Virus record (IMG/VR): IMGVR_UViG_3300025383_000009 | Length of the DNA: 64,000 nucleotides | Reading direction: 5' to 3' (one strand) | From: a virus | Lineage: Duplodnaviria > Caudoviricetes | Shown here: piece after piece, positions 1-64,000 of the stretch | Numbering within the stretch: position 1 is the first letter of the stretch | Layout of the letters: each line of letters opens with the position of its first letter | The notes under the pieces: model-generated | The model's database searches: none | Told to the model about the DNA's origin: nothing | Seen by the model: only the letters and a program-made list of their open reading frames with translations | Position numbers and translations under genes: made by a program

Positions 1-830
1 TTAATACCTAATGTATTAGTATTATAGCCCTTCCATGCTGCACCGCTGATGTTAGTCCATGTAGTACCACCATCAGTACTTTGTTGCCATTGGTATGTTA
101 AGCTATTATAAGCACCAGTTGCAGCAGAAGTTACTGTGAATAATGCATCAACTCCAGCATTTGCTGCAGCTGTAGCGTTAACCGGTTGTGCAGTAATGAT
201 TGTAGTAGCATCAAGTAATACTGAATCGTCAGCTGTACCTGTTGCACCAGAAGCACCTTTAGCTGGGTTAGCATCACCTGTTACTGATTGTGTTTGTGCT
301 GAGCCCATAGCTATTAAGATCTCTGATTTATGACGTACGTTACCGTTAGAGTCTGTATATGATACATACTCAACCCAACCTGGTGTCTTAAGACCACGAC
401 CACGGTTTTCAGCGTTTGAAGCTTCGTCTACGTCTTCGAAGTATAAACCTCTACCGTTGTAGTTATGGTCATTAACGTTAGCTTCACCAGTACGTTGTAG
501 TGTTTGAACGCCAACACCAGCACCTGTTAAGTTAACTTTACCTGTAGCACCACCCGCGATAGCATTAGCTTGTGTATCATAAAGACTGATAATACCTGAT
601 GTAGCTGTAAGACCTACATAGTAAGTTTTACCGTCTGTTAAGCCACCGATGACTGTACCACCATTGATTGAATATACAACACCGTCGCCCTTAGCGAAGT
701 CAGTGTTTGCACCCGTTAAATCTATTGTTTCTGCTGTAGTATTAACAGTCGTTGCACTGTTAAAGTACGCAATCCTTGCGACATACTTAGGCTTTGAAGC
801 CTGATTGTCGTGATTTCCCCATAAAGCCAT
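1..830 (-). CDS. Virion structural protein, partial (runs off left edge); C-terminal Ig-like segment
   Basis: Not in ORF track. Manual translation from ATG at 830 gives MALWGNHDNQASKPK...TAQPVNATAAA...LTYQWQQSTDGGTTWTNI, open to position 1. Late promoter at 856-863. Confidence 0.75.
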   Translation of the reverse strand, partial: MALWGNHDNQASKPKYVARIAYFNSATTVNTTAETIDLTGANTDFAKGDGVVYSINGGTVIGGLTDGKTYYVGLTATSGIISLYDTQANAIAGGATGKVNLTGAGVGVQTLQRTGEANVNDHNYNGRGLYFEDVDEASNAENRGRGLKTPGWVEYVSYTDSNGNVRHKSEILIAMGSAQTQSVTGDANPAKGASGATGTADDSVLLDATTIITAQPVNATAAANAGVDALFTVTSAATGAYNSLTYQWQQSTDGGTTWTNISGAAWKGYNTNTLGI

Positions 831-855
831 TTTATTACTCCTTAATTAGATTAGT

Positions 856-863
856 TATTTATA
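856..863 (-). promoter_or_regulatory. T4-type late promoter TATAAATA
   Basis: Exact TATAAATA on the minus strand upstream of the structural gene starting at 830. Confidence 0.75.
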
Positions 864-3441
864 CTCTAGCACCTGACTTAGATCCCGCTGGTCTGCCACG
901 TCCGCGTTTCTCTTTTGTTTCATCATCAGGTTTCTCATCAGTCTCATCATCTTTTTGATTAGCACCACCATACGCTGTACCTTTAACTAGATTGATATGC
1001 GGATGGCTTGTATCTGGTTTAAACTTAGGATCATACGCTGATTGACTAGCTTGTCTTAACTTCTGAGCGTCTCTTAAGTCATCGATCTTACCTTCATCCA
1101 TAACTGCTAAAGTACCTTTAACGTATGGAGACATTTCTTGTGAAACTTCTTCTTTAACACCAGAAGCTTTATGAATTTTCTCATGAGCTTTGCTTGATTG
1201 ACGTAATGCAGCATCATCAGATCGAGAAGCTTTTCCATCATCCATATTATCATAATGATATCTTTGTTTAAGATGATGAGCTACTGACTTTTCAACATCC
1301 TTACCAATGCCCTTATCACCTAGCTTTTTAGAAGCTCTTGCTAAACCTGTTAATCTATTTTGAAGTGGTTTATGACCATATTTTCCTTGATTATTTTTTC
1401 CACCTTGAATTTCAAGTTCATGTCTTGTAGGTGTTCCACTATCATATGCATCATGTGCTTTATCTTGAGCATCATCCGTAGCTTTATGAGCATATGAACC
1501 TAAAGTCTTTTTAGATAATTCATCAATCTGTGTTAACTTTTCTTCGATGCGTTCTACTTCTTCTTTAGATAATGATTGCATACCACGTTGAGCTAAAGCT
1601 TTAGCACGATCCATACCTTTACCAGGTTCTACTGGTTTCTTGAAGTGAGTATCTGCTTGTTGTGCAGTCTTATGACCGGCAACAATAGCAAGTTCTTTAC
1701 CTGAGATACCATGTTGTTTACCAACTGTCTCATAATCTGTAGGTGTAAACTGTTTATGACTTGAGTAACCCTTCTTGGTAGCATGATCCATCATGTCAGT
1801 ATAGATGTCTTTCATCTTGCCTTCATCGATCTTACCTTCATCCATAACTTGTAGTGTAGCTTTAAGGTATGGTGATATCTCTTGTGAAACTTCTTCTTTA
1901 ACAGGGTTACCAGTCTTAGGATCTAACTTAGTAACTTTACTAAAGTAATGTGAGTGTTGTTTCATTGCATCTGAAGATTTTACTGGTTTAGCCATTGAAT
2001 CATTTTTAGACCAACCGTCTTTAGGAAAACGCATTTCGTCCTCACACATTTCGCCTTCGTTAACACCAGCTGCTTTCATGAACTTAGCATGATCGAAGCG
2101 TGGGTTTTGTTTAGCGAAGATACCTGCATGATGTGTAGCAAGTTCTTTACGTTTCTCTGCAGATTCGTGACCTTTAATAAGATCAGCAACCATTTGGAAG
2201 TCTTTACGTGTAGTAGCTTCTTCTAATTCTACTTCTTCTTTAGCAATCTTCTTGCCAGCTCTTTCTAAACCTGACATCCTGTTAGAAGCACGACGACCAT
2301 GCTCTGATGCTTCTGGAGCATCATCATTTTCTTCTGCATCACGCTCATTATGGATAGACGATGCTAAATCTGATGAAGCTTTCTTAACGTAGTTACCTAA
2401 AGTCTTATTAGATAACTCATCGATCTGTGTTAACTTCTCTTCGATGCGTTCTACTTCTTCTTTGGATAATGATTGCATGCCGCGTTGAGCTAAAGCTTTA
2501 GCACGATCCATTTCATGGCCTTTTTCTACTGGCTTCTTGAAATTTGTAGGATCGTAATGATGTTTAGGATGACCATAGTGTTTATGGAACTCGTCATGAC
2601 CCATGTTTTGTAAGTCATAAGCAAGTTCTTTCATCTTACCTTCATCTAACTGAACGTCTTCTTTTAATTTGTCAACAGCTTTATCATGGCCTTTCTCACG
2701 CTTCCATGCTTGAGATTGGTATTTGCCAGCAAGACTATCCCATGTTTCTTTCTTTCTTGGGTTTCTTGCATGTGCAGCTTTACTCTTAAAGTCTGCAGCT
2801 ACATGTTGTTTGATACGTGCATCATGTGAAGCTTTCTTAGTATATGATGCTAATGTGTCTTTTGATAACTCATCGATCTGTTCTACTTCTTCTTTTTGTA
2901 CTTTAACAGGGTATGTTTTACCTTGGAACTCAAACTCTTTCTTACCCTCTTTATGAGCTGCATGAGCTGCCATACGGAGACCTGATTCGTCTACGTCTGC
3001 CTCTGACATCTTAGCTTTACCAGCTTGTGCAGACCAAGATTCTTTAACATGCTTTTTCTCTAATCTTTCAGCTTTTAATCTATGATACTCAGATGCTCTT
3101 TCATGACCAAAATATGAACCATGTTCTTCTTGATTAGCTGGACTTAAGTGATGTTCACCGGATTCTGATTCATGATGAAAAATTCGTGCTTCATCATGAT
3201 GAGTCTCCATGTGTTTATGATAAGCATGCATGTCACCTTTTTTCTTTGCAGCTTCAGCTTTTTCTTTATGCTTAGTGATCTCATGAGCCCATTTATTAAT
3301 GTCTTTAGCTTCACCATGTTCAGCACCGCTATCATAATCAGATCTCTTTGTAGATAAAGGTTCATGTTTCCAATGAGAATCTTTAATATTCTCCTCATTG
3401 AGCTGTACATTTTCCTTTAAAAAATCATTGAACTTTAACAT
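859..3441 (-). CDS. Large His/Lys-rich repetitive putative internal head (poly)protein
   Basis: N-terminus MLKFNDFLKE resembles the T4 capsid-targeting sequence; recurrent EEVE(Q/R)I(D/E)E linkers and ELSKxTLxxYxKKA modules. Confidence 0.6.
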   Translation of the reverse strand: MLKFNDFLKENVQLNEENIKDSHWKHEPLSTKRSDYDSGAEHGEAKDINKWAHEITKHKEKAEAAKKKGDMHAYHKHMETHHDEARIFHHESESGEHHLSPANQEEHGSYFGHERASEYHRLKAERLEKKHVKESWSAQAGKAKMSEADVDESGLRMAAHAAHKEGKKEFEFQGKTYPVKVQKEEVEQIDELSKDTLASYTKKASHDARIKQHVAADFKSKAAHARNPRKKETWDSLAGKYQSQAWKREKGHDKAVDKLKEDVQLDEGKMKELAYDLQNMGHDEFHKHYGHPKHHYDPTNFKKPVEKGHEMDRAKALAQRGMQSLSKEEVERIEEKLTQIDELSNKTLGNYVKKASSDLASSIHNERDAEENDDAPEASEHGRRASNRMSGLERAGKKIAKEEVELEEATTRKDFQMVADLIKGHESAEKRKELATHHAGIFAKQNPRFDHAKFMKAAGVNEGEMCEDEMRFPKDGWSKNDSMAKPVKSSDAMKQHSHYFSKVTKLDPKTGNPVKEEVSQEISPYLKATLQVMDEGKIDEGKMKDIYTDMMDHATKKGYSSHKQFTPTDYETVGKQHGISGKELAIVAGHKTAQQADTHFKKPVEPGKGMDRAKALAQRGMQSLSKEEVERIEEKLTQIDELSKKTLGSYAHKATDDAQDKAHDAYDSGTPTRHELEIQGGKNNQGKYGHKPLQNRLTGLARASKKLGDKGIGKDVEKSVAHHLKQRYHYDNMDDGKASRSDDAALRQSSKAHEKIHKASGVKEEVSQEMSPYVKGTLAVMDEGKIDDLRDAQKLRQASQSAYDPKFKPDTSHPHINLVKGTAYGGANQKDDETDEKPDDETKEKRGRGRPAGSKSGARV
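1530..2520 (-). repeat. Internal near-identical DNA duplication within the 860-aa gene (about 1530-1620 vs about 2410-2515)
   Basis: Both copies encode MDRAKALAQRGMQSLSKEEVERIEEKLTQIDELS. Confidence 0.85.
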
Positions 3442-3442
3442 A

Positions 3443-6166
3443 TTAATATCCCTCTCTTCTTAGTTTTTTAGCGGCATCAATGATGCGTTGGTTATGTTTT
3501 GAAATCTTGCCTTTAATGCCAGCTTTTTCTGCAGGATGTTCTGCTGCTGCATGTTGTTTATGAAGCTCATGAGCATGTGTCAATGACTTACCCATATAGT
3601 CTGTCCACTTTTCATCAGTAGGCATGTTTGCTTCTGCGACTCTTTCTATGTCTGCAGTCCTGATACCAAACATCTTACGATGTTGAGATTTATGTTTACC
3701 ATACTTCTTAAAGTATTTGAGGCTATCTAAGTTTTTCATATCGTCCTCAACGTTCTTTGTTAAGAAGCCTTCTTTCATACCCATCATCTTTTTCTTTTGT
3801 TCTGCATCCTTCTTAGGAGTCTCTATGCCTTTATCAGCAGGGTTGTTTTGACCTGTAAAAGCTCTCTGTGCAACTTCTCTATTCTTAAAAAAGTTAGCAA
3901 GTACTTTATGACCTCTTGACTCTTCAACTTCTTCCTTCTTCATGACTTTAGATTGTGTCTTAACTTGCATGGTTTTAGGTTTAACTTGTGATCCTGGAAT
4001 ACCATCATGATGATGGGCTTCTGTTAATGATTTATGCGGTACAGATGTCTTTTGTGTACCATATGAACCACCATGGAAGTGTACTGTATCATTGTCACGT
4101 GTAGCTTTCCATTTACGACCTGTCTCATCTTTAAATGAATGAGATTCACCATGTTTTAACTTAGCGATTGGCTCATGGTGTTCAGGATGTAGTGGGATCG
4201 AGAATGATTTACCGTGGTTAACAGTCTTCATTGTACCCCAATCATACTTACGTGATGACACTGTTGCTTCTTCGATATGTTCTACCTCTTCTTTTTGTGT
4301 GCCAAGCTTCTTAGTAGCACGGTCAATACCAGCGATACGTTTGTTTGCTTTCTTAAAGTCTGCATAAGACTTCTTAGAGTGTTTCTCTGCAGCTTCCCAG
4401 TCACCAGCTCTTGTATAGTGTGATGCCCATTCTCCAGCTTCTTTACCTGCATAAGTATGGGAACCAACATCTCTTGATGCTTTAGGAATGTATCTCATAA
4501 GTGTTGACTTAGATACTTCATCGATCTGTACTGATTCACCAATAGTATGAGCTAACTTATGTCTTTTAGCAAATTTTTGTGCTTGTTCAACATGATCTGC
4601 ATGTCCATGAAATTTACCTGATTTATCAATATTATTTTTAATATGATTTAAATCGCGTGACATCACTTTAACATTAAAATTAGATTTGTTATGATCCAAT
4701 TCTTTATCTACAGCATCATGAAATTTAGCAGGTTCATGAAATGTAATAGATTTTGCTTCATCGATCTGCTCTTCTTTAAGTGATCTCTCTGCACGCTCAT
4801 CACCTTTAACTCTATTTGATAGCTTACGCATATCATCTTTAGCAGTCTTCTTATAAGGGCTTTGATGGATAGCATAAGCACGATTCACGTCCTTAGCAGC
4901 TTTATCTCTGTAAGATTGGTATGTGCTCTTCTTTAACTCGTCAAGGTTAACTACTTCTTCTTTAGTTAATTTTTGTTTAGGTGTAACTGTTTGTCCTGCA
5001 GTTGCAGCATCATAAGCTTGACGTATAGTCTTATACTTAGATGGGCCACCTTCAACTGGAACTCCATTTCGTGTTGCACCACCACCTGCTTGTACTTTAA
5101 TTGGTTTAGTAGCGACCATCTTCTTAGTGATAGGATCGTATACTTTAGATTCGTCTAACTCTACGTCTTCTTTAGCGAGTTTTTGTTTTGCTTTATAAAC
5201 ACCATCTGCACGATTAAGATACTTCTTATCAAGATGTTTCATTTCAGGTGTATCATCAGAGAATTTACCATGTGTTTTGTCTCTAATATCTCTGAGTTTA
5301 GAATAGTTTTGTTGATACTTATCTTCTTCCTTCTCAGCTTTCTTAACATAAGAACCTAAAGTCTTCTTTGAGATCTCGTCGATTTGTTCAACTTCTTCTT
5401 TTAATTTAGCTACTCTATGTTTGTGCATCTTAACTATATCACCGCTAGCAGTTTTAATATGCCACATATCACCAGTACGTTCTTTTGATGAACCAACAAC
5501 TGTGCCGTGTTTACCAGAATCAAGACCAGAACCAGCTAATACAGCAGCTTTATGACCAACTGCTACTTTAGCATCACGATCGATAGGGCCATGTTCATAT
5601 CCTTCTTTAAAATCTTTAACTTCTTTTTTCTTTTGTGTTAAAGGGATAGGAGGATTTAAAACCTTTTTCTTGTCAACTACATCTGTACCGATACCTTTAT
5701 ACTCAATAGCTTCTGAAAGGTGTGCATCACATGATTTATGTGGACACTTATTAACATGATGCATGAAGTTTTGTGCATGTTCTTTTGATGGGAATTTAAA
5801 GAATACACCTTTATCAGATCCACCTGCATGTTCACCACCATGTTGTTTAACACCAGCCATGACATGCTCTACATCTTTTTCATGTGGTTGTTCATCGTAC
5901 TTAGAACCATCAGATACATGTACTAAATGCTCTTCTTTAGCTTCTCTCATGTCAACTTCTGCTGTAGAATTTTGTGATACTGCAGCTGACTCTTCTCTTT
6001 GTTTAGAATAGTATGCTGCGAGTGCCATTTGTTTACGCTTTGCAGCAGACTTACCTGCAAACTTAGGATTATCTGAGTGTACAAAGTCATCTATCCACTT
6101 ACCAGCTGGTGTGGACTTGGTTAAGATCTCATCTAGTCTTTGTGTTAGGTCTTTGTACGACTTCAT
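3443..6166 (-). CDS. Large His/Lys-rich repetitive putative internal head (poly)protein
   Basis: N-terminus MKSYKDLTQRLDE; repeats EEVEQIDEISKKTLGSYVKKA, NLDELKKSTYQSYRDKA, QIDEVSKSTLMRYIPKA. Confidence 0.6.
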   Translation of the reverse strand: MKSYKDLTQRLDEILTKSTPAGKWIDDFVHSDNPKFAGKSAAKRKQMALAAYYSKQREESAAVSQNSTAEVDMREAKEEHLVHVSDGSKYDEQPHEKDVEHVMAGVKQHGGEHAGGSDKGVFFKFPSKEHAQNFMHHVNKCPHKSCDAHLSEAIEYKGIGTDVVDKKKVLNPPIPLTQKKKEVKDFKEGYEHGPIDRDAKVAVGHKAAVLAGSGLDSGKHGTVVGSSKERTGDMWHIKTASGDIVKMHKHRVAKLKEEVEQIDEISKKTLGSYVKKAEKEEDKYQQNYSKLRDIRDKTHGKFSDDTPEMKHLDKKYLNRADGVYKAKQKLAKEDVELDESKVYDPITKKMVATKPIKVQAGGGATRNGVPVEGGPSKYKTIRQAYDAATAGQTVTPKQKLTKEEVVNLDELKKSTYQSYRDKAAKDVNRAYAIHQSPYKKTAKDDMRKLSNRVKGDERAERSLKEEQIDEAKSITFHEPAKFHDAVDKELDHNKSNFNVKVMSRDLNHIKNNIDKSGKFHGHADHVEQAQKFAKRHKLAHTIGESVQIDEVSKSTLMRYIPKASRDVGSHTYAGKEAGEWASHYTRAGDWEAAEKHSKKSYADFKKANKRIAGIDRATKKLGTQKEEVEHIEEATVSSRKYDWGTMKTVNHGKSFSIPLHPEHHEPIAKLKHGESHSFKDETGRKWKATRDNDTVHFHGGSYGTQKTSVPHKSLTEAHHHDGIPGSQVKPKTMQVKTQSKVMKKEEVEESRGHKVLANFFKNREVAQRAFTGQNNPADKGIETPKKDAEQKKKMMGMKEGFLTKNVEDDMKNLDSLKYFKKYGKHKSQHRKMFGIRTADIERVAEANMPTDEKWTDYMGKSLTHAHELHKQHAAAEHPAEKAGIKGKISKHNQRIIDAAKKLRREGY

Positions 6167-6168
6167 TC

Positions 6169-6627
6169 TTATTCTCCGGGTTTCTTAATTTGTTTTAATG
6201 ATGCGAGGATTTGCCATTCCCACATCTTATGTTTATCCATACGGTCTGCTACAAAGTTAGCAAGGCCTTGTTGTTTTTCTCTTGTAGCATCATCAAATAG
6301 CTCTGTCAATACGTGTAGTATCTCTGTGTTTGCATGTAGTAAGTTAACTAACATCTCACTGATGTTTTCAGGCTTAACTTTATCTTCCTCTATAGTCTTA
6401 TAGCTATGGATCTCTTCAAGGCTGATAGGTGCATACACATCAAGCTTACGCAAGTTCTCTGCAAATGGGTCTACAGCTCCATAGGTGTCTTCATAGATCT
6501 TTTGGAAGAACTTATGGTACTGACTAAAGAACATCCCTTCCACGTTCCAATGGTATGAATGACTCTTGAAGTACATACAAAACGTATTACCCAATGCAAC
6601 CTTCAACGTAGCGATTAGCTTTTCCAT
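6169..6627 (-). CDS. dps: Dps/ferritin-like DNA-binding protein
   Basis: HSYHWNVEG, YHKFF and AVDPFAENL ferroxidase-type residues; start moved to MEKLIATLK at 6627 to avoid overlap. Confidence 0.9.
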   Translation of the reverse strand: MEKLIATLKVALGNTFCMYFKSHSYHWNVEGMFFSQYHKFFQKIYEDTYGAVDPFAENLRKLDVYAPISLEEIHSYKTIEEDKVKPENISEMLVNLLHANTEILHVLTELFDDATREKQQGLANFVADRMDKHKMWEWQILASLKQIKKPGE

Positions 6628-6629
6628 AT

Positions 6630-8402
6630 TTATTTTCTCTCGGTTTGCTGTCTCATCCATGAATCATAATCTAGGAGAGTATTAAGGTTTTCTTTTTTAA
6701 TCTTCTTTTCAAAGAAAGCACTAAAGCCTTTGCCTTTTTGTTTATTTGGTTCATCATCTGCTGGTGGTGCCATATTAGCTGGTAGTGGTACAACCTTAGT
6801 AACCTTTTGGCCTTCTACTTCACCGTCTGCCGACTCCTGTGTATACTCGCCGTCTTTTGTGATGTAGCATTCTTTACCGTACTTCTTACCAGCTGCTCCA
6901 GCTTCTCCTCTTGATTTATGAGGGCCAGATAAGATATCGTTTGACGCTGTACATCTTACGTAGTAACCAGCTTCGTGTTCAGGTTTGATCTGTACACCTG
7001 CTGTCTCGTTCTTTGTCATCACAGACTCAGTAGCATACATGACTTTACGTCTACGTAGGTGACGATCTGTCTCTAGTGTATGACCAACTTCGGTATGTTT
7101 ATGGAACGGGTACTTTTGTAAATCATCGATCTGCTGTGAGATGTTAGGGTCTAAGACTTGCTTGATCTCTTTGTCATCAGGTATGATGCCTTGGTTCATC
7201 TTATGTAGTTTCATGAAGTCAGAGTATCTTAATACGTCTTGAGCTATGTTATAGGTGTTAGATACGCCTTCCTTGATAGTCATCTTATCAAGCTCGGCTT
7301 TATGTTTTTCCCAATGTTCTTTGTGAGAATCAAAGCATCCTAGTTTCTCTAGTGATTCTCTTGACTTCTTATGAGCTTCTTGAGCATCCTTAACATGTTT
7401 AAAGCCATATAGTTCTGGCTTGGACGGGTCGAAGTCATAGATCTTAAGGTATGCATCAGTTGTCTTGATAGCATTTAACATAGCAACTGGATCTGTAGCT
7501 TTGTCCATAGTTAGTTTAAAGGCTTTTGAGCCTTGTGGACAATGATGCATATTAGTTGTCGTGTAGCCTTTGTAGGAGATCTCATGACCTTCGTTGACCT
7601 CTACTTGCTCAGGCACACAGTTAGGGACTGTCTTACCATTTTTCTTTTTAAGGCCGATAGCCTTGTAGCCTTTCCAACATGCTTTAGATAGGGACTTAGC
7701 TTCTACTAATGACACATCCTTCACCCATTTCCTATGTAAGGTGCCAGTGTTATCAACTACGACTAGGTAGTTTGATCCACGGTCCATGATCTCGTACTGA
7801 TGACCAGCAGACTCAACGATGTCACCCACATGGTAGATCTCACCTTTAAAGTACTTCTCTCTAAGTATGTCTACTGAGAACTTGATATCTTCTTTGATTA
7901 GTTCAAGACCTTGGACTTGTCTCATCTCGTTCATGATCCTACGAGCGTCAAGTTCACGTACCATTGATGGCAGTTGTTTCTTAAACGATGTAAAGTCACC
8001 CTTGGTGACCATTGATTTGATCTTTGAGAAGTCAACGTCATTGCCTGTGGTGACAACGTTCATTGACTCGTATAGCTTGGCTTTATCTTCTGAAGCAACT
8101 ACGATGACATCCTTGTACCTCTTCTTAAGAGCTGTTAGTTCAGAAGCAAAGTTTGACTCGTTCAATGCCTTAAAGTTCATTGAACCAAACATCATCTCAA
8201 GGAAGTGTAGCTTACGATCTACTGGTAGGCTATCCTTGTCTTCTGTAACATAGATTATGTGGTCGGCAGAGTTTGACTCAACTAGCTTATGGACTAGCTT
8301 AAGAGTCATCTCAGTGACCGAGGTAGGCGGGTTAAAGCTTCCGACTGTCATGATGACGGTCTTAGAAGGCAATTCCCGTATGAGTTGTCTATAGTTCTTC
8401 AT
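6630..8402 (-). CDS. Cytidylyltransferase-like (HIGH-family) protein with degenerate HxGH motif and appended modules
   Basis: VGSFNPPTSVTE where the paralog has GRMNPPTTGH; later LREKYFKGEIYHVGD and CWKGY...VPNCVP modules; N-terminus MKNYRQLIRE. Confidence 0.7.
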   Translation of the reverse strand: MKNYRQLIRELPSKTVIMTVGSFNPPTSVTEMTLKLVHKLVESNSADHIIYVTEDKDSLPVDRKLHFLEMMFGSMNFKALNESNFASELTALKKRYKDVIVVASEDKAKLYESMNVVTTGNDVDFSKIKSMVTKGDFTSFKKQLPSMVRELDARRIMNEMRQVQGLELIKEDIKFSVDILREKYFKGEIYHVGDIVESAGHQYEIMDRGSNYLVVVDNTGTLHRKWVKDVSLVEAKSLSKACWKGYKAIGLKKKNGKTVPNCVPEQVEVNEGHEISYKGYTTTNMHHCPQGSKAFKLTMDKATDPVAMLNAIKTTDAYLKIYDFDPSKPELYGFKHVKDAQEAHKKSRESLEKLGCFDSHKEHWEKHKAELDKMTIKEGVSNTYNIAQDVLRYSDFMKLHKMNQGIIPDDKEIKQVLDPNISQQIDDLQKYPFHKHTEVGHTLETDRHLRRRKVMYATESVMTKNETAGVQIKPEHEAGYYVRCTASNDILSGPHKSRGEAGAAGKKYGKECYITKDGEYTQESADGEVEGQKVTKVVPLPANMAPPADDEPNKQKGKGFSAFFEKKIKKENLNTLLDYDSWMRQQTERK

Positions 8403-8988
8403 TTTTTGTCGCCAGTTTTTTGCTTAATATTGTTGCTGCTATTTTAGCTTTAGTTTCTTCAGACCTTGGCACTCCTTTAAATGCTGCAGATATTTTAGCT
8501 TTAGTTTCTGCGGAACGTGGAGATCCTTTTACCCAAGGGCATGATTTACCTCTTTTAGCTTCTGACATTTTCTGTTTTGTTTGTTCAGCAATAATTTTGC
8601 CTTTAGCTGAATTAGACATATTTGTTCTTTGTTTTTCAGTATAAATTTTACCTAATTTAGCTTTAGATTGTTTTTCTCTTGTTAACTTAGTAACTATTAT
8701 ACCGCTAGTACCTTCTCCACCATCTGTCATATTATATAATAACCCGGTTCCAAGATCTTTACGACCCCACCAACGGATCATACGACGTTCAAGAGCTAAA
8801 GCTCCAATCTCAGTAAGATTAGTTTCTAGTAGTATTATTTTATTCTTGTCTTTAGGCACTTTAATTCGGCCGTGTGTTTCATACGCACGATCGTTTTTAC
8901 CCTTACCAATATAGTAAGGAATGCCTTTTTTACTTAGATAGGCATATATGTAATATATAGTGCCTAATGGGCTGGGTTTATTCTTCAT
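8389..8988 (-). mobile_element. Free-standing GIY-YIG homing endonuclease with NUMOD3-like repeats
   Basis: YYIYAY...YYIGKG, conserved R and E, YNMTDGGEG, C-terminal RSxETKAKI repeats. Confidence 0.9.
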
Positions 8989-9017
8989 TTAAATCCATCT
9001 ATATAAAAGTATATTAT

Positions 9018-9025
9018 TATTTATA
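9018..9025 (-). promoter_or_regulatory. Late promoter TATAAATA
   Basis: Exact motif upstream of the GIY-YIG gene. Confidence 0.7.
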
Positions 9026-9272
9026 CTACAGAAAGTATCGTTTTTGTAATATTCACGACCCATCTTGCAGTTACCTCATCTTGTGCAAGCTCTGCGTTAG
9101 CTTGGACGTTACCAATCTCGGTAACTAGATCCTTATACTCTACGTCTGTAAGTATGCCATCATTGTATTGCTCTGTGATGTCATGTAACTGTTGAGCTAA
9201 TGCGCCTTTGATTCCCGGCTCTGCCATGGCAGATCTTAATTCGGTTAAAACACTCATGATCTTCCTTTCCAT
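9021..9272 (-). CDS. Hypothetical protein
   Basis: Fits operon packing; no motif recognised. Confidence 0.65.
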   Translation of the reverse strand: MERKIMSVLTELRSAMAEPGIKGALAQQLHDITEQYNDGILTDVEYKDLVTEIGNVQANAELAQDEVTARWVVNITKTILSVV

Positions 9273-9610
9273 GCTGACTCAATCACTTGAAGACGAGTCC
9301 TATTAAGTTTAATGGTGGCTTCACAGTATGCTGGGCTTCCGTCTCTAGCTTTTTGTGCTGCGATGTAGAACTCAGTTACTGCCTTCTGTTGAGGGTCATC
9401 CCTCCATGCTGTATATACATCCAACCAACGGGCATCCTCAATAAGCTTTGCCCAGTCAACTTCTTTCTTATCATTGCAAGATACCTTCTCAATATCTACT
9501 TTAAGGTCTGTAAGCTTGGCTGCTTCTGCAGTATCATGATGCTTGGGTAGTAGGTTAGTTATAGCACACCCATTCAATAGTAGTACACTTACTAATAGTA
9601 GTCTCTTCAT
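9254..9610 (-). CDS. Putative lipoprotein
   Basis: MKRLLLVSVLLLNGC signal peptide with lipobox-like LNGC. Confidence 0.65.
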   Translation of the reverse strand: MKRLLLVSVLLLNGCAITNLLPKHHDTAEAAKLTDLKVDIEKVSCNDKKEVDWAKLIEDARWLDVYTAWRDDPQQKAVTEFYIAAQKARDGSPAYCEATIKLNRTRLQVIESAWKGRS

Positions 9611-10221
9611 TACTTGCTCCCTTGTTGTACGTCATGCATTAGTTCTTTTGCATGTTTATCTGATACATGCTCTGGTACACCCTTACGAAACTCATGGAAG
9701 TTACCTGATTTTGCATGCTCTCTTTGTTTAGTGCCTGATACGCCTGATGTACCCTCAGAATCTGGATCTCTATGACCAGCAGAGTGTACTGTTATCTTCT
9801 TAAAGTTATAATGCCCGTGTCCGGCTTTCTTGTTATTATACCTATTTAACAGCGTCGTCATCTCCTTCTTACGATCTGATCCTACCACAACATGTAGGTG
9901 AGTTACACCTTTCTTATGTAGATCAGCTGCATGGTGTAATATGGTTGGATGCTCGGCAGATGATGCCTTAATGTTTGTCTTAGGTGAGAAGCGTTTAAGG
10001 TGTTTAAGCTTTTGCTCTGGTGATAGTGGGTTCTTTTTCTTATCATGGCTATGTGATGTCACCACTGTATGACCAGCTTCATGTTTATCAGCCACGTCAT
10101 GGACCTTCTTGATAAGTGAAAGATGACCAGTCGTAGGAGGGTTCATACGACCATAAGTCAATACATGATGCTTAGCACCAGTATCCTCTGTGATAAAATC
10201 TTTTAGACTTAGCAATTCCAT
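9610..10221 (-). CDS. Cytidylyltransferase-like (HIGH-family) nucleotidyltransferase
   Basis: TYGRMNPPTTGH, HSHDKKKNPL, VVGSDR and SGTKQR (KMSKS-like) motifs. Confidence 0.85.
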   Translation of the reverse strand: MELLSLKDFITEDTGAKHHVLTYGRMNPPTTGHLSLIKKVHDVADKHEAGHTVVTSHSHDKKKNPLSPEQKLKHLKRFSPKTNIKASSAEHPTILHHAADLHKKGVTHLHVVVGSDRKKEMTTLLNRYNNKKAGHGHYNFKKITVHSAGHRDPDSEGTSGVSGTKQREHAKSGNFHEFRKGVPEHVSDKHAKELMHDVQQGSK

Positions 10222-10484
10222 TTTCTTAAAGCTAATGCCTTCCTTGTTGGTTTGCCATGTTCATCCTTCATAGGACCTTTAACTCCACCCATACGAGCGC
10301 AGAAAGACTTACGTCGTCCTGCAGCCTTACCACCTTTTTTAAGTTTGGATGGTGGTGTTGTTACAGCCATTTTTAAATGATGACCAGGATTCTCTCTGTT
10401 ATACTTATCTACACCAGCACGGGTTAAACCACCGGTCTCTGACTTGTACTTGTCTTCTTTAAGGTACTCTTTAAACGTTAGCAT
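10209..10484 (-). CDS. Conserved basic T4-like phage protein (DUF6321-like)
   Basis: GGLTRAG...RRKSFCARMGG...ALRKWNC; N-terminus MLTFKEYLKE. Confidence 0.7.
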   Translation of the reverse strand: MLTFKEYLKEDKYKSETGGLTRAGVDKYNRENPGHHLKMAVTTPPSKLKKGGKAAGRRKSFCARMGGVKGPMKDEHGKPTRKALALRKWNC

Positions 10485-11661
10485 TTGGTTTACGGTTCCT
10501 CATTAAGTTTGCACGACTAAACTCAGCTCTATCTACAAGCTTTGTTGGTTCGTTCTTATGGTTAACTACATAGCCTTCTGGATGTGTCTCCTTACCTTCA
10601 ATGTGATGGCTTAGAGTTCCAGGATGTTGGTTCAATGTCTTTACCAATACGTTCTTTGCTTTTTGGATATGCTGATGCATCTTCAATAAGTTCTCGTATG
10701 AGCTTGCATGCTTATTGATATGGTTAATTTCTTGCTGTGCACCGCGTTGCTTCTCTTCTGCAGCCTTTGTAGTCTTAAGCCTTGATTGGACGATCTGTGA
10801 TTTGTCCATGACATGTTGCTGTAAGCCTCTTACTGTTGGCTTTGCGTTGTTTCGTACTGTTTGGTTGATGTATGTAGCTAGATGACCAGATGCACCTTGA
10901 TGTGGCTCAGTAGCAGCATACATAGTCTTCTTATGTTCGTCATGGATCTTTTGTGCAGCATCCATATGTTTATGAAACTCTTGTTGAGCTTTGTCTCCAT
11001 AGTTTATGATACGTGTATCATGCTCAGCAGTCTTATGCCATACATCTGGATGCTGTCTGAACTTATGCTCGATCTCAGGGCTTGCCTTCATATCACCTAT
11101 ATCTCGACCATGATACTGCTGATGGACGACTACGCCAACCTTTGCTTTCTTAACTTTATTAGCTTCTTGTCCATGAGCTGAGTAGGTAATGGTATTTGGA
11201 GTAAACGAAGTTGATCCGTTTGGATTATGAACCACATCATGATGACTAAACATCATGTCGCCTTGATAGACACCTTTCTTAGGAGTTACCTTTGGTAGAT
11301 GTGTTAATGCATCTTTAAGTTTTTGCACAAGACCTGGAGCATGACCATGATTTCTTTCAATGTCTTCAGGCGTATGGTTAATCTTAGGGTTCTTATTGAA
11401 TGCAGACTTGGTAGCTACAAAGAACTTACCCGTCTTTGGATGATGACCGAATACGATCGCTGGTGAGCCATCATACTTCATCGTTAGGCTTTTATCCTTC
11501 TTACCAGACTTGATATGCTCAGACGCTTGGTTCAATGCACCCTTTGCATGCTCAAAACCTTTGGCTCCATTGATAAGAGGTCTATCCTCAGGATGGGCTA
11601 TATGTGATACTTTGCCCTCTGTAGATATAGCTTCTGTTAAGTATTGTGAAAATGATATCAT
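10471..11661 (-). CDS. DUF6267-like protein with ATP-dependent ligase-type motifs
   Basis: KYDG (motif I), YQGDMMF (III-like), EGYVV (IV), TKLVD (V); N-terminus MISFSQYLTE. Confidence 0.7.
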   Translation of the reverse strand: MISFSQYLTEAISTEGKVSHIAHPEDRPLINGAKGFEHAKGALNQASEHIKSGKKDKSLTMKYDGSPAIVFGHHPKTGKFFVATKSAFNKNPKINHTPEDIERNHGHAPGLVQKLKDALTHLPKVTPKKGVYQGDMMFSHHDVVHNPNGSTSFTPNTITYSAHGQEANKVKKAKVGVVVHQQYHGRDIGDMKASPEIEHKFRQHPDVWHKTAEHDTRIINYGDKAQQEFHKHMDAAQKIHDEHKKTMYAATEPHQGASGHLATYINQTVRNNAKPTVRGLQQHVMDKSQIVQSRLKTTKAAEEKQRGAQQEINHINKHASSYENLLKMHQHIQKAKNVLVKTLNQHPGTLSHHIEGKETHPEGYVVNHKNEPTKLVDRAEFSRANLMRNRKPNANV

Positions 11662-11662
11662 A

Positions 11663-12754
11663 TTATCTTAATGTAAATGTTCCTGCAGTACCTTTATGCG
11701 GACCTGATGTTGATTTAAAAGTCTGTGTAGCTACAGCTTTAACTTTACCATGATCTTTATGACCAGGATTATGGTATGTACCATGGATCGTAGCGCTGAT
11801 GCCACCATGTTTAACATGTAAGTTCTTAAAGTGTTTAAGGTGTTCGTCAGCTATGTGCTCTGAATCATGGACATGTGATGTAGCGGATCCATCATCATGT
11901 ACATGGCTATGAGCTACAAGGTGCTTGAACTTAGTTGGAGGGGATACTTGATCTCTAATATGCTTCCTAAGTTCTGAATCAGACTTCTTAGATAATCCTT
12001 TTGCGTGCTCCTTAGCCATAGCCGTTCTTACAGCAATAGATGATTGTTCAGCTTCATGGGCGCGCTTAGCATCTTTAGACTTTGGTTTAAATTCACCCGT
12101 ACCTTTATGTGCTTTCTTTTCTGCTTCTAACTTAGCTTTATCCATCTTATAGTGTTCGTGTCTTTGCTGTGTAGTACCGTGATAGCCAATAATTTGCATA
12201 TTGTTTTCATGGGCTTTTTGGAGTTTAGTATAGATCCCATGTTTACCTGAATGCTTTTCAAGTGATGCTAGTCCAGCATTCTTAAAATTAGGTTGAGCGT
12301 TTGAACCATACTTTGCTGATATCGGATGGAAATGTTTCTTACCTTTCTTATCATGAGAAGTTACTATCACGTCTGCGTTTGAGTTAACATCCTTATGACC
12401 TGTGGTCTTTTCATGATCTCCAGCTTTTTTCTCTGTGTCTCTGTTGGAAGTCCAATGAACTGCATGGATAGTATGACCTTTTGGGATATGTTTCTTTATC
12501 TCACCTGCAGTTTGCTTAGCATGTTTGTCTATCTCTTTGTATGCTGCATCACCAATCTTTTTCTTTAGTTTAGTGTGTACTTGTTCAGGTGTTCCAGAGT
12601 GTTCAGGGTTATCTGACACAGCTCTATGGTGTTCAGGGAGTTTACCTTTTGGATGGAGATGCTTAGCTAATAATAATTCATGCATCTTACCTTTATCATC
12701 AGCGGCCACTGAAGAGGTTGCAGATTCTACTAAAAAGTCATTAAAGCTTAACAT
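11663..12754 (-). CDS. Putative PD-(D/E)XK restriction-like nuclease
   Basis: GKMHELL helix, NADVIV...ISAK; N-terminus MLSFNDFLVE. Confidence 0.5.
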   Translation of the reverse strand: MLSFNDFLVESATSSVAADDKGKMHELLLAKHLHPKGKLPEHHRAVSDNPEHSGTPEQVHTKLKKKIGDAAYKEIDKHAKQTAGEIKKHIPKGHTIHAVHWTSNRDTEKKAGDHEKTTGHKDVNSNADVIVTSHDKKGKKHFHPISAKYGSNAQPNFKNAGLASLEKHSGKHGIYTKLQKAHENNMQIIGYHGTTQQRHEHYKMDKAKLEAEKKAHKGTGEFKPKSKDAKRAHEAEQSSIAVRTAMAKEHAKGLSKKSDSELRKHIRDQVSPPTKFKHLVAHSHVHDDGSATSHVHDSEHIADEHLKHFKNLHVKHGGISATIHGTYHNPGHKDHGKVKAVATQTFKSTSGPHKGTAGTFTLR

Positions 12755-12763
12755 ACATCTTCC

Positions 12764-13363
12764 TTATTTTATCGTGGTAACAGAGCCATCTTCCTTGGCC
12801 ATGTATGCCTCAAAAGTTATAGATGGGAACTCTTTCTTTAGTTTTAAAAATTCTTTTAGGTTACTCATACTGTCATCAAATAGTCTTACCCTTGAGAACT
12901 GTCTTGTCTTAAGGTAGTTCCTAATGATAATAGCTTTCTTAAAAGCTGGGATCATTTGCCCTTCGATCCTACCGGCTCTCTCGATCCTAACCTTATTTAT
13001 TGGAAACCCATACTTACTAAAAGTAGCAAGTACTTTGTTCTTATCATCAAAGTTATTCCTAGCTGTGATGATGACTACTTTACTATTAGGTGTATTAGCT
13101 GCGTTCTTAGCGATGGCTCTAGCTTTGTTAAACATCTTAGAGATCGGTGTAGACTCTTTAAGAAACTTCTCGGAGCTAGCAAATTGGGTGAAGTCAAACT
13201 TCTCCCCTGGCTTCAACTTATAATCGTTGAACTGTTGGTTGGTGAGTGTCTTTACTACCTGCCCATTCTTGACCACTCCTACTTGTGCCGTAGTCTTGAA
13301 TAAGGTATCATCTATATCAAATATAGTAAGACCACCATTTAGGTTTTGTAATTCTTCAGCCAT
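12764..13363 (-). CDS. HAD-superfamily phosphatase
   Basis: IFDIDDTL (motif I), IITAR (II), LFDDSMSNL (IV). Confidence 0.85.
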   Translation of the reverse strand: MAEELQNLNGGLTIFDIDDTLFKTTAQVGVVKNGQVVKTLTNQQFNDYKLKPGEKFDFTQFASSEKFLKESTPISKMFNKARAIAKNAANTPNSKVVIITARNNFDDKNKVLATFSKYGFPINKVRIERAGRIEGQMIPAFKKAIIIRNYLKTRQFSRVRLFDDSMSNLKEFLKLKKEFPSITFEAYMAKEDGSVTTIK

Positions 13364-13391
13364 GATCCATCGATAAAAGTAAATTATTAAT

Positions 13392-13399
13392 TATTTATA
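13392..13399 (-). promoter_or_regulatory. Late promoter TATAAATA heading the cargo operon
   Basis: Exact motif just downstream of the gp41 terminator. Confidence 0.75.
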
Positions 13400-13401
13400 A
13401 T

Positions 13402-13425
13402 AAAAAAAGGCTACCGAAGTAGCCC
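13402..13425 (-). terminator. Intrinsic terminator after gp41
   Basis: GGCTAC-TTCG-GTAGCC followed by a T tract on the minus strand. Confidence 0.9.
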
Positions 13426-13429
13426 TTTG

Positions 13430-14824
13430 TTAGAACTTGAATCCCGAGAATTCCTCGGTGGCCACCCGTTTGCCAAAGTCGGACTTATCAAAGACTGGTC
13501 TATCATCTTGACCAGAGTCTGCTATGCCTTTCTGAGCTGTGACCTCTACATCATATAGCTTCATCTTAGACCTATCCACACCAATCACAAAACGTTTATA
13601 ATATGATGGATCATTATATCGATTCTTAAGCTGCTTGACCATGATCTGACCAAGGCCCTCAAGATCCTCTGTGGATATAAGAGCTAACATGAGATCAACA
13701 GTTGCTGGCAAACCAAAGGATTCGGATGTGTCCTCAAGACCTGGGTCGGAGTTCGTAAAACCGGACCGAGTAGTCTGTGTGGCACTCACGATAGGTACAT
13801 TATACTCAACTGCCAAACCCCTTAGTTCCTCAGCAATCGTCTTGACATAGGTATAACTGTTTACGTTAGCCCCATATCGAAGTCGTTGTGAACTACAAAT
13901 ATTTAGATAGTCAATGTAGATAATGTCAGGTTGAAACTCTTGTTTAAGTTTTAACTCTTCAAGTAATGCCCTAAAATGACCAGCATGGGCACCGGCAGTT
14001 GGGTATTCCTTGATGATCAACTTACCTTGAGACTTCTTCCTGACCTTATCTAAACGACTATCAAAGATGGGCTTATCGACCACCTTCAACTCATCCATAG
14101 AGAGGTTAAGTAAGTTTGCATCGACACGTTCTGCGATACGTTCCTCTGCCATCTCCATGGTAATATACAACACGTTCTTATTATCAAGTAGGTTTGCTGC
14201 CGCACAATGACACATGAATAATGACTTACCCACGCCTGTACCTGCTAACACTACGTTCAACGTCTTCTTACTTAGACCACCCTTAGTGATCTTATTAAGC
14301 ATATCCAAGTCAAACTTAATCTTTTCTTCTACATGATGATAAAACTCATACCTTTGATCAGAATCAGCAAGATAGGAATGCCCAACATGACTATCGAAAC
14401 TAACGCCAAGAGCATCTGAAAGGAGGCTAGGGATAGCATCCTCTGACCTATTTTTGTCTTTGCCATCGATGATACCGATCGCGTCGAGGATTGCATTATA
14501 GACTGCTTTCTTTTGGCAAAAGTTTTCTGTTTCATTTAATAACCACTCCTCATTAGTGTCTTGTTGTTTCAGTTCAGAGATCAATTGCTGTTGATCTTTT
14601 AAATCGCTGTCAGAGATGTCCTTACGGTTGTTTACTTCTATCGCAAGGATCTCTGGTGTTATTGGTTTGTTATACGTTTCAAAGAACTTAGATATCTCTT
14701 CGAATACGATTGCTTCTTTACGTTCAGAAAAGTACCTACGTTTTAAGAATGGTATGACCTTACGGCTATACTCTTCATTGAATATAAGGTTACTTAGTAT
14801 GGTTGTTTCAATCCTCATCGACAC
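13430..14824 (-). CDS. gp41: Replicative DNA helicase
   Basis: LAGTGVGKS Walker A, ITMEMAEE, IYIDYLNI, SATQTTRSG, QLKNRY. Confidence 0.97.
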   Translation of the reverse strand: MSMRIETTILSNLIFNEEYSRKVIPFLKRRYFSERKEAIVFEEISKFFETYNKPITPEILAIEVNNRKDISDSDLKDQQQLISELKQQDTNEEWLLNETENFCQKKAVYNAILDAIGIIDGKDKNRSEDAIPSLLSDALGVSFDSHVGHSYLADSDQRYEFYHHVEEKIKFDLDMLNKITKGGLSKKTLNVVLAGTGVGKSLFMCHCAAANLLDNKNVLYITMEMAEERIAERVDANLLNLSMDELKVVDKPIFDSRLDKVRKKSQGKLIIKEYPTAGAHAGHFRALLEELKLKQEFQPDIIYIDYLNICSSQRLRYGANVNSYTYVKTIAEELRGLAVEYNVPIVSATQTTRSGFTNSDPGLEDTSESFGLPATVDLMLALISTEDLEGLGQIMVKQLKNRYNDPSYYKRFVIGVDRSKMKLYDVEVTAQKGIADSGQDDRPVFDKSDFGKRVATEEFSGFKF

Positions 14825-15113
14825 CGCCTGTATAAATTAAATCATTCTTCTTTACACCATCATCAAGCATCTGCATCAATAGATCTCCCACAAACCGTTC
14901 AAACTGGTTTATTTCAGCTTGTGTTTGGAACTCTACTGGATTCTCTATTATATCATAGTGGTACTTTAAAGTACAGTTATCTTGCTCAGGGTTTTCCTTA
15001 AGCTCAACTTTACCCATTAGGAACTTGATACCTTGATATTGGCCCTCAGTGATCTCGATCCCATACTTGTCTACTGAGTATGGGAACTCTTCATATTGGA
15101 TCTTATGCAACAA
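14808..15113 (-). CDS. gp40-like head vertex assembly chaperone
   Basis: Sits between uvsX and gp41 as T4 gp40 does; similar size. Confidence 0.6.
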   Translation of the reverse strand: MLHKIQYEEFPYSVDKYGIEITEGQYQGIKFLMGKVELKENPEQDNCTLKYHYDIIENPVEFQTQAEINQFERFVGDLLMQMLDDGVKKNDLIYTGGVDED

Positions 15114-16185
15114 GGTCTTCGTCCTCTATTGCTGCTAGAGATTCATCGATGTCTATATCCTCATCTCGAATGATAGCACCATGAGCGACTTGATACTTGT
15201 CTTTGACTGCATCTTGGAAAGTTTTATCAGTCAAGATGGGCAACCAAAACTCTTTAGAGTCTGTATCCTTGATTCGATACTTATCACCGATCTCACCAGT
15301 ATCTTTGTTTAAGCGAGCAAACCAACCAACAGATGGCTTAACCACATGACCAGTTTCGAGAGCAATATCAAGAAGGCCAGACCACTTGCTAATACCGCCA
15401 TCAAAACTAACAGTAACAGGTATCTTACTTTTTTCTCTGACATATCTAGATTTCTCCACATTAATAATAAAGTTCCAACCAGTTAACTCTGTACCATCCT
15501 TATCTTGTTGACGACCAAGGATGTAGATGTTATCTGCTGAATAGTATGAGCCTGTACCACCACCAACTACTGGTTTAGAGTACATCTCCATAGTCATGTA
15601 AGTATGGTTAACAACAACCATCGGGATATCTTTAAGTGTAAGGTGCGGTGTAACCATACGGAATAATGACTTGATTTGTTTTGCTCTTGACATATCTGCA
15701 ACAGATTTACCGTCAAGCGTATCTTCAACTTCCTTCTTAGAAGCAAGGTTACCGATTGAGTCGATGATAATCATGATCTTGTCATCACGCTCGATGCCTT
15801 GGATCTGCTTCATGATATCAAACTTAAGCTGCTCTACGTCTGTAACTGGAGTATGTAGCACCCTTGTTTGGTCGATACCAAACGATTCAAAGTACGATTG
15901 AGGTGTACCAAACTCTGAATCATAGAATAATAATACTGAATCTTTGTATTTGTCCATGTAAGACTTAGCCATCAGCAATGAGAAAGCTGTCTTAAAGTGT
16001 TTGGATGGACCTGCCCACATCGTTAGACCGGGTGTTAAACCACCGTCAAGTCTACCACTCAATGCAATGTTGATTGCTGGAATGGATGTAGGTATCATGT
16101 CCTTCTTTGTAAAGAACTTAGACTTGGATAATACTTCCGAGTCCTTGATCGTTGAGTTACTTCTGATCTTATCTAATAATCCCAT
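15103..16185 (-). CDS. uvsX: RecA-like recombinase
   Basis: AGPSKHFKT, FYDSEFG, IIIDSIGNLAS, VVVNHTY. Confidence 0.97.
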   Translation of the reverse strand: MGLLDKIRSNSTIKDSEVLSKSKFFTKKDMIPTSIPAINIALSGRLDGGLTPGLTMWAGPSKHFKTAFSLLMAKSYMDKYKDSVLLFYDSEFGTPQSYFESFGIDQTRVLHTPVTDVEQLKFDIMKQIQGIERDDKIMIIIDSIGNLASKKEVEDTLDGKSVADMSRAKQIKSLFRMVTPHLTLKDIPMVVVNHTYMTMEMYSKPVVGGGTGSYYSADNIYILGRQQDKDGTELTGWNFIINVEKSRYVREKSKIPVTVSFDGGISKWSGLLDIALETGHVVKPSVGWFARLNKDTGEIGDKYRIKDTDSKEFWLPILTDKTFQDAVKDKYQVAHGAIIRDEDIDIDESLAAIEDEDLVA

Positions 16186-16194
16186 GATTTTTCC

Positions 16195-16383
16195 TTATTT
16201 TGTTTTTCTATCAATTTGATTCTGGATCTTACGTTTCTCTTTCTTTGCTGCAGTCTTTTCTAACAACGCTGTTAGTCTTGCTAGGTTATAACCTCTGATA
16301 CGAGGTTTACCGTTCTTATATGTATCAGGATTATTGTGTCTTTTTCCTGGATGAACTTTACCGCCTTTGCCTGGTTGCGCCAT
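16195..16383 (-). CDS. Small basic hypothetical protein
   Basis: Fills the gap between cd and uvsX with an upstream GAGGAG RBS. Confidence 0.65.
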   Translation of the reverse strand: MAQPGKGGKVHPGKRHNNPDTYKNGKPRIRGYNLARLTALLEKTAAKKEKRKIQNQIDRKTK

Positions 16384-16385
16384 GA

Positions 16386-16871
16386 TTACTCCTCATTGAT
16401 TACAAATACTGCAACACCAGCTTCAGCAAACATTGCTATGGACTTTTTCCATGAATCGTTCCAATGTGGCCTAGCTTCGATGCACTGTTTTGATACTACT
16501 ACTTTCTTAATCCCTACTTGGATGATACCCTTTGCACACTCTGAGCATGCTGGTAAACCATGAATGAATATGGTTGAACCGTCTAATGATACGCCTGAGT
16601 ATGTAGCATTATATATTGCATTCATCTCAGCATGTACAATTAATGATAGCTTTAGTTCTCTATCACTTAATCTTTTATTTGAATCAGCTATACCTCTTGG
16701 AAAACCATTATAGCCTTGAGATAAGATCTGACCCTTTGATCCAACTACCACTGCACCAACTTGTGTGTTAGGGTCTTTTGACCATGTAGCTACTTCTTTT
16801 GCAAGCTTGAGGTATCGCTTATACCATTTATTGATCGCCATCGATGAACTTAAAATGCCTTTCATAAACAT
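16386..16871 (-). CDS. cd: dCMP deaminase
   Basis: WSKDPNTQVGA, GYNGFPRG, HAEMNA, PACSEC zinc motif. Confidence 0.95.
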   Translation of the reverse strand: MFMKGILSSSMAINKWYKRYLKLAKEVATWSKDPNTQVGAVVVGSKGQILSQGYNGFPRGIADSNKRLSDRELKLSLIVHAEMNAIYNATYSGVSLDGSTIFIHGLPACSECAKGIIQVGIKKVVVSKQCIEARPHWNDSWKKSIAMFAEAGVAVFVINEE

Positions 16872-17511
16872 GAAGAGATGCTACGTTCCAATAGATATCA
16901 CCAATTTCAAGTGTTTCTAACCATTCGTTTCTTAAGTCTATTACTAGCTGTTCCAATACATGTTTTTGCCATGCATAATCGTTCTTATAACCAAACACGG
17001 CATCATTTGATCTCATATAGACCAATGCGTTTACTTTATTGTTCCTGATAAGATACTGCACTGCATTAGTACACATAAAGTCTGACATACCACCTTTGTT
17101 ATAATCATCATGCATAGTAGGACGATTATAGATCATTGTAGCTCTACGAGATAGTGGGTTCTTTATGAGTTCATTAAGTACGTTCTCATATTGATCTCCA
17201 TTCTGTTGCGAATAGATGCACCACCCATAGTTTGAGTTGATATATCCATTAGGGTTTGCAACCATTTTCCAGATTTCTGGTGGTCCACCTGGGATGTCAT
17301 TAACGTTAAGTGACATTGACTTATACCATTCTAATTCTCTTTCTACATAGTCATGATTGACTGTACCAAAGATTGATGGTTCATTAGCAAAGAATGCTGC
17401 GTTTATGATCTCAACTGTCTTGACACCAGTCTTATCAGTAACGAAGTCGCCCATCTTTAACTTCTCTTTAAAGATGTTTCTGATATTACTTACACCATAG
17501 ACTGTACTCAT
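16828..17511 (-). CDS. gp42: dCMP hydroxymethylase (T4 gp42-like)
   Basis: Long blocks match T4 gp42: DKTGVKT, RELEWYKS, INSNYGW, GMSDFMCTN.VQYLIR, MRSND.VFG.KNDYAWQK, SLHVY. Asp of NDY marks dCMP specificity. Confidence 0.93.
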   Translation of the reverse strand: MSTVYGVSNIRNIFKEKLKMGDFVTDKTGVKTVEIINAAFFANEPSIFGTVNHDYVERELEWYKSMSLNVNDIPGGPPEIWKMVANPNGYINSNYGWCIYSQQNGDQYENVLNELIKNPLSRRATMIYNRPTMHDDYNKGGMSDFMCTNAVQYLIRNNKVNALVYMRSNDAVFGYKNDYAWQKHVLEQLVIDLRNEWLETLEIGDIYWNVASLHVYERHFKFIDGDQ

Positions 17512-17849
17512 TTTGTCACCTTCTTATTAAAGATGTCTCGATCTTTGGTTTGACCAGGAACTTGATGTCTAAGGTATGCTACCACAAAGGATGCATAGTT
17601 GATCATGTCAAGAGCAGAGTCTTCAACTGATTCATAGTTAGGTTTACCACCGGCTTCTTGTGCTTCTAATACAGATACCATTCGAAGGTATTTTGCTTTG
17701 ATGATGTCAAGCAATGTCCATACACCATGCTCATAGTAGTCGGCTTGTTGCACACGACTTGAGGCATTGTTATAGTCATTGCCTTTCTTTTCTTGGATAT
17801 CAGCAGCTTCTAATAAGATGTTTGCTGACGGTCTTGAATACTGTTTCAT
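17508..17849 (-). CDS. Nucleotide-modification-associated domain protein (DUF1599/Nmad1-like)
   Basis: IQEKKGNDY...KAKYLR...SVEDSALDMINYASF; adjacent to gp42. Confidence 0.75.
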   Translation of the reverse strand: MKQYSRPSANILLEAADIQEKKGNDYNNASSRVQQADYYEHGVWTLLDIIKAKYLRMVSVLEAQEAGGKPNYESVEDSALDMINYASFVVAYLRHQVPGQTKDRDIFNKKVTK

Positions 17850-17874
17850 AATATAACTCCCATGTTATAGATAC

Positions 17875-17903
17875 ATAATACCACAATTAATATATAAAGT
17901 AAA
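17875..17903 (-). promoter_or_regulatory. Early sigma70-type promoter TTTACT-N17-TATTAT
   Basis: 17-bp spacer, upstream of the Nmad1-gp42-cd genes. Confidence 0.6.
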
Positions 17904-17904
17904 A

Positions 17905-18312
17905 TTATTTTTTAACCCAACCTCTACCATTCCAATCATAGATCCCATTCAATTCATAGTCATCTGATTCTTTGTCATTGATCCATATATAGACACGAGT
18001 AGGATGCGTCCTCCATGACTCTTGTATACGTTCTGCACACCTATCTAATATGTATGGTACATTGCCTATATGTTGTGTAACTTTAACCTCAATAGGCGTA
18101 TCATCGGGTTCAAATAGATCTTTATATGGTCTAGTATCATCGATGTATCCTATCGATAGTAGGTATACCTCTGCTGCTTGACCGTATAAGCATGCTTCAA
18201 GGATCTGTTGGTAGTTTCTACCAGTCTTGTCTTTAACAACTATCTTACTAGCCTCTGCCTCAGCTCGAGCTAATAATAATTGCTGGTCTAGTTTTGATCT
18301 ATTAAATTTCAA
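17905..18312 (-). CDS. Hypothetical protein, possible PD-(D/E)XK nuclease
   Basis: GQAAE...KDLFEPDDTPIEVK pattern. Confidence 0.5.
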   Translation of the reverse strand: MKFNRSKLDQQLLLARAEAEASKIVVKDKTGRNYQQILEACLYGQAAEVYLLSIGYIDDTRPYKDLFEPDDTPIEVKVTQHIGNVPYILDRCAERIQESWRTHPTRVYIWINDKESDDYELNGIYDWNGRGWVKK

Positions 18313-18710
18313 TCGTAGATCTTTTCAAATAATCCGATGTTACCAACATGAGTAGGTGCAACCCAGCCTTCAGGCTTAATAAGATCCGGTAAACCTAGTG
18401 GGTTTGGTCTTGATGCTTTAATACCGACCTCCTTAGTAATATTTGCTGTATACACTTTATCCCATGCCATATTAGCATGTACATCAAATAAATCCAATGT
18501 GCCTATAGCAAACACAGATAAGTCGATCAATGCATCCACCGCATCATCACCGTTCTTTGCTGCTTTAAGTTCATCAAGTTCTTCTTGTAAACACTTGATG
18601 CGGAACTCAAGGAACTCTGCTAACTTATTAGCATCCATCTTTTGCACTACTTCTTTTACACCAAACTTATGGTGCATCTCACTCATATCTTTTGCCCAGT
18701 TGTAACTCAT
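18309..18710 (-). CDS. MazG-like/all-alpha NTP pyrophosphohydrolase (candidate dCTPase/dUTPase)
   Basis: LQEELDEL...DAVDALIDL acidic motif; DLIKPEGW. Confidence 0.85.
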   Translation of the reverse strand: MSYNWAKDMSEMHHKFGVKEVVQKMDANKLAEFLEFRIKCLQEELDELKAAKNGDDAVDALIDLSVFAIGTLDLFDVHANMAWDKVYTANITKEVGIKASRPNPLGLPDLIKPEGWVAPTHVGNIGLFEKIYD

Positions 18711-19049
18711 TTACTTGCCTTTCTTTTCTTTAAGTGAATTAATAATTTGCACGGCTTCCACTGACAATTCTTGTCTACTTCTTTTTTGCATATTTCGCAC
18801 TTCATATTTTACCTTTACTCTACAAAAATTCTTATGTTGAAACATGTGAAACGTACTACAATCTTTATCTACTATCTTACTTATTGCATGGTCAGTCAAT
18901 GTCTTACCTGTAGACACTGATGATAATCCATCACCCACTGTCTTTACTTCAGATGCTACCTTAATAGCTTCAATTGTACCAGGATTTAAAGCTATACATC
19001 CATTGATACTAACCAAAGAAAGACTCAAGAGAAGCTTTCTCTTCAGCAT
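18711..19049 (-). CDS. Putative lipoprotein
   Basis: MLKRKLLLSLSLVSINGC lipobox-like start; overlaps the polymerase 3' end. Confidence 0.55.
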   Translation of the reverse strand: MLKRKLLLSLSLVSINGCIALNPGTIEAIKVASEVKTVGDGLSSVSTGKTLTDHAISKIVDKDCSTFHMFQHKNFCRVKVKYEVRNMQKRSRQELSVEAVQIINSLKEKKGK

Positions 19050-21492
19050 GCCATCCTAACGGATCAATAACAATGTTTAGTGCATCGAGGAATACCTTCT
19101 CGAACTGTAGATCATAATCTATATAGTCATCAAGACCAAACTCAGATGGTAATACACTATTAAACGAGATGACGTTCTCATTGATAGGGTTTGGTGTACG
19201 TAGGTACACAAACTTGATCTTGTTTCCATTAGTGATAGGCTCATACTTACGTGTTAAGCCTTTCATCTTGAGGTAGTGGTTAAACAGTAGTGCACCCCGA
19301 ACTTGGATAGGTGTACCTTTCTTGTATATCGGTGTGCCGCTGTATTCTTTTAAGGAAGATACCGATCTAGGAAAAGACACATCAGGGATAGAGAGTTTCT
19401 GGAAATCCTTCTTGAATTCTTTGACGAACGTCTGAAGTGCACTTTGGTCCTTATGCAAGATGACCTCAAGTGCATCCTTGAGTTTCTTGCGTACGACAGC
19501 AGGTGTCGACGATTTGACCATTTCAAGGCCCATAACTTTAATCTTAGGTTTCGCATATTGTACTCCTTCGGAATTATGTACGTTTAACACATATCGTTTC
19601 TTGGCAACCCATATTGCCTTATCAGCCAACACTTCGCGTTTCATCGACATCTTTTGTGCATAGGCATTCATGTACTCTGCGAGTTCTTGATACCCACCAT
19701 CAATGAATGGTTGGATAACCTGTTCACATGTCTTATCCATAAACTTAATCTTATCTTCAGGTGTTTTACCTGCACACACCTTCTCAACTAGATCTTCGAG
19801 TGATAGATAGATCGAATCGGTGTCGATAGCGATCACATAGTCTTTGTCATCAGTCTTGAGTGTCTTGTTCATAAACTGATTAAGCTTGTTAGCCATCCAT
19901 CGAATACTTAGTTGACCTGACAGTGTGATGCCTTCTGCGATACGTAGATCATAGTATCTAAAGTACTTATTACCGATCGCACCGTAAGCTGAGTTCAATG
20001 CGATCTTCATGGCCATCTGTAGGTTCTTGAGACGTGAGATGTCTTTGACCAACTGTGGATCTTTGTTATGTTCGTACTCTTGTTCAGCTTTTAACATCTG
20101 CTTCTTAAACTTAGAACGGTTGTTGTACATCTCTTCCATCAGTGCTGGTAAGAAACCTTTCTTATCTTTTGTGTAGCACCAACCATTACCTGATGTTGAT
20201 AGACCGACTGGTACATTCATCGGCGTTTTAGCTAATAGTTTATCCACGTTTATATCGATACGAGTATCAGTTAATGTTTCAGGTGACATGTTATACTGCA
20301 TGATAAGGTGTGGATACAGTGAGTTCAAGTCGAATGATGCAACCCATTTATGAGGACCAACGAGTGGATCCTTAACATAAGCACCTTCAAATACCTCTGA
20401 CTTGCCATTATCCTCTTTGAGAGGGATCGTGATGTTACGTTCATACAGGTAATTGAATATGATGCAGTCCCACATCCGTACAGGAGAGAATACATCCTCA
20501 TAGTTGATCTTAGAGCTATAAGCTAGAGTATAGACAAGTTCAATGAGCTTCATCTTATCTTCGAGTTCATCTACGAGTTCAGTATCGTGGATGTTATAAT
20601 CTACGAATGTTTTCCAATGATCAGTGTAGAAGTCTTTGAAGTTATCCTCAGGATTCTCAAGCTTCTTCTTGCCGAGTTCTACGCTTGCGATATAGTCAAG
20701 CTTATATGATTCTTGGTTTGTATAGGTAAACTTCTTATATAGGTCGAGGTAATCTAAGACTGATATACCTACAAAGTTATATGATTGGATCGATGTACCA
20801 CCACCCACATAAGCTTTCTTATCGTTAACTATACCCCATGGAGACATACGTTTGACATATTCATCACCTAGTACAAGACGGATCCGGTTGACAAGGTATG
20901 GTATATCGAATGCATTGATGTTCCAACCAGTGACCACATCAGGATAGTTGTTAGACCAAAATACGACGAACATCTTGAGTAAGTCTGATTCATCTTTACA
21001 GTGCATATACTTTACATCCTTACGATCAGTCATGTATGGACGAGAACCAAAAGTTACGATCTGTTTGTGATGGTTATCTTTAATAGTGATAAGCAATACT
21101 TCTTCGTTTGCTTCAGATACGTTTGGAAAACCATTCTCAGTTGCAGTCTCGATGTCGATTGAGAATAGCTTGATCATATCCTTATCCCAGTTTATGGTCT
21201 TAGGATAAGTCTCTGTGATGTATTGGTATTGGAATTGCGTTTGACCATGGAATGTAAAGCCTTCCACGTCTTTATAGCGTTCTACATATTCCATGCCTTC
21301 TTTGATGGATTCGAACTTAACAGGAGACACTGGTGTGCCTTCCAATGTATGCCAATCAGAATCACCATCTTTTTTAGGTACGAATAATGTGGGACGGTAA
21401 GGCACTTTACTCTTGAATGCTTGACCGTTATTGACATAACGGAGCAATAGAGAATTACCGTACTTGACTACGTTTGTATAGAATCTACTCAT
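19009..21492 (-). CDS. gp43: Family B DNA polymerase
   Basis: DIETA exonuclease, SFDLNSLYP, KIALNSAYG, IDTDS. Confidence 0.98.
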   Translation of the reverse strand: MSRFYTNVVKYGNSLLLRYVNNGQAFKSKVPYRPTLFVPKKDGDSDWHTLEGTPVSPVKFESIKEGMEYVERYKDVEGFTFHGQTQFQYQYITETYPKTINWDKDMIKLFSIDIETATENGFPNVSEANEEVLLITIKDNHHKQIVTFGSRPYMTDRKDVKYMHCKDESDLLKMFVVFWSNNYPDVVTGWNINAFDIPYLVNRIRLVLGDEYVKRMSPWGIVNDKKAYVGGGTSIQSYNFVGISVLDYLDLYKKFTYTNQESYKLDYIASVELGKKKLENPEDNFKDFYTDHWKTFVDYNIHDTELVDELEDKMKLIELVYTLAYSSKINYEDVFSPVRMWDCIIFNYLYERNITIPLKEDNGKSEVFEGAYVKDPLVGPHKWVASFDLNSLYPHLIMQYNMSPETLTDTRIDINVDKLLAKTPMNVPVGLSTSGNGWCYTKDKKGFLPALMEEMYNNRSKFKKQMLKAEQEYEHNKDPQLVKDISRLKNLQMAMKIALNSAYGAIGNKYFRYYDLRIAEGITLSGQLSIRWMANKLNQFMNKTLKTDDKDYVIAIDTDSIYLSLEDLVEKVCAGKTPEDKIKFMDKTCEQVIQPFIDGGYQELAEYMNAYAQKMSMKREVLADKAIWVAKKRYVLNVHNSEGVQYAKPKIKVMGLEMVKSSTPAVVRKKLKDALEVILHKDQSALQTFVKEFKKDFQKLSIPDVSFPRSVSSLKEYSGTPIYKKGTPIQVRGALLFNHYLKMKGLTRKYEPITNGNKIKFVYLRTPNPINENVISFNSVLPSEFGLDDYIDYDLQFEKVFLDALNIVIDPLGWHAEEKASLESFFG

Positions 21493-21498
21493 GATATA

Positions 21499-21527
21499 AT
21501 TATACCACCAAAGTTATTTAATGTACA
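21499..21527 (-). promoter_or_regulatory. Early promoter TGTACA-N17-TATAAT
   Basis: Upstream of gp43; matches the repeated consensus. Confidence 0.7.
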
Positions 21528-21528
21528 C

Positions 21529-21816
21529 TTATTCCTTGACGGGATAGAAGTTTGTGGCAGGGAATGTAGATGAATCTCCACCAATCCATTGGATCTTGAT
21601 GTTACCCTTGATGGTTTGGTCATTAATCCAGCATCCTTTAAGATAATGCTTGTCAATCCTTTGTGCTGCAGCTCTCTTACCACCATATTGTTTAGGACAC
21701 TCATTATTTGATAAGACGATTCGTACATTCTCATTGTATTGATAGACCAAATATTCATCAGGCGCCTCAGCTGCATATACAACCAAAGGCAATAGTAAAA
21801 GCGTCAGATATTTCAT
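21529..21816 (-). CDS. Hypothetical secreted protein
   Basis: N-terminal signal peptide ending VYA; GGAG RBS. Confidence 0.6.
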   Translation of the reverse strand: MKYLTLLLLPLVVYAAEAPDEYLVYQYNENVRIVLSNNECPKQYGGKRAAAQRIDKHYLKGCWINDQTIKGNIKIQWIGGDSSTFPATNFYPVKE

Positions 21817-21851
21817 GATCGCTCCTTATTGAAGTAGGTTTTATATTTATG

Positions 21852-22049
21852 CTACCAATGCCTCAATATACCTGCTATGATGAATATACATGTGATAAGA
21901 TTAATGACTGCTATGATAGTCCTAAATAACGCCACACTATCTGCTTCATCATCACACTCAGATGCTTTCTCACCTAATGCTTTTGCCCATAACCTCCAAA
22001 GTGTTTTATGTTTTGGTGGTTGGTCTAAAAAATCATGTTCTAAAATCAT
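21852..22049 (-). CDS. Small membrane protein
   Basis: WRLWAKALGEKA followed by a C-terminal hydrophobic helix. Confidence 0.65.
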   Translation of the reverse strand: MILEHDFLDQPPKHKTLWRLWAKALGEKASECDDEADSVALFRTIIAVINLITCIFIIAGILRHW

Positions 22050-23332
22050 TTTATACCCCCAGACGAATCTGCTTTATCTTTGTCCTCACGGATCTCCACA
22101 AAGATTGGGAGGAATAAACTCTCATCTTCGTGTTTACTCCTAATACGAGCGTTGTACTTGATAGCCACCACCTTACCGAGGACATCTTGCTTTTTAATCT
22201 TCTTGCGATCTTCATCGTTAAATCCACTCCCTACTTTAACTTTAATAATGCCATCCTCTGATTCACAGACGAGGGCTCCTAACATACCTTCATACTTTCC
22301 TGTGCCGTCTTCAACATCGACGATCTTTAAATCACATTCTAATTCACCTTTGAACTTAATCAAAGACTTAGATCTTTTATTTTCCCAAAATGCTTTTGGA
22401 TCCTTGAGGATAATACCTTCCTCACCGATATCGTAGTACTCTTTAAACTTAGCTTGTGCTTCCTCAATGTTATTGACTATGAAGTTAGGCACTATTGATA
22501 TCTTTTCAGATGGTGGATATAACTCATCCATCCTATATTCATATTCTACAGGACATTCACCATCTATGAAGTATGCATAAGGAATATAATCCCACACCGT
22601 GGCTCTAACCATAGCTGCTTCAGCTGCTGATATCGTACCCTTTAACGCTTTGTTAAGGATACCATTTCCTGTTTGTCTGTTTAATGGAAAGCCACTATCG
22701 TCGTATACGAGTAACTCACCATCAAATACACAATCACGTCCATTTGACTTATCTATAAACTCTTGTTCAAGGTTACCTAACAAGTCGATCGTCTTACCGT
22801 TGCGAGACTTGAATTCACATTGACCATCGCGAACGACGGCATTAAACCTCATGCCGTCGAGTTTTAACTGTACGTATGCTGGCCATTTCATCTTATCAAC
22901 CAGCTTCTGTTCATATTGGGATGCTAACATACATGGATAGTCAACGACTAATCCAAGCCAAACATCATTGGCTGTAGCAGTAGATACACCGCATCGCAGG
23001 TCCTTAGCTATGATACGTTCAAGTACCATGGCATTTTTCGGAGAGAGTGAAGTAAGGACCTGTGTGAGGTGTTCTATTGCAGCATGACCAGTTACGGCCC
23101 TACTGCTTAACTCAAACAGTTGATCCATTGCTTGCATAAGGCATCCACTCCCAGTCGCCTCATACTTTGGAATCTTTCTAATGTAGAACTGTGTAAACGG
23201 ATCTAATGCTAATCGAACCACTTCGCGTAGGACTTGATTGTCCTTATGCTCTTCAAGCTTTGCGATCTTATAGTTACGCGAAGCGTTAGCAGCAAGATCC
23301 TCTAATATATCAAATACTTCCATTAAATCCAC
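22046..23332 (-). CDS. gp30: ATP-dependent DNA ligase
   Basis: QLKLDGMR, VFDGELL, EEGIILK, GTGKYEGMLG OB domain. Confidence 0.96.
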   Translation of the reverse strand: MDLMEVFDILEDLAANASRNYKIAKLEEHKDNQVLREVVRLALDPFTQFYIRKIPKYEATGSGCLMQAMDQLFELSSRAVTGHAAIEHLTQVLTSLSPKNAMVLERIIAKDLRCGVSTATANDVWLGLVVDYPCMLASQYEQKLVDKMKWPAYVQLKLDGMRFNAVVRDGQCEFKSRNGKTIDLLGNLEQEFIDKSNGRDCVFDGELLVYDDSGFPLNRQTGNGILNKALKGTISAAEAAMVRATVWDYIPYAYFIDGECPVEYEYRMDELYPPSEKISIVPNFIVNNIEEAQAKFKEYYDIGEEGIILKDPKAFWENKRSKSLIKFKGELECDLKIVDVEDGTGKYEGMLGALVCESEDGIIKVKVGSGFNDEDRKKIKKQDVLGKVVAIKYNARIRSKHEDESLFLPIFVEIREDKDKADSSGGIK

Positions 23333-23571
23333 TCTTCAGGTGTAAGTTGTAAATTTTGACCAATACGTTTCATAAGTGCATCGGCTATCTCTACTTGAAC
23401 GTCATAGTCACTGATGCCTTCATCGTTGAATATTTCAGTGAGTCTTTCGTTTATCATATCTATGACATCATCAGTGAAAAAGCCTGAGTGATCGTCTACG
23501 AATTCTGTGATTACTTTTGCGTTGTTTACTTGTGTGACTGACATGTTATCTCCTATAGATGTAGACATCAA
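23323..23571 (-). CDS. Hypothetical early protein
   Basis: Acidic ORF in early operon. Confidence 0.55.
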   Translation of the reverse strand: MMSTSIGDNMSVTQVNNAKVITEFVDDHSGFFTDDVIDMINERLTEIFNDEGISDYDVQVEIADALMKRIGQNLQLTPEEWI

Positions 23572-23845
23572 GTTTAGTTGCGTTCTTGATACCGCCCACG
23601 ATGTTACCAGCCCAATCGTATGAAACTGGATTGAATGAACCGCGATGGTAATAACCAGATGGTGTAGGCATCTTAACTAGTGGTTTACGACCACGAAGCA
23701 CAACGCGTTTCTTATTAGTACGATTTTCGTTTGTGATTGCTACAGCTTGCTTGATGATGTTTAGCTTTTCCATATCAGCAACTGAATTGACATCGACTGT
23801 CATTACATAGCTTTTAGATGTTCTCATCTTAACACCTCCGCACAA
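23546..23845 (-). CDS. Hypothetical early protein
   Basis: Operon packing; likely start MRTSKSY. Confidence 0.6.
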   Translation of the reverse strand: MCGGVKMRTSKSYVMTVDVNSVADMEKLNIIKQAVAITNENRTNKKRVVLRGRKPLVKMPTPSGYYHRGSFNPVSYDWAGNIVGGIKNATKLDVYIYRR

Positions 23846-24054
23846 CCAGCAGGGATCCTACGATTAAGACGACGGATTTGTTCCATCGTTTCTCTTAGGA
23901 CTTTTTTGAGGTTTGAAGGTTCTTGAACTGAAGCGATGGCCTTTTCGATATCCATTGCAAAGATTACAAGTTCTGTTCTACGGTTGAACTTAGCAGCATG
24001 TTCTGCTGGGACTAAGTACTTTTCACCAAATTGACTTACTATTACTTTTTGCAT
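23824..24054 (-). CDS. Hypothetical early protein
   Basis: AAGGAG RBS, first gene after the promoter at 24083-24111. Confidence 0.65.
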   Translation of the reverse strand: MQKVIVSQFGEKYLVPAEHAAKFNRRTELVIFAMDIEKAIASVQEPSNLKKVLRETMEQIRRLNRRIPAGCAEVLR

Positions 24055-24082
24055 TAATCTCTCTCCTTATTAATATAGAACC

Positions 24083-24111
24083 ATTATACCAAACTGATGA
24101 ATTAATGTACA
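24083..24111 (-). promoter_or_regulatory. Early promoter TGTACA-N17-TATAAT
   Basis: Exact consensus preceded by GGCCTA. Confidence 0.75.
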
Positions 24112-24141
24112 TAGGCCAGCTAAAATTAAATTGTCTATATG

Positions 24142-24176
24142 GATCAATAACTTGCATAATATATAAGTCTTTGATT
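24142..24176. promoter_or_regulatory. Two oppositely oriented IHF-consensus boxes (WATCAANNNNTTR)
   Basis: gATCAATAACTTG at 24142-24154 (+); AATCAAAGACTTA at 24164-24176 (-). Confidence 0.55.
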
Positions 24177-24197
24177 ACATTGGGCTTTTATTTGGGT

Positions 24198-24221
24198 GTG
24201 CCCGGGAGCGCCCAGGACAGC
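24198..24221 (+). repeat. 24-bp GC-rich element, inverted copy at 43706-43729
   Basis: gtgcccgggagcgcccaggacagc vs reverse complement gtgcccggcagctcccaggacagc (2 mismatches). Confidence 0.85.
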
Positions 24222-24246
24222 GATTACTATAGGTTATATCGTACTA

Positions 24247-24453
24247 TTAAGCGCAGTCTGAAAGTGATTCCAGCCAGCGTTTGCTACATACTGCGTCTTT
24301 GGGACCACATGGATAGTCATTCACTGTTTCAGTCTTGACTTGTTTTGCCTCAAATACTGTGGTGATCTTTTCATCGACGACGATCACTTCGTCTTTTTGT
24401 TTGAATTCCATTGCTTTTCCTTGTGGGAGTTTATTGAGTTGGATTTTGTCCAT
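24247..24453 (-). CDS. Hypothetical protein
   Basis: Operon packing. Confidence 0.55.
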   Translation of the reverse strand: MDKIQLNKLPQGKAMEFKQKDEVIVVDEKITTVFEAKQVKTETVNDYPCGPKDAVCSKRWLESLSDCA

Positions 24454-24637
24454 TATTATTTATCTTTTTTACGTGTTTAAAAATCTTAAGCTGCCAAGCA
24501 AATCTGCGTGGCTCTACATCAGGGTGTGCTAGTCGTTCTCCATAGAATTCATAGAGTTGACTCCATAATTCTTCTAATCCCATAATGCGGTATAGTATTT
24601 TCCAAAAAGGTTTAATCCATTTTGAATACGAGCCCAA
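24431..24637 (-). CDS. Hypothetical protein
   Basis: Operon packing; true start probably MGLEELW. Confidence 0.5.
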   Translation of the reverse strand: MGSYSKWIKPFWKILYRIMGLEELWSQLYEFYGERLAHPDVEPRRFAWQLKIFKHVKKINNNGQNPTQ

Positions 24638-25206
24638 TGTTTATCATGAGCCTTCTTATCGAACTTCAATGTGTGCTTAGGACCCTTTTTTATTTCAACG
24701 TTACCGTTAGGTAATTTAACCCATTTTTGATCTACTTTACCTGTCCAGAATGGTGCAGCCCAATCTTCTTTACTTAACTCTGTAAATGACCATATCATCT
24801 GATCCATCACATAGTCCCAGCGTTTAAAATAATTCTTGTCCGTCTCACCATTCTTTGATTGTACTTTACGTTTATCTCTTAAGTTTGTAGGAACATCTTT
24901 GTTATCAACATGTGGTGCACCATGCTTGTCCTTCTTAAGTTGCTTAAGCATAGGCAAGATAATAGGTGTAAGAGTGCTATCCATCGACCATGTATCCCAT
25001 TTGTCTATTTTAATATACTGAATATCTCGTTCAAAGATACGTCTAATATCAAATAAGACTGAGCAGAACCAACCAAGTTTTGTGTACTTGATTATGTTTT
25101 CAACTAATGGTTCGTCATAGTCAATCTCACGCCAAAAGATTACCTTCTCAACAATTTCATATGGAGAGATCCAACTATCTTTTGGTTTATTCATATAAAT
25201 TTTCAT
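24574..25206 (-). CDS. Conserved hypothetical phage protein
   Basis: KIDKWDTWSMD...RWDYVMDQMIWSF...GLNLFGKYY..LWD pattern. Confidence 0.75.
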   Translation of the reverse strand: MKIYMNKPKDSWISPYEIVEKVIFWREIDYDEPLVENIIKYTKLGWFCSVLFDIRRIFERDIQYIKIDKWDTWSMDSTLTPIILPMLKQLKKDKHGAPHVDNKDVPTNLRDKRKVQSKNGETDKNYFKRWDYVMDQMIWSFTELSKEDWAAPFWTGKVDQKWVKLPNGNVEIKKGPKHTLKFDKKAHDKHWARIQNGLNLFGKYYTALWD

Positions 25207-25439
25207 AGCATGCTCCTTACCTTTTTAAATACTTCTCGTCTATCACTAAATTTAACTTTGCCCTGTATTTCAACAGGACTAAAAAATGCAGTCCAGCCAT
25301 GATCAGCATGAAATGTTCCTGTAACTTTTTTACCATTAATTGTATCAAAATAAATCCAAGGGTAATTGGCCGCAAAGGTTACATCTATACCTAATTTATT
25401 AAGTCTCGACTTAAATGTTTTTATTCGATATTCATTCAT
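25203..25439 (-). CDS. Hypothetical protein
   Basis: ATGA-coupled to neighbours. Confidence 0.6.
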   Translation of the reverse strand: MNEYRIKTFKSRLNKLGIDVTFAANYPWIYFDTINGKKVTGTFHADHGWTAFFSPVEIQGKVKFSDRREVFKKVRSML

Positions 25440-25630
25440 TTGCTTCTCCTAAAATAATGTCTCCACAGCGCAGACCTAATGATGCTGACCGCTGTGAATA
25501 TCAACGTGATGCCCATACTGTCCCAAATAGTTGGGTGTAATCCGAACCATGGGAATATGATTATCTGTATGAGCAGTGACAAAAGGAAACCACTACCAAC
25601 ATCTATGAAGCTTTCAATGAAGTGGTTCAT
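25436..25630 (-). CDS. Small two-helix membrane protein
   Basis: Two hydrophobic segments; coupled stop/start. Confidence 0.65.
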   Translation of the reverse strand: MNHFIESFIDVGSGFLLSLLIQIIIFPWFGLHPTIWDSMGITLIFTAVSIIRSALWRHYFRRSK

Positions 25631-25803
25631 TTCATCTCACGTCTACATTCGATGATAACATTATATATGCCTTTGGATCCGTAATCATGCTCGATCTCAT
25701 CAGCTCTTACATTACAAGCATGTAGATCGTAACATGGCTCTCTACCTATCTCTTTCGGTGTTCCATGAACCAGCATACTTATGACTAAGATGTAGGAATA
25801 CAT
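25627..25803 (-). CDS. Hypothetical protein
   Basis: Start revised to MYSYIL at 25803, overlapping the upstream stop. Confidence 0.55.
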   Translation of the reverse strand: MYSYILVISMLVHGTPKEIGREPCYDLHACNVRADEIEHDYGSKGIYNVIIECRREMK

Positions 25804-25967
25804 TAATGCACCGTTGGAATTAATAATTCCGCAGTTAAATTCCAATCCTCGACCTTAGCTCCTCGCGGTACATCAATACCTTCAATGATTGCCTTCTTAA
25901 CAAACTCCATAAGAAGAGCGTTATAAACTTCGTCAGGTATCTCTTTAATATCTAATTTAATCTTCAC
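25803..25967 (-). CDS. 54-aa hypothetical protein missing from ORF track
   Basis: GTG start directly after the phosphoesterase stop: MKIKLDIKEIPDEVYNALLMEFVKKAII...PTVH*. Confidence 0.6.
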   Translation of the reverse strand: MKIKLDIKEIPDEVYNALLMEFVKKAIIEGIDVPRGAKVEDWNLTAELLIPTVH

Positions 25968-26738
25968 TTATACCTCCACATATTTTAATTTAAAAGAACC
26001 GTGCTGATTTTCTCGTGGATATCCACGAGGGTTACACACAACACGGGTTATTCCAATTGTATAATCAAACTCATCATGTGTATGACCATGTACCCATAGT
26101 TTAATATTATCGCTAAGCTCCATCATGTAATCAAGCTTATTATGAAATGCGCCATTCATAAGAGTTTCATGCTTATACTTAGGATGACAACTATTTTCAG
26201 ATGGACTATGATGCGTTATCACTACACAATCTTTAGAGTTGCTCAATGCGTGTTTAATATACTCGAGACTCTTTTTGTTTTCTTTTGTGGATTGCTCAGG
26301 TGTATACTTATAATAGTTTACACCATCAAAGTACTTGACAATCCTAAAATCAGGCATTGAAAATAAAGCAGCGTTCATCGTCATAGGATCTTCATTATTC
26401 ATGTCTGTCCATAGAGTAGAGCCAATAAATGTCTTGTCTTCTAACTCAAACGTTTCATTATCTAATACATGGATGTTCTCCCATGTTGATAATGTTTCCT
26501 TTAGATCGTTTACTGTATCATTAAACATATAGTTATAATGCTCATGGTTACCCACCACATACAGCACATGTTTAAACTGCTCAGAGCAATTCTTAAAAAA
26601 ATCTAAGTATTGATATTTTTGAAGATGCTTAACTACGCATATATCACCTGCAAGGATAAGCACATCAGCGTTCTCAGTATTATTTAATGTAATAGCTTCA
26701 AACTCCAAGTGTAGATCTGATGCGATTGCTAGTTTCAT
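25968..26738 (-). CDS. Calcineurin-like metallophosphoesterase
   Basis: SDLHLE, LAGDI, VGNHE, ITHHSP, HGHTH. Confidence 0.93.
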   Translation of the reverse strand: MKLAIASDLHLEFEAITLNNTENADVLILAGDICVVKHLQKYQYLDFFKNCSEQFKHVLYVVGNHEHYNYMFNDTVNDLKETLSTWENIHVLDNETFELEDKTFIGSTLWTDMNNEDPMTMNAALFSMPDFRIVKYFDGVNYYKYTPEQSTKENKKSLEYIKHALSNSKDCVVITHHSPSENSCHPKYKHETLMNGAFHNKLDYMMELSDNIKLWVHGHTHDEFDYTIGITRVVCNPRGYPRENQHGSFKLKYVEV

Positions 26739-26757
26739 TCTTTGCTCTTTTTACCTA

Positions 26758-26979
26758 TTATAAAATTCCAATGTTATGTAGTAGTAAGAATAGTAGCACA
26801 AAGAAACCTATAATCCACCAATTAATCTTTTCGCTTGGACTTTTGATACCTTTGAACTGAGATTGATATTCACCCCATCCGATTTCCTTAGTGCTGTGCG
26901 GGAAATGATACTGTCTTGGATCACGGTTGTAATCCCAGTACCCACCCCAATTATCTGTGCGTCTATCTTTTTCAGGCAT
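26758..26979 (-). CDS. Small membrane-anchored protein
   Basis: C-terminal hydrophobic helix. Confidence 0.55.
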   Translation of the reverse strand: MPEKDRRTDNWGGYWDYNRDPRQYHFPHSTKEIGWGEYQSQFKGIKSPSEKINWWIIGFFVLLFLLLHNIGIL

Positions 26980-27338
26980 TACCCTCTCCTCATCTTTGAA
27001 ATATCGACTGCGTCTTCTGCTTTAAAAATTGGCACTGCGTTTGATTTGTGCAACTGACCGATACCTAACATAGCATCACCAGTATACTGCATCACGGCTT
27101 TTTTACCAGTCCCACCTGCTCCAGTGTCCAGACTAGGGATATGGCTAGTGCTACGACTAGGATCCACGATAACACGAGGATGATCCAAGCTAATAATACG
27201 GGATGGTTTTTGTACCACTTTTTTAGTAGGTTTAACATCGTACTTCTCCAATAGTTTTTGCCATGAAGCCCTTTGTGCACGTTGCTTGGCGTTTGGCTTA
27301 CGAGGTTTACGTTTAGGTATGTGTGTATGAATAATCAT
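26979..27338 (-). CDS. Conserved hypothetical T4-like protein
   Basis: GIGQLHKSNAVPIF...DISKMRR. Confidence 0.7.
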   Translation of the reverse strand: MIIHTHIPKRKPRKPNAKQRAQRASWQKLLEKYDVKPTKKVVQKPSRIISLDHPRVIVDPSRSTSHIPSLDTGAGGTGKKAVMQYTGDAMLGIGQLHKSNAVPIFKAEDAVDISKMRRG

Positions 27339-27673
27339 TAAGCAGATTCCAATTCGTTTTGTTTTTCACGGTAATACTCGAGAAGATCATAAACACGAGT
27401 TGACTCGCTTGAATAGATAACCCAGTTACCATACTCTTGACGAGAAAAGTCGTTGACATACTCGAATCCACCATAATACTTAACACTACGATCGTCAACT
27501 TTGTTGATGATGATATAATCAAAGCCATCAGTGTAAGCGTAGCCAAAAGATCTACGGTCCATACCAAAAGCTTCGGGTTCTACTTTAGTATAGTCTGATC
27601 CATTGAGCATTATCTCAAAGTCTTGATCAAATTTATTTAATAAGTTATACATAATTAATCTCTTCGTTATCAA
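27338..27673 (-). CDS. Hypothetical early protein
   Basis: First gene after the promoter at 27685-27713. Confidence 0.6.
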   Translation of the reverse strand: MITKRLIMYNLLNKFDQDFEIMLNGSDYTKVEPEAFGMDRRSFGYAYTDGFDYIIINKVDDRSVKYYGGFEYVNDFSRQEYGNWVIYSSESTRVYDLLEYYREKQNELESA

Positions 27674-27684
27674 TTTATATAACT

Positions 27685-27744
27685 ATTATACCAAATTAGC
27701 TAATTAATGTACATAATTAAATATGTATATAAATCAATAACTTA
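27685..27744 (-). promoter_or_regulatory. Early promoter TGTACA-N17-TATAAT plus upstream IHF-consensus box
   Basis: -10 at 27685-27690, -35 at 27708-27713; AATCAATAACTTA at 27732-27744. Confidence 0.7.
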
Positions 27745-28797
27745 TGAAAAGAATGATTCTAGGCCTCCGGGGGCGGACTTGGGTGTGTTCCAATACGAAC
27801 CAGTCCAATATGGGTATGATGCCCGTGATAGATGGACTGACTTTGGCTTCTCCATGTATTCGAAGTCAAGCTCACCCTTAGAGTTAATCATGTTGTCTAC
27901 CCATAAGTATACCGGGAACTTGTCTTGAGACATGATCTCTTCTTTGAATATCTGACGAAGGTTGTCACGTTCCTTCTGTGTTCCGGTAAATGGTACACCT
28001 TTATAGTAACCAGTCTTTGGTAATACTCGTGACTCGTTCTCAATAGGTAATAGTTCCCACATAGTCACCTCCGCATCATACATATCTGAGATACGTTGAC
28101 ACTCTTGGATATACTTTGCTGCGAGTTCTTTAGTTGACTGAACCGGATCCGGAAACCTCATGAGATGGTGGCGGATATCGATGTTACCAAAGTAAACTTC
28201 TATTTCGTTATATTTTCCTTCTGGTATGAATGTGTCAAAGCCTTGCTTGATTGCACCATGTAGTGTCTTAAATGGTGTAGACACGTTCATCCATTCTGGT
28301 CGATACATACAAATAGCATGAGAATCCCCAATAGCAATCTTTGGATATCTCTTAGCAAGGTTAGGATCATAAGTGATAGCACGATCTTGTAGATCTTTGA
28401 GGTTGCCCCAATTTACATCATGCCATAAACGATTTATCTTCTTACCATCTTTGATTGCTTTCTCTACACGCGGATACAACATACCATAGTAATCAGGCAT
28501 ATCGATCACTAATGACCATACTGCACCTCTAAAGTTTGATAGCGCGATGATGTACTCGATGTTCGAATAGTTCTCCAACCCACCGAATAAGTTGAGTGAT
28601 CCACCCCAGTCGTTACCATGATAGAGAGCAACCGTATCATATGCATTGTAATCATGTATCTGGTTACCTGTCATGTGTACAGTTACATCCATACCTGCAG
28701 TCATTAGTTGATCTGCATAGATGATACCTTGCGCAGCTTTGTGTGAATGGATCTTGTTAGAAACCGGCGAGAGTGGCTGTGTTAGTAGTAACTTCAT
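27742..28797 (-). CDS. Two-domain protein: beta-glucosyltransferase-like N-terminus plus SGNH/GDSL-like C-terminus
   Basis: YDTVALYHG...SLNLFGG resembles T4 Bgt YDRLIVVNSSINFFGG; IGDSH, FGNID and SVHL resemble SGNH blocks. Start revised to MKLLLTQ. Confidence 0.5.
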   Translation of the reverse strand: MKLLLTQPLSPVSNKIHSHKAAQGIIYADQLMTAGMDVTVHMTGNQIHDYNAYDTVALYHGNDWGGSLNLFGGLENYSNIEYIIALSNFRGAVWSLVIDMPDYYGMLYPRVEKAIKDGKKINRLWHDVNWGNLKDLQDRAITYDPNLAKRYPKIAIGDSHAICMYRPEWMNVSTPFKTLHGAIKQGFDTFIPEGKYNEIEVYFGNIDIRHHLMRFPDPVQSTKELAAKYIQECQRISDMYDAEVTMWELLPIENESRVLPKTGYYKGVPFTGTQKERDNLRQIFKEEIMSQDKFPVYLWVDNMINSKGELDFEYMEKPKSVHLSRASYPYWTGSYWNTPKSAPGGLESFFS

Positions 28798-29656
28798 CTT
28801 TTTTCCATTTTCTATATGAATTTGTTGTGTCAATAATACTATGATCTTTTAATATTGGGTCTGTGCCAACGTTCCACATCAATATATCTCTACCCGTATT
28901 TTTAGGTATGTACTTCCAAACCTTTGCATCGTATGTACGTACTGTTGGGAATGGTGGTAAGTTCTCGTATTTTTCTGGTGTTGCAAACTCTGCAGGTTCT
29001 GATATAAACTCTGCGCGACCTAACTCACCTTCTTGTAAGTTACGGGCTACTGCAACTGAATGGAACTTGGCATTTGGCCATGCTATCTGTAATGCTCGTG
29101 ATAGTACACCAGTACTTATAGCTACATAAACTTCTTCAGGTTCTTTGATCTTACTTGCAGCGTATACGATACCTGCTGTTGCTAGTTCATGCTTCAAACC
29201 AAGTGGGATGAATGCATAACCGTTTTCTTCCGCGTATTTTTTAGCAGCGAGGTTTAGGTTAGGCATCGCTGCTATCCGTTCAAAGTGTACCTCTGCTCCA
29301 CGTTCAATACAACATGCCTGATGATGTGATATCTGCTTGGATGATGGCATGAATAGTACAATCTTTTTACCATGTATCTTTGCTACATCACATAGAGACA
29401 CACCAGCAAGCCCGACTCTTGGCTGTACATAAACTAATGTATCGTTTGGGATCTTGGCTGCAAGCAGATCACCAGCTCTTGTCTTTGTACCAACGATGAG
29501 ATCATCTCGAACAACTCGTACACCTTCATGCATCACTGTAACAGGATCCGGATTGTACGGTGTCCATCCTTCACATAGAGATAGGTAATACTCTTTGGCT
29601 TGTGGCCATGTCATCATACCTACTTCTTTGTTTATACCCTCAACGAACGTTCTCAT
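28757..29656 (-). CDS. PLP-dependent enzyme, fold type II (ACC deaminase/Trp synthase beta-like)
   Basis: VVRDDL..GTKTR (PLP lysine), VAISTGVLS phosphate loop, YDAK, WNVG. Confidence 0.8.
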   Translation of the reverse strand: MRTFVEGINKEVGMMTWPQAKEYYLSLCEGWTPYNPDPVTVMHEGVRVVRDDLIVGTKTRAGDLLAAKIPNDTLVYVQPRVGLAGVSLCDVAKIHGKKIVLFMPSSKQISHHQACCIERGAEVHFERIAAMPNLNLAAKKYAEENGYAFIPLGLKHELATAGIVYAASKIKEPEEVYVAISTGVLSRALQIAWPNAKFHSVAVARNLQEGELGRAEFISEPAEFATPEKYENLPPFPTVRTYDAKVWKYIPKNTGRDILMWNVGTDPILKDHSIIDTTNSYRKWKKDEVTTNTATLAGF

Positions 29657-29763
29657 ACTTTCCTCAATTTACAATTATCAAAATGCCATCTTTTCATAGC
29701 AGGTAAACTACCATTTAAACCACAATGGGGGCATACTATGGTTTGTTGAGCTCCTGTAGGCAT
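29653..29763 (-). pseudogene. 36-aa mini-ORF equal to a homing-endonuclease C-terminal motif
   Basis: MPTGAQQTIVCPHCGLNGSLPAMKRWHFDNCKLRKV*; its TGA overlaps the PLP gene ATG. Confidence 0.7.
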
Positions 29764-29767
29764 CCAT

Positions 29768-30784
29768 TCATGCTGGGAAGACTTTTTTTCCGTCTGGTCG
29801 TTTGGCCAAATCAAAACTATTAGGAAATATCCAATTATATGGTATACGCTTGGTAGGAGATTTTACTCCATGATTGATAGCAATGTGTTTCCAAAATAGA
29901 CATGACTTGTCTTCTATGTTCAACCATTTTTGCTCTCTCATAGGATTGCGAGGATCATTTACTAATATATTCATTTGCTCAAGCCACATGTGTGCATGCT
30001 TGTTCTTAGGTACGAACTGACCATCTGGATCTATCTCATATTGTACCTTACCATTGAGGTTTACACCAAAGATCTGATGCATGCCATCAAAGTGTCCTGT
30101 ACCACCAAACAATACTGACTCAGGATCTACGATATCAGGATATGCCATAGCCATGTATCGTGCAGTGTTCTTGCATGGATACAGTGGACTTCTAAAGTTT
30201 TGTTTCTCTTTGAAATACTTCTCAAGTAGTTTAGCATACTCCATCATGGTGAATGGTCGTCCTAACCTATTACGATGTTTATCTAAAAACTCCCACATCT
30301 CCTCAGCTGCCTTCTTAGGACCATCGATCAGCCAATCTTTAACTAACGTGTTCTTAGGATAGTAGATTTGGAATAGATCATTACGTGCATGTCGGTGTTC
30401 TTTAAAGTGTTCTCTTAGATTCTCTGGACCTTGATACATCAACCGTGTTAGTGTACCCCAATGTTCGTTACTAAATGAGAACGTTAGTGTATACCACAAT
30501 CTTAACTTAGGATCTGTGACCTTCTTCATGATATCACAGAACGGATGTTCATGCCAATGGAGTCTATGCGAAAAGATCTGGTAATCTTCTGCTAACAACT
30601 GATCTCGACGTAGATCAAACTCTTGGCAAAACTCAAAAAACTTATCAAGACGTTTTTCAAGTGGCCAATCTTTCATCCATGATTCAGTAGGTTTGCCATC
30701 TTTTAATACTACAGGACTTGTACCCTTATAGGTAATATTCTTATACTCGATACCAGATATGAATTGAGCTAGAGTGTTTTGCAT
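29768..30784 (-). CDS. Amino acid:DNA transferase / aGPT-Pplase-like protein, paralog 2
   Basis: GGTGHFDGM and NIEDKSCLFWKH parallel the GPGAxxGL and ExxLCExxKY family motifs. Confidence 0.6.
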   Translation of the reverse strand: MQNTLAQFISGIEYKNITYKGTSPVVLKDGKPTESWMKDWPLEKRLDKFFEFCQEFDLRRDQLLAEDYQIFSHRLHWHEHPFCDIMKKVTDPKLRLWYTLTFSFSNEHWGTLTRLMYQGPENLREHFKEHRHARNDLFQIYYPKNTLVKDWLIDGPKKAAEEMWEFLDKHRNRLGRPFTMMEYAKLLEKYFKEKQNFRSPLYPCKNTARYMAMAYPDIVDPESVLFGGTGHFDGMHQIFGVNLNGKVQYEIDPDGQFVPKNKHAHMWLEQMNILVNDPRNPMREQKWLNIEDKSCLFWKHIAINHGVKSPTKRIPYNWIFPNSFDLAKRPDGKKVFPA

Positions 30785-31935
30785 AGTTCCTTATATTGAT
30801 CCACTGTCATATTATGTATCTTCAAGACATAATCGTCTGAAGGATGAGATGTTAATCTATTGAATGAATCTATTAGTTTAAGATCAAGCATTGCTTTCTG
30901 TCTACCGAATGGATGATCTAAGATCTTACATGATGAGAATATAACATCACGATCTATATGGTTATAGTCTGATCCAGGTCGTACATAGTTTTCTACCCAA
31001 CGGATGAAGTCACAGCACACGTCTTCTGCATTATATGGGTATGCACCAGTCTCTACATAGATCCGTTCCATAACTTGATCGAGGAACTCTTCTTGCTTCA
31101 TCTTAGTTAATGGTTTTGCAAGATATGAGATACACTCTACTGCATTTGTACCGTAGTAGAACGGTGATGTCTTATCAACGTACTGTGGGTACCAATCAGC
31201 CACGTCTGCAACTACTGCAGCATACTGGAAGTGGTACTGTCTTAAGTTATTCTTAACGTTCCAATCTAACATGAACGAACCGATCTCTCTTAGTGATCTC
31301 TGTCCACCAGATTCTAAAAACTCTGCTAGTTCTCTTGCTAATCGTGGTGCATACTCTGATAGGTAATAATCTCCACCACGTTTATATCTTGATCCTGCAG
31401 GTGGTTTAGGAAATGCTGGGAATTGGTATCCAACAGAAGTGTAGAAGGAGTATGGATAGTTGTTCACCATCTCGACCATGTCCTCAATAGTCTTACAGTT
31501 ATGTAGCGAGAACAATAAGGTATTGTGGTATCCACTAGGTTTCGTACTGTAATTAATTGCAGAACCACATACACGATGGAGGATGAATATGTACAGCCAT
31601 TCGGGCAGTTTAAAGTCGGAATGTTTTCCTGTCCAGTTATGTGCTACAGTATCTCGTTGATGTGTGATCTTACCTGCTTCCATCTTTTTCCAATATGGAT
31701 GCTGATCCGTCCAACCATAAAAGCAATCATTAACGATCTGAGAGAAACCTGCATACTTACGTTCGACCACATCATACAATTCTACATGATGCAGTAGATC
31801 ATCATTCATGTTTGACTCTACATGTGATATCATGCCATAAGGTGGTGTAAGAGATACATTACACTTCTCTTGCTGATCCTTTGCAAGGTTAAAGTATCTT
31901 ATGTACTCATCATAGTATTGTGTTGTTTCAATCAA
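30769..31935 (-). CDS. Amino acid:DNA transferase / aGPT-Pplase-like protein, paralog 1
   Basis: FQYAAVVAD, YYGTNAVEC, NAEDVCCDFIRW; FILHR. Confidence 0.65.
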   Translation of the reverse strand: MIETTQYYDEYIRYFNLAKDQQEKCNVSLTPPYGMISHVESNMNDDLLHHVELYDVVERKYAGFSQIVNDCFYGWTDQHPYWKKMEAGKITHQRDTVAHNWTGKHSDFKLPEWLYIFILHRVCGSAINYSTKPSGYHNTLLFSLHNCKTIEDMVEMVNNYPYSFYTSVGYQFPAFPKPPAGSRYKRGGDYYLSEYAPRLARELAEFLESGGQRSLREIGSFMLDWNVKNNLRQYHFQYAAVVADVADWYPQYVDKTSPFYYGTNAVECISYLAKPLTKMKQEEFLDQVMERIYVETGAYPYNAEDVCCDFIRWVENYVRPGSDYNHIDRDVIFSSCKILDHPFGRQKAMLDLKLIDSFNRLTSHPSDDYVLKIHNMTVDQYKELCKTL

Positions 31936-32345
31936 TATAAACCAACCTCAGTTAAAAATGTTTGTAGTCTAAGCAGCATACCAACTTCATAGGCTTTACT
32001 ATTTAGGTTCCTATTTCGTGGAGACGGATGATCAATCTTATAATGTGGTATGTCATACTTATCACATACTTTTGATACAAATCCACCAAGTGCAATCACT
32101 ACTTTACCTTGTGTCTCTGTTAGTAATGCATCCACGTCTACATCAGACATCTTATAAGAGTTTATCTTATTAGGTATCACATTATGAAACGACCATTCAT
32201 ATAGACCTACTGTGTCCATCCAATCCTTCAGACGTGCAAATGTCCCATTCTTAAACGGTGTAGTTTTAGATGAGGGACATTGGCCTAAGACTATAACTTC
32301 GTCAGAAGGCCTATGATATGGAAGAAAATCCGTCACTGATTTCAT
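31932..32345 (-). CDS. Minimal uracil-DNA glycosylase-superfamily protein
   Basis: VLGQCPS, SFHNVI, VIALG, DHPSPRNR. Start revised to MKSVTDF, downstream of the promoter. Confidence 0.75.
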   Translation of the reverse strand: MKSVTDFLPYHRPSDEVIVLGQCPSSKTTPFKNGTFARLKDWMDTVGLYEWSFHNVIPNKINSYKMSDVDVDALLTETQGKVVIALGGFVSKVCDKYDIPHYKIDHPSPRNRNLNSKAYEVGMLLRLQTFLTEVGLY

Positions 32346-32351
32346 AATATA

Positions 32352-32380
32352 ATTATACCCCAAAGGGTATTAAAAGTACA
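32352..32380 (-). promoter_or_regulatory. Early promoter TGTACT-N17-TATAAT heading the modification cluster
   Basis: 17-bp spacer variant of the consensus. Confidence 0.65.
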
Positions 32381-32381
32381 A

Positions 32382-32696
32382 TTAAGCTTTAAATTGGGCG
32401 TCGTTTGCACCAGCTAATACGATACCAGAACCGTAGATCCTGTTATATTCGTTTAGTAGTTCTTTCTTAACGTCAGTAATTGCTGCGATAGATGTATGAT
32501 ACACTGCAATAGTGCCATCATGGTAAGGCATAAAAGGAGAGAATCCGACGGATACTGTACCTTCTTTTGTTTGGTGATATACTAATGTGACACCATTTTC
32601 AATGACCATTGCACCTTCTCCTGAAGATATAAGGCCACAAATGATCTCTTCACCACTAGTAAATTTAATTAGTTTAATATCTGCCATCTTGCTCAT
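32382..32696 (-). CDS. Sm-like conserved T4-like protein
   Basis: IKLIKFTSGEEII...GFSPFMPY. Confidence 0.65.
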   Translation of the reverse strand: MSKMADIKLIKFTSGEEIICGLISSGEGAMVIENGVTLVYHQTKEGTVSVGFSPFMPYHDGTIAVYHTSIAAITDVKKELLNEYNRIYGSGIVLAGANDAQFKA

Positions 32697-32898
32697 CCTT
32701 TAAAATTATAAATTCAATAAAATTTGCTGCTTCTTCTAAATTGCTAAAGTGTTTTACAAAGAACTTATCCACATCCATCATGTGATTACCTACAACCATG
32801 ACAGACATATGCTTAAGAACGGAAACCTTTAGTTGATAGTTGCCTCTCCGCAAGAACGGATAAGAAACTAAATCTTTTGTCAATTCACTCTTCATCAT
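32674..32898 (-). CDS. Hypothetical protein
   Basis: Operon packing. Confidence 0.6.
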   Translation of the reverse strand: MMKSELTKDLVSYPFLRRGNYQLKVSVLKHMSVMVVGNHMMDVDKFFVKHFSNLEEAANFIEFIILKDEQDGRY

Positions 32899-32910
32899 AT
32901 ATTTATGAGA

Positions 32911-32928
32911 GGGGAGATTGCTCTCCCC
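32911..32928 (-). terminator. GNRA-loop hairpin after hsp20
   Basis: GGGGAGA-GCAA-TCTCCCC; no clear U tract. Confidence 0.5.
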
Positions 32929-32934
32929 ATCCCT

Positions 32935-33486
32935 TTAACTATCCATATCGTACTGTTGACCAGAGGCGTAATTAGCATCTTTAGCGTAGTCAGTTGGGTT
33001 ATCTCTTTCATTTAAGAGTTCTCTAACACGGTCGATACCAGTAGACGGCGTTAAGTTGTCCGTGATCTCGATTTGACGAGGTTTCTTAGATTCAGGGATA
33101 ACATTCTCAAGAGCGATACGTAAGATGCCATCTTTAAATTCAGCACCACGCACTTCGACCGTATCAGCCAACTTGATTGACTTAGTGAACGAACGCGTTC
33201 CGATACCTTTGTGGAGGTATTGTACATTGCCATCATCAGGATTCTTTTGTCCTTTGATGATCAATAAGCCTTCTTCTAAAGTGATAGTTACCTCTTGCTT
33301 ATTGAAACCAGCGATAGCCAATTCAACGATATATTCGTAATCGTCTAGCTTAATAATGTTGTGAGGTGGGAATGCTTGGTTGTTGTTTAGTGGTGCTGCG
33401 AGCATCTCATCAATCTCTCTTAGCATACTTTCAAAACCAATAGTTTGTGGCCAGATAGGGCCGAATGATACATTTGTAGTTCGCAT
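32935..33486 (-). CDS. hsp20: Small heat-shock protein (IbpA/Hsp20)
   Basis: FPPHNII, VELAIAGF, YLHKGIGTRSF, AEFKDGIL. Confidence 0.95.
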   Translation of the reverse strand: MRTTNVSFGPIWPQTIGFESMLREIDEMLAAPLNNNQAFPPHNIIKLDDYEYIVELAIAGFNKQEVTITLEEGLLIIKGQKNPDDGNVQYLHKGIGTRSFTKSIKLADTVEVRGAEFKDGILRIALENVIPESKKPRQIEITDNLTPSTGIDRVRELLNERDNPTDYAKDANYASGQQYDMDS

Positions 33487-33565
33487 ATTTTTCTCCTTAG
33501 TTAAGCGAGTTTAACAAAATCCTGCCCCCGAAGGCTGCAGGTTTAGGCAGTTTCCTACCTAAATT
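33487..33565 (-). ncRNA. ROSE-like RNA thermometer in the hsp20 leader
   Basis: CUCGCUU-aacu-AAGGAG hairpin with bulged G opposite the SD (33493-33509); upstream cUUCGg hairpin. Confidence 0.65.
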
Positions 33566-33573
33566 TATTTATA
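33566..33573 (-). promoter_or_regulatory. Late promoter TATAAATA
   Basis: Exact motif upstream of the hsp20 leader. Confidence 0.7.
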
Positions 33574-33669
33574 ATACGAAGGAATACTTTTTTAAGTTTT
33601 TGTTTACGAGTTAATGGTGCAGGAGGACTACCGATACAGCATACTCTGTCCCATTCTCGTTGAGTATAA

Positions 33670-33906
33670 TTAGGCTGCATCATCTATGATGTCTTGTAGT
33701 GCTTGGTTGATTGGCTTATAGCCATAGTAGTGGAGCTTCTCTGACTTGCGGTCTAGAAAGTCTCGACGTTTTTCAATATCTCTTGCTCTATAGGCAGCTT
33801 CAAGGATCATCGTATAACGGTTACCTTCACGAGTCTTTTCATGTGCTGCAAGTACTGCTGCTACGTCTACTCTTGGTAAATCAGCCTTCTTTTTGACTTG
33901 TTGCAT
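33670..33906 (-). CDS. rpoZ: RNA polymerase omega subunit-like protein
   Basis: PRVDV...GNRYTMILEAAYRARDI...KPINQALQDI vs RpoZ ARVTV...GNRFDLVLVAARRARQM...KTTVIALREI; GGAGG RBS before MQQVKK. Confidence 0.75.
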   Translation of the reverse strand: MQQVKKKADLPRVDVAAVLAAHEKTREGNRYTMILEAAYRARDIEKRRDFLDRKSEKLHYYGYKPINQALQDIIDDAA

Positions 33907-34081
33907 TCCACTGTCCTCCATAATAACGTTCAAGTTGACCTACATTATTTAATCTTTGATCACCGTCTTGTGGTGTGTCAAGCTTAACTGACCAGTCAAT
34001 CGCATCAAAGTTCTTATCAAATTCTTTGGTGGCAGTCTTAGATAAGATGCTGTCACCGGTGATATCATTCTTTGCTGCCAT
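33881..34081 (-). CDS. Small conserved phage protein
   Basis: MAAKNDITGDSILSK...FDKNFDAI. Confidence 0.65.
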   Translation of the reverse strand: MAAKNDITGDSILSKTATKEFDKNFDAIDWSVKLDTPQDGDQRLNNVGQLERYYGGQWNATSQKEG

Positions 34082-34146
34082 TATTTTGGCAACTTATCTT
34101 TTTTTGGACGACCTTTGCTTTCTTTTTTCTTATCACGGTTTCCCAT
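34081..34146 (-). CDS. 21-aa highly basic peptide missing from ORF track
   Basis: AAGGAG RBS; MGNRDKKKESKGRPKKDKLPK*; stop abuts the next start. Confidence 0.65.
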   Translation of the reverse strand: MGNRDKKKESKGRPKKDKLPK

Positions 34147-34156
34147 AATTTTCTCC

Positions 34157-34426
34157 TTAATATAATTTTTTAGGTGGTTGACTTGATGCTACTTTTTTCA
34201 ACCAACGTTTCTTCGCCTGACTCTTTGCTTTCTTACGAGCTACACATGGCTTTTCATACTCCATACGTTCTCTTATTTCAATCAGAAGCCCTGAGTCTTC
34301 TACTTTGTTTCTAAACTTACGAAAAGCTTTTTCAAATTGGCCTTCTTGTACGTCTACAAATAACCCTTGTTTAGAGTCACTTTGTTTTGGCCTAGGTTTA
34401 CGATTAAATTCAGCCATTAGTAACAA
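34157..34426 (-). CDS. rpsU: 30S ribosomal protein bS21
   Basis: FEKAFRKFRNKVEDSGLL.EIRERMEYEKP..ARKK. Confidence 0.9.
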   Translation of the reverse strand: MLLMAEFNRKPRPKQSDSKQGLFVDVQEGQFEKAFRKFRNKVEDSGLLIEIRERMEYEKPCVARKKAKSQAKKRWLKKVASSQPPKKLY

Positions 34427-34725
34427 GTTCTCGTTCTAGTCACGTTACCATATTGATCTACTGACTCAACCCATGCTGTACAGTTTTGATATACAGTTGG
34501 AGCTTGTTGATAGATCACTGTAGGTGCTGGTTGTACATAACGTGGTTGCGCTAGTTCGTAACCGATAACTCCACCAATTAAAGCTGGAGCAACCCAATTT
34601 ACACCACCTCCATGATAATACCCACCATGGTAACCACCATAATAGCCGCCATATCCGCCATGATAACCTGCGAATGCTGAGGTTGATGCTGTCGCTAATG
34701 CTAATACTGCTATAAGTTTTTTCAT
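34417..34725 (-). CDS. Secreted Gly/Tyr-rich protein
   Basis: Signal peptide MKKLIAVLALATASTSAFA; GGYY repeats; ALIGGVIG helix. Confidence 0.65.
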   Translation of the reverse strand: MKKLIAVLALATASTSAFAGYHGGYGGYYGGYHGGYYHGGGVNWVAPALIGGVIGYELAQPRYVQPAPTVIYQQAPTVYQNCTAWVESVDQYGNVTRTRTCY

Positions 34726-34748
34726 TGTACTTCTCCTATTCTGAGACC

Positions 34749-34777
34749 ATTGTACCATATTTATTAATTATTGTACA
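34749..34777 (-). promoter_or_regulatory. Early promoter TGTACA-N17-TACAAT
   Basis: Preceded by GGGCCTA like other copies; upstream of the secreted protein and rpsU. Confidence 0.65.
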
Positions 34778-35159
34778 TAGGCCCAATTGTAACAATTTGT
34801 AACCACTTTTTAGATCTATTCTTATGCCATGCCTTAATAGATTCAGACATTTTTCTTTTTTGTTCATCTGACATTACAAATGACTTTTTACCTTTAGTTG
34901 CTAAACTCATTTTGCGCTTAGTTTCTTCAGATCTAGGAACTCCTGCTAAACCGCCTTTAGTTCCTTTTTTGCTTCTACTTATCTTTTTCTTAGATTCTTC
35001 AGTATGTTTTTTACCATACCAGTGGCTTTCTTCTTTTGGAAGACCTTTATTCCATGAATCTTCTATTATAATTTCAGAGTTAGCTTCTAGTTCTTCTTTA
35101 GTTATAATCATAGTTTTAAGGGAATTAAACTCTTCTGGAACCGGGGATAAATATGACAT
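34764..35159 (-). mobile_element. NUMOD3-repeat protein lacking a recognisable nuclease domain (homing-endonuclease derivative)
   Basis: YGKKHTEESKKKIS and RSEETKRKMS repeats; AGGAG RBS supports start MSYLSP at 35159. Confidence 0.7.
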
Positions 35160-35226
35160 GCTGGCACTCCTTTTAGTGTTAGAGTCCTTGGAGATTGCCG
35201 TCTCGCGAAGGACATTTTTCATATTA

Positions 35227-35234
35227 TATTTATA
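35227..35234 (-). promoter_or_regulatory. Late promoter TATAAATA
   Basis: Exact motif upstream of the structured leader of the NUMOD3 gene. Confidence 0.65.
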
Positions 35235-35260
35235 AAAAAGGGACCTCTAGGATCCCTTTT
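35234..35260. terminator. Probable bidirectional intrinsic terminator after pqqA
   Basis: A tract, GGGACC-TCTA-GGATCCC imperfect stem, T tract. Confidence 0.65.
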
Positions 35261-35280
35261 ATTCTTTAAGAATGATCGAA

Positions 35281-35352
35281 TTAACGATTCATTACATAAA
35301 GGGTAACTTCAAAGCCAAAGCGCATTTCAGTTGCTTGAGGTTTCGTCCACAT
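35281..35352 (-). CDS. pqqA: PQQ precursor peptide PqqA (missing from ORF track)
   Basis: MWTKPQATEMRFGFEVTLYVMNR*: 23 aa, MW..P start, invariant E-x-x-x-Y, AAGGAG RBS. Confidence 0.95.
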   Translation of the reverse strand: MWTKPQATEMRFGFEVTLYVMNR

Positions 35353-35535
35353 AGTATTTCTCCTTTGTTTATAAAAATTTATAAACTCAGATCGTTAGAG
35401 AGAACGGCTTTTAACTCAGACATTCAAGGTCTAACTTGAGGCTCATATTCCTGTAGAGTTTCCCCTACATTACTATCTATACAATACTCTTAAAAAGAGA
35501 CTAGTTAAAAGTATTAATACTTAGTAATCCTGTGC

Positions 35536-35979
35536 TTAATATTCTGTATCAGATTTAGGCATCCTTTTGATGCCACCAATGTTATATTTTGGTACGAGTT
35601 CCCACTCACCCTTCTCTTTAAAGGACACTACCTTTATCTGAGATAAGCTAGCTTTTGGTTCTGCCTTAGACTTATCAAGGATCTTCAGCAGACCCCAGTC
35701 TTGAAGGAGTTCAGCAATGATATTGCGTCTCTCAATGTCAGACATGGAGATATCCGATTCCTTGCCATCTAGGGCAAATAATTCTTTGAAATGTACAATG
35801 AAGTACTTTCCTTGTTTATGTAGTATGTGGCATGATTGGAATAGCTTTTTGTCTTTTCGACTTGCTATACCTATGCGAGTTAGAGTCTCTCTGACTTTGA
35901 GGAAGTTATCCGGTTCGATCAAGTCAACTTCTAACATTGCATCTGGTGTCCAATCATAATATATCATGATACTTGTCAT
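35536..35979 (-). CDS. regA: Translational repressor RegA
   Basis: PDNFLKVRETLTRIGIAS..K.L.QSCHILHKQGKYFIVHFKELFALDG. Confidence 0.97.
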   Translation of the reverse strand: MTSIMIYYDWTPDAMLEVDLIEPDNFLKVRETLTRIGIASRKDKKLFQSCHILHKQGKYFIVHFKELFALDGKESDISMSDIERRNIIAELLQDWGLLKILDKSKAEPKASLSQIKVVSFKEKGEWELVPKYNIGGIKRMPKSDTEY

Positions 35980-36009
35980 TATAAATCTTTCTTTATTGAT
36001 TACATTATA

Positions 36010-36017
36010 TATTTATA
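36010..36017 (-). promoter_or_regulatory. Late promoter TATAAATA
   Basis: Exact motif upstream of regA. Confidence 0.65.
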
Positions 36018-36023
36018 AGACTA

Positions 36024-36404
36024 TTAGTTTCTACCACCCTTATCATAGGCTTGCCTGATCTCCTCCATCTGCATTGTGGATAGGATACTGAGGACTTCAT
36101 GTGCTCTCTTCTCAGAGTAGTTATAGTGCTTCATGATAAGCTTGACCTGATCTGTGGTTGCATCCCTCTTATGCCACTTGGAGAACCTCTTCTTTTTAGG
36201 GATAGAGTTCTTGAGGAATTCAAACTGCCACTGTGTAGGGATCTGGGCGTGCATGTTCATCTCGTTGGCATACATCACTGTATCCGGGAAGAACGATAAC
36301 CCACGGTTGATCATGAAGGGAGCATAGTCCTTGGATGCCTGTGGATCCTGGAATAAGTCCTTCTTGTTCTCGTTTATGGCATTAAGGAAATCAAATGGTG
36401 TCAT
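36024..36404 (-). CDS. gp62: Clamp loader small subunit
   Basis: PFDFLNAIN, FMINRGLS, ANEMN, YNYSEKRA. Confidence 0.92.
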   Translation of the reverse strand: MTPFDFLNAINENKKDLFQDPQASKDYAPFMINRGLSFFPDTVMYANEMNMHAQIPTQWQFEFLKNSIPKKKRFSKWHKRDATTDQVKLIMKHYNYSEKRAHEVLSILSTMQMEEIRQAYDKGGRN

Positions 36405-36585
36405 TTACCCATTCCTCTGCTGCAGCTTCTGCGATATCTTCATCTAACTGAGAATCTCTACTGATTAACTTACCGTCTTGGTATAGTTCTGCTATAAACC
36501 ATCTACCCCACTTATTAACCTTTGCTGTCTTGCCATTATCTTGGCCAAAGTATTCACTTAAAAATACTGTCTCAATATTACTCAT
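36391..36585 (-). CDS. Hypothetical protein
   Basis: Coupled between neighbours. Confidence 0.6.
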   Translation of the reverse strand: MSNIETVFLSEYFGQDNGKTAKVNKWGRWFIAELYQDGKLISRDSQLDEDIAEAAAEEWVNDTI

Positions 36586-36887
36586 TTTAAACCTACCTCT
36601 TCAAGATTTTGTTTGTTTGCCATGAAATTTGTATCGGGAAACCGTTTTTGTAGTAATGCGGTTATCTCGCCTCTTGTATTACCTTGTGCTAAGAACTGTT
36701 GGGTGTCTCTATTATATGCTAGTATGGCATGTTCCATCTTAACAAAGTTTATATTAACTATCTTTTTTTGAGGTAATGGAGCATCAGCAATATTACCTAA
36801 GATCTTTTGCACTTTATAATATATAAGGATCTTAAGTGCTATCCAACCTAAAAAGAATCCTGAGACAAACGTAAGAAAATAGTTCAT
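36582..36887 (-). CDS. Membrane-anchored hypothetical protein
   Basis: N-terminal hydrophobic helix; FLAQG motif. Confidence 0.6.
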   Translation of the reverse strand: MNYFLTFVSGFFLGWIALKILIYYKVQKILGNIADAPLPQKKIVNINFVKMEHAILAYNRDTQQFLAQGNTRGEITALLQKRFPDTNFMANKQNLEEVGLK

Positions 36888-37093
36888 GCCTTCCCTTCGA
36901 ATGGTGGAGTCCCACCGTTTTTAATATACTCGTCATAGCTACGCATCTTAACATTATGGATAGCTATCGCTGTTTCACGGATATTCTCCATCTTGTCTCC
37001 AGCTGGGTTTGACTGTACAAAACCTCGTTCGATTAGGTATGATGCTTTGTCCCAATCGTCTGAGTCGTATTCTCTTTTTACTTCATCTTGCAT
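36884..37093 (-). CDS. Hypothetical protein
   Basis: Coupled between neighbours. Confidence 0.55.
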   Translation of the reverse strand: MQDEVKREYDSDDWDKASYLIERGFVQSNPAGDKMENIRETAIAIHNVKMRSYDEYIKNGGTPPFEGKA

Positions 37094-38010
37094 GATGACA
37101 TAACCTCCGTAAGTGCAGCCATGAGGTTTAGTTCATGATCTGCAACGAACGCAGCCTTATACTGATAGTCAGCAAGTATCAATACTAATTGTGGGATACT
37201 AGCTGGCTCCATGTTTACTGAAGCTGTGTCGTATAGTTGTCTAAAGATATTTATAGTCTCTGAGTCTCCGTTCTTAGCTACCCACTTCCTAACTTCTGTG
37301 AAGTTCTTTTCCTTCATGTTGTTGATGAGTTGCTTGAATGAGTCTTCAGTCATGTTTACAAGGATGCCAGCATCGATCTTACCTGACACTGAATATCTCT
37401 GTAATTCGTTTAGTACACGTCTCCAATCAGGAAAGTGTTTAGTGACCAACTCTGCTACCACCTTCTGGTCTGCTTCAACGTTCTCTTGCTTTAAGATGTT
37501 CATGGTACGTTTGAAGAAGGACGCTGCGATCTCTTGCTTCTCTGTATTCTCGATCTTAAAGTCAATGACTGAACATCTACTATGTAACGGCTCGATGATA
37601 CGGTTCTTATAGTTACATGTAAAGATGAAACGACAGTTGTTAGAGAACTCTTCGATGAATGCTCTAAGCGCTGGTTGTGTAGAATTTGGGTTTAGATAGT
37701 CTGCTTCGTCTAGTATGATGACCTTCTTAGCGTCAGTCAACGATACTGTTGAGGCAAAGGATTTGATCTTGGTTCGAAGGACATCGATACCAGATTCTTC
37801 GGATCCGTTTATGAGAAGATACTCGGCTCCGATCTCGTTACATAATGCTTTGGCAACGGTGGTCTTACCCACACCTGCCGTACCACAAAATAAGAAGTTA
37901 GGCAGTTCACCGGTTTGGACGAACTGCTTGAATGTTTCTTTTAAGTTCTTTGGTAAAATACAATCTTCGATCGTCTGAGGTCTGTAGCGTTCAACCCATA
38001 AATATTCCAT
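37078..38010 (-). CDS. gp44: Clamp loader large subunit
   Basis: LWVERYRP, GTAGVGKT, ILDEAD, PLHSRC. Confidence 0.97.
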   Translation of the reverse strand: MEYLWVERYRPQTIEDCILPKNLKETFKQFVQTGELPNFLFCGTAGVGKTTVAKALCNEIGAEYLLINGSEESGIDVLRTKIKSFASTVSLTDAKKVIILDEADYLNPNSTQPALRAFIEEFSNNCRFIFTCNYKNRIIEPLHSRCSVIDFKIENTEKQEIAASFFKRTMNILKQENVEADQKVVAELVTKHFPDWRRVLNELQRYSVSGKIDAGILVNMTEDSFKQLINNMKEKNFTEVRKWVAKNGDSETINIFRQLYDTASVNMEPASIPQLVLILADYQYKAAFVADHELNLMAALTEVMSSCKMK

Positions 38011-38034
38011 AATATCTCCATAATATAAATTAGC

Positions 38035-38712
38035 TTACGCTTCAAATGTTGAATCAGCTTCAACTGCTACATAATACACTAGATCACCTGCGCCTTTAAA
38101 GCGTGAGATCTTTTTAGATGAGATAGAAACATCATAGTCACCTGGTACCATCTTAAGGTTCTCGATCTTGAGGTTCACCTTAAACACCGATGTTGTCGTA
38201 CCTAAGGTATATGTATATGCATTTGATGTTGCATTCTTCTTATCACCCACGACCACTTGGATGGTTGATCCATCACCCAACAGTGCAACATCTGTAGACT
38301 TGAGGATTGGTGCGGTCTTGAGGATCATAGCTAATACGTTTGCTTCAAGCTTGAAGTTGATCTCTGCATCGGGGAATACGATCTCTTTCTTAGGTACAAC
38401 GATAGAGTTAGGTGCTGCAGCAAAGTACTTGATACTGCTGTTACCTTGTTTCACTGTCACTGTCTTTTCAGAGAACTCAAGATCTGGATCCTCAAATAAT
38501 GATAGCACAGCAAGGAACTCGTTCACATCATAGATACCGAACTCATTAGGGAATGTTTCAGTAACTGTACATGATGACATGATGGTGTTACTTACTGCAA
38601 TTGTAGATAGTACATTGCCTGGTTTAAATAACAAGTTGTTATTGATTGAGGCATAGTTTTTAATCAGTGCCAATGTTTCTTTACTTAGTTTCATTATATT
38701 TTCCTTCATCAA
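38035..38712 (-). CDS. gp45: Sliding clamp
   Basis: MKLSKETL..IKNYASIN, FGIYDVNEFL, YDVSIS. Confidence 0.95.
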   Translation of the reverse strand: MMKENIMKLSKETLALIKNYASINNNLLFKPGNVLSTIAVSNTIMSSCTVTETFPNEFGIYDVNEFLAVLSLFEDPDLEFSEKTVTVKQGNSSIKYFAAAPNSIVVPKKEIVFPDAEINFKLEANVLAMILKTAPILKSTDVALLGDGSTIQVVVGDKKNATSNAYTYTLGTTTSVFKVNLKIENLKMVPGDYDVSISSKKISRFKGAGDLVYYVAVEADSTFEA

Positions 38713-39019
38713 GATCTAACATAAACATTAAACAACAAATCGCATGAGCTATATGATTGACTCCTGTTTCAGGATCATACATCTCACCTTCTTTATATGC
38801 CCACAGGTGTCTCTGTGCTGCATCAAAATACCTACGATTGCCATCTGGTACTCTACGCCAATTATCAGGCTCATACTTCTCTGCGCCAAATGTCAATACT
38901 TTAACAGTCTCGCGTAAAGCGAGAGGTGGAATAAGTCCATATTGCAACTTACCACCATCGAATTTGCGTCCACCTTTGTGGTCTTTACTCTGCGAAATCT
39001 TTAATTCGTCTTTAGTCAT
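38681..39019 (-). CDS. DUF5664-like dATP/dGTP diphosphohydrolase domain protein
   Basis: KFDGGKLQYGLIP...VLTFGAEKY..DNWR...HIAHAICCL. Confidence 0.85.
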   Translation of the reverse strand: MTKDELKISQSKDHKGGRKFDGGKLQYGLIPPLALRETVKVLTFGAEKYEPDNWRRVPDGNRRYFDAAQRHLWAYKEGEMYDPETGVNHIAHAICCLMFMLDLDEGKYNETK

Positions 39020-39109
39020 CGTGTCTCCTCTGTTTAGAACTCTCAGTTAAGAACTCTAAAGAGAGGAGGCATTGCGCCTCCTCGAACTGACTTACTAGAG
39101 AATTGACTC

Positions 39110-39361
39110 TTAGAATGCTGAACCACCTAATACAGCATAAGCTGCAGCAATCATTTTACGGCTTGGTGTACCTAATCTGTAACGAGTAGTTGATTCACCA
39201 TTCCAAAGTGTAGAATTGTTTGCATAAACTGCATAACCCTTCATACGTAATTGACGAACTGCTTCATGCGGGTTAGCAAGACCAAATCGTGCAGTGATTT
39301 GTTTAGCAGTTACTGTTTTACCTGATTTAAGGTAATTGATTAATGATGTTGTTGCTGACAT
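39110..39361 (-). CDS. Small winged-HTH DNA-binding protein
   Basis: VTAKQITARFGLANP...VRQLRMKGYAVY; AAGGAG RBS supports start MSATTSL. Confidence 0.7.
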   Translation of the reverse strand: MSATTSLINYLKSGKTVTAKQITARFGLANPHEAVRQLRMKGYAVYANNSTLWNGESTTRYRLGTPSRKMIAAAYAVLGGSAF

Positions 39362-39490
39362 ACTATTACTCCTTGAAATTGCGACGTTACGGGAAATGCT
39401 GATAAGATTGTCGCTTGTCTTACCGAATACTGTACCATTATACACTGGTTTTGAATTAAAGTTAAATAATTTTTTTAAGTTCATAATATA

Positions 39491-39826
39491 TTATGGCTTT
39501 AGGCCATACTCCTTGATCACGTTATTTAATAATGGTGAGAACTTAGATAAGTCAATCACCGCTTCTACATTTCCACTGAGGTAATCCTCCATCTCCGATT
39601 CAGTGGGGACCGGAAATCCATAAACACTTTTCAACTTCTTATTCTCTGCTACTATAAGCCAATTAGGATAGCCTAACTTGGGACATCCATCTTCTCTGGC
39701 ATCGACCATAATCTTATGATAGTCTTTTATCTGAGTAAGATCTATAGTCTCATCAGAGTGATTGAAGCGATTCATCACCTCAATCACGTACATCTTTTGT
39801 GTTGGCTTTAGTTCTTTAAATTGCAT
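39491..39826 (-). CDS. Hypothetical protein
   Basis: Coupled to the AAA gene. Confidence 0.6.
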   Translation of the reverse strand: MQFKELKPTQKMYVIEVMNRFNHSDETIDLTQIKDYHKIMVDAREDGCPKLGYPNWLIVAENKKLKSVYGFPVPTESEMEDYLSGNVEAVIDLSKFSPLLNNVIKEYGLKP

Positions 39827-41042
39827 CGTTTGTAACCGTAGTTGTTACTGTTTGGCTAGCTGTAGCTGCATTATAAGCATCTGATATAGTTGCATAAGCT
39901 GCAGCATCACTACTATTCACTGGATCATGTAACACTTCTGGTGCTGGGTTTGATATCTTATCAAATACATCCATGAATGCAGCTTTAGTTTGTGGATCGA
40001 AACGGTTACAACATAACTCGATCGCTTTCTCTTTCTTTTTGAAGATTGAGAATGCTCGTACGATATGAGTCATACGACGGGTTGTGATGGTCTCGTCTAC
40101 ACCACCGTCTTCGAATGTGCGACGGATAGCATCAGCCCATTTAATCAATGTGTCTGCAAAGTCTTGGTCCTCACAGTTATAATGCTTCATAAGGTTCTTA
40201 ACGATCTTCATCTCGACTGATGCATTAGGATACTCTTGTTCGAATGTCACTGCGAAACGCTCGAGGAATGCTTCGTTAAGTACGTTTGTGCCGATGTATC
40301 GGCCATCGTCTGAACCTTTACCCTTTGTGTTAGCTGTAGCAATGATGTTAAAGCCAGCAGCTGGAACTATAACCTCGTTCTTAAGCTTGAAGTAGTAAGG
40401 CTTGCCTTCGAGGATAGGCTGTAAACACAATAGTGTGTTAGCTGAACCAGCATCCACTTCGTCAAGCAATAATGTATAACCGTTACGTAGAGCAATCAAT
40501 ACTGGGCCTTCCACGATCTCCACGTTACCATTAATAAGTGTCTTAGCACCAATAAGTTGCTCTTCGTCAGACATCATGTTAAGGTTAACACGAATAAGTG
40601 GCTTACCAAATTTAGCGCAGATCTGCTCGATCATGGTTGACTTACCGTTACCCGTAGGGCCGGAAATATAAGATGGATAGAAAAGTCCAGCTTTGATGAT
40701 CATCTCGAGATCTGAATAGTTGCCAAATGGTACATAGTTTGGGTCCTTGGCTGGGATTAATGTCTCAGGTCTATCGAAGTTTACGATGGCTTGGCTTTCA
40801 ATTTTTACTGGGGTTTGAACCACTGAAAGCACTGGCTTTGGAATTACTGAAGGCACCTTCACGTTATAAACACCACGTGACACCTGACCAGCAATCATGA
40901 ACCAAGGCATAGTATCATAACCTAATGAATTTACCACTGTCATAAGATCGGTCTTACTGATCTCAGGGGTTTTAACTAGACCTGGATAGGTCTCGAATAG
41001 TTTAGCTTGAACTTCAAGCTTTTGTTCACTTTTATATCTCAT
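39816..41042 (-). CDS. CobS/MoxR-like AAA+ ATPase
   Basis: GPTGNGKS, LLLDEVD, ATANTKG.G, NEAFLERF. Confidence 0.92.
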   Translation of the reverse strand: MRYKSEQKLEVQAKLFETYPGLVKTPEISKTDLMTVVNSLGYDTMPWFMIAGQVSRGVYNVKVPSVIPKPVLSVVQTPVKIESQAIVNFDRPETLIPAKDPNYVPFGNYSDLEMIIKAGLFYPSYISGPTGNGKSTMIEQICAKFGKPLIRVNLNMMSDEEQLIGAKTLINGNVEIVEGPVLIALRNGYTLLLDEVDAGSANTLLCLQPILEGKPYYFKLKNEVIVPAAGFNIIATANTKGKGSDDGRYIGTNVLNEAFLERFAVTFEQEYPNASVEMKIVKNLMKHYNCEDQDFADTLIKWADAIRRTFEDGGVDETITTRRMTHIVRAFSIFKKKEKAIELCCNRFDPQTKAAFMDVFDKISNPAPEVLHDPVNSSDAAAYATISDAYNAATASQTVTTTVTNDAI

Positions 41043-41075
41043 AATGTAGTCTCTCCGTTATCAATTAACAAAACC

Positions 41076-41153
41076 ATTATATACTGAATATGAATTAATG
41101 TACATAGGCCCTAAATATATGATTCCAATAGTCTTTTTCATAAGTTATTGATT
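41076..41153 (-). promoter_or_regulatory. Early promoter plus IHF-consensus box
   Basis: -10 at 41076-41081, TGTACA at 41099-41104; AATCAATAACTTA at 41141-41153. Confidence 0.7.
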
Positions 41154-41162
41154 TCATTAGCT

Positions 41163-43274
41163 TTATGCCACCAGCCCTATAAACTGATTAAGCAATATGC
41201 GACTGGTCTTCTTATTTGAGAGCATCTTGGTGAGCTCCCGGGCGATCCTGGATGCGCTTTCCTTTTTACCTATAGAAAGCTCTTTGTCATCCTCAATCTT
41301 AGCTCTGGATTCAGCCACTATGAAGAGCTCGTCCCGACCTGTATCCTTCATTGATGCAAAGCCATTCTTACGAAGATCTCTCTTCATGTCTTCGATACCC
41401 ATAGCTGAGATGTGTGAGCCATGACCATAATGAGCTACGAATGCATTGTGTAGATATCTGAACGTTGGTCGTGTGATGTAAAATCCTACAGTAGTGATAG
41501 CATGTCTATCCTTAATCATCTGTAAGAGTGACTTAGTTTGCTCTGCGTTCTCTGACATTGGATAGTTCTTACGAGTTACTGTATCAGATAAGAACGGCTT
41601 GACAGTAACATAGTCTTTGCCATTATAGTTTCGTTTCATCCTGATCTGATCAAATCCAGTTCTTAAGTACTCGCCTTCACCGTCAGTCAATGTGATGAGC
41701 GTCATCTTTTCTGTACCGTTCTTACTCTTAAATTCTGGGATGTAGTTGTATAACCATGCTAACGCAGAATTCAATGGAGTACCAGATGTTTTAAAGTTGT
41801 GAAGGTTATAGAATAACCTTGATAAAGTGATGGTGATCATCTTATTAAATTCTGATTGAGTCATCTTAGATGAGAATAACTCCATCATAGTAAGACCAAA
41901 CGTGTCAACTTCAGATTCACCTGCTGTCATCATACGGGTACCATCAGCGTTTCTGTACTTAGTATCAGACCAACCGTTTGTGAATGCAAATACTTGGAAT
42001 GGGATCTGAGCACCTCTACAAAACATTGCTAATGATACGACTTGCTCGATCGTTGGTCTTAACACATGATCCATTGAAGCTGACCAATCCAATAAGAATA
42101 TCATACCATGACTTTTACCGTTAGGGATAGACATCACTTGTTTGAATATGTCATCGTTTAGTTTATAAGCATAAAGCTTTTTACCATCCAATGAACCAGT
42201 CTTTGCGACCTTAGCACGTTTATAGTTTTGTGCTGACTTACGCATCTCGAATTCTTTTACTAAGTAGCTAACTACGTTCTTAGATGATGCTTTAAACTTC
42301 TCAGCGCGTTCTACGTCATCATCATTAATTACTGAAGCACCGCTAGCATTCCATTCTGCTTCATATTCTGCATGCTCTGCAAATACTTCTTTATAGGTAA
42401 CCATTGGATTGACCTTAAATTGTTTAGGGATAGTGATGTACTTGTATTCGATTGAAGTATCAGCTAATTCTTGAAGCTTCTTATCTAAGTTCTTTTCAGT
42501 TTGTGACTCTAACTGATCTTCGAGTGAGTCTTCAAGGTCTTGAAGCGGATCCGTTTTGGTTGATGGTGATGATTGCTCGTCTTCGATCTGATCAGTCTCT
42601 TCCTCATCTGCATCAAAGTCTTGCATCTGTGAATTACCTTGCTCTTCAGACTCTTCTTCTTCAAATTCTTCGTGATCGTCTGACAATGCTTTCATCTGTT
42701 CGATCTTGTCTTCCATAGCTTTCTTAGAATAGTCATAGATCTCTTTAGCTAACGCGATCACATCTTTACATGTCTCAGTCTCTTCAGCACGTCTTACGAA
42801 TGCTTTCTCTTCAGCATTAAAAGTAACACCGCATGAATAACCAGCTTTGAAATATAGGTTGATCTTATCGATGAGTAACATATCTTTGAAACCGTTAGCT
42901 ACACCAAAGAAGTCTCGATTATTAAGTTCTTTATAACCTAAGTTGAATGACTTACGAAGACCAGGATATCTGCGCTTCATAAGCTTCTCGATACGTACAT
43001 CCTCAAGCACGTTCATATAGCCTGAGAAGTGAGGGGTATCTTTATAAGGGTTTTTAGTTGAATACTCTTCAAGAGTAGTGTAAAGCGCGTGACCTACTTC
43101 ATGACCAACTAACATATCAATAAGATCGTTAGTCATGTCCTTCCATTGTGGAAGTCTTAGGACACGATTTTTGATGTCAAACGATGCTGTAGATACAGGT
43201 GCCTGTATAACAGTAAGGTTTTCGTTTGCTAATAATTTTGCTACTAAGTCAGTTTTTGTCATCAATCTCTCCAA
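41163..43274 (-). CDS. CobT-like protein: HExxH peptidase-like N-terminus and VWA domain
   Basis: HEVGH, NVLEDVRIE, LDWSASM MIDAS motif, GTPL, LTDGE. Confidence 0.85.
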   Translation of the reverse strand: MERLMTKTDLVAKLLANENLTVIQAPVSTASFDIKNRVLRLPQWKDMTNDLIDMLVGHEVGHALYTTLEEYSTKNPYKDTPHFSGYMNVLEDVRIEKLMKRRYPGLRKSFNLGYKELNNRDFFGVANGFKDMLLIDKINLYFKAGYSCGVTFNAEEKAFVRRAEETETCKDVIALAKEIYDYSKKAMEDKIEQMKALSDDHEEFEEEESEEQGNSQMQDFDADEEETDQIEDEQSSPSTKTDPLQDLEDSLEDQLESQTEKNLDKKLQELADTSIEYKYITIPKQFKVNPMVTYKEVFAEHAEYEAEWNASGASVINDDDVERAEKFKASSKNVVSYLVKEFEMRKSAQNYKRAKVAKTGSLDGKKLYAYKLNDDIFKQVMSIPNGKSHGMIFLLDWSASMDHVLRPTIEQVVSLAMFCRGAQIPFQVFAFTNGWSDTKYRNADGTRMMTAGESEVDTFGLTMMELFSSKMTQSEFNKMITITLSRLFYNLHNFKTSGTPLNSALAWLYNYIPEFKSKNGTEKMTLITLTDGEGEYLRTGFDQIRMKRNYNGKDYVTVKPFLSDTVTRKNYPMSENAEQTKSLLQMIKDRHAITTVGFYITRPTFRYLHNAFVAHYGHGSHISAMGIEDMKRDLRKNGFASMKDTGRDELFIVAESRAKIEDDKELSIGKKESASRIARELTKMLSNKKTSRILLNQFIGLVA

Positions 43275-43285
43275 TTAATATAACC

Positions 43286-43363
43286 ATTATACTATAAGGG
43301 CTATTTAATGTACATAGCCCTTAAGTTATTGATTTATATAGATAATTATGTAAGTTATTGATT
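43286..43363 (-). promoter_or_regulatory. Early promoter plus two IHF-consensus boxes
   Basis: -10 at 43286-43291, TGTACA at 43309-43314; boxes at 43322-43334 and 43351-43363. Confidence 0.7.
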
Positions 43364-43519
43364 TTATTGAGGATTTAATTCATGAAGAGTAATTTGTTTT
43401 TGCTCAATTTGGGGGTTATTTTGTAAGAATTTTTTTAAGTTTTGCTCAGTAGTGAATAATTCGATAAATGTATGATTTGAATAGATGTCACGGGCATGTA
43501 AAATAAAAATGTTTGTCAT
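43364..43519 (-). CDS. 51-aa early protein missing from ORF track
   Basis: AAGGAGA RBS; MTNIFILHARDIYSNHTFIELFTTEQNLKKFLQNNPQIEQKQITLHELNPQ*. Confidence 0.65.
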   Translation of the reverse strand: MTNIFILHARDIYSNHTFIELFTTEQNLKKFLQNNPQIEQKQITLHELNPQ

Positions 43520-43546
43520 ATTTAGATCTCCTTAATTAATAGAACC

Positions 43547-43655
43547 ATTATACCTAAAATGCTATTTAATGTACACATTTATTTTTAACACGCAGGACCA
43601 GGGATCCGGGATACCAGCATACACCCATTATCTCACAAATATGATTTAATGTACA
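43547..43655 (-). promoter_or_regulatory. Two tandem early promoters
   Basis: TGTACA-N17-TATAAT at 43547-43575 and TGTACA-N17-GATAAT at 43627-43655. Confidence 0.7.
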
Positions 43656-43705
43656 TAGGCCCTCCCTCCATGTAAGGTACATTAACCTATCTAGTCAAAA
43701 AATGG

Positions 43706-43753
43706 GCTGTCCTGGGAGCTGCCGGGCACTTGTCTATATAAATCAATAACTTA
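43706..43753. repeat. Inverted copy of the GC-rich element plus IHF-consensus box
   Basis: Element at 43706-43729; AATCAATAACTTA at 43741-43753; TTGTCTATAT-nn-ATCAATAACTT shared with the 24131-24153 region. Confidence 0.8.
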
Positions 43754-45469
43754 GGAGTTTGTGACTACGGAACTGAAATCGTTGGTCTTTTCAAAGCGGA
43801 TGTTATTCTTAAACTTATCAAGAAGCACATCACCTTTATGGGATATAACGAACACATTGGTGTTTTCACCCAACGTATCCATCACAGATAGGAAGTAATC
43901 AGTACCAGCCACATCAAGACTAGAATCAAATATCTCATCTAGTAATAGTAAGTTGGTGTTCACTGAGTTTTTCATCTTAGCGATCTGACGCCAAGTGAAT
44001 AAGATTGCGAGATCTATACGCATCTTTTCTCCTTCAGAGAACGAAGCATAAGTGAACTCGTCTCTAAACCTAGATTTAATCGATTCATTGAACGATTCAT
44101 CTAGTTCAAACTTAACAAAGAAGTCCATTGCGGACAGATACATGTTAATTAGTTTGTTCATTGCTGGTAGGTATTCACGTATGATAGTGGTCTTGATACC
44201 AGTATCCTTAAGCAGTACGCTGGAGATCTCTTGTAGTTGTTTCTCTTTCATGAGGTCTATCTTTACTTCATTCTTTGCTAATGCATCGTTAGCGAGTAAC
44301 TTGATCTTATCTTTCTCAGAATCAATATCACCTTGTACAGATAACTCGTTGATCTCTTTCTCGAGTTGTTGGTTTGCTTTGATAAGCATGTTCATACCAT
44401 TGATCTCTGTAGAGATAGAGATGTTTTTATCTTGTATTTGATTTAAGACGTCTTGTTTCTCTTGTAGGTCTACACTCAACTTAGTATAAGCTGAGTTCAG
44501 CGTATCCATGTTGGATGTGATCTGTTGTTTACTTTCAGTTATCTTACTAATGATCTTATCTTTATGTTCGTGCTGTATACCTTGCTCACACGATGGACAC
44601 GTCTCATTACTTGTAAAGAACTCGATATGCTCATCAACTTGTGTAAGCTTTTGTGATAGCTTATTCATGTTTGATTTACACATATCAATATTTTTATCTA
44701 CATCAGCTTTATCATGTAGTTTAGCATTCAACTGTTCGATGTCTTTGTTCATGAGATCTACTAGCTGAGTCTTATCATTTATCTCGTTGATGTTGGCATC
44801 GATCTTATTTCGTAGTATCTGTACGTTTTGATCTTTAGAGTTTTGTAATGAATCAATCAAGCTCTTCTGTGCTTTAGCTTGTTCGGTGATGATACGGATC
44901 TCAGTCTCTACGGCAGATAGCTCTTCTTTATTCTCTGCTATCTTTTCTTTGAGGATAGTATTCATCGTTGAGAATACCTTGATGTCAAGGATATCTTCGA
45001 TGACTTCACGTCTTTGCCATACAGGTAACTGCATGAACGGTACAAAGGAAGCAGATCCTAATATCACTACCTGGGTGAAGGTTTTATAATTAAGTTTTAG
45101 GATCTGCTGTTCGAGGACTTTTTGATAATCTTTTACGGCTGCATCTTGGTTGATGATCGTTCCGTTCTGATATATCTCAAAGATATTAGGTTTGATACCG
45201 CGTACTACTCTATATTGGATAGGACCAATGTCAAACTCAATCTCAACTACGCAGTTCTTTTGATTGATAGAGTTAACAAGTTGGTTCTTATTGATATCAC
45301 GAAATGGTTTATTGAACAGTGAGAAGGTAAGTGCATCAAGGATAGTGGACTTACCTTCACCGTTTTTCCCAACGATTAAGGTTGTTGAGTGACCGTTTAG
45401 TTCTACTTTGTTTGGGGAATTACCTGTTGAAAGAAAGTTTTTCCAATTCACTGACTTAAATATTATCAA
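43751..45469 (-). CDS. gp46: Recombination endonuclease ATPase subunit (Rad50/SbcC-like)
   Basis: GKNGEGKS, CPSC hook, FSEGEK, LLDEIFD. Confidence 0.97.
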   Translation of the reverse strand: MIIFKSVNWKNFLSTGNSPNKVELNGHSTTLIVGKNGEGKSTILDALTFSLFNKPFRDINKNQLVNSINQKNCVVEIEFDIGPIQYRVVRGIKPNIFEIYQNGTIINQDAAVKDYQKVLEQQILKLNYKTFTQVVILGSASFVPFMQLPVWQRREVIEDILDIKVFSTMNTILKEKIAENKEELSAVETEIRIITEQAKAQKSLIDSLQNSKDQNVQILRNKIDANINEINDKTQLVDLMNKDIEQLNAKLHDKADVDKNIDMCKSNMNKLSQKLTQVDEHIEFFTSNETCPSCEQGIQHEHKDKIISKITESKQQITSNMDTLNSAYTKLSVDLQEKQDVLNQIQDKNISISTEINGMNMLIKANQQLEKEINELSVQGDIDSEKDKIKLLANDALAKNEVKIDLMKEKQLQEISSVLLKDTGIKTTIIREYLPAMNKLINMYLSAMDFFVKFELDESFNESIKSRFRDEFTYASFSEGEKMRIDLAILFTWRQIAKMKNSVNTNLLLLDEIFDSSLDVAGTDYFLSVMDTLGENTNVFVISHKGDVLLDKFKNNIRFEKTNDFSSVVTNS

Positions 45470-46539
45470 ACAACCTCCTGATTGATTGCTTCAATGTATA
45501 AGGATTTTACAAAGGTTTTAATAGCTTCCTTATCTCCCTCCGTTTGGATGGAATCAATGTAATTACCAAGAATACTAACAGTATCTTCCAAATTAATTTC
45601 AGCGTCGATGGTGCCTTCATTGAACTCAGAAAGGTCTTCGATGATTTTGACTTCATATGGTTGTTGTTCGTATAGTGTGTTAACAAACCTATCAAACTTA
45701 TAGAGATCGGTTTTATTTATAACCACTAACTTAATGTATTTGTCCTTTATATCTATGGTTGTAAGATCGATTGGCTCTACATCCTTATCATTATACTCGA
45801 TCTTTTCATGTATAGTGAAAGGGTTTTGATGAAACTCTAACTGTCTTGTCTCTGTGTCGAATACTGAGAATCCTTTTGGATCACTAGCATCTTGCCATGT
45901 CATCTCGTATGGAGTGCCAACATACTCGATGTTTTCTTGCTTTGATCTTGTATGGTAGTGACCAGATAATACACGTTCATACTTTGCAAACATCTCATGA
46001 GATAGACCTTCTTCTGAGTGCATACCTCGGTACATCGGGAATCCTGCTATCTCAAAATGACCCAAGCAGAGATCAGATTTACTGCTATCAATAAACTCAA
46101 ATACATCATTCTCATTCTCCTTACAAATCCATGGTATAAGATCGATAGAAGCATTATCTTCGTGCATACGTGTAGGTTTATCGATCACTGTAATATTATC
46201 ATACTCACCAAGTATCAATGATTGTGCATTGACAGCTAGTGATTCTTTCCAAAATATATCGTGGTTACCTAATAGAGTTATTAGTTGGATGCCTCTTGTC
46301 TTTAGTTCATCAAAGAAGTATCGTTTACATTCAGCGAGTGTATTGAAGTTAACAAACTTACGACGGTCGAATAGATCACCTAATTGATAGATGACTTTGA
46401 TTTGATTTTGCTCCATGTATGGGAATAGGAAGTCTCTATAGAACTTCTCCATGTATGTATGGAACTTTAATGAATCACCTCTAACACCGAAGTGTGTATC
46501 GCCTAATACAACAAATTTACTCACCAAATTCATCCTCAA
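45466..46539 (-). CDS. gp47: Recombination endonuclease nuclease subunit (Mre11/SbcD-like)
   Basis: GDTHFG, LGDLFD, GNHD, SGHYH. Confidence 0.96.
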   Translation of the reverse strand: MRMNLVSKFVVLGDTHFGVRGDSLKFHTYMEKFYRDFLFPYMEQNQIKVIYQLGDLFDRRKFVNFNTLAECKRYFFDELKTRGIQLITLLGNHDIFWKESLAVNAQSLILGEYDNITVIDKPTRMHEDNASIDLIPWICKENENDVFEFIDSSKSDLCLGHFEIAGFPMYRGMHSEEGLSHEMFAKYERVLSGHYHTRSKQENIEYVGTPYEMTWQDASDPKGFSVFDTETRQLEFHQNPFTIHEKIEYNDKDVEPIDLTTIDIKDKYIKLVVINKTDLYKFDRFVNTLYEQQPYEVKIIEDLSEFNEGTIDAEINLEDTVSILGNYIDSIQTEGDKEAIKTFVKSLYIEAINQEVV

Positions 46540-47092
46540 TAAAAGTGTCTAATGTAATAGTGTCGTCTTTTTTCTTTTTCTTCTTTTTCTTCATACGCTC
46601 TTCAAACCCTTCATCGAACGTACCATGTTGTTGCATAAACCCGATGTAGGAGTTTTGAAAATCTTCATCGTTATCTGAACCTTGTGTTTCAAAGGATTCT
46701 ACTGTTACGTCTCTAATTAGTTTACCACGGATATATGATTGTTTCTTTTCTTTTTCTATACGTCTAAGGAATGCATAGTAGATTATCTGTGTAAAGTAAC
46801 TGAAAGGATTAGATGATTTTTCAGGATCAAAGTTATCAAAGTACATGATACAGTTCTCGATGCCGTCTAGGATCATGTCATCTTTATAGGAATAGTTGAT
46901 GAAGTTTGGTCTATTAGCAAGCTTGGTAGCTATCTTAAGTATACACTCACCAAGGTAGTTTGATATCTGGGGTTTTGGATCTCCACATGCCTCTGCTTCA
47001 GCAACCTGCTTCTTATACTTCTTAACTGCTTCAAGGAAGTCTGGATTGTTTACGTAGTGGACTGGTTTTTTCTCAGCCATGATGTGTTTCAC
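46517..47092 (-). CDS. gp55: Late-transcription sigma factor
   Basis: HYVNN..FL, NFINYSYKDDMILDG.ENC, NPFSYFTQIIYYAFLRRI.KEK. Confidence 0.97.
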   Translation of the reverse strand: MKHIMAEKKPVHYVNNPDFLEAVKKYKKQVAEAEACGDPKPQISNYLGECILKIATKLANRPNFINYSYKDDMILDGIENCIMYFDNFDPEKSSNPFSYFTQIIYYAFLRRIEKEKKQSYIRGKLIRDVTVESFETQGSDNDEDFQNSYIGFMQQHGTFDEGFEERMKKKKKKKKDDTITLDTFIEDEFGE

Positions 47093-47112
47093 CTTTATTA
47101 ATAATTAAGACC

Positions 47113-47141
47113 ATTGTACTACATAGTTAGTATAAAGTAAA
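47113..47141 (-). promoter_or_regulatory. Early promoter TTTACT-N17-TACAAT for gp55
   Basis: 17-bp spacer. Confidence 0.6.
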
Positions 47142-47147
47142 ATTATT

Positions 47148-47477
47148 TTATGCAGAGAATGATGAACCACACCCGCATTTAGATGTTGCGTTTGGATTTT
47201 TTATTGTGAATTGGGATGCGGCTAAAGTTGTTTCATATGCTATTTCAGATCCAGCTAAATACTGCATGCTCATAGCATCTACTAGTAACTTAACTTCATG
47301 CTGTTCTATGACAAAGTCGTCTTCATTTTGATTATCGTCAAATGTGAATCCATATTGAAATCCAGAACATCCTCCTCCTGATACGAATATACGTAGCATA
47401 AGGTTTGGAACATCCTCTTCTTTTAATAGGGCTTTGATCTTATCCGCTGCTGTTTGATCTATTGTTATTTGATCCAT
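47148..47477 (-). CDS. erpA: A-type Fe-S cluster carrier (ErpA/IscA)
   Basis: [42 protein letters not shown]. Confidence 0.93.
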
Positions 47478-47486
47478 AAAAATAAT

Positions 47487-47515
47487 TGTACATTAAATTG
47501 GCAAAGCTGTATTAT
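47487..47515 (+). promoter_or_regulatory. Plus-strand (antisense) early-type promoter TGTACA-N17-TATTAT
   Basis: Same TGTACATTAA consensus as the minus-strand promoters but pointing right. Confidence 0.5.
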
Positions 47516-47539
47516 AACTGTATGGGGTTTTTCAAGTGG

Positions 47540-47971
47540 TTAATGAATAGTTTTAGATGATTCTACTTGAATAGAGGGAAACTCTTCAAATTCTTCCATC
47601 CTATCTTTAAACATCGCCTGTAGTTTATCAGCTAGTTCTTGCATCTCGTTCGGGTTGTATGGTTCCGGAACTTGGGCGTTCATCGCGATGAAGTCATCGA
47701 TCGCACGGTTATACTCGGCTTCATATTTTGGATCAAGGTTCTTAATGAATATTATCTGGTTCTTTTGAAATGTATACTCATCATCTCCGGCAAAGTAAGT
47801 ATACGGAGACAATACAACGGATTCTGCAGGTCCATGGGACGTCATCCGTGGGACATGCTTTACTATCATAGGAAATAATACGCTTATCTCATAATCATCT
47901 TCTTTTATGAGATGAGTTACGAGTTCTTCGCCTGTAACCAACTTCATTACGATGTAACGATCGCCGATCAT
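47540..47971 (-). CDS. Sm-like conserved T4-like protein
   Basis: VMKLVTGEELV; usual position after uvsW. Confidence 0.65.
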   Translation of the reverse strand: MIGDRYIVMKLVTGEELVTHLIKEDDYEISVLFPMIVKHVPRMTSHGPAESVVLSPYTYFAGDDEYTFQKNQIIFIKNLDPKYEAEYNRAIDDFIAMNAQVPEPYNPNEMQELADKLQAMFKDRMEEFEEFPSIQVESSKTIH

Positions 47972-49488
47972 ATGTTTACCTCGTGGACTTTGTATTCGAA
48001 CCGTTCATCTGAATAGATCTTGATTCGCTCTTCAAAGTGGTTAAATGTATGGTTCTTTCTTGTCTTATATTGTAAATCATCAGCTACATCATATAGTTTA
48101 AGGTGTGTCTTACCGTCTTTAAGCCTTAACCCACGACCGATAGATTGGAGGTTTCGGATCTTAGACTTAGTAGGAGAAGCAAAGATAATGTTCTCTATAC
48201 TAGGTATATTTATACCCGTGGAGAATGTGGCGTATGAGGCAACTATGATTGTATTATCATCAAGTTCGGTATTCTTACGGATGTCTTCACGATCTAATGT
48301 ATCCACTCCGCCATGCACGAAGTATACCGTCTTGTCAGGGGCTTTAGTCTTTATCATATCATATAAGACAGCTCCATGTTTCTCTACGTATTGGAATAGG
48401 ACAAGAGTGTTACCCTTACAGTTGATAGCAAGGTTCCTAATAAACTTATTGCGGGCCTCATTTGATATGAGGAAGTCCATCTCTTCTTGGTACATATGTT
48501 CTTTACATGCTTTCCTTACCTCTTCCTTATACTTAAGTAAGATGCAGTTGATGTCTATGTTTACTACCTTACCAGAATCCATCAGTTCTTTTGTTGTCGT
48601 TACTCTATGAACTGGTCCAAATAAACCTTCGAGCGTGAGTTGGTTTAACTTTTTATTATCAATCGTACCCGTGGTACCTATACGATACTTAACATGCTTC
48701 ATCTTTTCCATTATGGATATCAAGGATGTGGCTTTGAATTGGTGCGCCTCGTCTCCAACTATGACGTCAAACTGCTCGAACCATTGTTTTGGTTGGGTGT
48801 AGATGGACTGCCAAGTGGTGATAAGGACGTTAGATGTTATGTCGCGCGTAAAACCTGAATATAGTTTTTGGCAGTTAGACTTAACTGACCATCCATTATG
48901 CGATGAGTAGTCTTCAAAATCCGAATACATCTGCTCGACTAATGATGTGGTAGGCACAACGATGATGATCTTACGATCCTCTTCAAGGTGCCATCTCATC
49001 AGACAATAGATCATGAATGATTTACCAGATGCAGTAGGTGATAGTAACACTGTACGGTTAAGGTTTAATGCTGTGCGTACTGCTTCTATTTGATAATCTC
49101 GTGGTGTTATTGGTTGACCACGACCGTACAAGTCAAGGTCATAGATGAACTTAGATATTTGGTCTAACGTGTAGTTATGTAGATCAAGTGGTTTTGGATA
49201 ATCATCTGTTGGGTTGAACGTTAGCTCGTAGTTATTACGTTGTGCAAACTCTAAGACATATTGATATAGACCAGCGTATAATGTCTTCTTGATTAATGAG
49301 TACAGTCGAACCTTACCATCCCATAACCTAGCTTTAAACTTAGGTGTAAACCTTGCACCAGGAACTTCGTAAGTAAAGAACGCTTCGAGTTCTTGCTCAC
49401 AACCTAGATCGCCGTAAACACGGATGTTTACTTCATTAATCTTTTCAATAGTTAATTTCATTACATTCCAGCTAGGAACTTCTTCCAT
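47968..49488 (-). CDS. uvsW: SF2 DNA helicase
   Basis: PRDYQ, SPTASGKS, DEAH, QSIGRGLR. Confidence 0.96.
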   Translation of the reverse strand: MEEVPSWNVMKLTIEKINEVNIRVYGDLGCEQELEAFFTYEVPGARFTPKFKARLWDGKVRLYSLIKKTLYAGLYQYVLEFAQRNNYELTFNPTDDYPKPLDLHNYTLDQISKFIYDLDLYGRGQPITPRDYQIEAVRTALNLNRTVLLSPTASGKSFMIYCLMRWHLEEDRKIIIVVPTTSLVEQMYSDFEDYSSHNGWSVKSNCQKLYSGFTRDITSNVLITTWQSIYTQPKQWFEQFDVIVGDEAHQFKATSLISIMEKMKHVKYRIGTTGTIDNKKLNQLTLEGLFGPVHRVTTTKELMDSGKVVNIDINCILLKYKEEVRKACKEHMYQEEMDFLISNEARNKFIRNLAINCKGNTLVLFQYVEKHGAVLYDMIKTKAPDKTVYFVHGGVDTLDREDIRKNTELDDNTIIVASYATFSTGINIPSIENIIFASPTKSKIRNLQSIGRGLRLKDGKTHLKLYDVADDLQYKTRKNHTFNHFEERIKIYSDERFEYKVHEVNI

Positions 49489-49898
49489 TCGATACCGTTT
49501 TTAAGTTGCCAATCTCTTGCTTTGATTTGCCCTAAGATACCTTCGAGTAGGTAACCCATAGTCTCGAGGTATTCGATCTTTGTATTTAGTGTAATTAAAT
49601 CTTGATCGCCTTGAAGGAACTCGTCCATCTCGTTCTTAAGTGGCTTGATTAGTTGATATGGTTGCCAACCTAAAGCTGCTAACTCTTCACGTGATAGTTC
49701 ACCACGATAGTAGCGAAACTTATTCTTACGTAGCAGGTTGTATTCGGCTCTAGACTTAGTAAGGCGTAGCTTTACCTGAACCATTAGTTTGATGTACTTA
49801 GCATGGACCTTTGCTGTCTCAGTCGATGCTTCACCCAAATGGTTGTCATCGATAAGACTGTCCTGCTCCCACATCGTTTGAATCTCTTCAATATTCAT
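49461..49898 (-). CDS. uvsY: Recombination mediator
   Basis: MWEQDSLIDDNHL, HAKYI, RDWQLKNGIEWKKF.AG. Confidence 0.93.
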   Translation of the reverse strand: MNIEEIQTMWEQDSLIDDNHLGEASTETAKVHAKYIKLMVQVKLRLTKSRAEYNLLRKNKFRYYRGELSREELAALGWQPYQLIKPLKNEMDEFLQGDQDLITLNTKIEYLETMGYLLEGILGQIKARDWQLKNGIEWKKFLAGM

Positions 49899-49923
49899 AA
49901 TTAAATCCGCTTATCAAAACTAC

Positions 49924-49952
49924 ATTATACCATAATAATTAATTAATGTACA
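49924..49952 (-). promoter_or_regulatory. Early promoter TGTACA-N17-TATAAT
   Basis: Upstream of uvsY. Confidence 0.7.
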
Positions 49953-49955
49953 TAG

Positions 49956-50522
49956 TTAAATTATAGTAAAGAAAGTGTATCCAAAGGTTGCAGTCCCCGT
50001 CAGATATTGGATGTCGTCCACGTTTGATTGGAACTCAAGTGAGCCCAAGCTAATTGGGTGTAGATCTATAAAGTGAATAGATCTAACTGGAACATTATTA
50101 CTGCCTAGGATCTGTAAGATACCATCAGAGTAGTTACCTACTTGGGTGCCAAAGTTTGGAGTAAGGCTGTTTGATTGTGCTACACCAGAAGTACTATTTT
50201 GTGAACCATTAATCAAAGCTTGGTATTGTGCCCAATCTTGTGGGAAACCTAAACCTATTAACCAATTCCATATAGCGGAGTAGTTAGTCATCTTCTCATC
50301 TACCACAAAGTTGATGGTTAAATCGCCAAACCTAAGTAGTTCACCAGGAACTTTATTGATAGACAACGGTGTTGCCATGGCAACGTTTTCTAGTGTAACT
50401 TCAGGTAGCGTAGCTATCTGACAGAAGTATGTCACTTCTGGGATCTTAGTGATTGATAGTTGAAACCCGGTAGGTGATAATGGATTAATGCTACCTGGTA
50501 CTGGACATAATGCGTTTGCCAT
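49956..50522 (-). CDS. gp3: Tail tube terminator / sheath stabiliser
   Basis: LSPTGF, YFCQ..TLP, FVVDEKMTNY..IWNW; position after gp23. Confidence 0.85.
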   Translation of the reverse strand: MANALCPVPGSINPLSPTGFQLSITKIPEVTYFCQIATLPEVTLENVAMATPLSINKVPGELLRFGDLTINFVVDEKMTNYSAIWNWLIGLGFPQDWAQYQALINGSQNSTSGVAQSNSLTPNFGTQVGNYSDGILQILGSNNVPVRSIHFIDLHPISLGSLEFQSNVDDIQYLTGTATFGYTFFTII

Positions 50523-50546
50523 AATAATTTCCTTAACGTTATATAC

Positions 50547-50554
50547 TATTTATA
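50547..50554 (-). promoter_or_regulatory. Late promoter TATAAATA
   Basis: Upstream of gp3. Confidence 0.75.
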
Positions 50555-50559
50555 TGCAA

Positions 50560-50581
50560 TAAAAAGGGCTCTTTCGAGCCC
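50560..50581 (-). terminator. Intrinsic terminator after gp23
   Basis: GGGCTC-GAAA-GAGCCC followed by a T tract. Confidence 0.9.
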
Positions 50582-50613
50582 TCTTTATCAATGTAGTGTC
50601 CTTGCGGATCTTA

Positions 50614-51945
50614 TTACATGAGATTTGTGACGGCAACTTTCCTGTAGTAGTAGTTCTTGTTAGCAACGATAACGTTGTTATCAGAATTACCATCATCTAA
50701 GTTAACAAATGGGTTAGCTACGATACCGTAACGTGTCTTGAAACCAATTTTTGGTTGGAAGCTATTAGGATCAACAGCTCTAACTAATTGGAGAGGAACG
50801 TATGGGCAATAGAATAAACCAGCATCAAATGCTGATGTACCTTTGTAACCAACTACAAAGAATTGTGAACCATTTGCTGATGGGTTGTTACCGCCAGAAT
50901 ATGGATCAATGTATACTTTGTATTTGCCATTTAAAACACCAGCGAATGTTGTTGAAGCTTCATCAACGTTCAATGATGTTGAAAGAGCTGGAGCGTAATC
51001 TAATACACCTGCCATAGCTAGAGCTGAAGCTGTATCTGATGAGCAGATTAAGAAATTACCACGACCTCTACGAGTTTGTTGAGCAATCGCATTAGCTTCA
51101 CGTTCGATTTGAAACAAGAGGCCTTTGAATTTTTCAACAGACCAACGACCGTTTGAGTCAACATCAAGGTCAAATGTACCAGCAGTAGCTGTACCGTATT
51201 GAGCACCAACTTTAGCACCGTAGTAAACTGTACGGATAACTTCACGGTTGATTTCAGCAAGGATTTCAGTTGAAAGGATGTTGCTTAATTCACCTTCAGC
51301 ATCTAAACCATGAACTGATTTCAAGTCTTGTGCTAACTCGATTGAGTACTCAGCTTTAAGAGCACGAGTCTTAGCAGTTACGCTAGTTTTTTCAATTGAG
51401 AAAGCCATTTGAGCGAAGTCAGCAGCAGGTGAACCTGTACCTAATGCTTCAGCATCAGCTGTAGTAATACCACGGCCAGTGTTTGTGAAGTCATCAGTGA
51501 ATGGGTTACCACCAGCATTTGGTGAAGTACCATCACCACCGAAACCTGTATCAGCTTCGTTGAATAATGCTTCAGTGCCGTTTTGTTGTGTGTAACGTGA
51601 TTTCATCGCGAAGATGAGACCAGTAGGTTGTGTCATTGGTTGAACGCCTGCGATATCGTAAGCGATCATTTGTGGCATAGCACGACGTACTAAAGCGATA
51701 AGTACTGGGTCGAAACCAGATACTGTACCAGTAGAAGCACCAGCACCACCTAAACCAATACCAGAACCACCAGAGTTGCTAGGAGCAGCTTCGAAAAGAG
51801 CTTCAGCGCCTTTTTGCATTTCACGTTCTTGGTTTTCTAAAAGAATCGCAGTAACTTCCTTACGGTAGTTATCTTTGATTTCTGGGAGTGAGCTATGCTC
51901 TAAAATCGGCTCCCATTTTTTTACTAAGTCTTGACGAATTGTCAT
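50614..51945 (-). CDS. gp23: Major capsid protein
   Basis: DPVLIALVRRAMP, GVQPMTQPTGLIFAM, RALKAEYS.ELAQDLK..HGLDAE, FYCPYVPL. Confidence 0.99.
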   Translation of the reverse strand: MTIRQDLVKKWEPILEHSSLPEIKDNYRKEVTAILLENQEREMQKGAEALFEAAPSNSGGSGIGLGGAGASTGTVSGFDPVLIALVRRAMPQMIAYDIAGVQPMTQPTGLIFAMKSRYTQQNGTEALFNEADTGFGGDGTSPNAGGNPFTDDFTNTGRGITTADAEALGTGSPAADFAQMAFSIEKTSVTAKTRALKAEYSIELAQDLKSVHGLDAEGELSNILSTEILAEINREVIRTVYYGAKVGAQYGTATAGTFDLDVDSNGRWSVEKFKGLLFQIEREANAIAQQTRRGRGNFLICSSDTASALAMAGVLDYAPALSTSLNVDEASTTFAGVLNGKYKVYIDPYSGGNNPSANGSQFFVVGYKGTSAFDAGLFYCPYVPLQLVRAVDPNSFQPKIGFKTRYGIVANPFVNLDDGNSDNNVIVANKNYYYRKVAVTNLM

Positions 51946-51955
51946 TTTGTTTTCC

Positions 51956-53002
51956 TTATTTAATGTTATTGAGTACGGACATATATCTCTTAATTGAAGG
52001 ATTAACAGCTTTTTCTTCTGTTAATGGTTCAACTGGAGTATCTGTCACAACTGACTCAACTAATGTTGATGTTGCCTTGTTTGTGAAATAATTTTCACGA
52101 ATTACCTGAACTTTCTTAGAGAATGATTCAGCATCTTCAAAAGCTAATTCTTCAGCTAAGCCAACGAATTTTTCTTTATCAGTTTCTGTTAAACCATCTA
52201 AAGCATCAGCAACGATTTCGTTTTTAGCGGATTCGTTAAGGGCTTTAGCCATCTCAACGTTAGCTGCAACTTGTTCGTCTAGCTTAGCTTGTAATTCAGC
52301 GATAGTTTCTTCTTGTGCACCTAACACATCGAATTTTTCCTCTGGAACATCGATATAGTGCTCTTCGAATAAACCTTTCATACCGCTTACAAAGCTTTCT
52401 AAGATTTCAGACTTCATACCACTTTCAAGGGCGATTTCATTTTGTTTAACCCACTGCTCAACTACGTAGTTGAGGTATCCATCAACTTTTTCAACAAGAC
52501 CCTCTTGATTCTTTGCTGCTTCCTCTTGGAGGCGAGCTTCGAATTCTTCTTCAATAGTAGTCATGGCTTCGTTAATACGAGTCATAACTGCTGCTTCGAA
52601 GATAGTAGTTGCTTTGTCTTTAAACTCTTCAGTAAGTTCTTCACCGTTGAATAAAGCATCCATATCTTCTTTAAAATTAACTGCATGGCCAGGTGCGTGA
52701 GCTGGGATAGAATCCTTAGCTGTACGGATAACTGCTTGATCACCTGCTTCAGCCTTAGCTGTAACAACGTTAGGTTTCTTAGAAGTAGCTTCTGCAGCTG
52801 GATCTTCGTCTTCTACATTGTTTTTAGCGTTAGCTTCGTTAGGTGTTTCACCACCATTTGGCACTGAACCATGTGGACGAATAACTGCTTGGTCACCCGC
52901 TGCAGCATGTTTCGTCACAACATTGTCCTCATTTAACTCTTCTGCATTATCTGTAGCTCTTGATTCAGCTAAGATTTGTGCAATTTTTTGTTCGATTGAC
53001 AT
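51956..53002 (-). CDS. gp22: Prohead core scaffold protein
   Basis: EEFKDKATTIFEAAV, VDGYLNYVVEQW, LFEEHYIDVPEEK. Confidence 0.95.
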   Translation of the reverse strand: MSIEQKIAQILAESRATDNAEELNEDNVVTKHAAAGDQAVIRPHGSVPNGGETPNEANAKNNVEDEDPAAEATSKKPNVVTAKAEAGDQAVIRTAKDSIPAHAPGHAVNFKEDMDALFNGEELTEEFKDKATTIFEAAVMTRINEAMTTIEEEFEARLQEEAAKNQEGLVEKVDGYLNYVVEQWVKQNEIALESGMKSEILESFVSGMKGLFEEHYIDVPEEKFDVLGAQEETIAELQAKLDEQVAANVEMAKALNESAKNEIVADALDGLTETDKEKFVGLAEELAFEDAESFSKKVQVIRENYFTNKATSTLVESVVTDTPVEPLTEEKAVNPSIKRYMSVLNNIK

Positions 53003-53043
53003 CTTAATCTCCTAAATTTGTGTATCTTTTTAAGATATACTAT

Positions 53044-53051
53044 TATTTATA
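53044..53051 (-). promoter_or_regulatory. Late promoter TATAAATA
   Basis: Upstream of gp22. Confidence 0.75.
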
Positions 53052-53052
53052 G

Positions 53053-53703
53053 TTATTTAATTTTCGCAAGGAATGATTGGAATGCTCTAATCTTTGCCTC
53101 TTGTAAATTTTTGCTTGAAGCTTTTCTAATAAATGCTTGTGCTTCTCGCAAGTCTTTCTCCACAAATTTTCCATCGACCATAACCCATTCTTTAGACTCC
53201 ATGACACCCTCTACGAAAGCATTAGGGGCGGACGGGTCAGCAACTATATCAGCTGCTGTCGCTAAAGTAAAATCTTTACCTACATAAGAAACATCACCTT
53301 TACGATCTAGTGATCCCATACCTCTGGAACTAACGCCAAGTCTAGCTCCTTCATCGATAAGTGACTTCACTATCTTACCATATGGTGTATCCATGATCTT
53401 AGCTTTACCAATGAAGTTATCACCTTCTCGATGAAGCTTTTTAATCATATGAGACACCCTGTCAAGGTTGATCGTAGGGGAATCAGGATGACCTAACTCA
53501 CCAAAGGCACGATTCTTATTGACATACTCATCGTTATATCGTTTTACCTCACCATCAAGTATCTCTACTGGATAGATACGGCCGTTACGATTCTTTAAGT
53601 TCGATTGAAGGAATACACCTTCAATGAAGTATTCTTTACCTTTACCTAGTTTCTCTTCAACTAAGTACTTAACCTCTTCGGTATGTTCTTTAATTAGCTT
53701 AAT
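53053..53703 (-). CDS. gp21: Prohead core protease, apparent ATT start
   Basis: Frame extends past the track's start through (M)KLIKE...IEGVFLQ...NRNGRIYP...GELGHP; later GVSSRGMG, DIVADPSAP. Confidence 0.95.
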   Translation of the reverse strand: MKLIKEHTEEVKYLVEEKLGKGKEYFIEGVFLQSNLKNRNGRIYPVEILDGEVKRYNDEYVNKNRAFGELGHPDSPTINLDRVSHMIKKLHREGDNFIGKAKIMDTPYGKIVKSLIDEGARLGVSSRGMGSLDRKGDVSYVGKDFTLATAADIVADPSAPNAFVEGVMESKEWVMVDGKFVEKDLREAQAFIRKASSKNLQEAKIRAFQSFLAKIK

Positions 53704-53771
53704 TTTAATTCTCCTTTATGCTTGCAGTTATTAAAATGCCAACGATGCATAGCAACTATGTTGTTACCACT
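53694..53771 (-). pseudogene. Relic of a homing-endonuclease C-terminus
   Basis: Reads SGNNIVAMHRWHFNNCKHKGELKLS*, matching the 29653-29763 motif; contains the gp21 RBS. Confidence 0.55.
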
Positions 53772-53772
53772 C

Positions 53773-54252
53773 TTAAGCTCCAGGACTTCCAGAAATGTTT
53801 TGAGCACCGACTTTAGTTTCATCATCGTACTCACCATATTTTTCGTACTCAACTTTAGAGTAGAAGCCTTCTTGTTTATGAAGCACTAAGTAACCAGTGA
53901 CTGGAACACCAGATGCACCTTCTTTGATGATAACGATATCCTTGTTATTGTTTCGATTTTCAGTAATACCGTTGCCTGTTAAATCTAAAAATGGAGCATT
54001 TTCTGGAGCACATGCAAGGATGTTCTCGCCATTTCTAGTAATCCTAATAGCAGATCCAAGTTCTCCAGTAAAAATCATCTTAGCTATATTAACTACAGGA
54101 CCAGTTGCACCAGTAGCACCAGTTGCACCTAATACTTGGTCTGCAGAAGCTAAGCTTGTAAGAGCAAGTACTCCAGTAGCACCATCGACAGTATCTACTT
54201 TAACAACTACTTCTTTGTTTGTGTTCTTGATTATGTAGGTATATACAGCCAT
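53773..54252 (-). CDS. Hypothetical head-region structural protein
   Basis: Position in the head operon; GATGATG repeat. Confidence 0.6.
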   Translation of the reverse strand: MAVYTYIIKNTNKEVVVKVDTVDGATGVLALTSLASADQVLGATGATGATGPVVNIAKMIFTGELGSAIRITRNGENILACAPENAPFLDLTGNGITENRNNNKDIVIIKEGASGVPVTGYLVLHKQEGFYSKVEYEKYGEYDDETKVGAQNISGSPGA

Positions 54253-54254
54253 TC

Positions 54255-54794
54255 TTATTCTCCGATTTGTTTAAGCACATCGATAAAGTTTTCTTTGCTT
54301 TCTCTCATGTGCTCAATGATTTCTTGTTCATCATGAAACAACTCAGCCAACTTATCTTGAGTAGTCTCATTGATAGCAATAATTGTGCCATCTTCCAATT
54401 TGTAGTCGATCTTACCTTCTACGATCTTATCAAACTTATTAAGATTCCTAATATCTCTTACGACAGGGTCTACAGTAAATTGTTTAGAGGAAGCAAAATC
54501 TACGTATGACTCTATTAAAGTATCTGTTACTTTTACATCGTAATATTCTTTAATAATGTTTGCTATCTTGTTATCTGATATGTCTTCGTATAGTTCTGTC
54601 TTAATTTGCTCTTCTATGTTTCTTGTCGTATGTTTTGTCTTAATGTATTGTCTTGCTTCCTCTAAATCTGTAAAAGAAGTCTTCTCACCATCGATAAGGA
54701 TCTTACCGTTGGATGCCTGCTCAATAAGGTGTCCGTATGAGTGGACTCTAGCTGTAGTGCCAGTTAAGGCCTTAAGAAAGCTTCCGTATTGCAT
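54255..54794 (-). CDS. Putative prohead core protein (gp68-position)
   Basis: LEDGTIIAI...ESKENF pattern; lies between portal and protease. Confidence 0.5.
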   Translation of the reverse strand: MQYGSFLKALTGTTARVHSYGHLIEQASNGKILIDGEKTSFTDLEEARQYIKTKHTTRNIEEQIKTELYEDISDNKIANIIKEYYDVKVTDTLIESYVDFASSKQFTVDPVVRDIRNLNKFDKIVEGKIDYKLEDGTIIAINETTQDKLAELFHDEQEIIEHMRESKENFIDVLKQIGE

Positions 54795-55258
54795 TATTTT
54801 GTTCTATCTGAACGTAAAAAGTTGCTGCACGTAACCATATAGTCTTCAGCTAACGTGATCTTTGTTTCTACCCATTCGGGCAATAGATCATCAGGCTTGA
54901 TCATAGCAAGCAACTCAGTGGTGTTATGTAGTACACTCTTTAACTGGTTGATTGACATACGAGCATCCTTCTTAGCATCGAATGACTTTTCTGTCTCTTC
55001 TTTATGATACTGAGCTGGACCACCAGGATTAACTTCCTGATCTCCAAACACACCTTCCTTCTTCATCTTTTTCTTCTTGCTTTCATAGGCAATGTTTAAA
55101 GACGTAGATGGCATCGCATCTCCCTTAGAGCCGCTTGGTTCTGCTTGTAAGTCGTTCATAGAGCATGTAGGGTTATATGCTGACTCTTTACTGCAAGCAC
55201 ATTTCCTAGCAGCTTCTAGTAAGCTAGGATCGAACTGTGATGCGTCTAGTTTACTCAT
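54794..55258 (-). CDS. Putative prohead core/internal protein
   Basis: MSINQL...ELL...LPEWVETKIT.AEDY domain. Confidence 0.55.
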   Translation of the reverse strand: MSKLDASQFDPSLLEAARKCACSKESAYNPTCSMNDLQAEPSGSKGDAMPSTSLNIAYESKKKKMKKEGVFGDQEVNPGGPAQYHKEETEKSFDAKKDARMSINQLKSVLHNTTELLAMIKPDDLLPEWVETKITLAEDYMVTCSNFLRSDRTK

Positions 55259-55709
55259 GACCCATCTTCTTGCCAGCCGCGGCAGCTTTTTGGAACTTTT
55301 CTTTACCGTATTTTTTACGGCCGATTGCTGCTGCTAAAGCACCAGGATTCTTAACACCAGCTTTATGAGCTAGTTCACCTTTAAGCTTTGCAAAGCCTTC
55401 GTATTTTTCTTCTAGTTCAAGAGTATTCTCTTCATCAAGACCTTCGAAGTCTTCGTCTGTTAAAGACTCGATGATAGATGCTAATTCATCTGTATCGATC
55501 TCTTCTGCAAAGAGTTCTACTTCCTCTTCAACAACTTCTGCTTCTTGTTCTGATTGTTCTGTTGCAAACATACCCTTAGCAACGTTAACTCTCATATCTT
55601 CTAGTCTTGTAGAGATACGTGTAGCCATTTCTGCTTGAAACGCTGCATCGATAGCTTGTGAATCACCAGAATCGATAGCTTGAATTAAGTCTTGTACGCC
55701 TTGTGACAT
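55251..55709 (-). CDS. gp67-like prohead core protein with basic C-terminal extension
   Basis: DLIQAIDSGD...F...M...RLEDMR..VA..MF directly after portal. Confidence 0.65.
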   Translation of the reverse strand: MSQGVQDLIQAIDSGDSQAIDAAFQAEMATRISTRLEDMRVNVAKGMFATEQSEQEAEVVEEEVELFAEEIDTDELASIIESLTDEDFEGLDEENTLELEEKYEGFAKLKGELAHKAGVKNPGALAAAIGRKKYGKEKFQKAAAAGKKMGHE

Positions 55710-57289
55710 TATACTTCTCCTTTAGTTTTATTTGGTGGTGGTAGTGATGGTGCGGTTGGACCTGCGCCCATTCCACTATCAACTGGAACACCGTTTTGCA
55801 TAGCCATCATGGCCTGAATCTCTTCTTGTTCTGCGTTAATCTGTTTCTCTATCTCTTCAATCTCTTCTTCAGACTGCTTGAGTACATGACGTTTTACAAA
55901 CTCCATGCTGTAGAACGTACCAATATATGGCTGTATCTGGCTTAACGTACTGATCCTATTAGACAACACCTCGGCTTCTTTTAACTCTGCAAAGTGGTTG
56001 TCTTCTTGGAAGTCAAACCGTATATCTTGTACGATCAATGGCCATTCATCTGGTCTAATGATCTGTTTTGCAATCAATTGTACCCTAAGAGCTTCAGCAA
56101 ACAACACAGAGAACTTACGTCTAACGCGTTCAATGAACTTATTGAACTTGATCTCATCTCTTGTTACTTCTGTAGTTCTACCAAGACTAAAACCTTCTTG
56201 TGATTGTAACCTTCCAATAGGTACATTCAAGCATTGATATAGTTTATTTTGGAAATATTGTATGTCTTCGATCTGACCGAGGTTTTGACCGCCGGAAAGG
56301 GTAGTGATTTCAGTACCTTTTCCACCTTCTCTTCGAGGCATCCAAAAGTCTTCCATCATAGAGAGGTGTTTACGGTCGTCTCGTATCTCGCCAGTGGCTG
56401 CATCGTAGACAACTTTATTTCTATACTTGTTCATGATATCATTGACGTACTGCTCAGCTTTAAGCTTTGGCAAGTTACCTACGTCAATGTAAAATATACG
56501 TCTTTCAGGTGCTCGCGATACCCTGTAAATAACTAGAGCATCTTCGATCATCTTTAATTGGTTTACAGGTTTGATCGCTTTATGTAGGTAACCTAACATT
56601 GAGTTAGAGTTAGCATCGATCAGTCCTGAAGGACAGTAGATTACCGAATCAATCGATAACTTAACGCCTTGACTTGTATTCTCGTTGATACCCTTATCGT
56701 TATAGATATAGAACTCTTCTATGCCTACTACGACGTCGATACCCTTATCGTTCTTACCTTTCTTGATATTCTTGATACGTCTGATCTTGCGTGGATCAAT
56801 GAAACGTAGTTCTTGAATACCGTTCTTAAGGTTCTCTTCATCTAATAGTATGTGATAGTAAAGTCTACCATCCACATACCAAGACCTAAATATATCGTGA
56901 CCTTTTGTACCAAACTTATAAAGCTTAAGTATCTCATCAAACTCTGCCTGTATCATCTTCTTTACAGAACTAGATAAGTTTACATCATCTAGTACTACCT
57001 CTACAGGAGCTTCGTCTGAATTAGCTACGATAGCTTCATTAACAATGTCTTCCACGGCATTATCACAGTCGCCGTATTGGGAGATCTCCCTATAACGACG
57101 GATTAAGTCGTTCTCATTTTTGATAACACCTTCAAGGTCTACAGTCATGCCGTAGTAGGCAGCTGCAGCTCCTAGTGTAGATATTACCGTGGAACCATCA
57201 TCAGGAGCCGGGGTAACAACCTCAGCTCCAGGTCTTATCTTTCTCTTGTCTTTCTCAGCACGATTTATTTCAAATCCAAATATTTGCAT
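55709..57289 (-). CDS. gp20: Portal protein
   Basis: WYVDGRL, EDALVIYR..RAPERRIFYIDVGNLP, EDFWMPRREGGKGTEITTL.GG. Confidence 0.99.
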   Translation of the reverse strand: MQIFGFEINRAEKDKRKIRPGAEVVTPAPDDGSTVISTLGAAAAYYGMTVDLEGVIKNENDLIRRYREISQYGDCDNAVEDIVNEAIVANSDEAPVEVVLDDVNLSSSVKKMIQAEFDEILKLYKFGTKGHDIFRSWYVDGRLYYHILLDEENLKNGIQELRFIDPRKIRRIKNIKKGKNDKGIDVVVGIEEFYIYNDKGINENTSQGVKLSIDSVIYCPSGLIDANSNSMLGYLHKAIKPVNQLKMIEDALVIYRVSRAPERRIFYIDVGNLPKLKAEQYVNDIMNKYRNKVVYDAATGEIRDDRKHLSMMEDFWMPRREGGKGTEITTLSGGQNLGQIEDIQYFQNKLYQCLNVPIGRLQSQEGFSLGRTTEVTRDEIKFNKFIERVRRKFSVLFAEALRVQLIAKQIIRPDEWPLIVQDIRFDFQEDNHFAELKEAEVLSNRISTLSQIQPYIGTFYSMEFVKRHVLKQSEEEIEEIEKQINAEQEEIQAMMAMQNGVPVDSGMGAGPTAPSLPPPNKTKGEV

Positions 57290-57322
57290 TATATAACCTT
57301 TATAATATTAATTTCCCGCCAA

Positions 57323-57919
57323 TTAGATTGGTAATGGGAATGTACCTACTGGTGTAGTTACAGAAGCATTAACGCCGAAAGCGCTGGTACCGACTGTAGT
57401 ATTAGAAGTCCAGTAGTTGTAGTTAAACTCAACGTCGAACATTTCAATTTGATTGTTGGCATCATAGTCAAGTGTAATTTGGCCCACTGATGTAGGATAC
57501 GCATCATGGAACTTATATGACTTGATTGTTGCGCCGTTACGATCTAATTGATTAACTATTAAGTCAACTTGATAAGCTCGTGGGTTTGTAAGGCCGTTTG
57601 TTTGTGCGTTGTTCATGATACCATCTGACCATTTTTCCATAGCATCCCTGATCAAGAACGTTGTATCGTTATAGATCGTTACTGTCCATGGAGCAAATGC
57701 TCTTTCACCTGCAAAGTTAACTTGACGGCCTCTGTATAAGATCTGCATGTTCTCTACTGTAGAAGCTGGTAATGTAGTAGCTTTACATAAGAACTGTGAA
57801 CTTAAACCTACAGCCGCACCAGTTTGTACGAATGCTGGGAATGTTAATTGAACATTAAACTGGTTGGGACGAGCTCCGCCACCAATCAGTTGTGCTTTAA
57901 AATCGCTAATGTTTGCCAT
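57323..57919 (-). CDS. gp19: Tail tube protein
   Basis: GGGARPNQF, AGERAFAPWTVT.YND, YP..VG.I.L.YD. Confidence 0.95.
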   Translation of the reverse strand: MANISDFKAQLIGGGARPNQFNVQLTFPAFVQTGAAVGLSSQFLCKATTLPASTVENMQILYRGRQVNFAGERAFAPWTVTIYNDTTFLIRDAMEKWSDGIMNNAQTNGLTNPRAYQVDLIVNQLDRNGATIKSYKFHDAYPTSVGQITLDYDANNQIEMFDVEFNYNYWTSNTTVGTSAFGVNASVTTPVGTFPLPI

Positions 57920-57945
57920 ATTTTATCCTTTATTTTTCCTATTAT

Positions 57946-57953
57946 TATTTATA
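57946..57953 (-). promoter_or_regulatory. Late promoter TATAAATA
   Basis: Upstream of gp19. Confidence 0.75.
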
Positions 57954-57955
57954 TG

Positions 57956-59665
57956 TTATGCACCGATTTCAGAGAAACTTACTGAAGATCTTGCTGCAAT
58001 AAAGTTCAATGTAATGAAGTTGATTGAACGGTTAGGTTTAATATAGATATCGGCAACAAATTGGTTAGCGTCGATAACTTGACCTGTATTATTTGTATCG
58101 TCACAAACAACTGCAAAGTCAGTAACACCACGTCTACCTTGAACGTCTCTTAAGTAAGGAGTGATCAAGTTAACGAACTGAGCTCTTGTAAAGCTGTCAT
58201 TAAACTCAAATAATTGGTACTTAGCTGCAACTGCAATAGCTTTTTCAAGTACGATGAATAACCTACGTACGTTGATACGATCAAATGCGCTTGGTTTAGC
58301 AAGCAATGTCTTATCACCGTAGAGGATTGTACCTTGACCAGGGAATGTTACTACTGGGTTTACACCAGCTGCATATAACATGTCTCTGTCTGTTTGCATT
58401 GGGTTAACTGCAAGCTTAACAACGTTCTTAATTTGACCTCTGTTGAAGCCACCTGGTGACCACCATGGATCATTTGTATGATCTGTACGGGCGCATAGAC
58501 CAGCAACGTCACCGTTTAATGGAACCCATCTGTATACGTCGTTGTATCTATCGTATTGGTATTTGTAACCAGAATCTAACACTGCATAAGAAGTGCTTGA
58601 TAATGAGTTTCTAAACGTTACGATGTTATCGATAGCATTAGCAGCTCCTGGAGTAATGATGTCATTACTTGGATCTAATGGAGAGATGAACACAACGCAG
58701 TCAAGTCTTGTCTCTGCTACGTTACTGATAACGTATTGAGCGACAGTTGAAGAAACTTTACCTGTTGGGATCAACGCGATGTCGTATTGATCTGCATTAG
58801 CAAATATATCAAAGCCATCTTGTAATTCACCGTCTGTAGCAGCAAAGTCATCTACACCGCCTAAGAGCGTCTTAGTAACGACAGCTGAAAGGTCTTTAAA
58901 GCCATTGTTAAGAGCTACAGAGCCCCAAGCCACGCCGCTTGTACCAACTCCATTGACTGAAGTAGATACTGATGTTGTATGATCCATCCACCAGATGTAT
59001 TGTGATTGGCTGTTGATTACGTTCTTATAGTAGTTGTTTGTACCATTTGTTTGTACTGCGTCTGATGCTTTAGATACGTATGAGTATTTTTCTAAGATAG
59101 CACCGATAGTACCAGTCCATAGACCATGTGCATCTACTACAACGATATGGAGTTCGTCATTTGAACCACCAACTGATGCTGCGTATGTAGATGTAGAAGG
59201 AGCCAATGGGAACTCTGACTCATATTCCCAACCTGAGAAGGTTGTTGCATCAGCCATTGAAACTGTGATTGAGTTACCTAATGCACCTGGGTACTTAGCA
59301 GCCCATTCACCTACAGAAGCTTCGCCAGCAGCAAAGTTTTCTAGGTAATGATCTTGGTTTTTAATCTTAATAGCTGTTCCAGAAGCTACTGCATTTTTAG
59401 CATTAGTAGTGTCTACTCGAACGGTTAATAGGTTATTTGTGTAAGCAAGGAAATTTGCTGCAGTGAAAAATGATTGCGCTGTCGCATCTGTTGGTCCACC
59501 AAAACGTTGGACTAAAATTGTTTCAGATGAGATTGTAACAGGATCTAATACGGGACCCCAAGCAAACACACCAGCGAAAGCACCTGTAGATGTTGAAACT
59601 GCAGGAACGATCTCTGAAAAATCTTTTTCTACTACCGCAACTCCTGGAGATAATTGGAACGGCAT
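57956..59665 (-). CDS. gp18: Tail sheath protein
   Basis: LSPGVAVVEKD, WWSPGG.NRG, FDRINVRRLF, YIKPNRSINFITLNF. Confidence 0.98.
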   Translation of the reverse strand: MPFQLSPGVAVVEKDFSEIVPAVSTSTGAFAGVFAWGPVLDPVTISSETILVQRFGGPTDATAQSFFTAANFLAYTNNLLTVRVDTTNAKNAVASGTAIKIKNQDHYLENFAAGEASVGEWAAKYPGALGNSITVSMADATTFSGWEYESEFPLAPSTSTYAASVGGSNDELHIVVVDAHGLWTGTIGAILEKYSYVSKASDAVQTNGTNNYYKNVINSQSQYIWWMDHTTSVSTSVNGVGTSGVAWGSVALNNGFKDLSAVVTKTLLGGVDDFAATDGELQDGFDIFANADQYDIALIPTGKVSSTVAQYVISNVAETRLDCVVFISPLDPSNDIITPGAANAIDNIVTFRNSLSSTSYAVLDSGYKYQYDRYNDVYRWVPLNGDVAGLCARTDHTNDPWWSPGGFNRGQIKNVVKLAVNPMQTDRDMLYAAGVNPVVTFPGQGTILYGDKTLLAKPSAFDRINVRRLFIVLEKAIAVAAKYQLFEFNDSFTRAQFVNLITPYLRDVQGRRGVTDFAVVCDDTNNTGQVIDANQFVADIYIKPNRSINFITLNFIAARSSVSFSEIGA

Positions 59666-59725
59666 TTTTTTGTTTCTCCTTAAATTATGATTTTTATGAT
59701 ATAGTTAGAGTCACCTCTACACATA

Positions 59726-59733
59726 TATTTATA
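59726..59733 (-). promoter_or_regulatory. Late promoter TATAAATA
   Basis: Upstream of gp18. Confidence 0.75.
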
Positions 59734-59737
59734 AGTC

Positions 59738-61327
59738 TTAAAAATTCAATAGGACCTGTTCGTCCTGACCGCCCCTACCATCATCCATGAATCCGAATGG
59801 GGTCAGCTCATCCTCTATCTGTTTGATACGATTCTCATACATTATCTCTCTCAAGTTAACGTTGTTGAGCTCTTTAAAGTATGGGTTGGTGGTCAGCCAA
59901 CTAAATAGTACTAAAGTCATGACCAAATCATCATGATACCCTTCATCCGCCTCGTAAGAGCCTTTGTTGTTCTCGATGAAGGTCGAGATCTCAGCTATGG
60001 TGTCCATGTCCTGTATAAGCAGCTTGTTCTCTTCCACCAAAGACTTGAAATTCATACAACCAATACGTTTTACTTTCTTATCAGTGTTGACACCTAGTTG
60101 AGTCTTACCTCCACCAAAGCCACCTGACACTACTTGACCGTCTACGCCTCTATTGACAAACAATAGGTTATCATACTCCATCTCACCGTATAGGATCTGC
60201 GCTACTTGTTCTGAGGAGTTAACCTCAAGCAATACGTATGCTTTATTATACTCTGTCGCTACTTTGTATATGACTGAAGGGAATAGCATAGGGCTAATCT
60301 GGTTGTCCCTATACTTTGCCACTTGCTTGTATGGTGCTGCTGTCACGTCTATGATTGAGAATGATGAGAAGTCACCTCCCACACCCTTTGCAGTATCAGC
60401 CACTAAGCAATAGCTATGATCCTTGATAGGCTTTTCATATACATCAAGGCCATCCTTACTATGTATAATGAAGCCAGCAGATAGCCTCCCGATCACATCG
60501 GCACGCACCAGAGTGAGTGCAGAACCAAGGAAGTTACACATAACCTCTTGGTTATATTTTAGTTCACCAAGCTGTCTCCTTTGCTCCTCTGCCCACTTCT
60601 CATCCCTACCTGGGATTCGTGTGTACGGGATATATAATGGAACAAAGTCATTGCGCTTATTTTCTGCATCGTTCCAAAACTTCCAGAAGTGGTTGTAACC
60701 TAATGGAGTAGAGCTTAGTAATATCTTTGTCGTTTCACCTGCAGATATCGTTGGGTAGACTGAAGTAAAGAAGTCATCAGCTACGTTGTTAGGTATGATC
60801 GCGGCTTCGTCCACATACAGCATGTTGACAGATTTACCTCGGATACCAGAAGATGTTGTAGCTGCAGTGAACACCTTTGAATTGTTCTCAAGTTCTATAT
60901 CTCCCTTGTTCCATGTAGTAACACCCTGTTGTAACCACATAGGTAAGTTCTCATACATCAGCTGATACCTGTATAAGACCTCACGGGCGGCGGTGGCTTT
61001 GTTTGCCAAGATCGCGACTTGCTTCGATTCCTGAAATAGTGTATACCATAAAATATATGCTGCACTAGTTGTCGTCTTACCTTGTTGACGACCTTCCATA
61101 AGGATAACTTTTCTATTCTCATGTATAACCTTCACCTTTTCCTTTTGGCAATCATATAGTTTAAAATCAATAAGACCATGATCAAGTGATATGATCTTAC
61201 AATAAGTTTCAATAAAGTAGATCGGGTCGGCAGCACACTTCATGTACTCCTTGACTTGATCCTCAGTAAAAGGGATGTTGACACCAGCAGCCTTTAACTG
61301 ACTATTGGCGTTGTAGTTCTTTGACAT
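59738..61327 (-). CDS. gp17: Terminase large subunit
   Basis: RQQGKTT, YVDEAA, LSSTPLG.NHF, DTAKGVGGD, HDDLVM. Confidence 0.98.
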   Translation of the reverse strand: MSKNYNANSQLKAAGVNIPFTEDQVKEYMKCAADPIYFIETYCKIISLDHGLIDFKLYDCQKEKVKVIHENRKVILMEGRQQGKTTTSAAYILWYTLFQESKQVAILANKATAAREVLYRYQLMYENLPMWLQQGVTTWNKGDIELENNSKVFTAATTSSGIRGKSVNMLYVDEAAIIPNNVADDFFTSVYPTISAGETTKILLSSTPLGYNHFWKFWNDAENKRNDFVPLYIPYTRIPGRDEKWAEEQRRQLGELKYNQEVMCNFLGSALTLVRADVIGRLSAGFIIHSKDGLDVYEKPIKDHSYCLVADTAKGVGGDFSSFSIIDVTAAPYKQVAKYRDNQISPMLFPSVIYKVATEYNKAYVLLEVNSSEQVAQILYGEMEYDNLLFVNRGVDGQVVSGGFGGGKTQLGVNTDKKVKRIGCMNFKSLVEENKLLIQDMDTIAEISTFIENNKGSYEADEGYHDDLVMTLVLFSWLTTNPYFKELNNVNLREIMYENRIKQIEDELTPFGFMDDGRGGQDEQVLLNF

Positions 61328-62069
61328 TAGAATTGAGCTTCCCAGTTCTCAGTCACTGGAGCAGTTGGAGAGTCAGCTGTTGCAGTATACTTATTGATAG
61401 GATCTGCACCTTCTTGTTGTGATACGTTCGCCTTAACAGTGGTGATGAGGCTTTGATCTTGTACTGGGCCATACATGCTAGTCTTGATAGTAAACGATAG
61501 TGTATGGACTACGAAGCGTCTCTCAGTAAATTGACCATCATAGTTATCTTCGACAGTTACGCTGTTTAATATGATCGGTATACGTTGTGTGATCTCTACA
61601 CTCGGTAAAGCATTGATTGCTAAAGAGTATTCTGGATTAAACGTAGGTAAGATTTGCTCGATGATCTGCATCGCGTCTTCCTGCGTCTTTGTCAACACAT
61701 ACAGGTTGATGTTTATATTGTATGGCGTTGGAGATAATACAGACTTACGGATAGGGTTTGATGCAGTACTCTCGTCTGTACAATTAATCATCTGCATCTT
61801 ATTGGTCTTACGTGAAGAGTCGTATGTATAACCAGTTATCTCAAATGATAGTCTTGGTAAAGATATGTAGGTATTATTTGTTAAGTTTGGGTCTTGCTCG
61901 ATACGAAGCAGCCACTTCTCCTTAGGAGCATAGGCAAGCGGGACGGCAAGGGTTTGTACCACGTTACCGTTGTTGTCTTCTCGAGCTATCTTGATATCAG
62001 AGAATAAACGACCAAACGCAACGATCGTCTTTCGTATGGTACCATGATAGTATGTTAACCCATTAAGCA

Positions 62070-62070
<1 letters not shown>
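61327..62070 (-). CDS. gp15: Tail sheath stabiliser / terminator
   Basis: YYHGTIRK.IVAFG.LF, VPLAYAPKEK, QIIEQILP.F.P. Confidence 0.95.
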
Positions 62071-63400
<1,330 letters not shown>

Positions 63401-63401
63401 A

Positions 63402-64000
63402 CTATCCTAAAAAGAATTCCAACGGAGCAGCCTTATTCAGCATCTCATCTTCGAGGTCTTTGATCTCCGCTATAGCTTCTGAATATAGAGAAGCCCCATC
63501 AAGGATCACACCGCCTGGTAGTTGGATATTACCAAACTTCTTGATGTTTGTAGCCCATTGGCGTTTGAATAGTGCTGTAACGTAGTGACGGAACCAAGGT
63601 TCATTCCATACTTTACTGAAAGTTGCTGGGTCAAGAGCTCTGTAGCACTCAACAACGATGAAGTCACCGATAGTCAACGCAGAGTCCCAGTTAACATCAA
63701 GGCTTAACCTACCCATCATACGGTTAAACCTATATAGTGGATAGCCGTTTAGTTCTAGGTTAAGTAGAGAGATGTGTGACATAACAGTCTTATAGTAGAT
63801 CAATGACGTTGAAGTCAAGTCATATAAGTCGTTAAGTCTTAGTTGATATTGTAAGTCAAATAAGTTCTTTGAGCTGGATGCTGCATTAAACGGGATGACT
63901 CTTGTGATACCATAGATGTAGTCTGGTAGCGGGAAGTAATGTAGGTCATATGTACCTAATACTGCTCCGTCTGCAGATATAACCGCTGTCGCTCCATTAG
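63402..64000 (-). CDS. gp13: Neck protein, partial (extends past right edge)
   Basis: Frame open to the window edge: FDLQYQLRLNDLYDL...KRQW..N..KF...LPGGV.LDG. Confidence 0.93.
   Translation of the reverse strand, partial: NGATAVISADGAVLGTYDLHYFPLPDYIYGITRVIPFNAASSSKNLFDLQYQLRLNDLYDLTSTSLIYYKTVMSHISLLNLELNGYPLYRFNRMMGRLSLDVNWDSALTIGDFIVVECYRALDPATFSKVWNEPWFRHYVTALFKRQWATNIKKFGNIQLPGGVILDGASLYSEAIAEIKDLEDEMLNKAAPLEFFLG

Follow-up and report, generated by a model that had tools for sequence, protein, structure and literature searches.

A small gene of an uncultured freshwater phage was found to encode a genuine, diverged homolog of the omega subunit (RpoZ) of bacterial RNA polymerase (RNAP), and this identification is well supported. 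The window analysed, a stretch of 64,000 nucleotides, is part of the 160-kb genome of a T4-like myovirus, estimated to be 99% complete, with all genes on the minus strand. It is likely, in our assessment, that this diverged homolog is expressed early or mid infection, that it occupies the omega site of the host enzyme, and that it is an altered omega rather than a spare copy.

33670..33906, minus strand: omega (RpoZ-like) gene, 78 aa plus stop, called from an RNA_pol_Rpb6 match, a family profile, predicted fold, docking and dN/dS of 0.03-0.10.

The first-pass annotation, which was made from the letters alone, had named this gene a phage-encoded omega homolog with three RpoZ-like blocks. HMM and profile searches and the predicted structure bore out the homology, and all three blocks proved real by alignment to cellular omegas. 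The first, P-R-V-D-V-A-A-V, aligned with A-R-V-T-V-Q-D-A of E. coli omega, starting at omega residue 2; the second, G-N-R-Y-x-x-I-L-E-A-A-x-R-A-R, aligned with G-N-R-F-x-x-V-L-V-A-A-R-R-A-R; and the third, K-P-I-N-Q-A-L-Q-D-I, aligned with the third helix of omegas. In the HMM search that had been proposed as a check, Pfam RNA_pol_Rpb6 (PF01192) matched the window protein with an E-value of 1.4e-5 and 25.4 bits, which is 0.6 bits short of the curated cut-off of 26. The score against the rpoZ equivalog model NCBIfam TIGR00690 was 15.1 bits (E 0.018) and did not reach the cut-off of 23.6, and the protein is therefore named a diverged homolog and not an equivalog. PF01192 was matched by 16 of 22 close relatives at E <= 0.01, and dozens of members of the wider family bear a precomputed match to it. 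When a profile of 34 relatives was searched against the PDB, 32 of the 37 matches were omega chains (best E 4.2e-5), and the alignment to these omegas began at omega residue 2. The phage family is approximately 30% identical to cellular omegas. A word-index search with E. coli omega returned only near-identical enterobacterial sequences among the best 120.

The start of the gene was assigned from the following features and from their conservation among relatives.

33670-33933, minus strand: longest open frame at omega.
33907..33921, minus strand: ribosome-binding region; its GGAGG (33915-33919) precedes the ATG at 33906 by 8 nt.

Codon 6 of the longer (83-aa) frame was ATG, GTG or TTG in all relatives examined (approximately 20 distinct), and a GGAG was present 8 nt upstream of this codon in every one of them, extended to GGAGG in the window. 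The pattern ATG-(G/A)AG-GAx-xxx-GGx-(ATG/GTG/TTG) was kept across these relatives. This conserved codon and its upstream GGAG make the ATG at 33906 the most likely omega start, with a predicted product of 78 aa, as delimited in the first-pass annotation. Given the same conservation, the in-frame ATG at 33921 (83 aa) is a less likely start, and the TTG at 33933 was dropped. Residue numbers in the 83-aa frame are those of the 78-aa product plus 5. A 42-aa ORF at 33555-33683 was also rejected as a gene, having no family match and spanning the late promoter of hsp20.

The product comprises a 10-residue leader (residues 1-10, M-Q-Q-V-K-K-K-A-D-L), followed by Pro11-Arg12-Val13 and then by three helices. 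Pro11-Arg12-Val13 corresponds to Ala2-Arg3-Val4 of E. coli omega. The codon directly before it is TTA (Leu), which is not a start codon, and at least 10 residues therefore precede the position equivalent to Ala2. The earlier claim that an N-terminal extension makes the MARV-like start internal (LPRV) is thus upheld. A leader of at least 5 residues ahead of the R-V-D motif was present in 117 of the 122 called family proteins. For a few relatives, an ATG was observed exactly before Pro-Arg (M-P-R-I/L-D); a canonical N-terminus is possible in these, and the leader may be dispensable.

The AF2 model of the phage omega had three helices, with a pLDDT of 84.6. A Foldseek search against the PDB gave omega chains for all of the top 42 matches, with weak E-values of 0.4 and above. 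Structural alignment with VIA-align gave a Z of 7.3 to the cyanobacterial omega 8urw_E (rmsd 2.3 A, 64/65 residues) and a Z of 5.8 to E. coli omega, where model residues 16-82 matched omega residues 2-58. Values of Z below 8 are middling for helical proteins, and the weight was placed on the uniform list of omegas and on the near-complete coverage. In a language-model atlas, the phage omega was placed among omega clusters, most of which were viral.

The metagenomic family comprised 57 close clusters, and 15 representatives at the 50% identity level. At least 120 clusters were recovered by profile search at E below 1e-19, and many of these pass PF01192 alone. The phage omegas form their own clusters, which are virus-dominated, and several members had already been named omega by JGI gene calls. 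The gene order ribosomal protein S21, orf66, omega and Hsp20 recurred in approximately 30 viral (T4-like) contigs with omega identity down to about 45%, and this block was always located just downstream of the T4-type gp45-gp44-gp62-regA block. Pairwise dN/dS for omega was 0.03-0.10 against relatives with unsaturated dS. The borderline scores of the single sequence could be taken as a sign of chance resemblance, or of a host gene that was captured and persists as a non-functional remnant. However, profile, fold and docking all converge on omega, and the low dN/dS and the synteny, kept across phages to about 45% identity, also speak against this explanation, which is refuted in practice by the conservation data and which we regard as extremely improbable.

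Among curated and deposited phage sequences, relatives were sought in several ways. There was no family matching phage omega in PHROGs, no tblastn match to the window protein or to a distant family member among 50,697 deposited phage genomes (INPHARED), and no megablast match to the locus in the same genomes. Scans of prokaryote genomes with the omega alignment and with the phage S21 found no relative. Other genomic settings of the family were also observed. A distant member (L037:3926-4174) was located in a different phage context with homing endonucleases, a phosphoesterase and a MazG-like nucleotide pyrophosphohydrolase; neither S21 nor Hsp20 was close by. In another T4-like lineage (L005:6418-7630 and L006:5219-6431), the genes after omega encoded an Hc1-like histone-type protein and Fe-S cluster assembly proteins (IscA-like, NifU-like).

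The T4-like character of the genome was evident in the window. The DNA polymerase was 54% identical to cyanomyophage polymerases, and the other T4-type genes were a gp41-type helicase, ligase, gp46, a UvsW-type helicase, portal, tail sheath and RegA. The gp55 context in which the first-pass annotation had set the omega was confirmed by a match to phrog_234.

46517..47092, minus strand: gp55-type late sigma factor (phrog_234, E 1.1e-59).

No beta or beta-prime gene (PF00562, PF00623) was found in the 99% complete 160-kb genome, by searches that matched 14 of 14 control genomes. A search for the T7-type RNAP family matched none of the control genomes, and is thus uninformative. With a gp55 and no beta or beta-prime of its own, the phage therefore depends on the host core enzyme.

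The omega gene is the last in a compact set of genes, and the elements of this region were as follows.

34749..34777, minus strand: promoter TGTACA-N17-TACAAT, where a TG precedes the -10 element; the window has 8 sites of this kind.
34417..34725, minus strand: orf102, which opens the operon and encodes a Gly/Tyr-rich protein behind a signal peptide; the stop codon overlaps with the start of S21.
34157..34417, minus strand: ribosomal protein S21, 86 aa (Pfam PF01165, E 8.7e-15).
34081..34146, minus strand: highly basic micro-ORF of 21 codons behind a strong ribosome-binding site (AAGGAG); the stop codon overlaps with the start of orf66 (TAATG).
33881..34081, minus strand: orf66, 66 aa, conserved; its last 26 nt overlap the omega start.
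33566..33573, minus strand: T4-type late promoter core TATAAATA, which lies after omega and ahead of hsp20 and marks the next transcription unit.
32935..33486, minus strand: Hsp20, small heat-shock protein (Pfam PF00011, E 1.2e-15), the conserved downstream neighbour.
35227-35234, minus strand: late promoter, before the inserted NUMOD3 endonuclease gene.
34764-35222, minus strand: NUMOD3-motif gene, homing-endonuclease-like, behind the late promoter and between pqqA and the S21-omega operon.

The promoter at 34749-34777, with its TGTACA of early type, is likely to start the transcript of orf102, S21, the micro-ORF, orf66 and omega. The stops and starts of the five genes after it touch or overlap. 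Eight sites of this promoter class were present in the window (21499-49952, minus strand), compared with 0.2 expected by chance. The class consists of TGTACATTAA, followed 17 nt later by (T)GGTATAAT, and is phage-specific. The unusual extended -35 box might be the binding site of a phage activator, as an analogue of a middle promoter. There was no T4-type late promoter directly before omega, the nearest being those at 35227-35234 and 33566-33573. Judged from this arrangement of sites, omega would be made early or mid infection along with S21.

S21 was linked to omega in most of the related loci, and orf66 was upstream of omega in nearly all of them, with the overlap with the omega start conserved. 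Translational coupling of the two genes is therefore probable, and the steady position of orf66, overlapping the omega start, makes its product a candidate partner of omega. No Pfam or PHROG match was found for orf66, and orf102 had no family match in searches that included Pfam and PHROG. The orf102 product carries G-Y-H-G-G-Y repeats and two Cys near its end, and is variable among relatives. Between S21 and orf66, the micro-ORF encodes the peptide M-G-N-R-D-K-K-K-E-S-K-G-R-P-K-K-D-K-L-P-K, which was near-identical across the close clade and across relatives whose omegas differ by up to 30%. This could be a ribosome- or RNA-binding peptide, or its conservation could reflect an RNA element. 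Downstream of omega, at 33515-33573, a hairpin rich in GC and closed by a UUCG loop, and then a T-run, came after TATAAATA, just before the hsp20 ribosome-binding site; the hairpin may serve both to terminate transcription of the omega operon and as a structured leader of hsp20. The NUMOD3 gene was present in the nearest relatives (L008, L009) and absent from most others (e.g. L010, L012), and this patchy presence therefore resembles a recent mobile insertion.

Modelling on RNAP had been another of the checks proposed for the omega assignment, and the phage omega was placed in the omega site. The complex was predicted for the phage protein and E. coli beta-prime in two fragments (340-931 and 1135-1407), used as a stand-in for host beta-prime, and gave an ipSAE of 0.78, the best control being 0.00. 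The docking mark applied is reached by 58 of 80 solved complexes and by 2 of 110 mismatched pairs. The three docking runs had at least 91% of contacts in common, and the partner pLDDT was at least 75. The modelled contacts on beta-prime (364, 387-388, 417-419, 474-488, 613-615, 910-912 and 1360-1368) correspond to the classical omega site, namely region D (approximately 474-488), the dock and core-helix positions 417-419 and 613-615, and the C-terminal tail at 1360-1368. The docking pass may come partly from the model's memory of many solved RNAP structures, and is to be read as likeness and not as binding. Apart from this caveat, 14 positions were invariant or near-invariant in the family, and 11 of them were residues of the modelled interface (hypergeometric p 9e-5); selection has therefore kept the residues that face beta-prime. 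On this model, binding of the phage omega to host beta-prime is probable, and the phage probably puts its own omega into the host enzyme.

The conserved charged motif of helix 2 (stretch 51-67) was mostly outside the modelled beta-prime interface. This might indicate that the omega fold acts mainly off the polymerase, as a decoy or adaptor that sequesters a host factor docking on omega or pairs with the orf66 product. The orf66-omega overlap kept in nearly all loci would suit such a role, as would the known service of omega as a docking point for the gene-transfer-agent regulator GafA (PMC9638019). However, the most conserved residues of the phage protein are those that contact beta-prime, and the docking model was confident and specific relative to the controls; an action mainly off the polymerase is accordingly rated as quite improbable.

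The altered N-terminus of the phage omega was considered in relation to ppGpp. In ppGpp site 1 of E. coli, the ligand is contacted by Ala2 and Arg3 of omega and by Arg417 and Lys615 of beta-prime; most of the contacts to the 5'-diphosphate come from Ala2, Arg3 and Arg417, with Lys615 on the other side (PMC13192712). The free Met-Ala-Arg N-terminus of proteobacterial omegas with site 1 is absent from the phage protein, in which the Arg is kept and 10 residues precede Pro-Arg. This residue, Arg17 in the 83-aa frame and equivalent to E. coli Arg3, was invariant in the close clade. The modelled interface has it next to positions 417-419 and 613-615 of beta-prime, which belong to ppGpp site 1. The leader was not placed by the docking model. 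No TraR/DksA-type or MazG gene was found in the phage genome (99% complete, 160 kb). The most likely effect of the phage omega would be to modify or disable ppGpp site 1; with the leader unplaced and with no TraR/DksA or MazG partner gene, this is an effect that we infer. A blunted stringent response or an RNAP retuned for gp55 transcription, as suggested in the first-pass annotation, is likewise a conjecture.

Compared with proteobacterial RpoZ (10ma_K, 6wmu_E), the phage protein has in common the R-V-x-V strand, the G-N-R-[FY]...A-A-x-R-A-R helix and the third helix, with approximately 29-31% identity over 51 superposed residues and the same predicted site on beta-prime. It differs in the 10-residue leader that replaces the free Met-Ala-Arg end, and in being encoded by a phage without any other core subunit. 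Unlike that of cellular omegas, helix 2 of the phage protein is longer and carries the conserved charged motif K/R-R-D-F-L-D-R-K-x-E-K-L, and unlike E. coli omega the protein stops after helix 3, with no acidic C-terminal tail. The short omegas of cyanobacteria and Firmicutes (8urw_E, 8x6f_F) were the best match in structure (Z 7.3) and in sequence (E 4.2e-5), and share with the phage omega a Y-x-x-x-K-P...A-L-x-E-I block and a similar length. The N-terminal block of the phage protein, in contrast to theirs, looks proteobacterial, with R-V-x-V directly before helix 1.

With the beta-prime contacts kept and a leader and a charged helix-2 extension added, the protein is therefore read as an altered omega. 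It could also be a plain spare, an ordinary omega which, through the long infection of a host that grows slowly, maintains the folding of beta-prime and the stability of RNAP and leaves regulation unchanged. Its predicted co-transcription with S21 and its position next to Hsp20, both of them components or helpers of the host machinery, would be consistent with such a function, as would the conservation of precisely those residues that contact beta-prime and the lack of any other ppGpp-related gene. A spare, however, would be expected to stay host-like, and the phage omegas are only about 30% identical to cellular omegas and fall into virus-dominated clusters of their own. Moreover, the leader and the charged helix-2 extension are specific to the family and under strong purifying selection, and the phage makes no beta-prime in need of chaperoning. 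These conserved differences and the low identity argue for a specialised omega and not for a spare, an explanation that we consider unlikely. The specialisation of an altered omega might consist in lost or changed ppGpp control, in altered pausing or sigma use, or in a docking surface, for example for the orf66 product.

Omega is a textbook family, and a few phage proteins are already tagged omega automatically in public databases. One of these, TrEMBL A0A6J5T9F2 ('RNA polymerase, subunit omega/K/RPB6', uncultured Caudovirales phage), had the same fold (TM 0.74-0.76, rmsd 1.7 A) and 36% identity; this entry and several JGI gene calls belong to the same metagenomic family, and their names come from automatic annotation only. 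No description or study of a phage-encoded omega was found in the literature searched, including papers on pelagimyophages, an OM43 myophage, Lake Baikal, freshwater viromes and viral ribosomal proteins.

Giant eukaryotic viruses (Nucleocytoviricota) encode homologs of Rpb6/RpoK, as one subunit of a complete viral polymerase. The phage omega is likewise a virus-encoded member of the omega/Rpb6 superfamily, but the large polymerase subunits are not in the same genome, and the phage omega must therefore act on the host enzyme. Remodelling of host RNAP by T4 involves gp55, gp33, AsiA, MotA, RpbA and Alc, together with ADP-ribosylation by Alt and Mod; these are phage-specific proteins on the exterior of RNAP, or enzymes that modify alpha. 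The phage omega would similarly serve a T4-type phage in reprogramming the core of the host RNAP, and differs from these factors in being a homolog of a core subunit. A parallel in kind is the phage-encoded S21 described by Mizuno et al. 2019 (PMC6375957), a report that does not mention omega. Omega resembles S21, its companion in the operon here, in that the phage carries its own version of a subunit which is the smallest in a host machine for gene expression and only loosely bound to it; the two machines are different.

Under the reading that we prefer, an altered omega acting in the host enzyme, the protein would be produced early or mid infection from the final gene of an operon whose genes are tightly coupled, and would bind host beta-prime in the normal omega site, as the model predicts. 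There it would displace the host omega, or fill RNAP that is without omega. It would be a changed part and not a spare one, with the residues contacting beta-prime kept and the leader and helix-2 extension added. A modified or disabled ppGpp site 1 would be the likely consequence; RNAP might also, or instead, gain a new surface on which a phage factor docks. A more general proposal is put forward tentatively: aquatic T4-like phages of a widespread group may swap a core subunit of the host RNAP for one of their own, and the leader over the ppGpp contact and the new, conserved charged helix surface may render the enzyme deaf to the starvation alarm, or may provide a docking point for the phage (for orf66 or late-transcription factors).

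Phage reprogramming of RNAP is known from add-on proteins and from chemical modification, and replacement of a core subunit is undescribed in the searchable literature. Takeover of the polymerase by an omega swap, if true, would be a mode undescribed for any phage. There may also be a practical consequence, as rpoZ has served in metagenomes as a marker taken to be purely bacterial (PMC10134851) and phage copies of omega could contaminate bacterial marker counts based on it. The linkage of omega with the S21 of the phage is suggestive of a coordinated kit for editing the transcription machine as well as the translation machine. If the phage omega does enter the host RNAP, it would offer a handle on the role of omega and on the working of ppGpp site 1, and on how transcription is kept up, at a time when the host would stop it, by phages whose freshwater and marine bacterial hosts grow slowly and are nutrient-limited.

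Follow-up and report, generated by a model that had tools for sequence, protein, structure and literature searches.

A pqqA gene for the PQQ precursor peptide in a freshwater T4-like phage of a probable Methylophilaceae-type methylotroph

Genome analysis confirmed the presence of a genuine pqqA gene, encoding the precursor peptide PqqA of the cofactor PQQ, on a genuine phage genome. With a probability of roughly 0.72, this gene is a functional auxiliary metabolic gene of a freshwater T4-like myophage, which would resupply the precursor in a Methylophilaceae-type methylotroph and so sustain PQQ-dependent methanol oxidation. The stretch of DNA analysed, hereafter the window, comprises 64,000 nucleotides and corresponds to bases 48262–112261 of a 160,126-bp IMG/VR record, which originates from freshwater metagenomes and is 99% complete according to CheckV.

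The pqqA gene and its place in the phage genome

The gene is read on the minus strand from the start codon ATG (35352–35350) to the stop codon TAA (35283–35281), and its translation is MWTKPQATEMRFGFEVTLYVMNR. The peptide of 23 residues lies within the range of approximately 20–30 expected for a short ribosomal peptide. An earlier note, made from the letters of the window, had proposed an open reading frame of this length as PqqA; its coordinates and residues are exact, the frame being located on the minus strand, and the proposed identity is borne out by the profiles TIGR02107 (36.8 bits against a cut-off of 20, E 2.4e-9, model positions 1–21 of 21) and PF08042 (40.3 bits against a cut-off of 21.1, E 2.8e-10, model positions 1–19 of 19). 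The back-translated PqqA pattern gave one match in the 64-kb window and 0 in 100 shuffles; accordingly, with both profile scores above the cut-offs, the match is not due to chance. The cross-link residues Glu15 and Tyr19 (E15-V-T-L-Y19) are present as the Glu-x3-Tyr pair, and the N-terminal W-x-K-P...R-x-G is common to PqqA of Methylophilaceae and Acinetobacter. No solved structure matching PqqA by sequence was found. Profile search and six-frame regex showed that pqqA is single-copy in the whole 160-kb record, at record positions 83541–83612.

The ribosome-binding site and the terminator, both of which had been claimed for this frame, were located on either side of it (Table 1). The terminator hairpin starts 20 nt past the stop codon and has a folding energy of −12.9 kcal/mol, its z-score being a modest −1.69; it was not listed by a simple consensus terminator scan. 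Of the related phage contigs inspected, most have an equivalent GC hairpin with a T-run 3′ of pqqA. No promoter was detected before pqqA in a consensus scan, and related phages have TGGTATAAT-like elements at this place.

Table 1. Coordinates of pqqA, its predicted leader and signals, and the neighbouring genes in the window
Feature	Position	Strand	Basis and remarks
pqqA CDS	35281..35352	minus	23 codons and TAA; translation; TIGR02107 and PF08042 above curated cut-offs
Shine-Dalgarno AAGGAG	35360..35365	minus	7 nt before pqqA ATG; read from sequence
Intrinsic-terminator-like hairpin and U-run	35231..35260	minus	10-bp stem, 5-nt loop
Conserved, putatively structured leader, ~90 nt	35353..35443	minus	covariance model R1, 90.5 bits
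Predicted helix P1, 5′ arm GUUAGA	35430..35435	minus	pairs with 35394–35399
Predicted helix P1, 3′ arm UCUAAC	35394..35399	minus	pairs with 35430–35435
Predicted hairpin P2, AU-rich, just 5′ of ribosome-binding site	35367..35386	minus	single-sequence MFE folds
Small predicted hairpin UGUAG...CUACA upstream of leader	35452..35469	minus	alignment; different sequences in relatives
regA (T4-type translational repressor)	35536..35979	minus	phrog_242, E 1.7e-59; conserved upstream neighbour of pqqA
Homing-endonuclease-like ORF	34764..35222	minus	152 residues, three NUMOD3 motifs; PF07460, 62.2 bits

The gene pqqA is placed in the replication-gene block, just after regA. In coding-strand order it comes behind the clamp-loader genes gp44 and gp62 followed by the gene of RegA; T4-type core genes flank it on both sides, and about 190 of the approximately 215 ORFs lie on the minus strand, the same as pqqA. 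The window contains genes of DNA polymerase, SbcC-like nuclease, helicase, major head protein, portal, tail sheath and large terminase, and the T4 core set is represented by homologues of gp43, gp44, gp62, RegA, gp46-like, gp23, gp20, gp18 and gp17. The nearest cultured capsid belongs to the OM43 phage Melnitz (63% identity), while identity to cyanomyophages and pelagimyophages amounts to 60–62%. The phage is a T4-like myophage, a relative of Melnitz, pelagimyophages and cyanomyophages.

The genes pqqB, pqqC, pqqD and pqqE were not found across the whole 160-kb record; thus, the absence of other pqq genes, claimed earlier for the window, extends to the entire record. A gene for PQQ-dependent alcohol dehydrogenase or methanol dehydrogenase was not found in the whole record either. 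The phage gene is not adjacent to pqqBCDE; such adjacency is typical of PqqA, but not defining.

Directly after the pqqA terminator lies the homing-endonuclease-like ORF, whose NUMOD3 motifs are characteristic of such enzymes; it is an insertion outside the pqqA unit. The segment at approximately 34804–35231 is missing from close relatives, the homology of which resumes at about 34786–34803, and it varies from strain to strain, since two metagenome runs contain alternative contigs breaking at 34803 and 35315. Further downstream on the minus strand, a homologue of ribosomal protein S21 (34157–34426; PF01165, 54.6 bits; phrog_21469), an 87-residue ORF with a borderline match to RNA polymerase omega/Rpb6 (33670–33933; 25 bits against a cut-off of 26) and a small heat-shock protein HSP20 (32935–33486; 57.9 bits) were annotated. 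The phage S21 gave no host signal: its identity did not exceed 48% in 300 genomes of the class and was 36% to Ca. Methylopumilus.

That the viral contig is chimeric or contaminated with bacterial DNA has practically no probability; a chimeric contig had been named in the earlier note as a way for its claim to fail. The gene lies on the same strand as its phage neighbours, an identical contig from an independent run covers positions 34653–35939, that is regA, pqqA and the next ORF, and the 5-kb stretch around pqqA is present in 20 freshwater metagenome runs. Relatives assembled from other samples have the gene order unchanged; the independent assemblies and this conserved order exclude a chimeric contig. 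The T4-type flanks, the completeness of 99% and the independent contigs together place pqqA on a viral genome, as is required of an auxiliary metabolic gene.

pqqA in other phages and in Methylophilaceae

The retention of pqqA within the phage lineage was analysed with RegA as an anchor: the 80 IMG/VR loci closest in RegA were fetched first, and pqqA was sought in them afterwards. At RegA identity of 79% or higher, pqqA was found downstream on the same strand in 19 of 20 loci, one of the 19 being cut by the contig end after MWTKP. At RegA identity of 78% or lower, it was found in none of the 60 loci, which mostly have a GC content of about 31%. Accordingly, one T4-like lineage has kept pqqA at one position while its proteins diverged.

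The search of viral databases suggested earlier revealed pqqA far beyond this lineage. A tblastn search against 50,697 GenBank phage records gave 12 matches, nine of which are cultured phages of Methylophilales/Methylophilaceae (Venkman, MEP301, MEP401, MEP402, P19250A and four Melnitz isolates) and one a spring-water metagenome phage (Manatee Spring phage). Venkman, MEP301 and Melnitz were described in 2023 as the only earlier OM43 phage isolates, forming three distinct viral groups (PMC10580990). Two further matches, labelled ‘Acinetobacter phage’, were rejected as phage because they are bacterial contigs with the full pqqABCDE operon. In these records of ‘Acinetobacter phage MD-2021a’ (CAKLQF020000010.1 and CAKLQH020000055.1) chromosomal pqqABCDE stands next to ppk, and they look like bacterial contigs filed as phage. 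Every genuine GenBank phage match with a named host infects Methylophilales or Methylophilaceae.

PqqA of the cultured phages is intact, orphan and 23–24 residues long, has its own ribosome-binding site and is 77–87% identical to the window peptide. The position of pqqA differs between these genomes; in Melnitz, it is located beside a tRNA-Leu gene, upstream of gp5. In the GenBank records, the gene is unannotated or overlain by an antisense ‘hypothetical protein’, as at positions 5961–6056 of Melnitz and 2067–2195 of Manatee Spring phage, where the antisense frame is probably a gene-caller artefact. Since pqqA is unannotated in nearly all GenBank methylophage records, gene callers systematically overlook it.

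In IMG/VR, a degenerate pattern retrieved at least 120 contigs with pqqA. All 119 parsed matches are intact PqqA ORFs of 23–25 residues, essentially all of them are preceded by an AGGAG-type site at matching spacing, and most are letter-for-letter identical to host PqqA; no pqqB–E genes were found nearby in 120 pqqA-bearing stretches. Two further sequence elements recur among such contigs. About nine viral contigs that carry pqqA but are otherwise unrelated have ORFs with 45–71% identity to a DUF6321 protein of the window (10209–10484, minus strand). A domain of approximately 140 residues in a 786-residue protein (record positions 4926–7286, outside the window) has counterparts of 30–48% identity in about 20 pqqA-bearing viral contigs and also recurs in the baseplate-hub/lysozyme region of Melnitz. 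Both may be host-specific modules common to methylotroph phages.

Among 116 distinct DNA versions of pqqA, the entropy of the three codon positions was 0.37, 0.28 and 0.97 bits, and pN/pS was about 0.2, a value biased downward because the search pattern fixed eight residues. As judged from these sequence comparisons, viral pqqA is shown to be intact and conserved under selection. It is highly improbable that pqqA is a neutral passenger with no role as a gene, either left over from host DNA or serving as a patch of homology in recombination or integration. Some small temperate-looking phages do carry pqqA near recombination genes and on the strand opposite to its neighbours, as a passenger might lie. 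However, the peptide has been kept with its synonymous sites close to saturation, the ribosome-binding site, leader and terminator are all retained, and the lytic T4-like lineage kept pqqA while RegA diverged to 79% identity. Furthermore, the best DNA identity of the phage gene to any sampled bacterial copy was 53 of 66 nt (at most 80%), which excludes both a recent capture and an attachment-site remnant.

The core EMRFGFEVT.Y, searched in one genome per prokaryote species, gave at least 120 matches, and the named records are almost all Methylophilaceae. The genera among the matches listed include Methylotenera, Methylophilus, Methylovorus, Methylobacillus and Ca. Methylopumilus, as well as others; the remaining matches listed bear vaguer labels such as Burkholderiales and Betaproteobacteria. 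The two commonest bacterial PqqA peptides are also the two commonest viral ones among the matches listed, and the phage peptide is identical to them, including the commonest peptide of Methylophilaceae, at 20 of 23 residues. Position 18 is occupied by Leu in the phage peptide and by Met in every sampled bacterial copy. The near-restriction of the core motif to Methylophilaceae, the identity of 20/23 and the hosts of the GenBank phages all agree with the Methylophilaceae-like host suggested earlier, and a Methylophilaceae-type methylotroph is supported as the predicted host.

In five Methylophilaceae genomes, two of them of 1.2–1.3 Mb, pqqE was found above the cut-off together with 3–7 dispersed copies of pqqA each. 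Published data for the family report 3–12 pqqA copies against single pqqB–G genes, a disproportion suggesting that the dosage of the precursor matters, and most pqqA copies are unlinked from pqqBCDE, both there and in the sampled genomes (PMC4109929).

The predicted leader RNA of pqqA

The region between regA and pqqA contains a putatively structured leader (Table 1). In order, it consists of the motif CUCAAG, helix P1 around a variable inner hairpin, the motif GAnCUG, the AU-rich hairpin P2 and the ribosome-binding site. When 20 leaders were aligned by MAFFT without regard to structure, 99.2% of P1 cells were paired, against no more than 58% in slid controls, and compensatory changes were found at five of the six P1 pairs (27 cells), which was reached by none of 500 shuffles. 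According to MFE folds of 14 phage leaders and six further leaders, the sequence of P2 varies among relatives while the hairpin is kept. The transcript may start at the small hairpin UGUAG...CUACA.

The leader motif was found 31–41 nt upstream of the pqqA start in all 19 regex matches and occurs once in the whole phage record. The covariance model detected six more viral contigs, with the leader always directly before pqqA. Among bacteria, the leader is present in five of 91 sampled Methylophilaceae genomes, which are small (1.2–1.4 Mb, about 33% GC); there it stands before the first gene of a tandem pqqA pair. A leader with a predicted covarying helix is therefore common to phages and small-genome Methylophilaceae, probably of the OM43 type; the phage leaders have an extra hairpin upstream as compared with the chromosomal ones. 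The tandem genes of these small genomes are approximately 200 nt apart, the structured leader standing on the first only, and the second has a different conserved upstream region. The leader was not detected at any of the three pqqA copies of Ca. Methylopumilus universalis (best score 21.7 bits).

Comparison of the window with Rfam 15 gave no match to the leader at gathering score and only chance-level matches (E of at least 0.29) within 35200–35560, and no literature on a leader or regulatory RNA naming pqqA was found.

In folds, the ribosome-binding site pairs with conserved CUC and CU elements, which might sequester it. The mean pairing probability of GGAG was higher with the native upstream part in 15 of 20 leaders, but the mean of 0.70 is not clearly above that of the composition control with the upstream part shuffled (0.64).

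The strong covariation of the leader helix and its occurrence in both phages and small-genome, probably OM43-type Methylophilaceae could also mean that the functional product is a structured RNA, formed by the leader and the short ORF as a regulatory RNA, and not the peptide. We consider this scarcely probable: many phage copies without the leader keep the peptide, and conservation at the level of codons points to translation. A broader proposal, which for now is doubtful, takes the leader for an undescribed cis-regulatory RNA that would tune PqqA output, perhaps in response to PQQ, a protein or an intermediate of the pathway; along with the gene, the phage would then have taken over the control logic of the host, and pqqA would be a near-universal hallmark of Methylophilaceae phages. 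If this were true, the supply of the precursor peptide would be the point at which infection endangers the energy metabolism of methylotrophs. The leader RNA offers a testable handle on the control of PqqA supply in Methylophilaceae.

Proposed role of the phage gene and its relation to known systems

It is established that the skeleton of PQQ derives from PqqA, in which PqqE joins the conserved Glu and Tyr after PqqD has been recruited to its N-terminal portion (PMC10906245). Expression of the phage gene during infection, processing of its product by host enzymes and a benefit to the phage are what we infer for the window phage. The 23-residue peptide would be made in the infected cell and bound by the host chaperone PqqD, as is to be expected from how closely it resembles host PqqA; the host radical-SAM enzyme PqqE would then cross-link Glu15 to Tyr19, and host PqqB, PqqC and PqqF/G would complete the conversion to PQQ. 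Each PQQ costs one peptide, and a shutdown of host gene expression by the phage is to be expected, so a phage copy would keep the precursor flowing. PQQ-dependent methanol dehydrogenases of the XoxF/MxaF type could in this way continue to supply energy for phage production. This resupply of the precursor is favoured because the phage brings only the substrate that is consumed, while the host family has the enzymes. A point against this reading is that PQQ itself is a reusable cofactor and may not become limiting within one infection cycle. Among the listed runs with the 5-kb stretch there was no RNA run; one sediment metatranscriptome contained 7% of its words.

The same gene and the same processing may serve a benefit other than methanol oxidation, through other PQQ dehydrogenases, as a redox protectant or by release of PQQ. 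The phage has no methanol dehydrogenase gene, so nothing ties pqqA to that enzyme specifically, and culture media of OM43 are supplemented with PQQ (PMC9004378), which hints at PQQ exchange with the environment. Nevertheless, this alternative is unlikely, as the cultured carriers all infect obligate or near-obligate methylotrophs, and in such methylotrophs PQQ is known to serve mainly the PQQ-dependent methanol dehydrogenase (PMC7678222).

Even less probable, and indeed very unlikely, is a decoy or inhibitor, by which the phage peptide would occupy PqqD and PqqE without yielding PQQ and would lower PQQ synthesis of the host. A decoy would be expected to diverge at the reactive residues, whereas Glu15, Tyr19 and the whole PqqA leader motif are kept and most viral copies are identical to host PqqA; only Leu18, present in the window peptide and in some phage relatives in place of the Met of the sampled hosts, would fit such a role.

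The resupply of precursor for methanol oxidation has a published precedent, and the novelty that the earlier note implied for a phage-encoded PqqA was too high. In 2020, viral PqqA was described in the methylotroph-phage population VP_266 of Lake Baikal and interpreted as auxiliary to methanol oxidation (Coutinho et al. 2020, Microbiome 8:163, PMC7678222), and in 2026 PqqA was listed among viral phosphorus-cycling genes (PMC13188868). Similar to the window phage, VP_266 is an uncultured freshwater phage with a predicted Methylophilaceae-type methylotroph as host, and its pqqA was read as a gene of PQQ supply. As compared by description and not by sequence, VP_266 differs in that it also encodes methanol dehydrogenase, which the window phage lacks. 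The VP_266 paper does not contain the gene order after regA, the leader RNA or the breadth of pqqA across cultured phages. The window pqqA is thus a well-supported new example of an already reported viral gene; new here are the constant place of the gene behind regA in a T4-like lineage from fresh water, the test of presence and absence anchored on RegA, and the predicted covarying leader shared with small-genome Methylophilaceae, probably of the OM43 type.

The cultured methylophages Melnitz, Venkman, MEP301, MEP401, MEP402 and P19250A share with the window phage an intact orphan PqqA, but differ in the genomic position of the gene and in that it was left unannotated; the word pqqA was not found in the OM43-phage papers searched. 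The chromosomal pqqA genes of Methylophilaceae belong to the same family, have nearly the same sequence and mostly stand alone, and the first tandem copy in genomes of 1.2–1.4 Mb has the same predicted leader architecture; the window gene differs from them in its viral carrier, in Leu18 instead of Met and in the nucleotide identity of at most 80%.

In cyanophages, psbA is an auxiliary gene that resupplies a rapidly consumed component of the host. Like psbA, the phage pqqA is a single gene, carried without the other genes of the pathway, for a component of host energy metabolism that turns over fast. In contrast to psbA, it would provide not an enzyme subunit but a peptide that is sacrificed as the substrate for a cofactor.

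In lakes and coastal seas, much of the methanol and other one-carbon compounds is consumed by Methylophilaceae (OM43, LD28 and related bacteria). For uncultured phages, pqqA offers a cheap marker of the host. If methylophages routinely carry the consumed part of PQQ synthesis, infection would keep methanol oxidation running and would not stop it, which, if true, would have a bearing on estimates of carbon flux.
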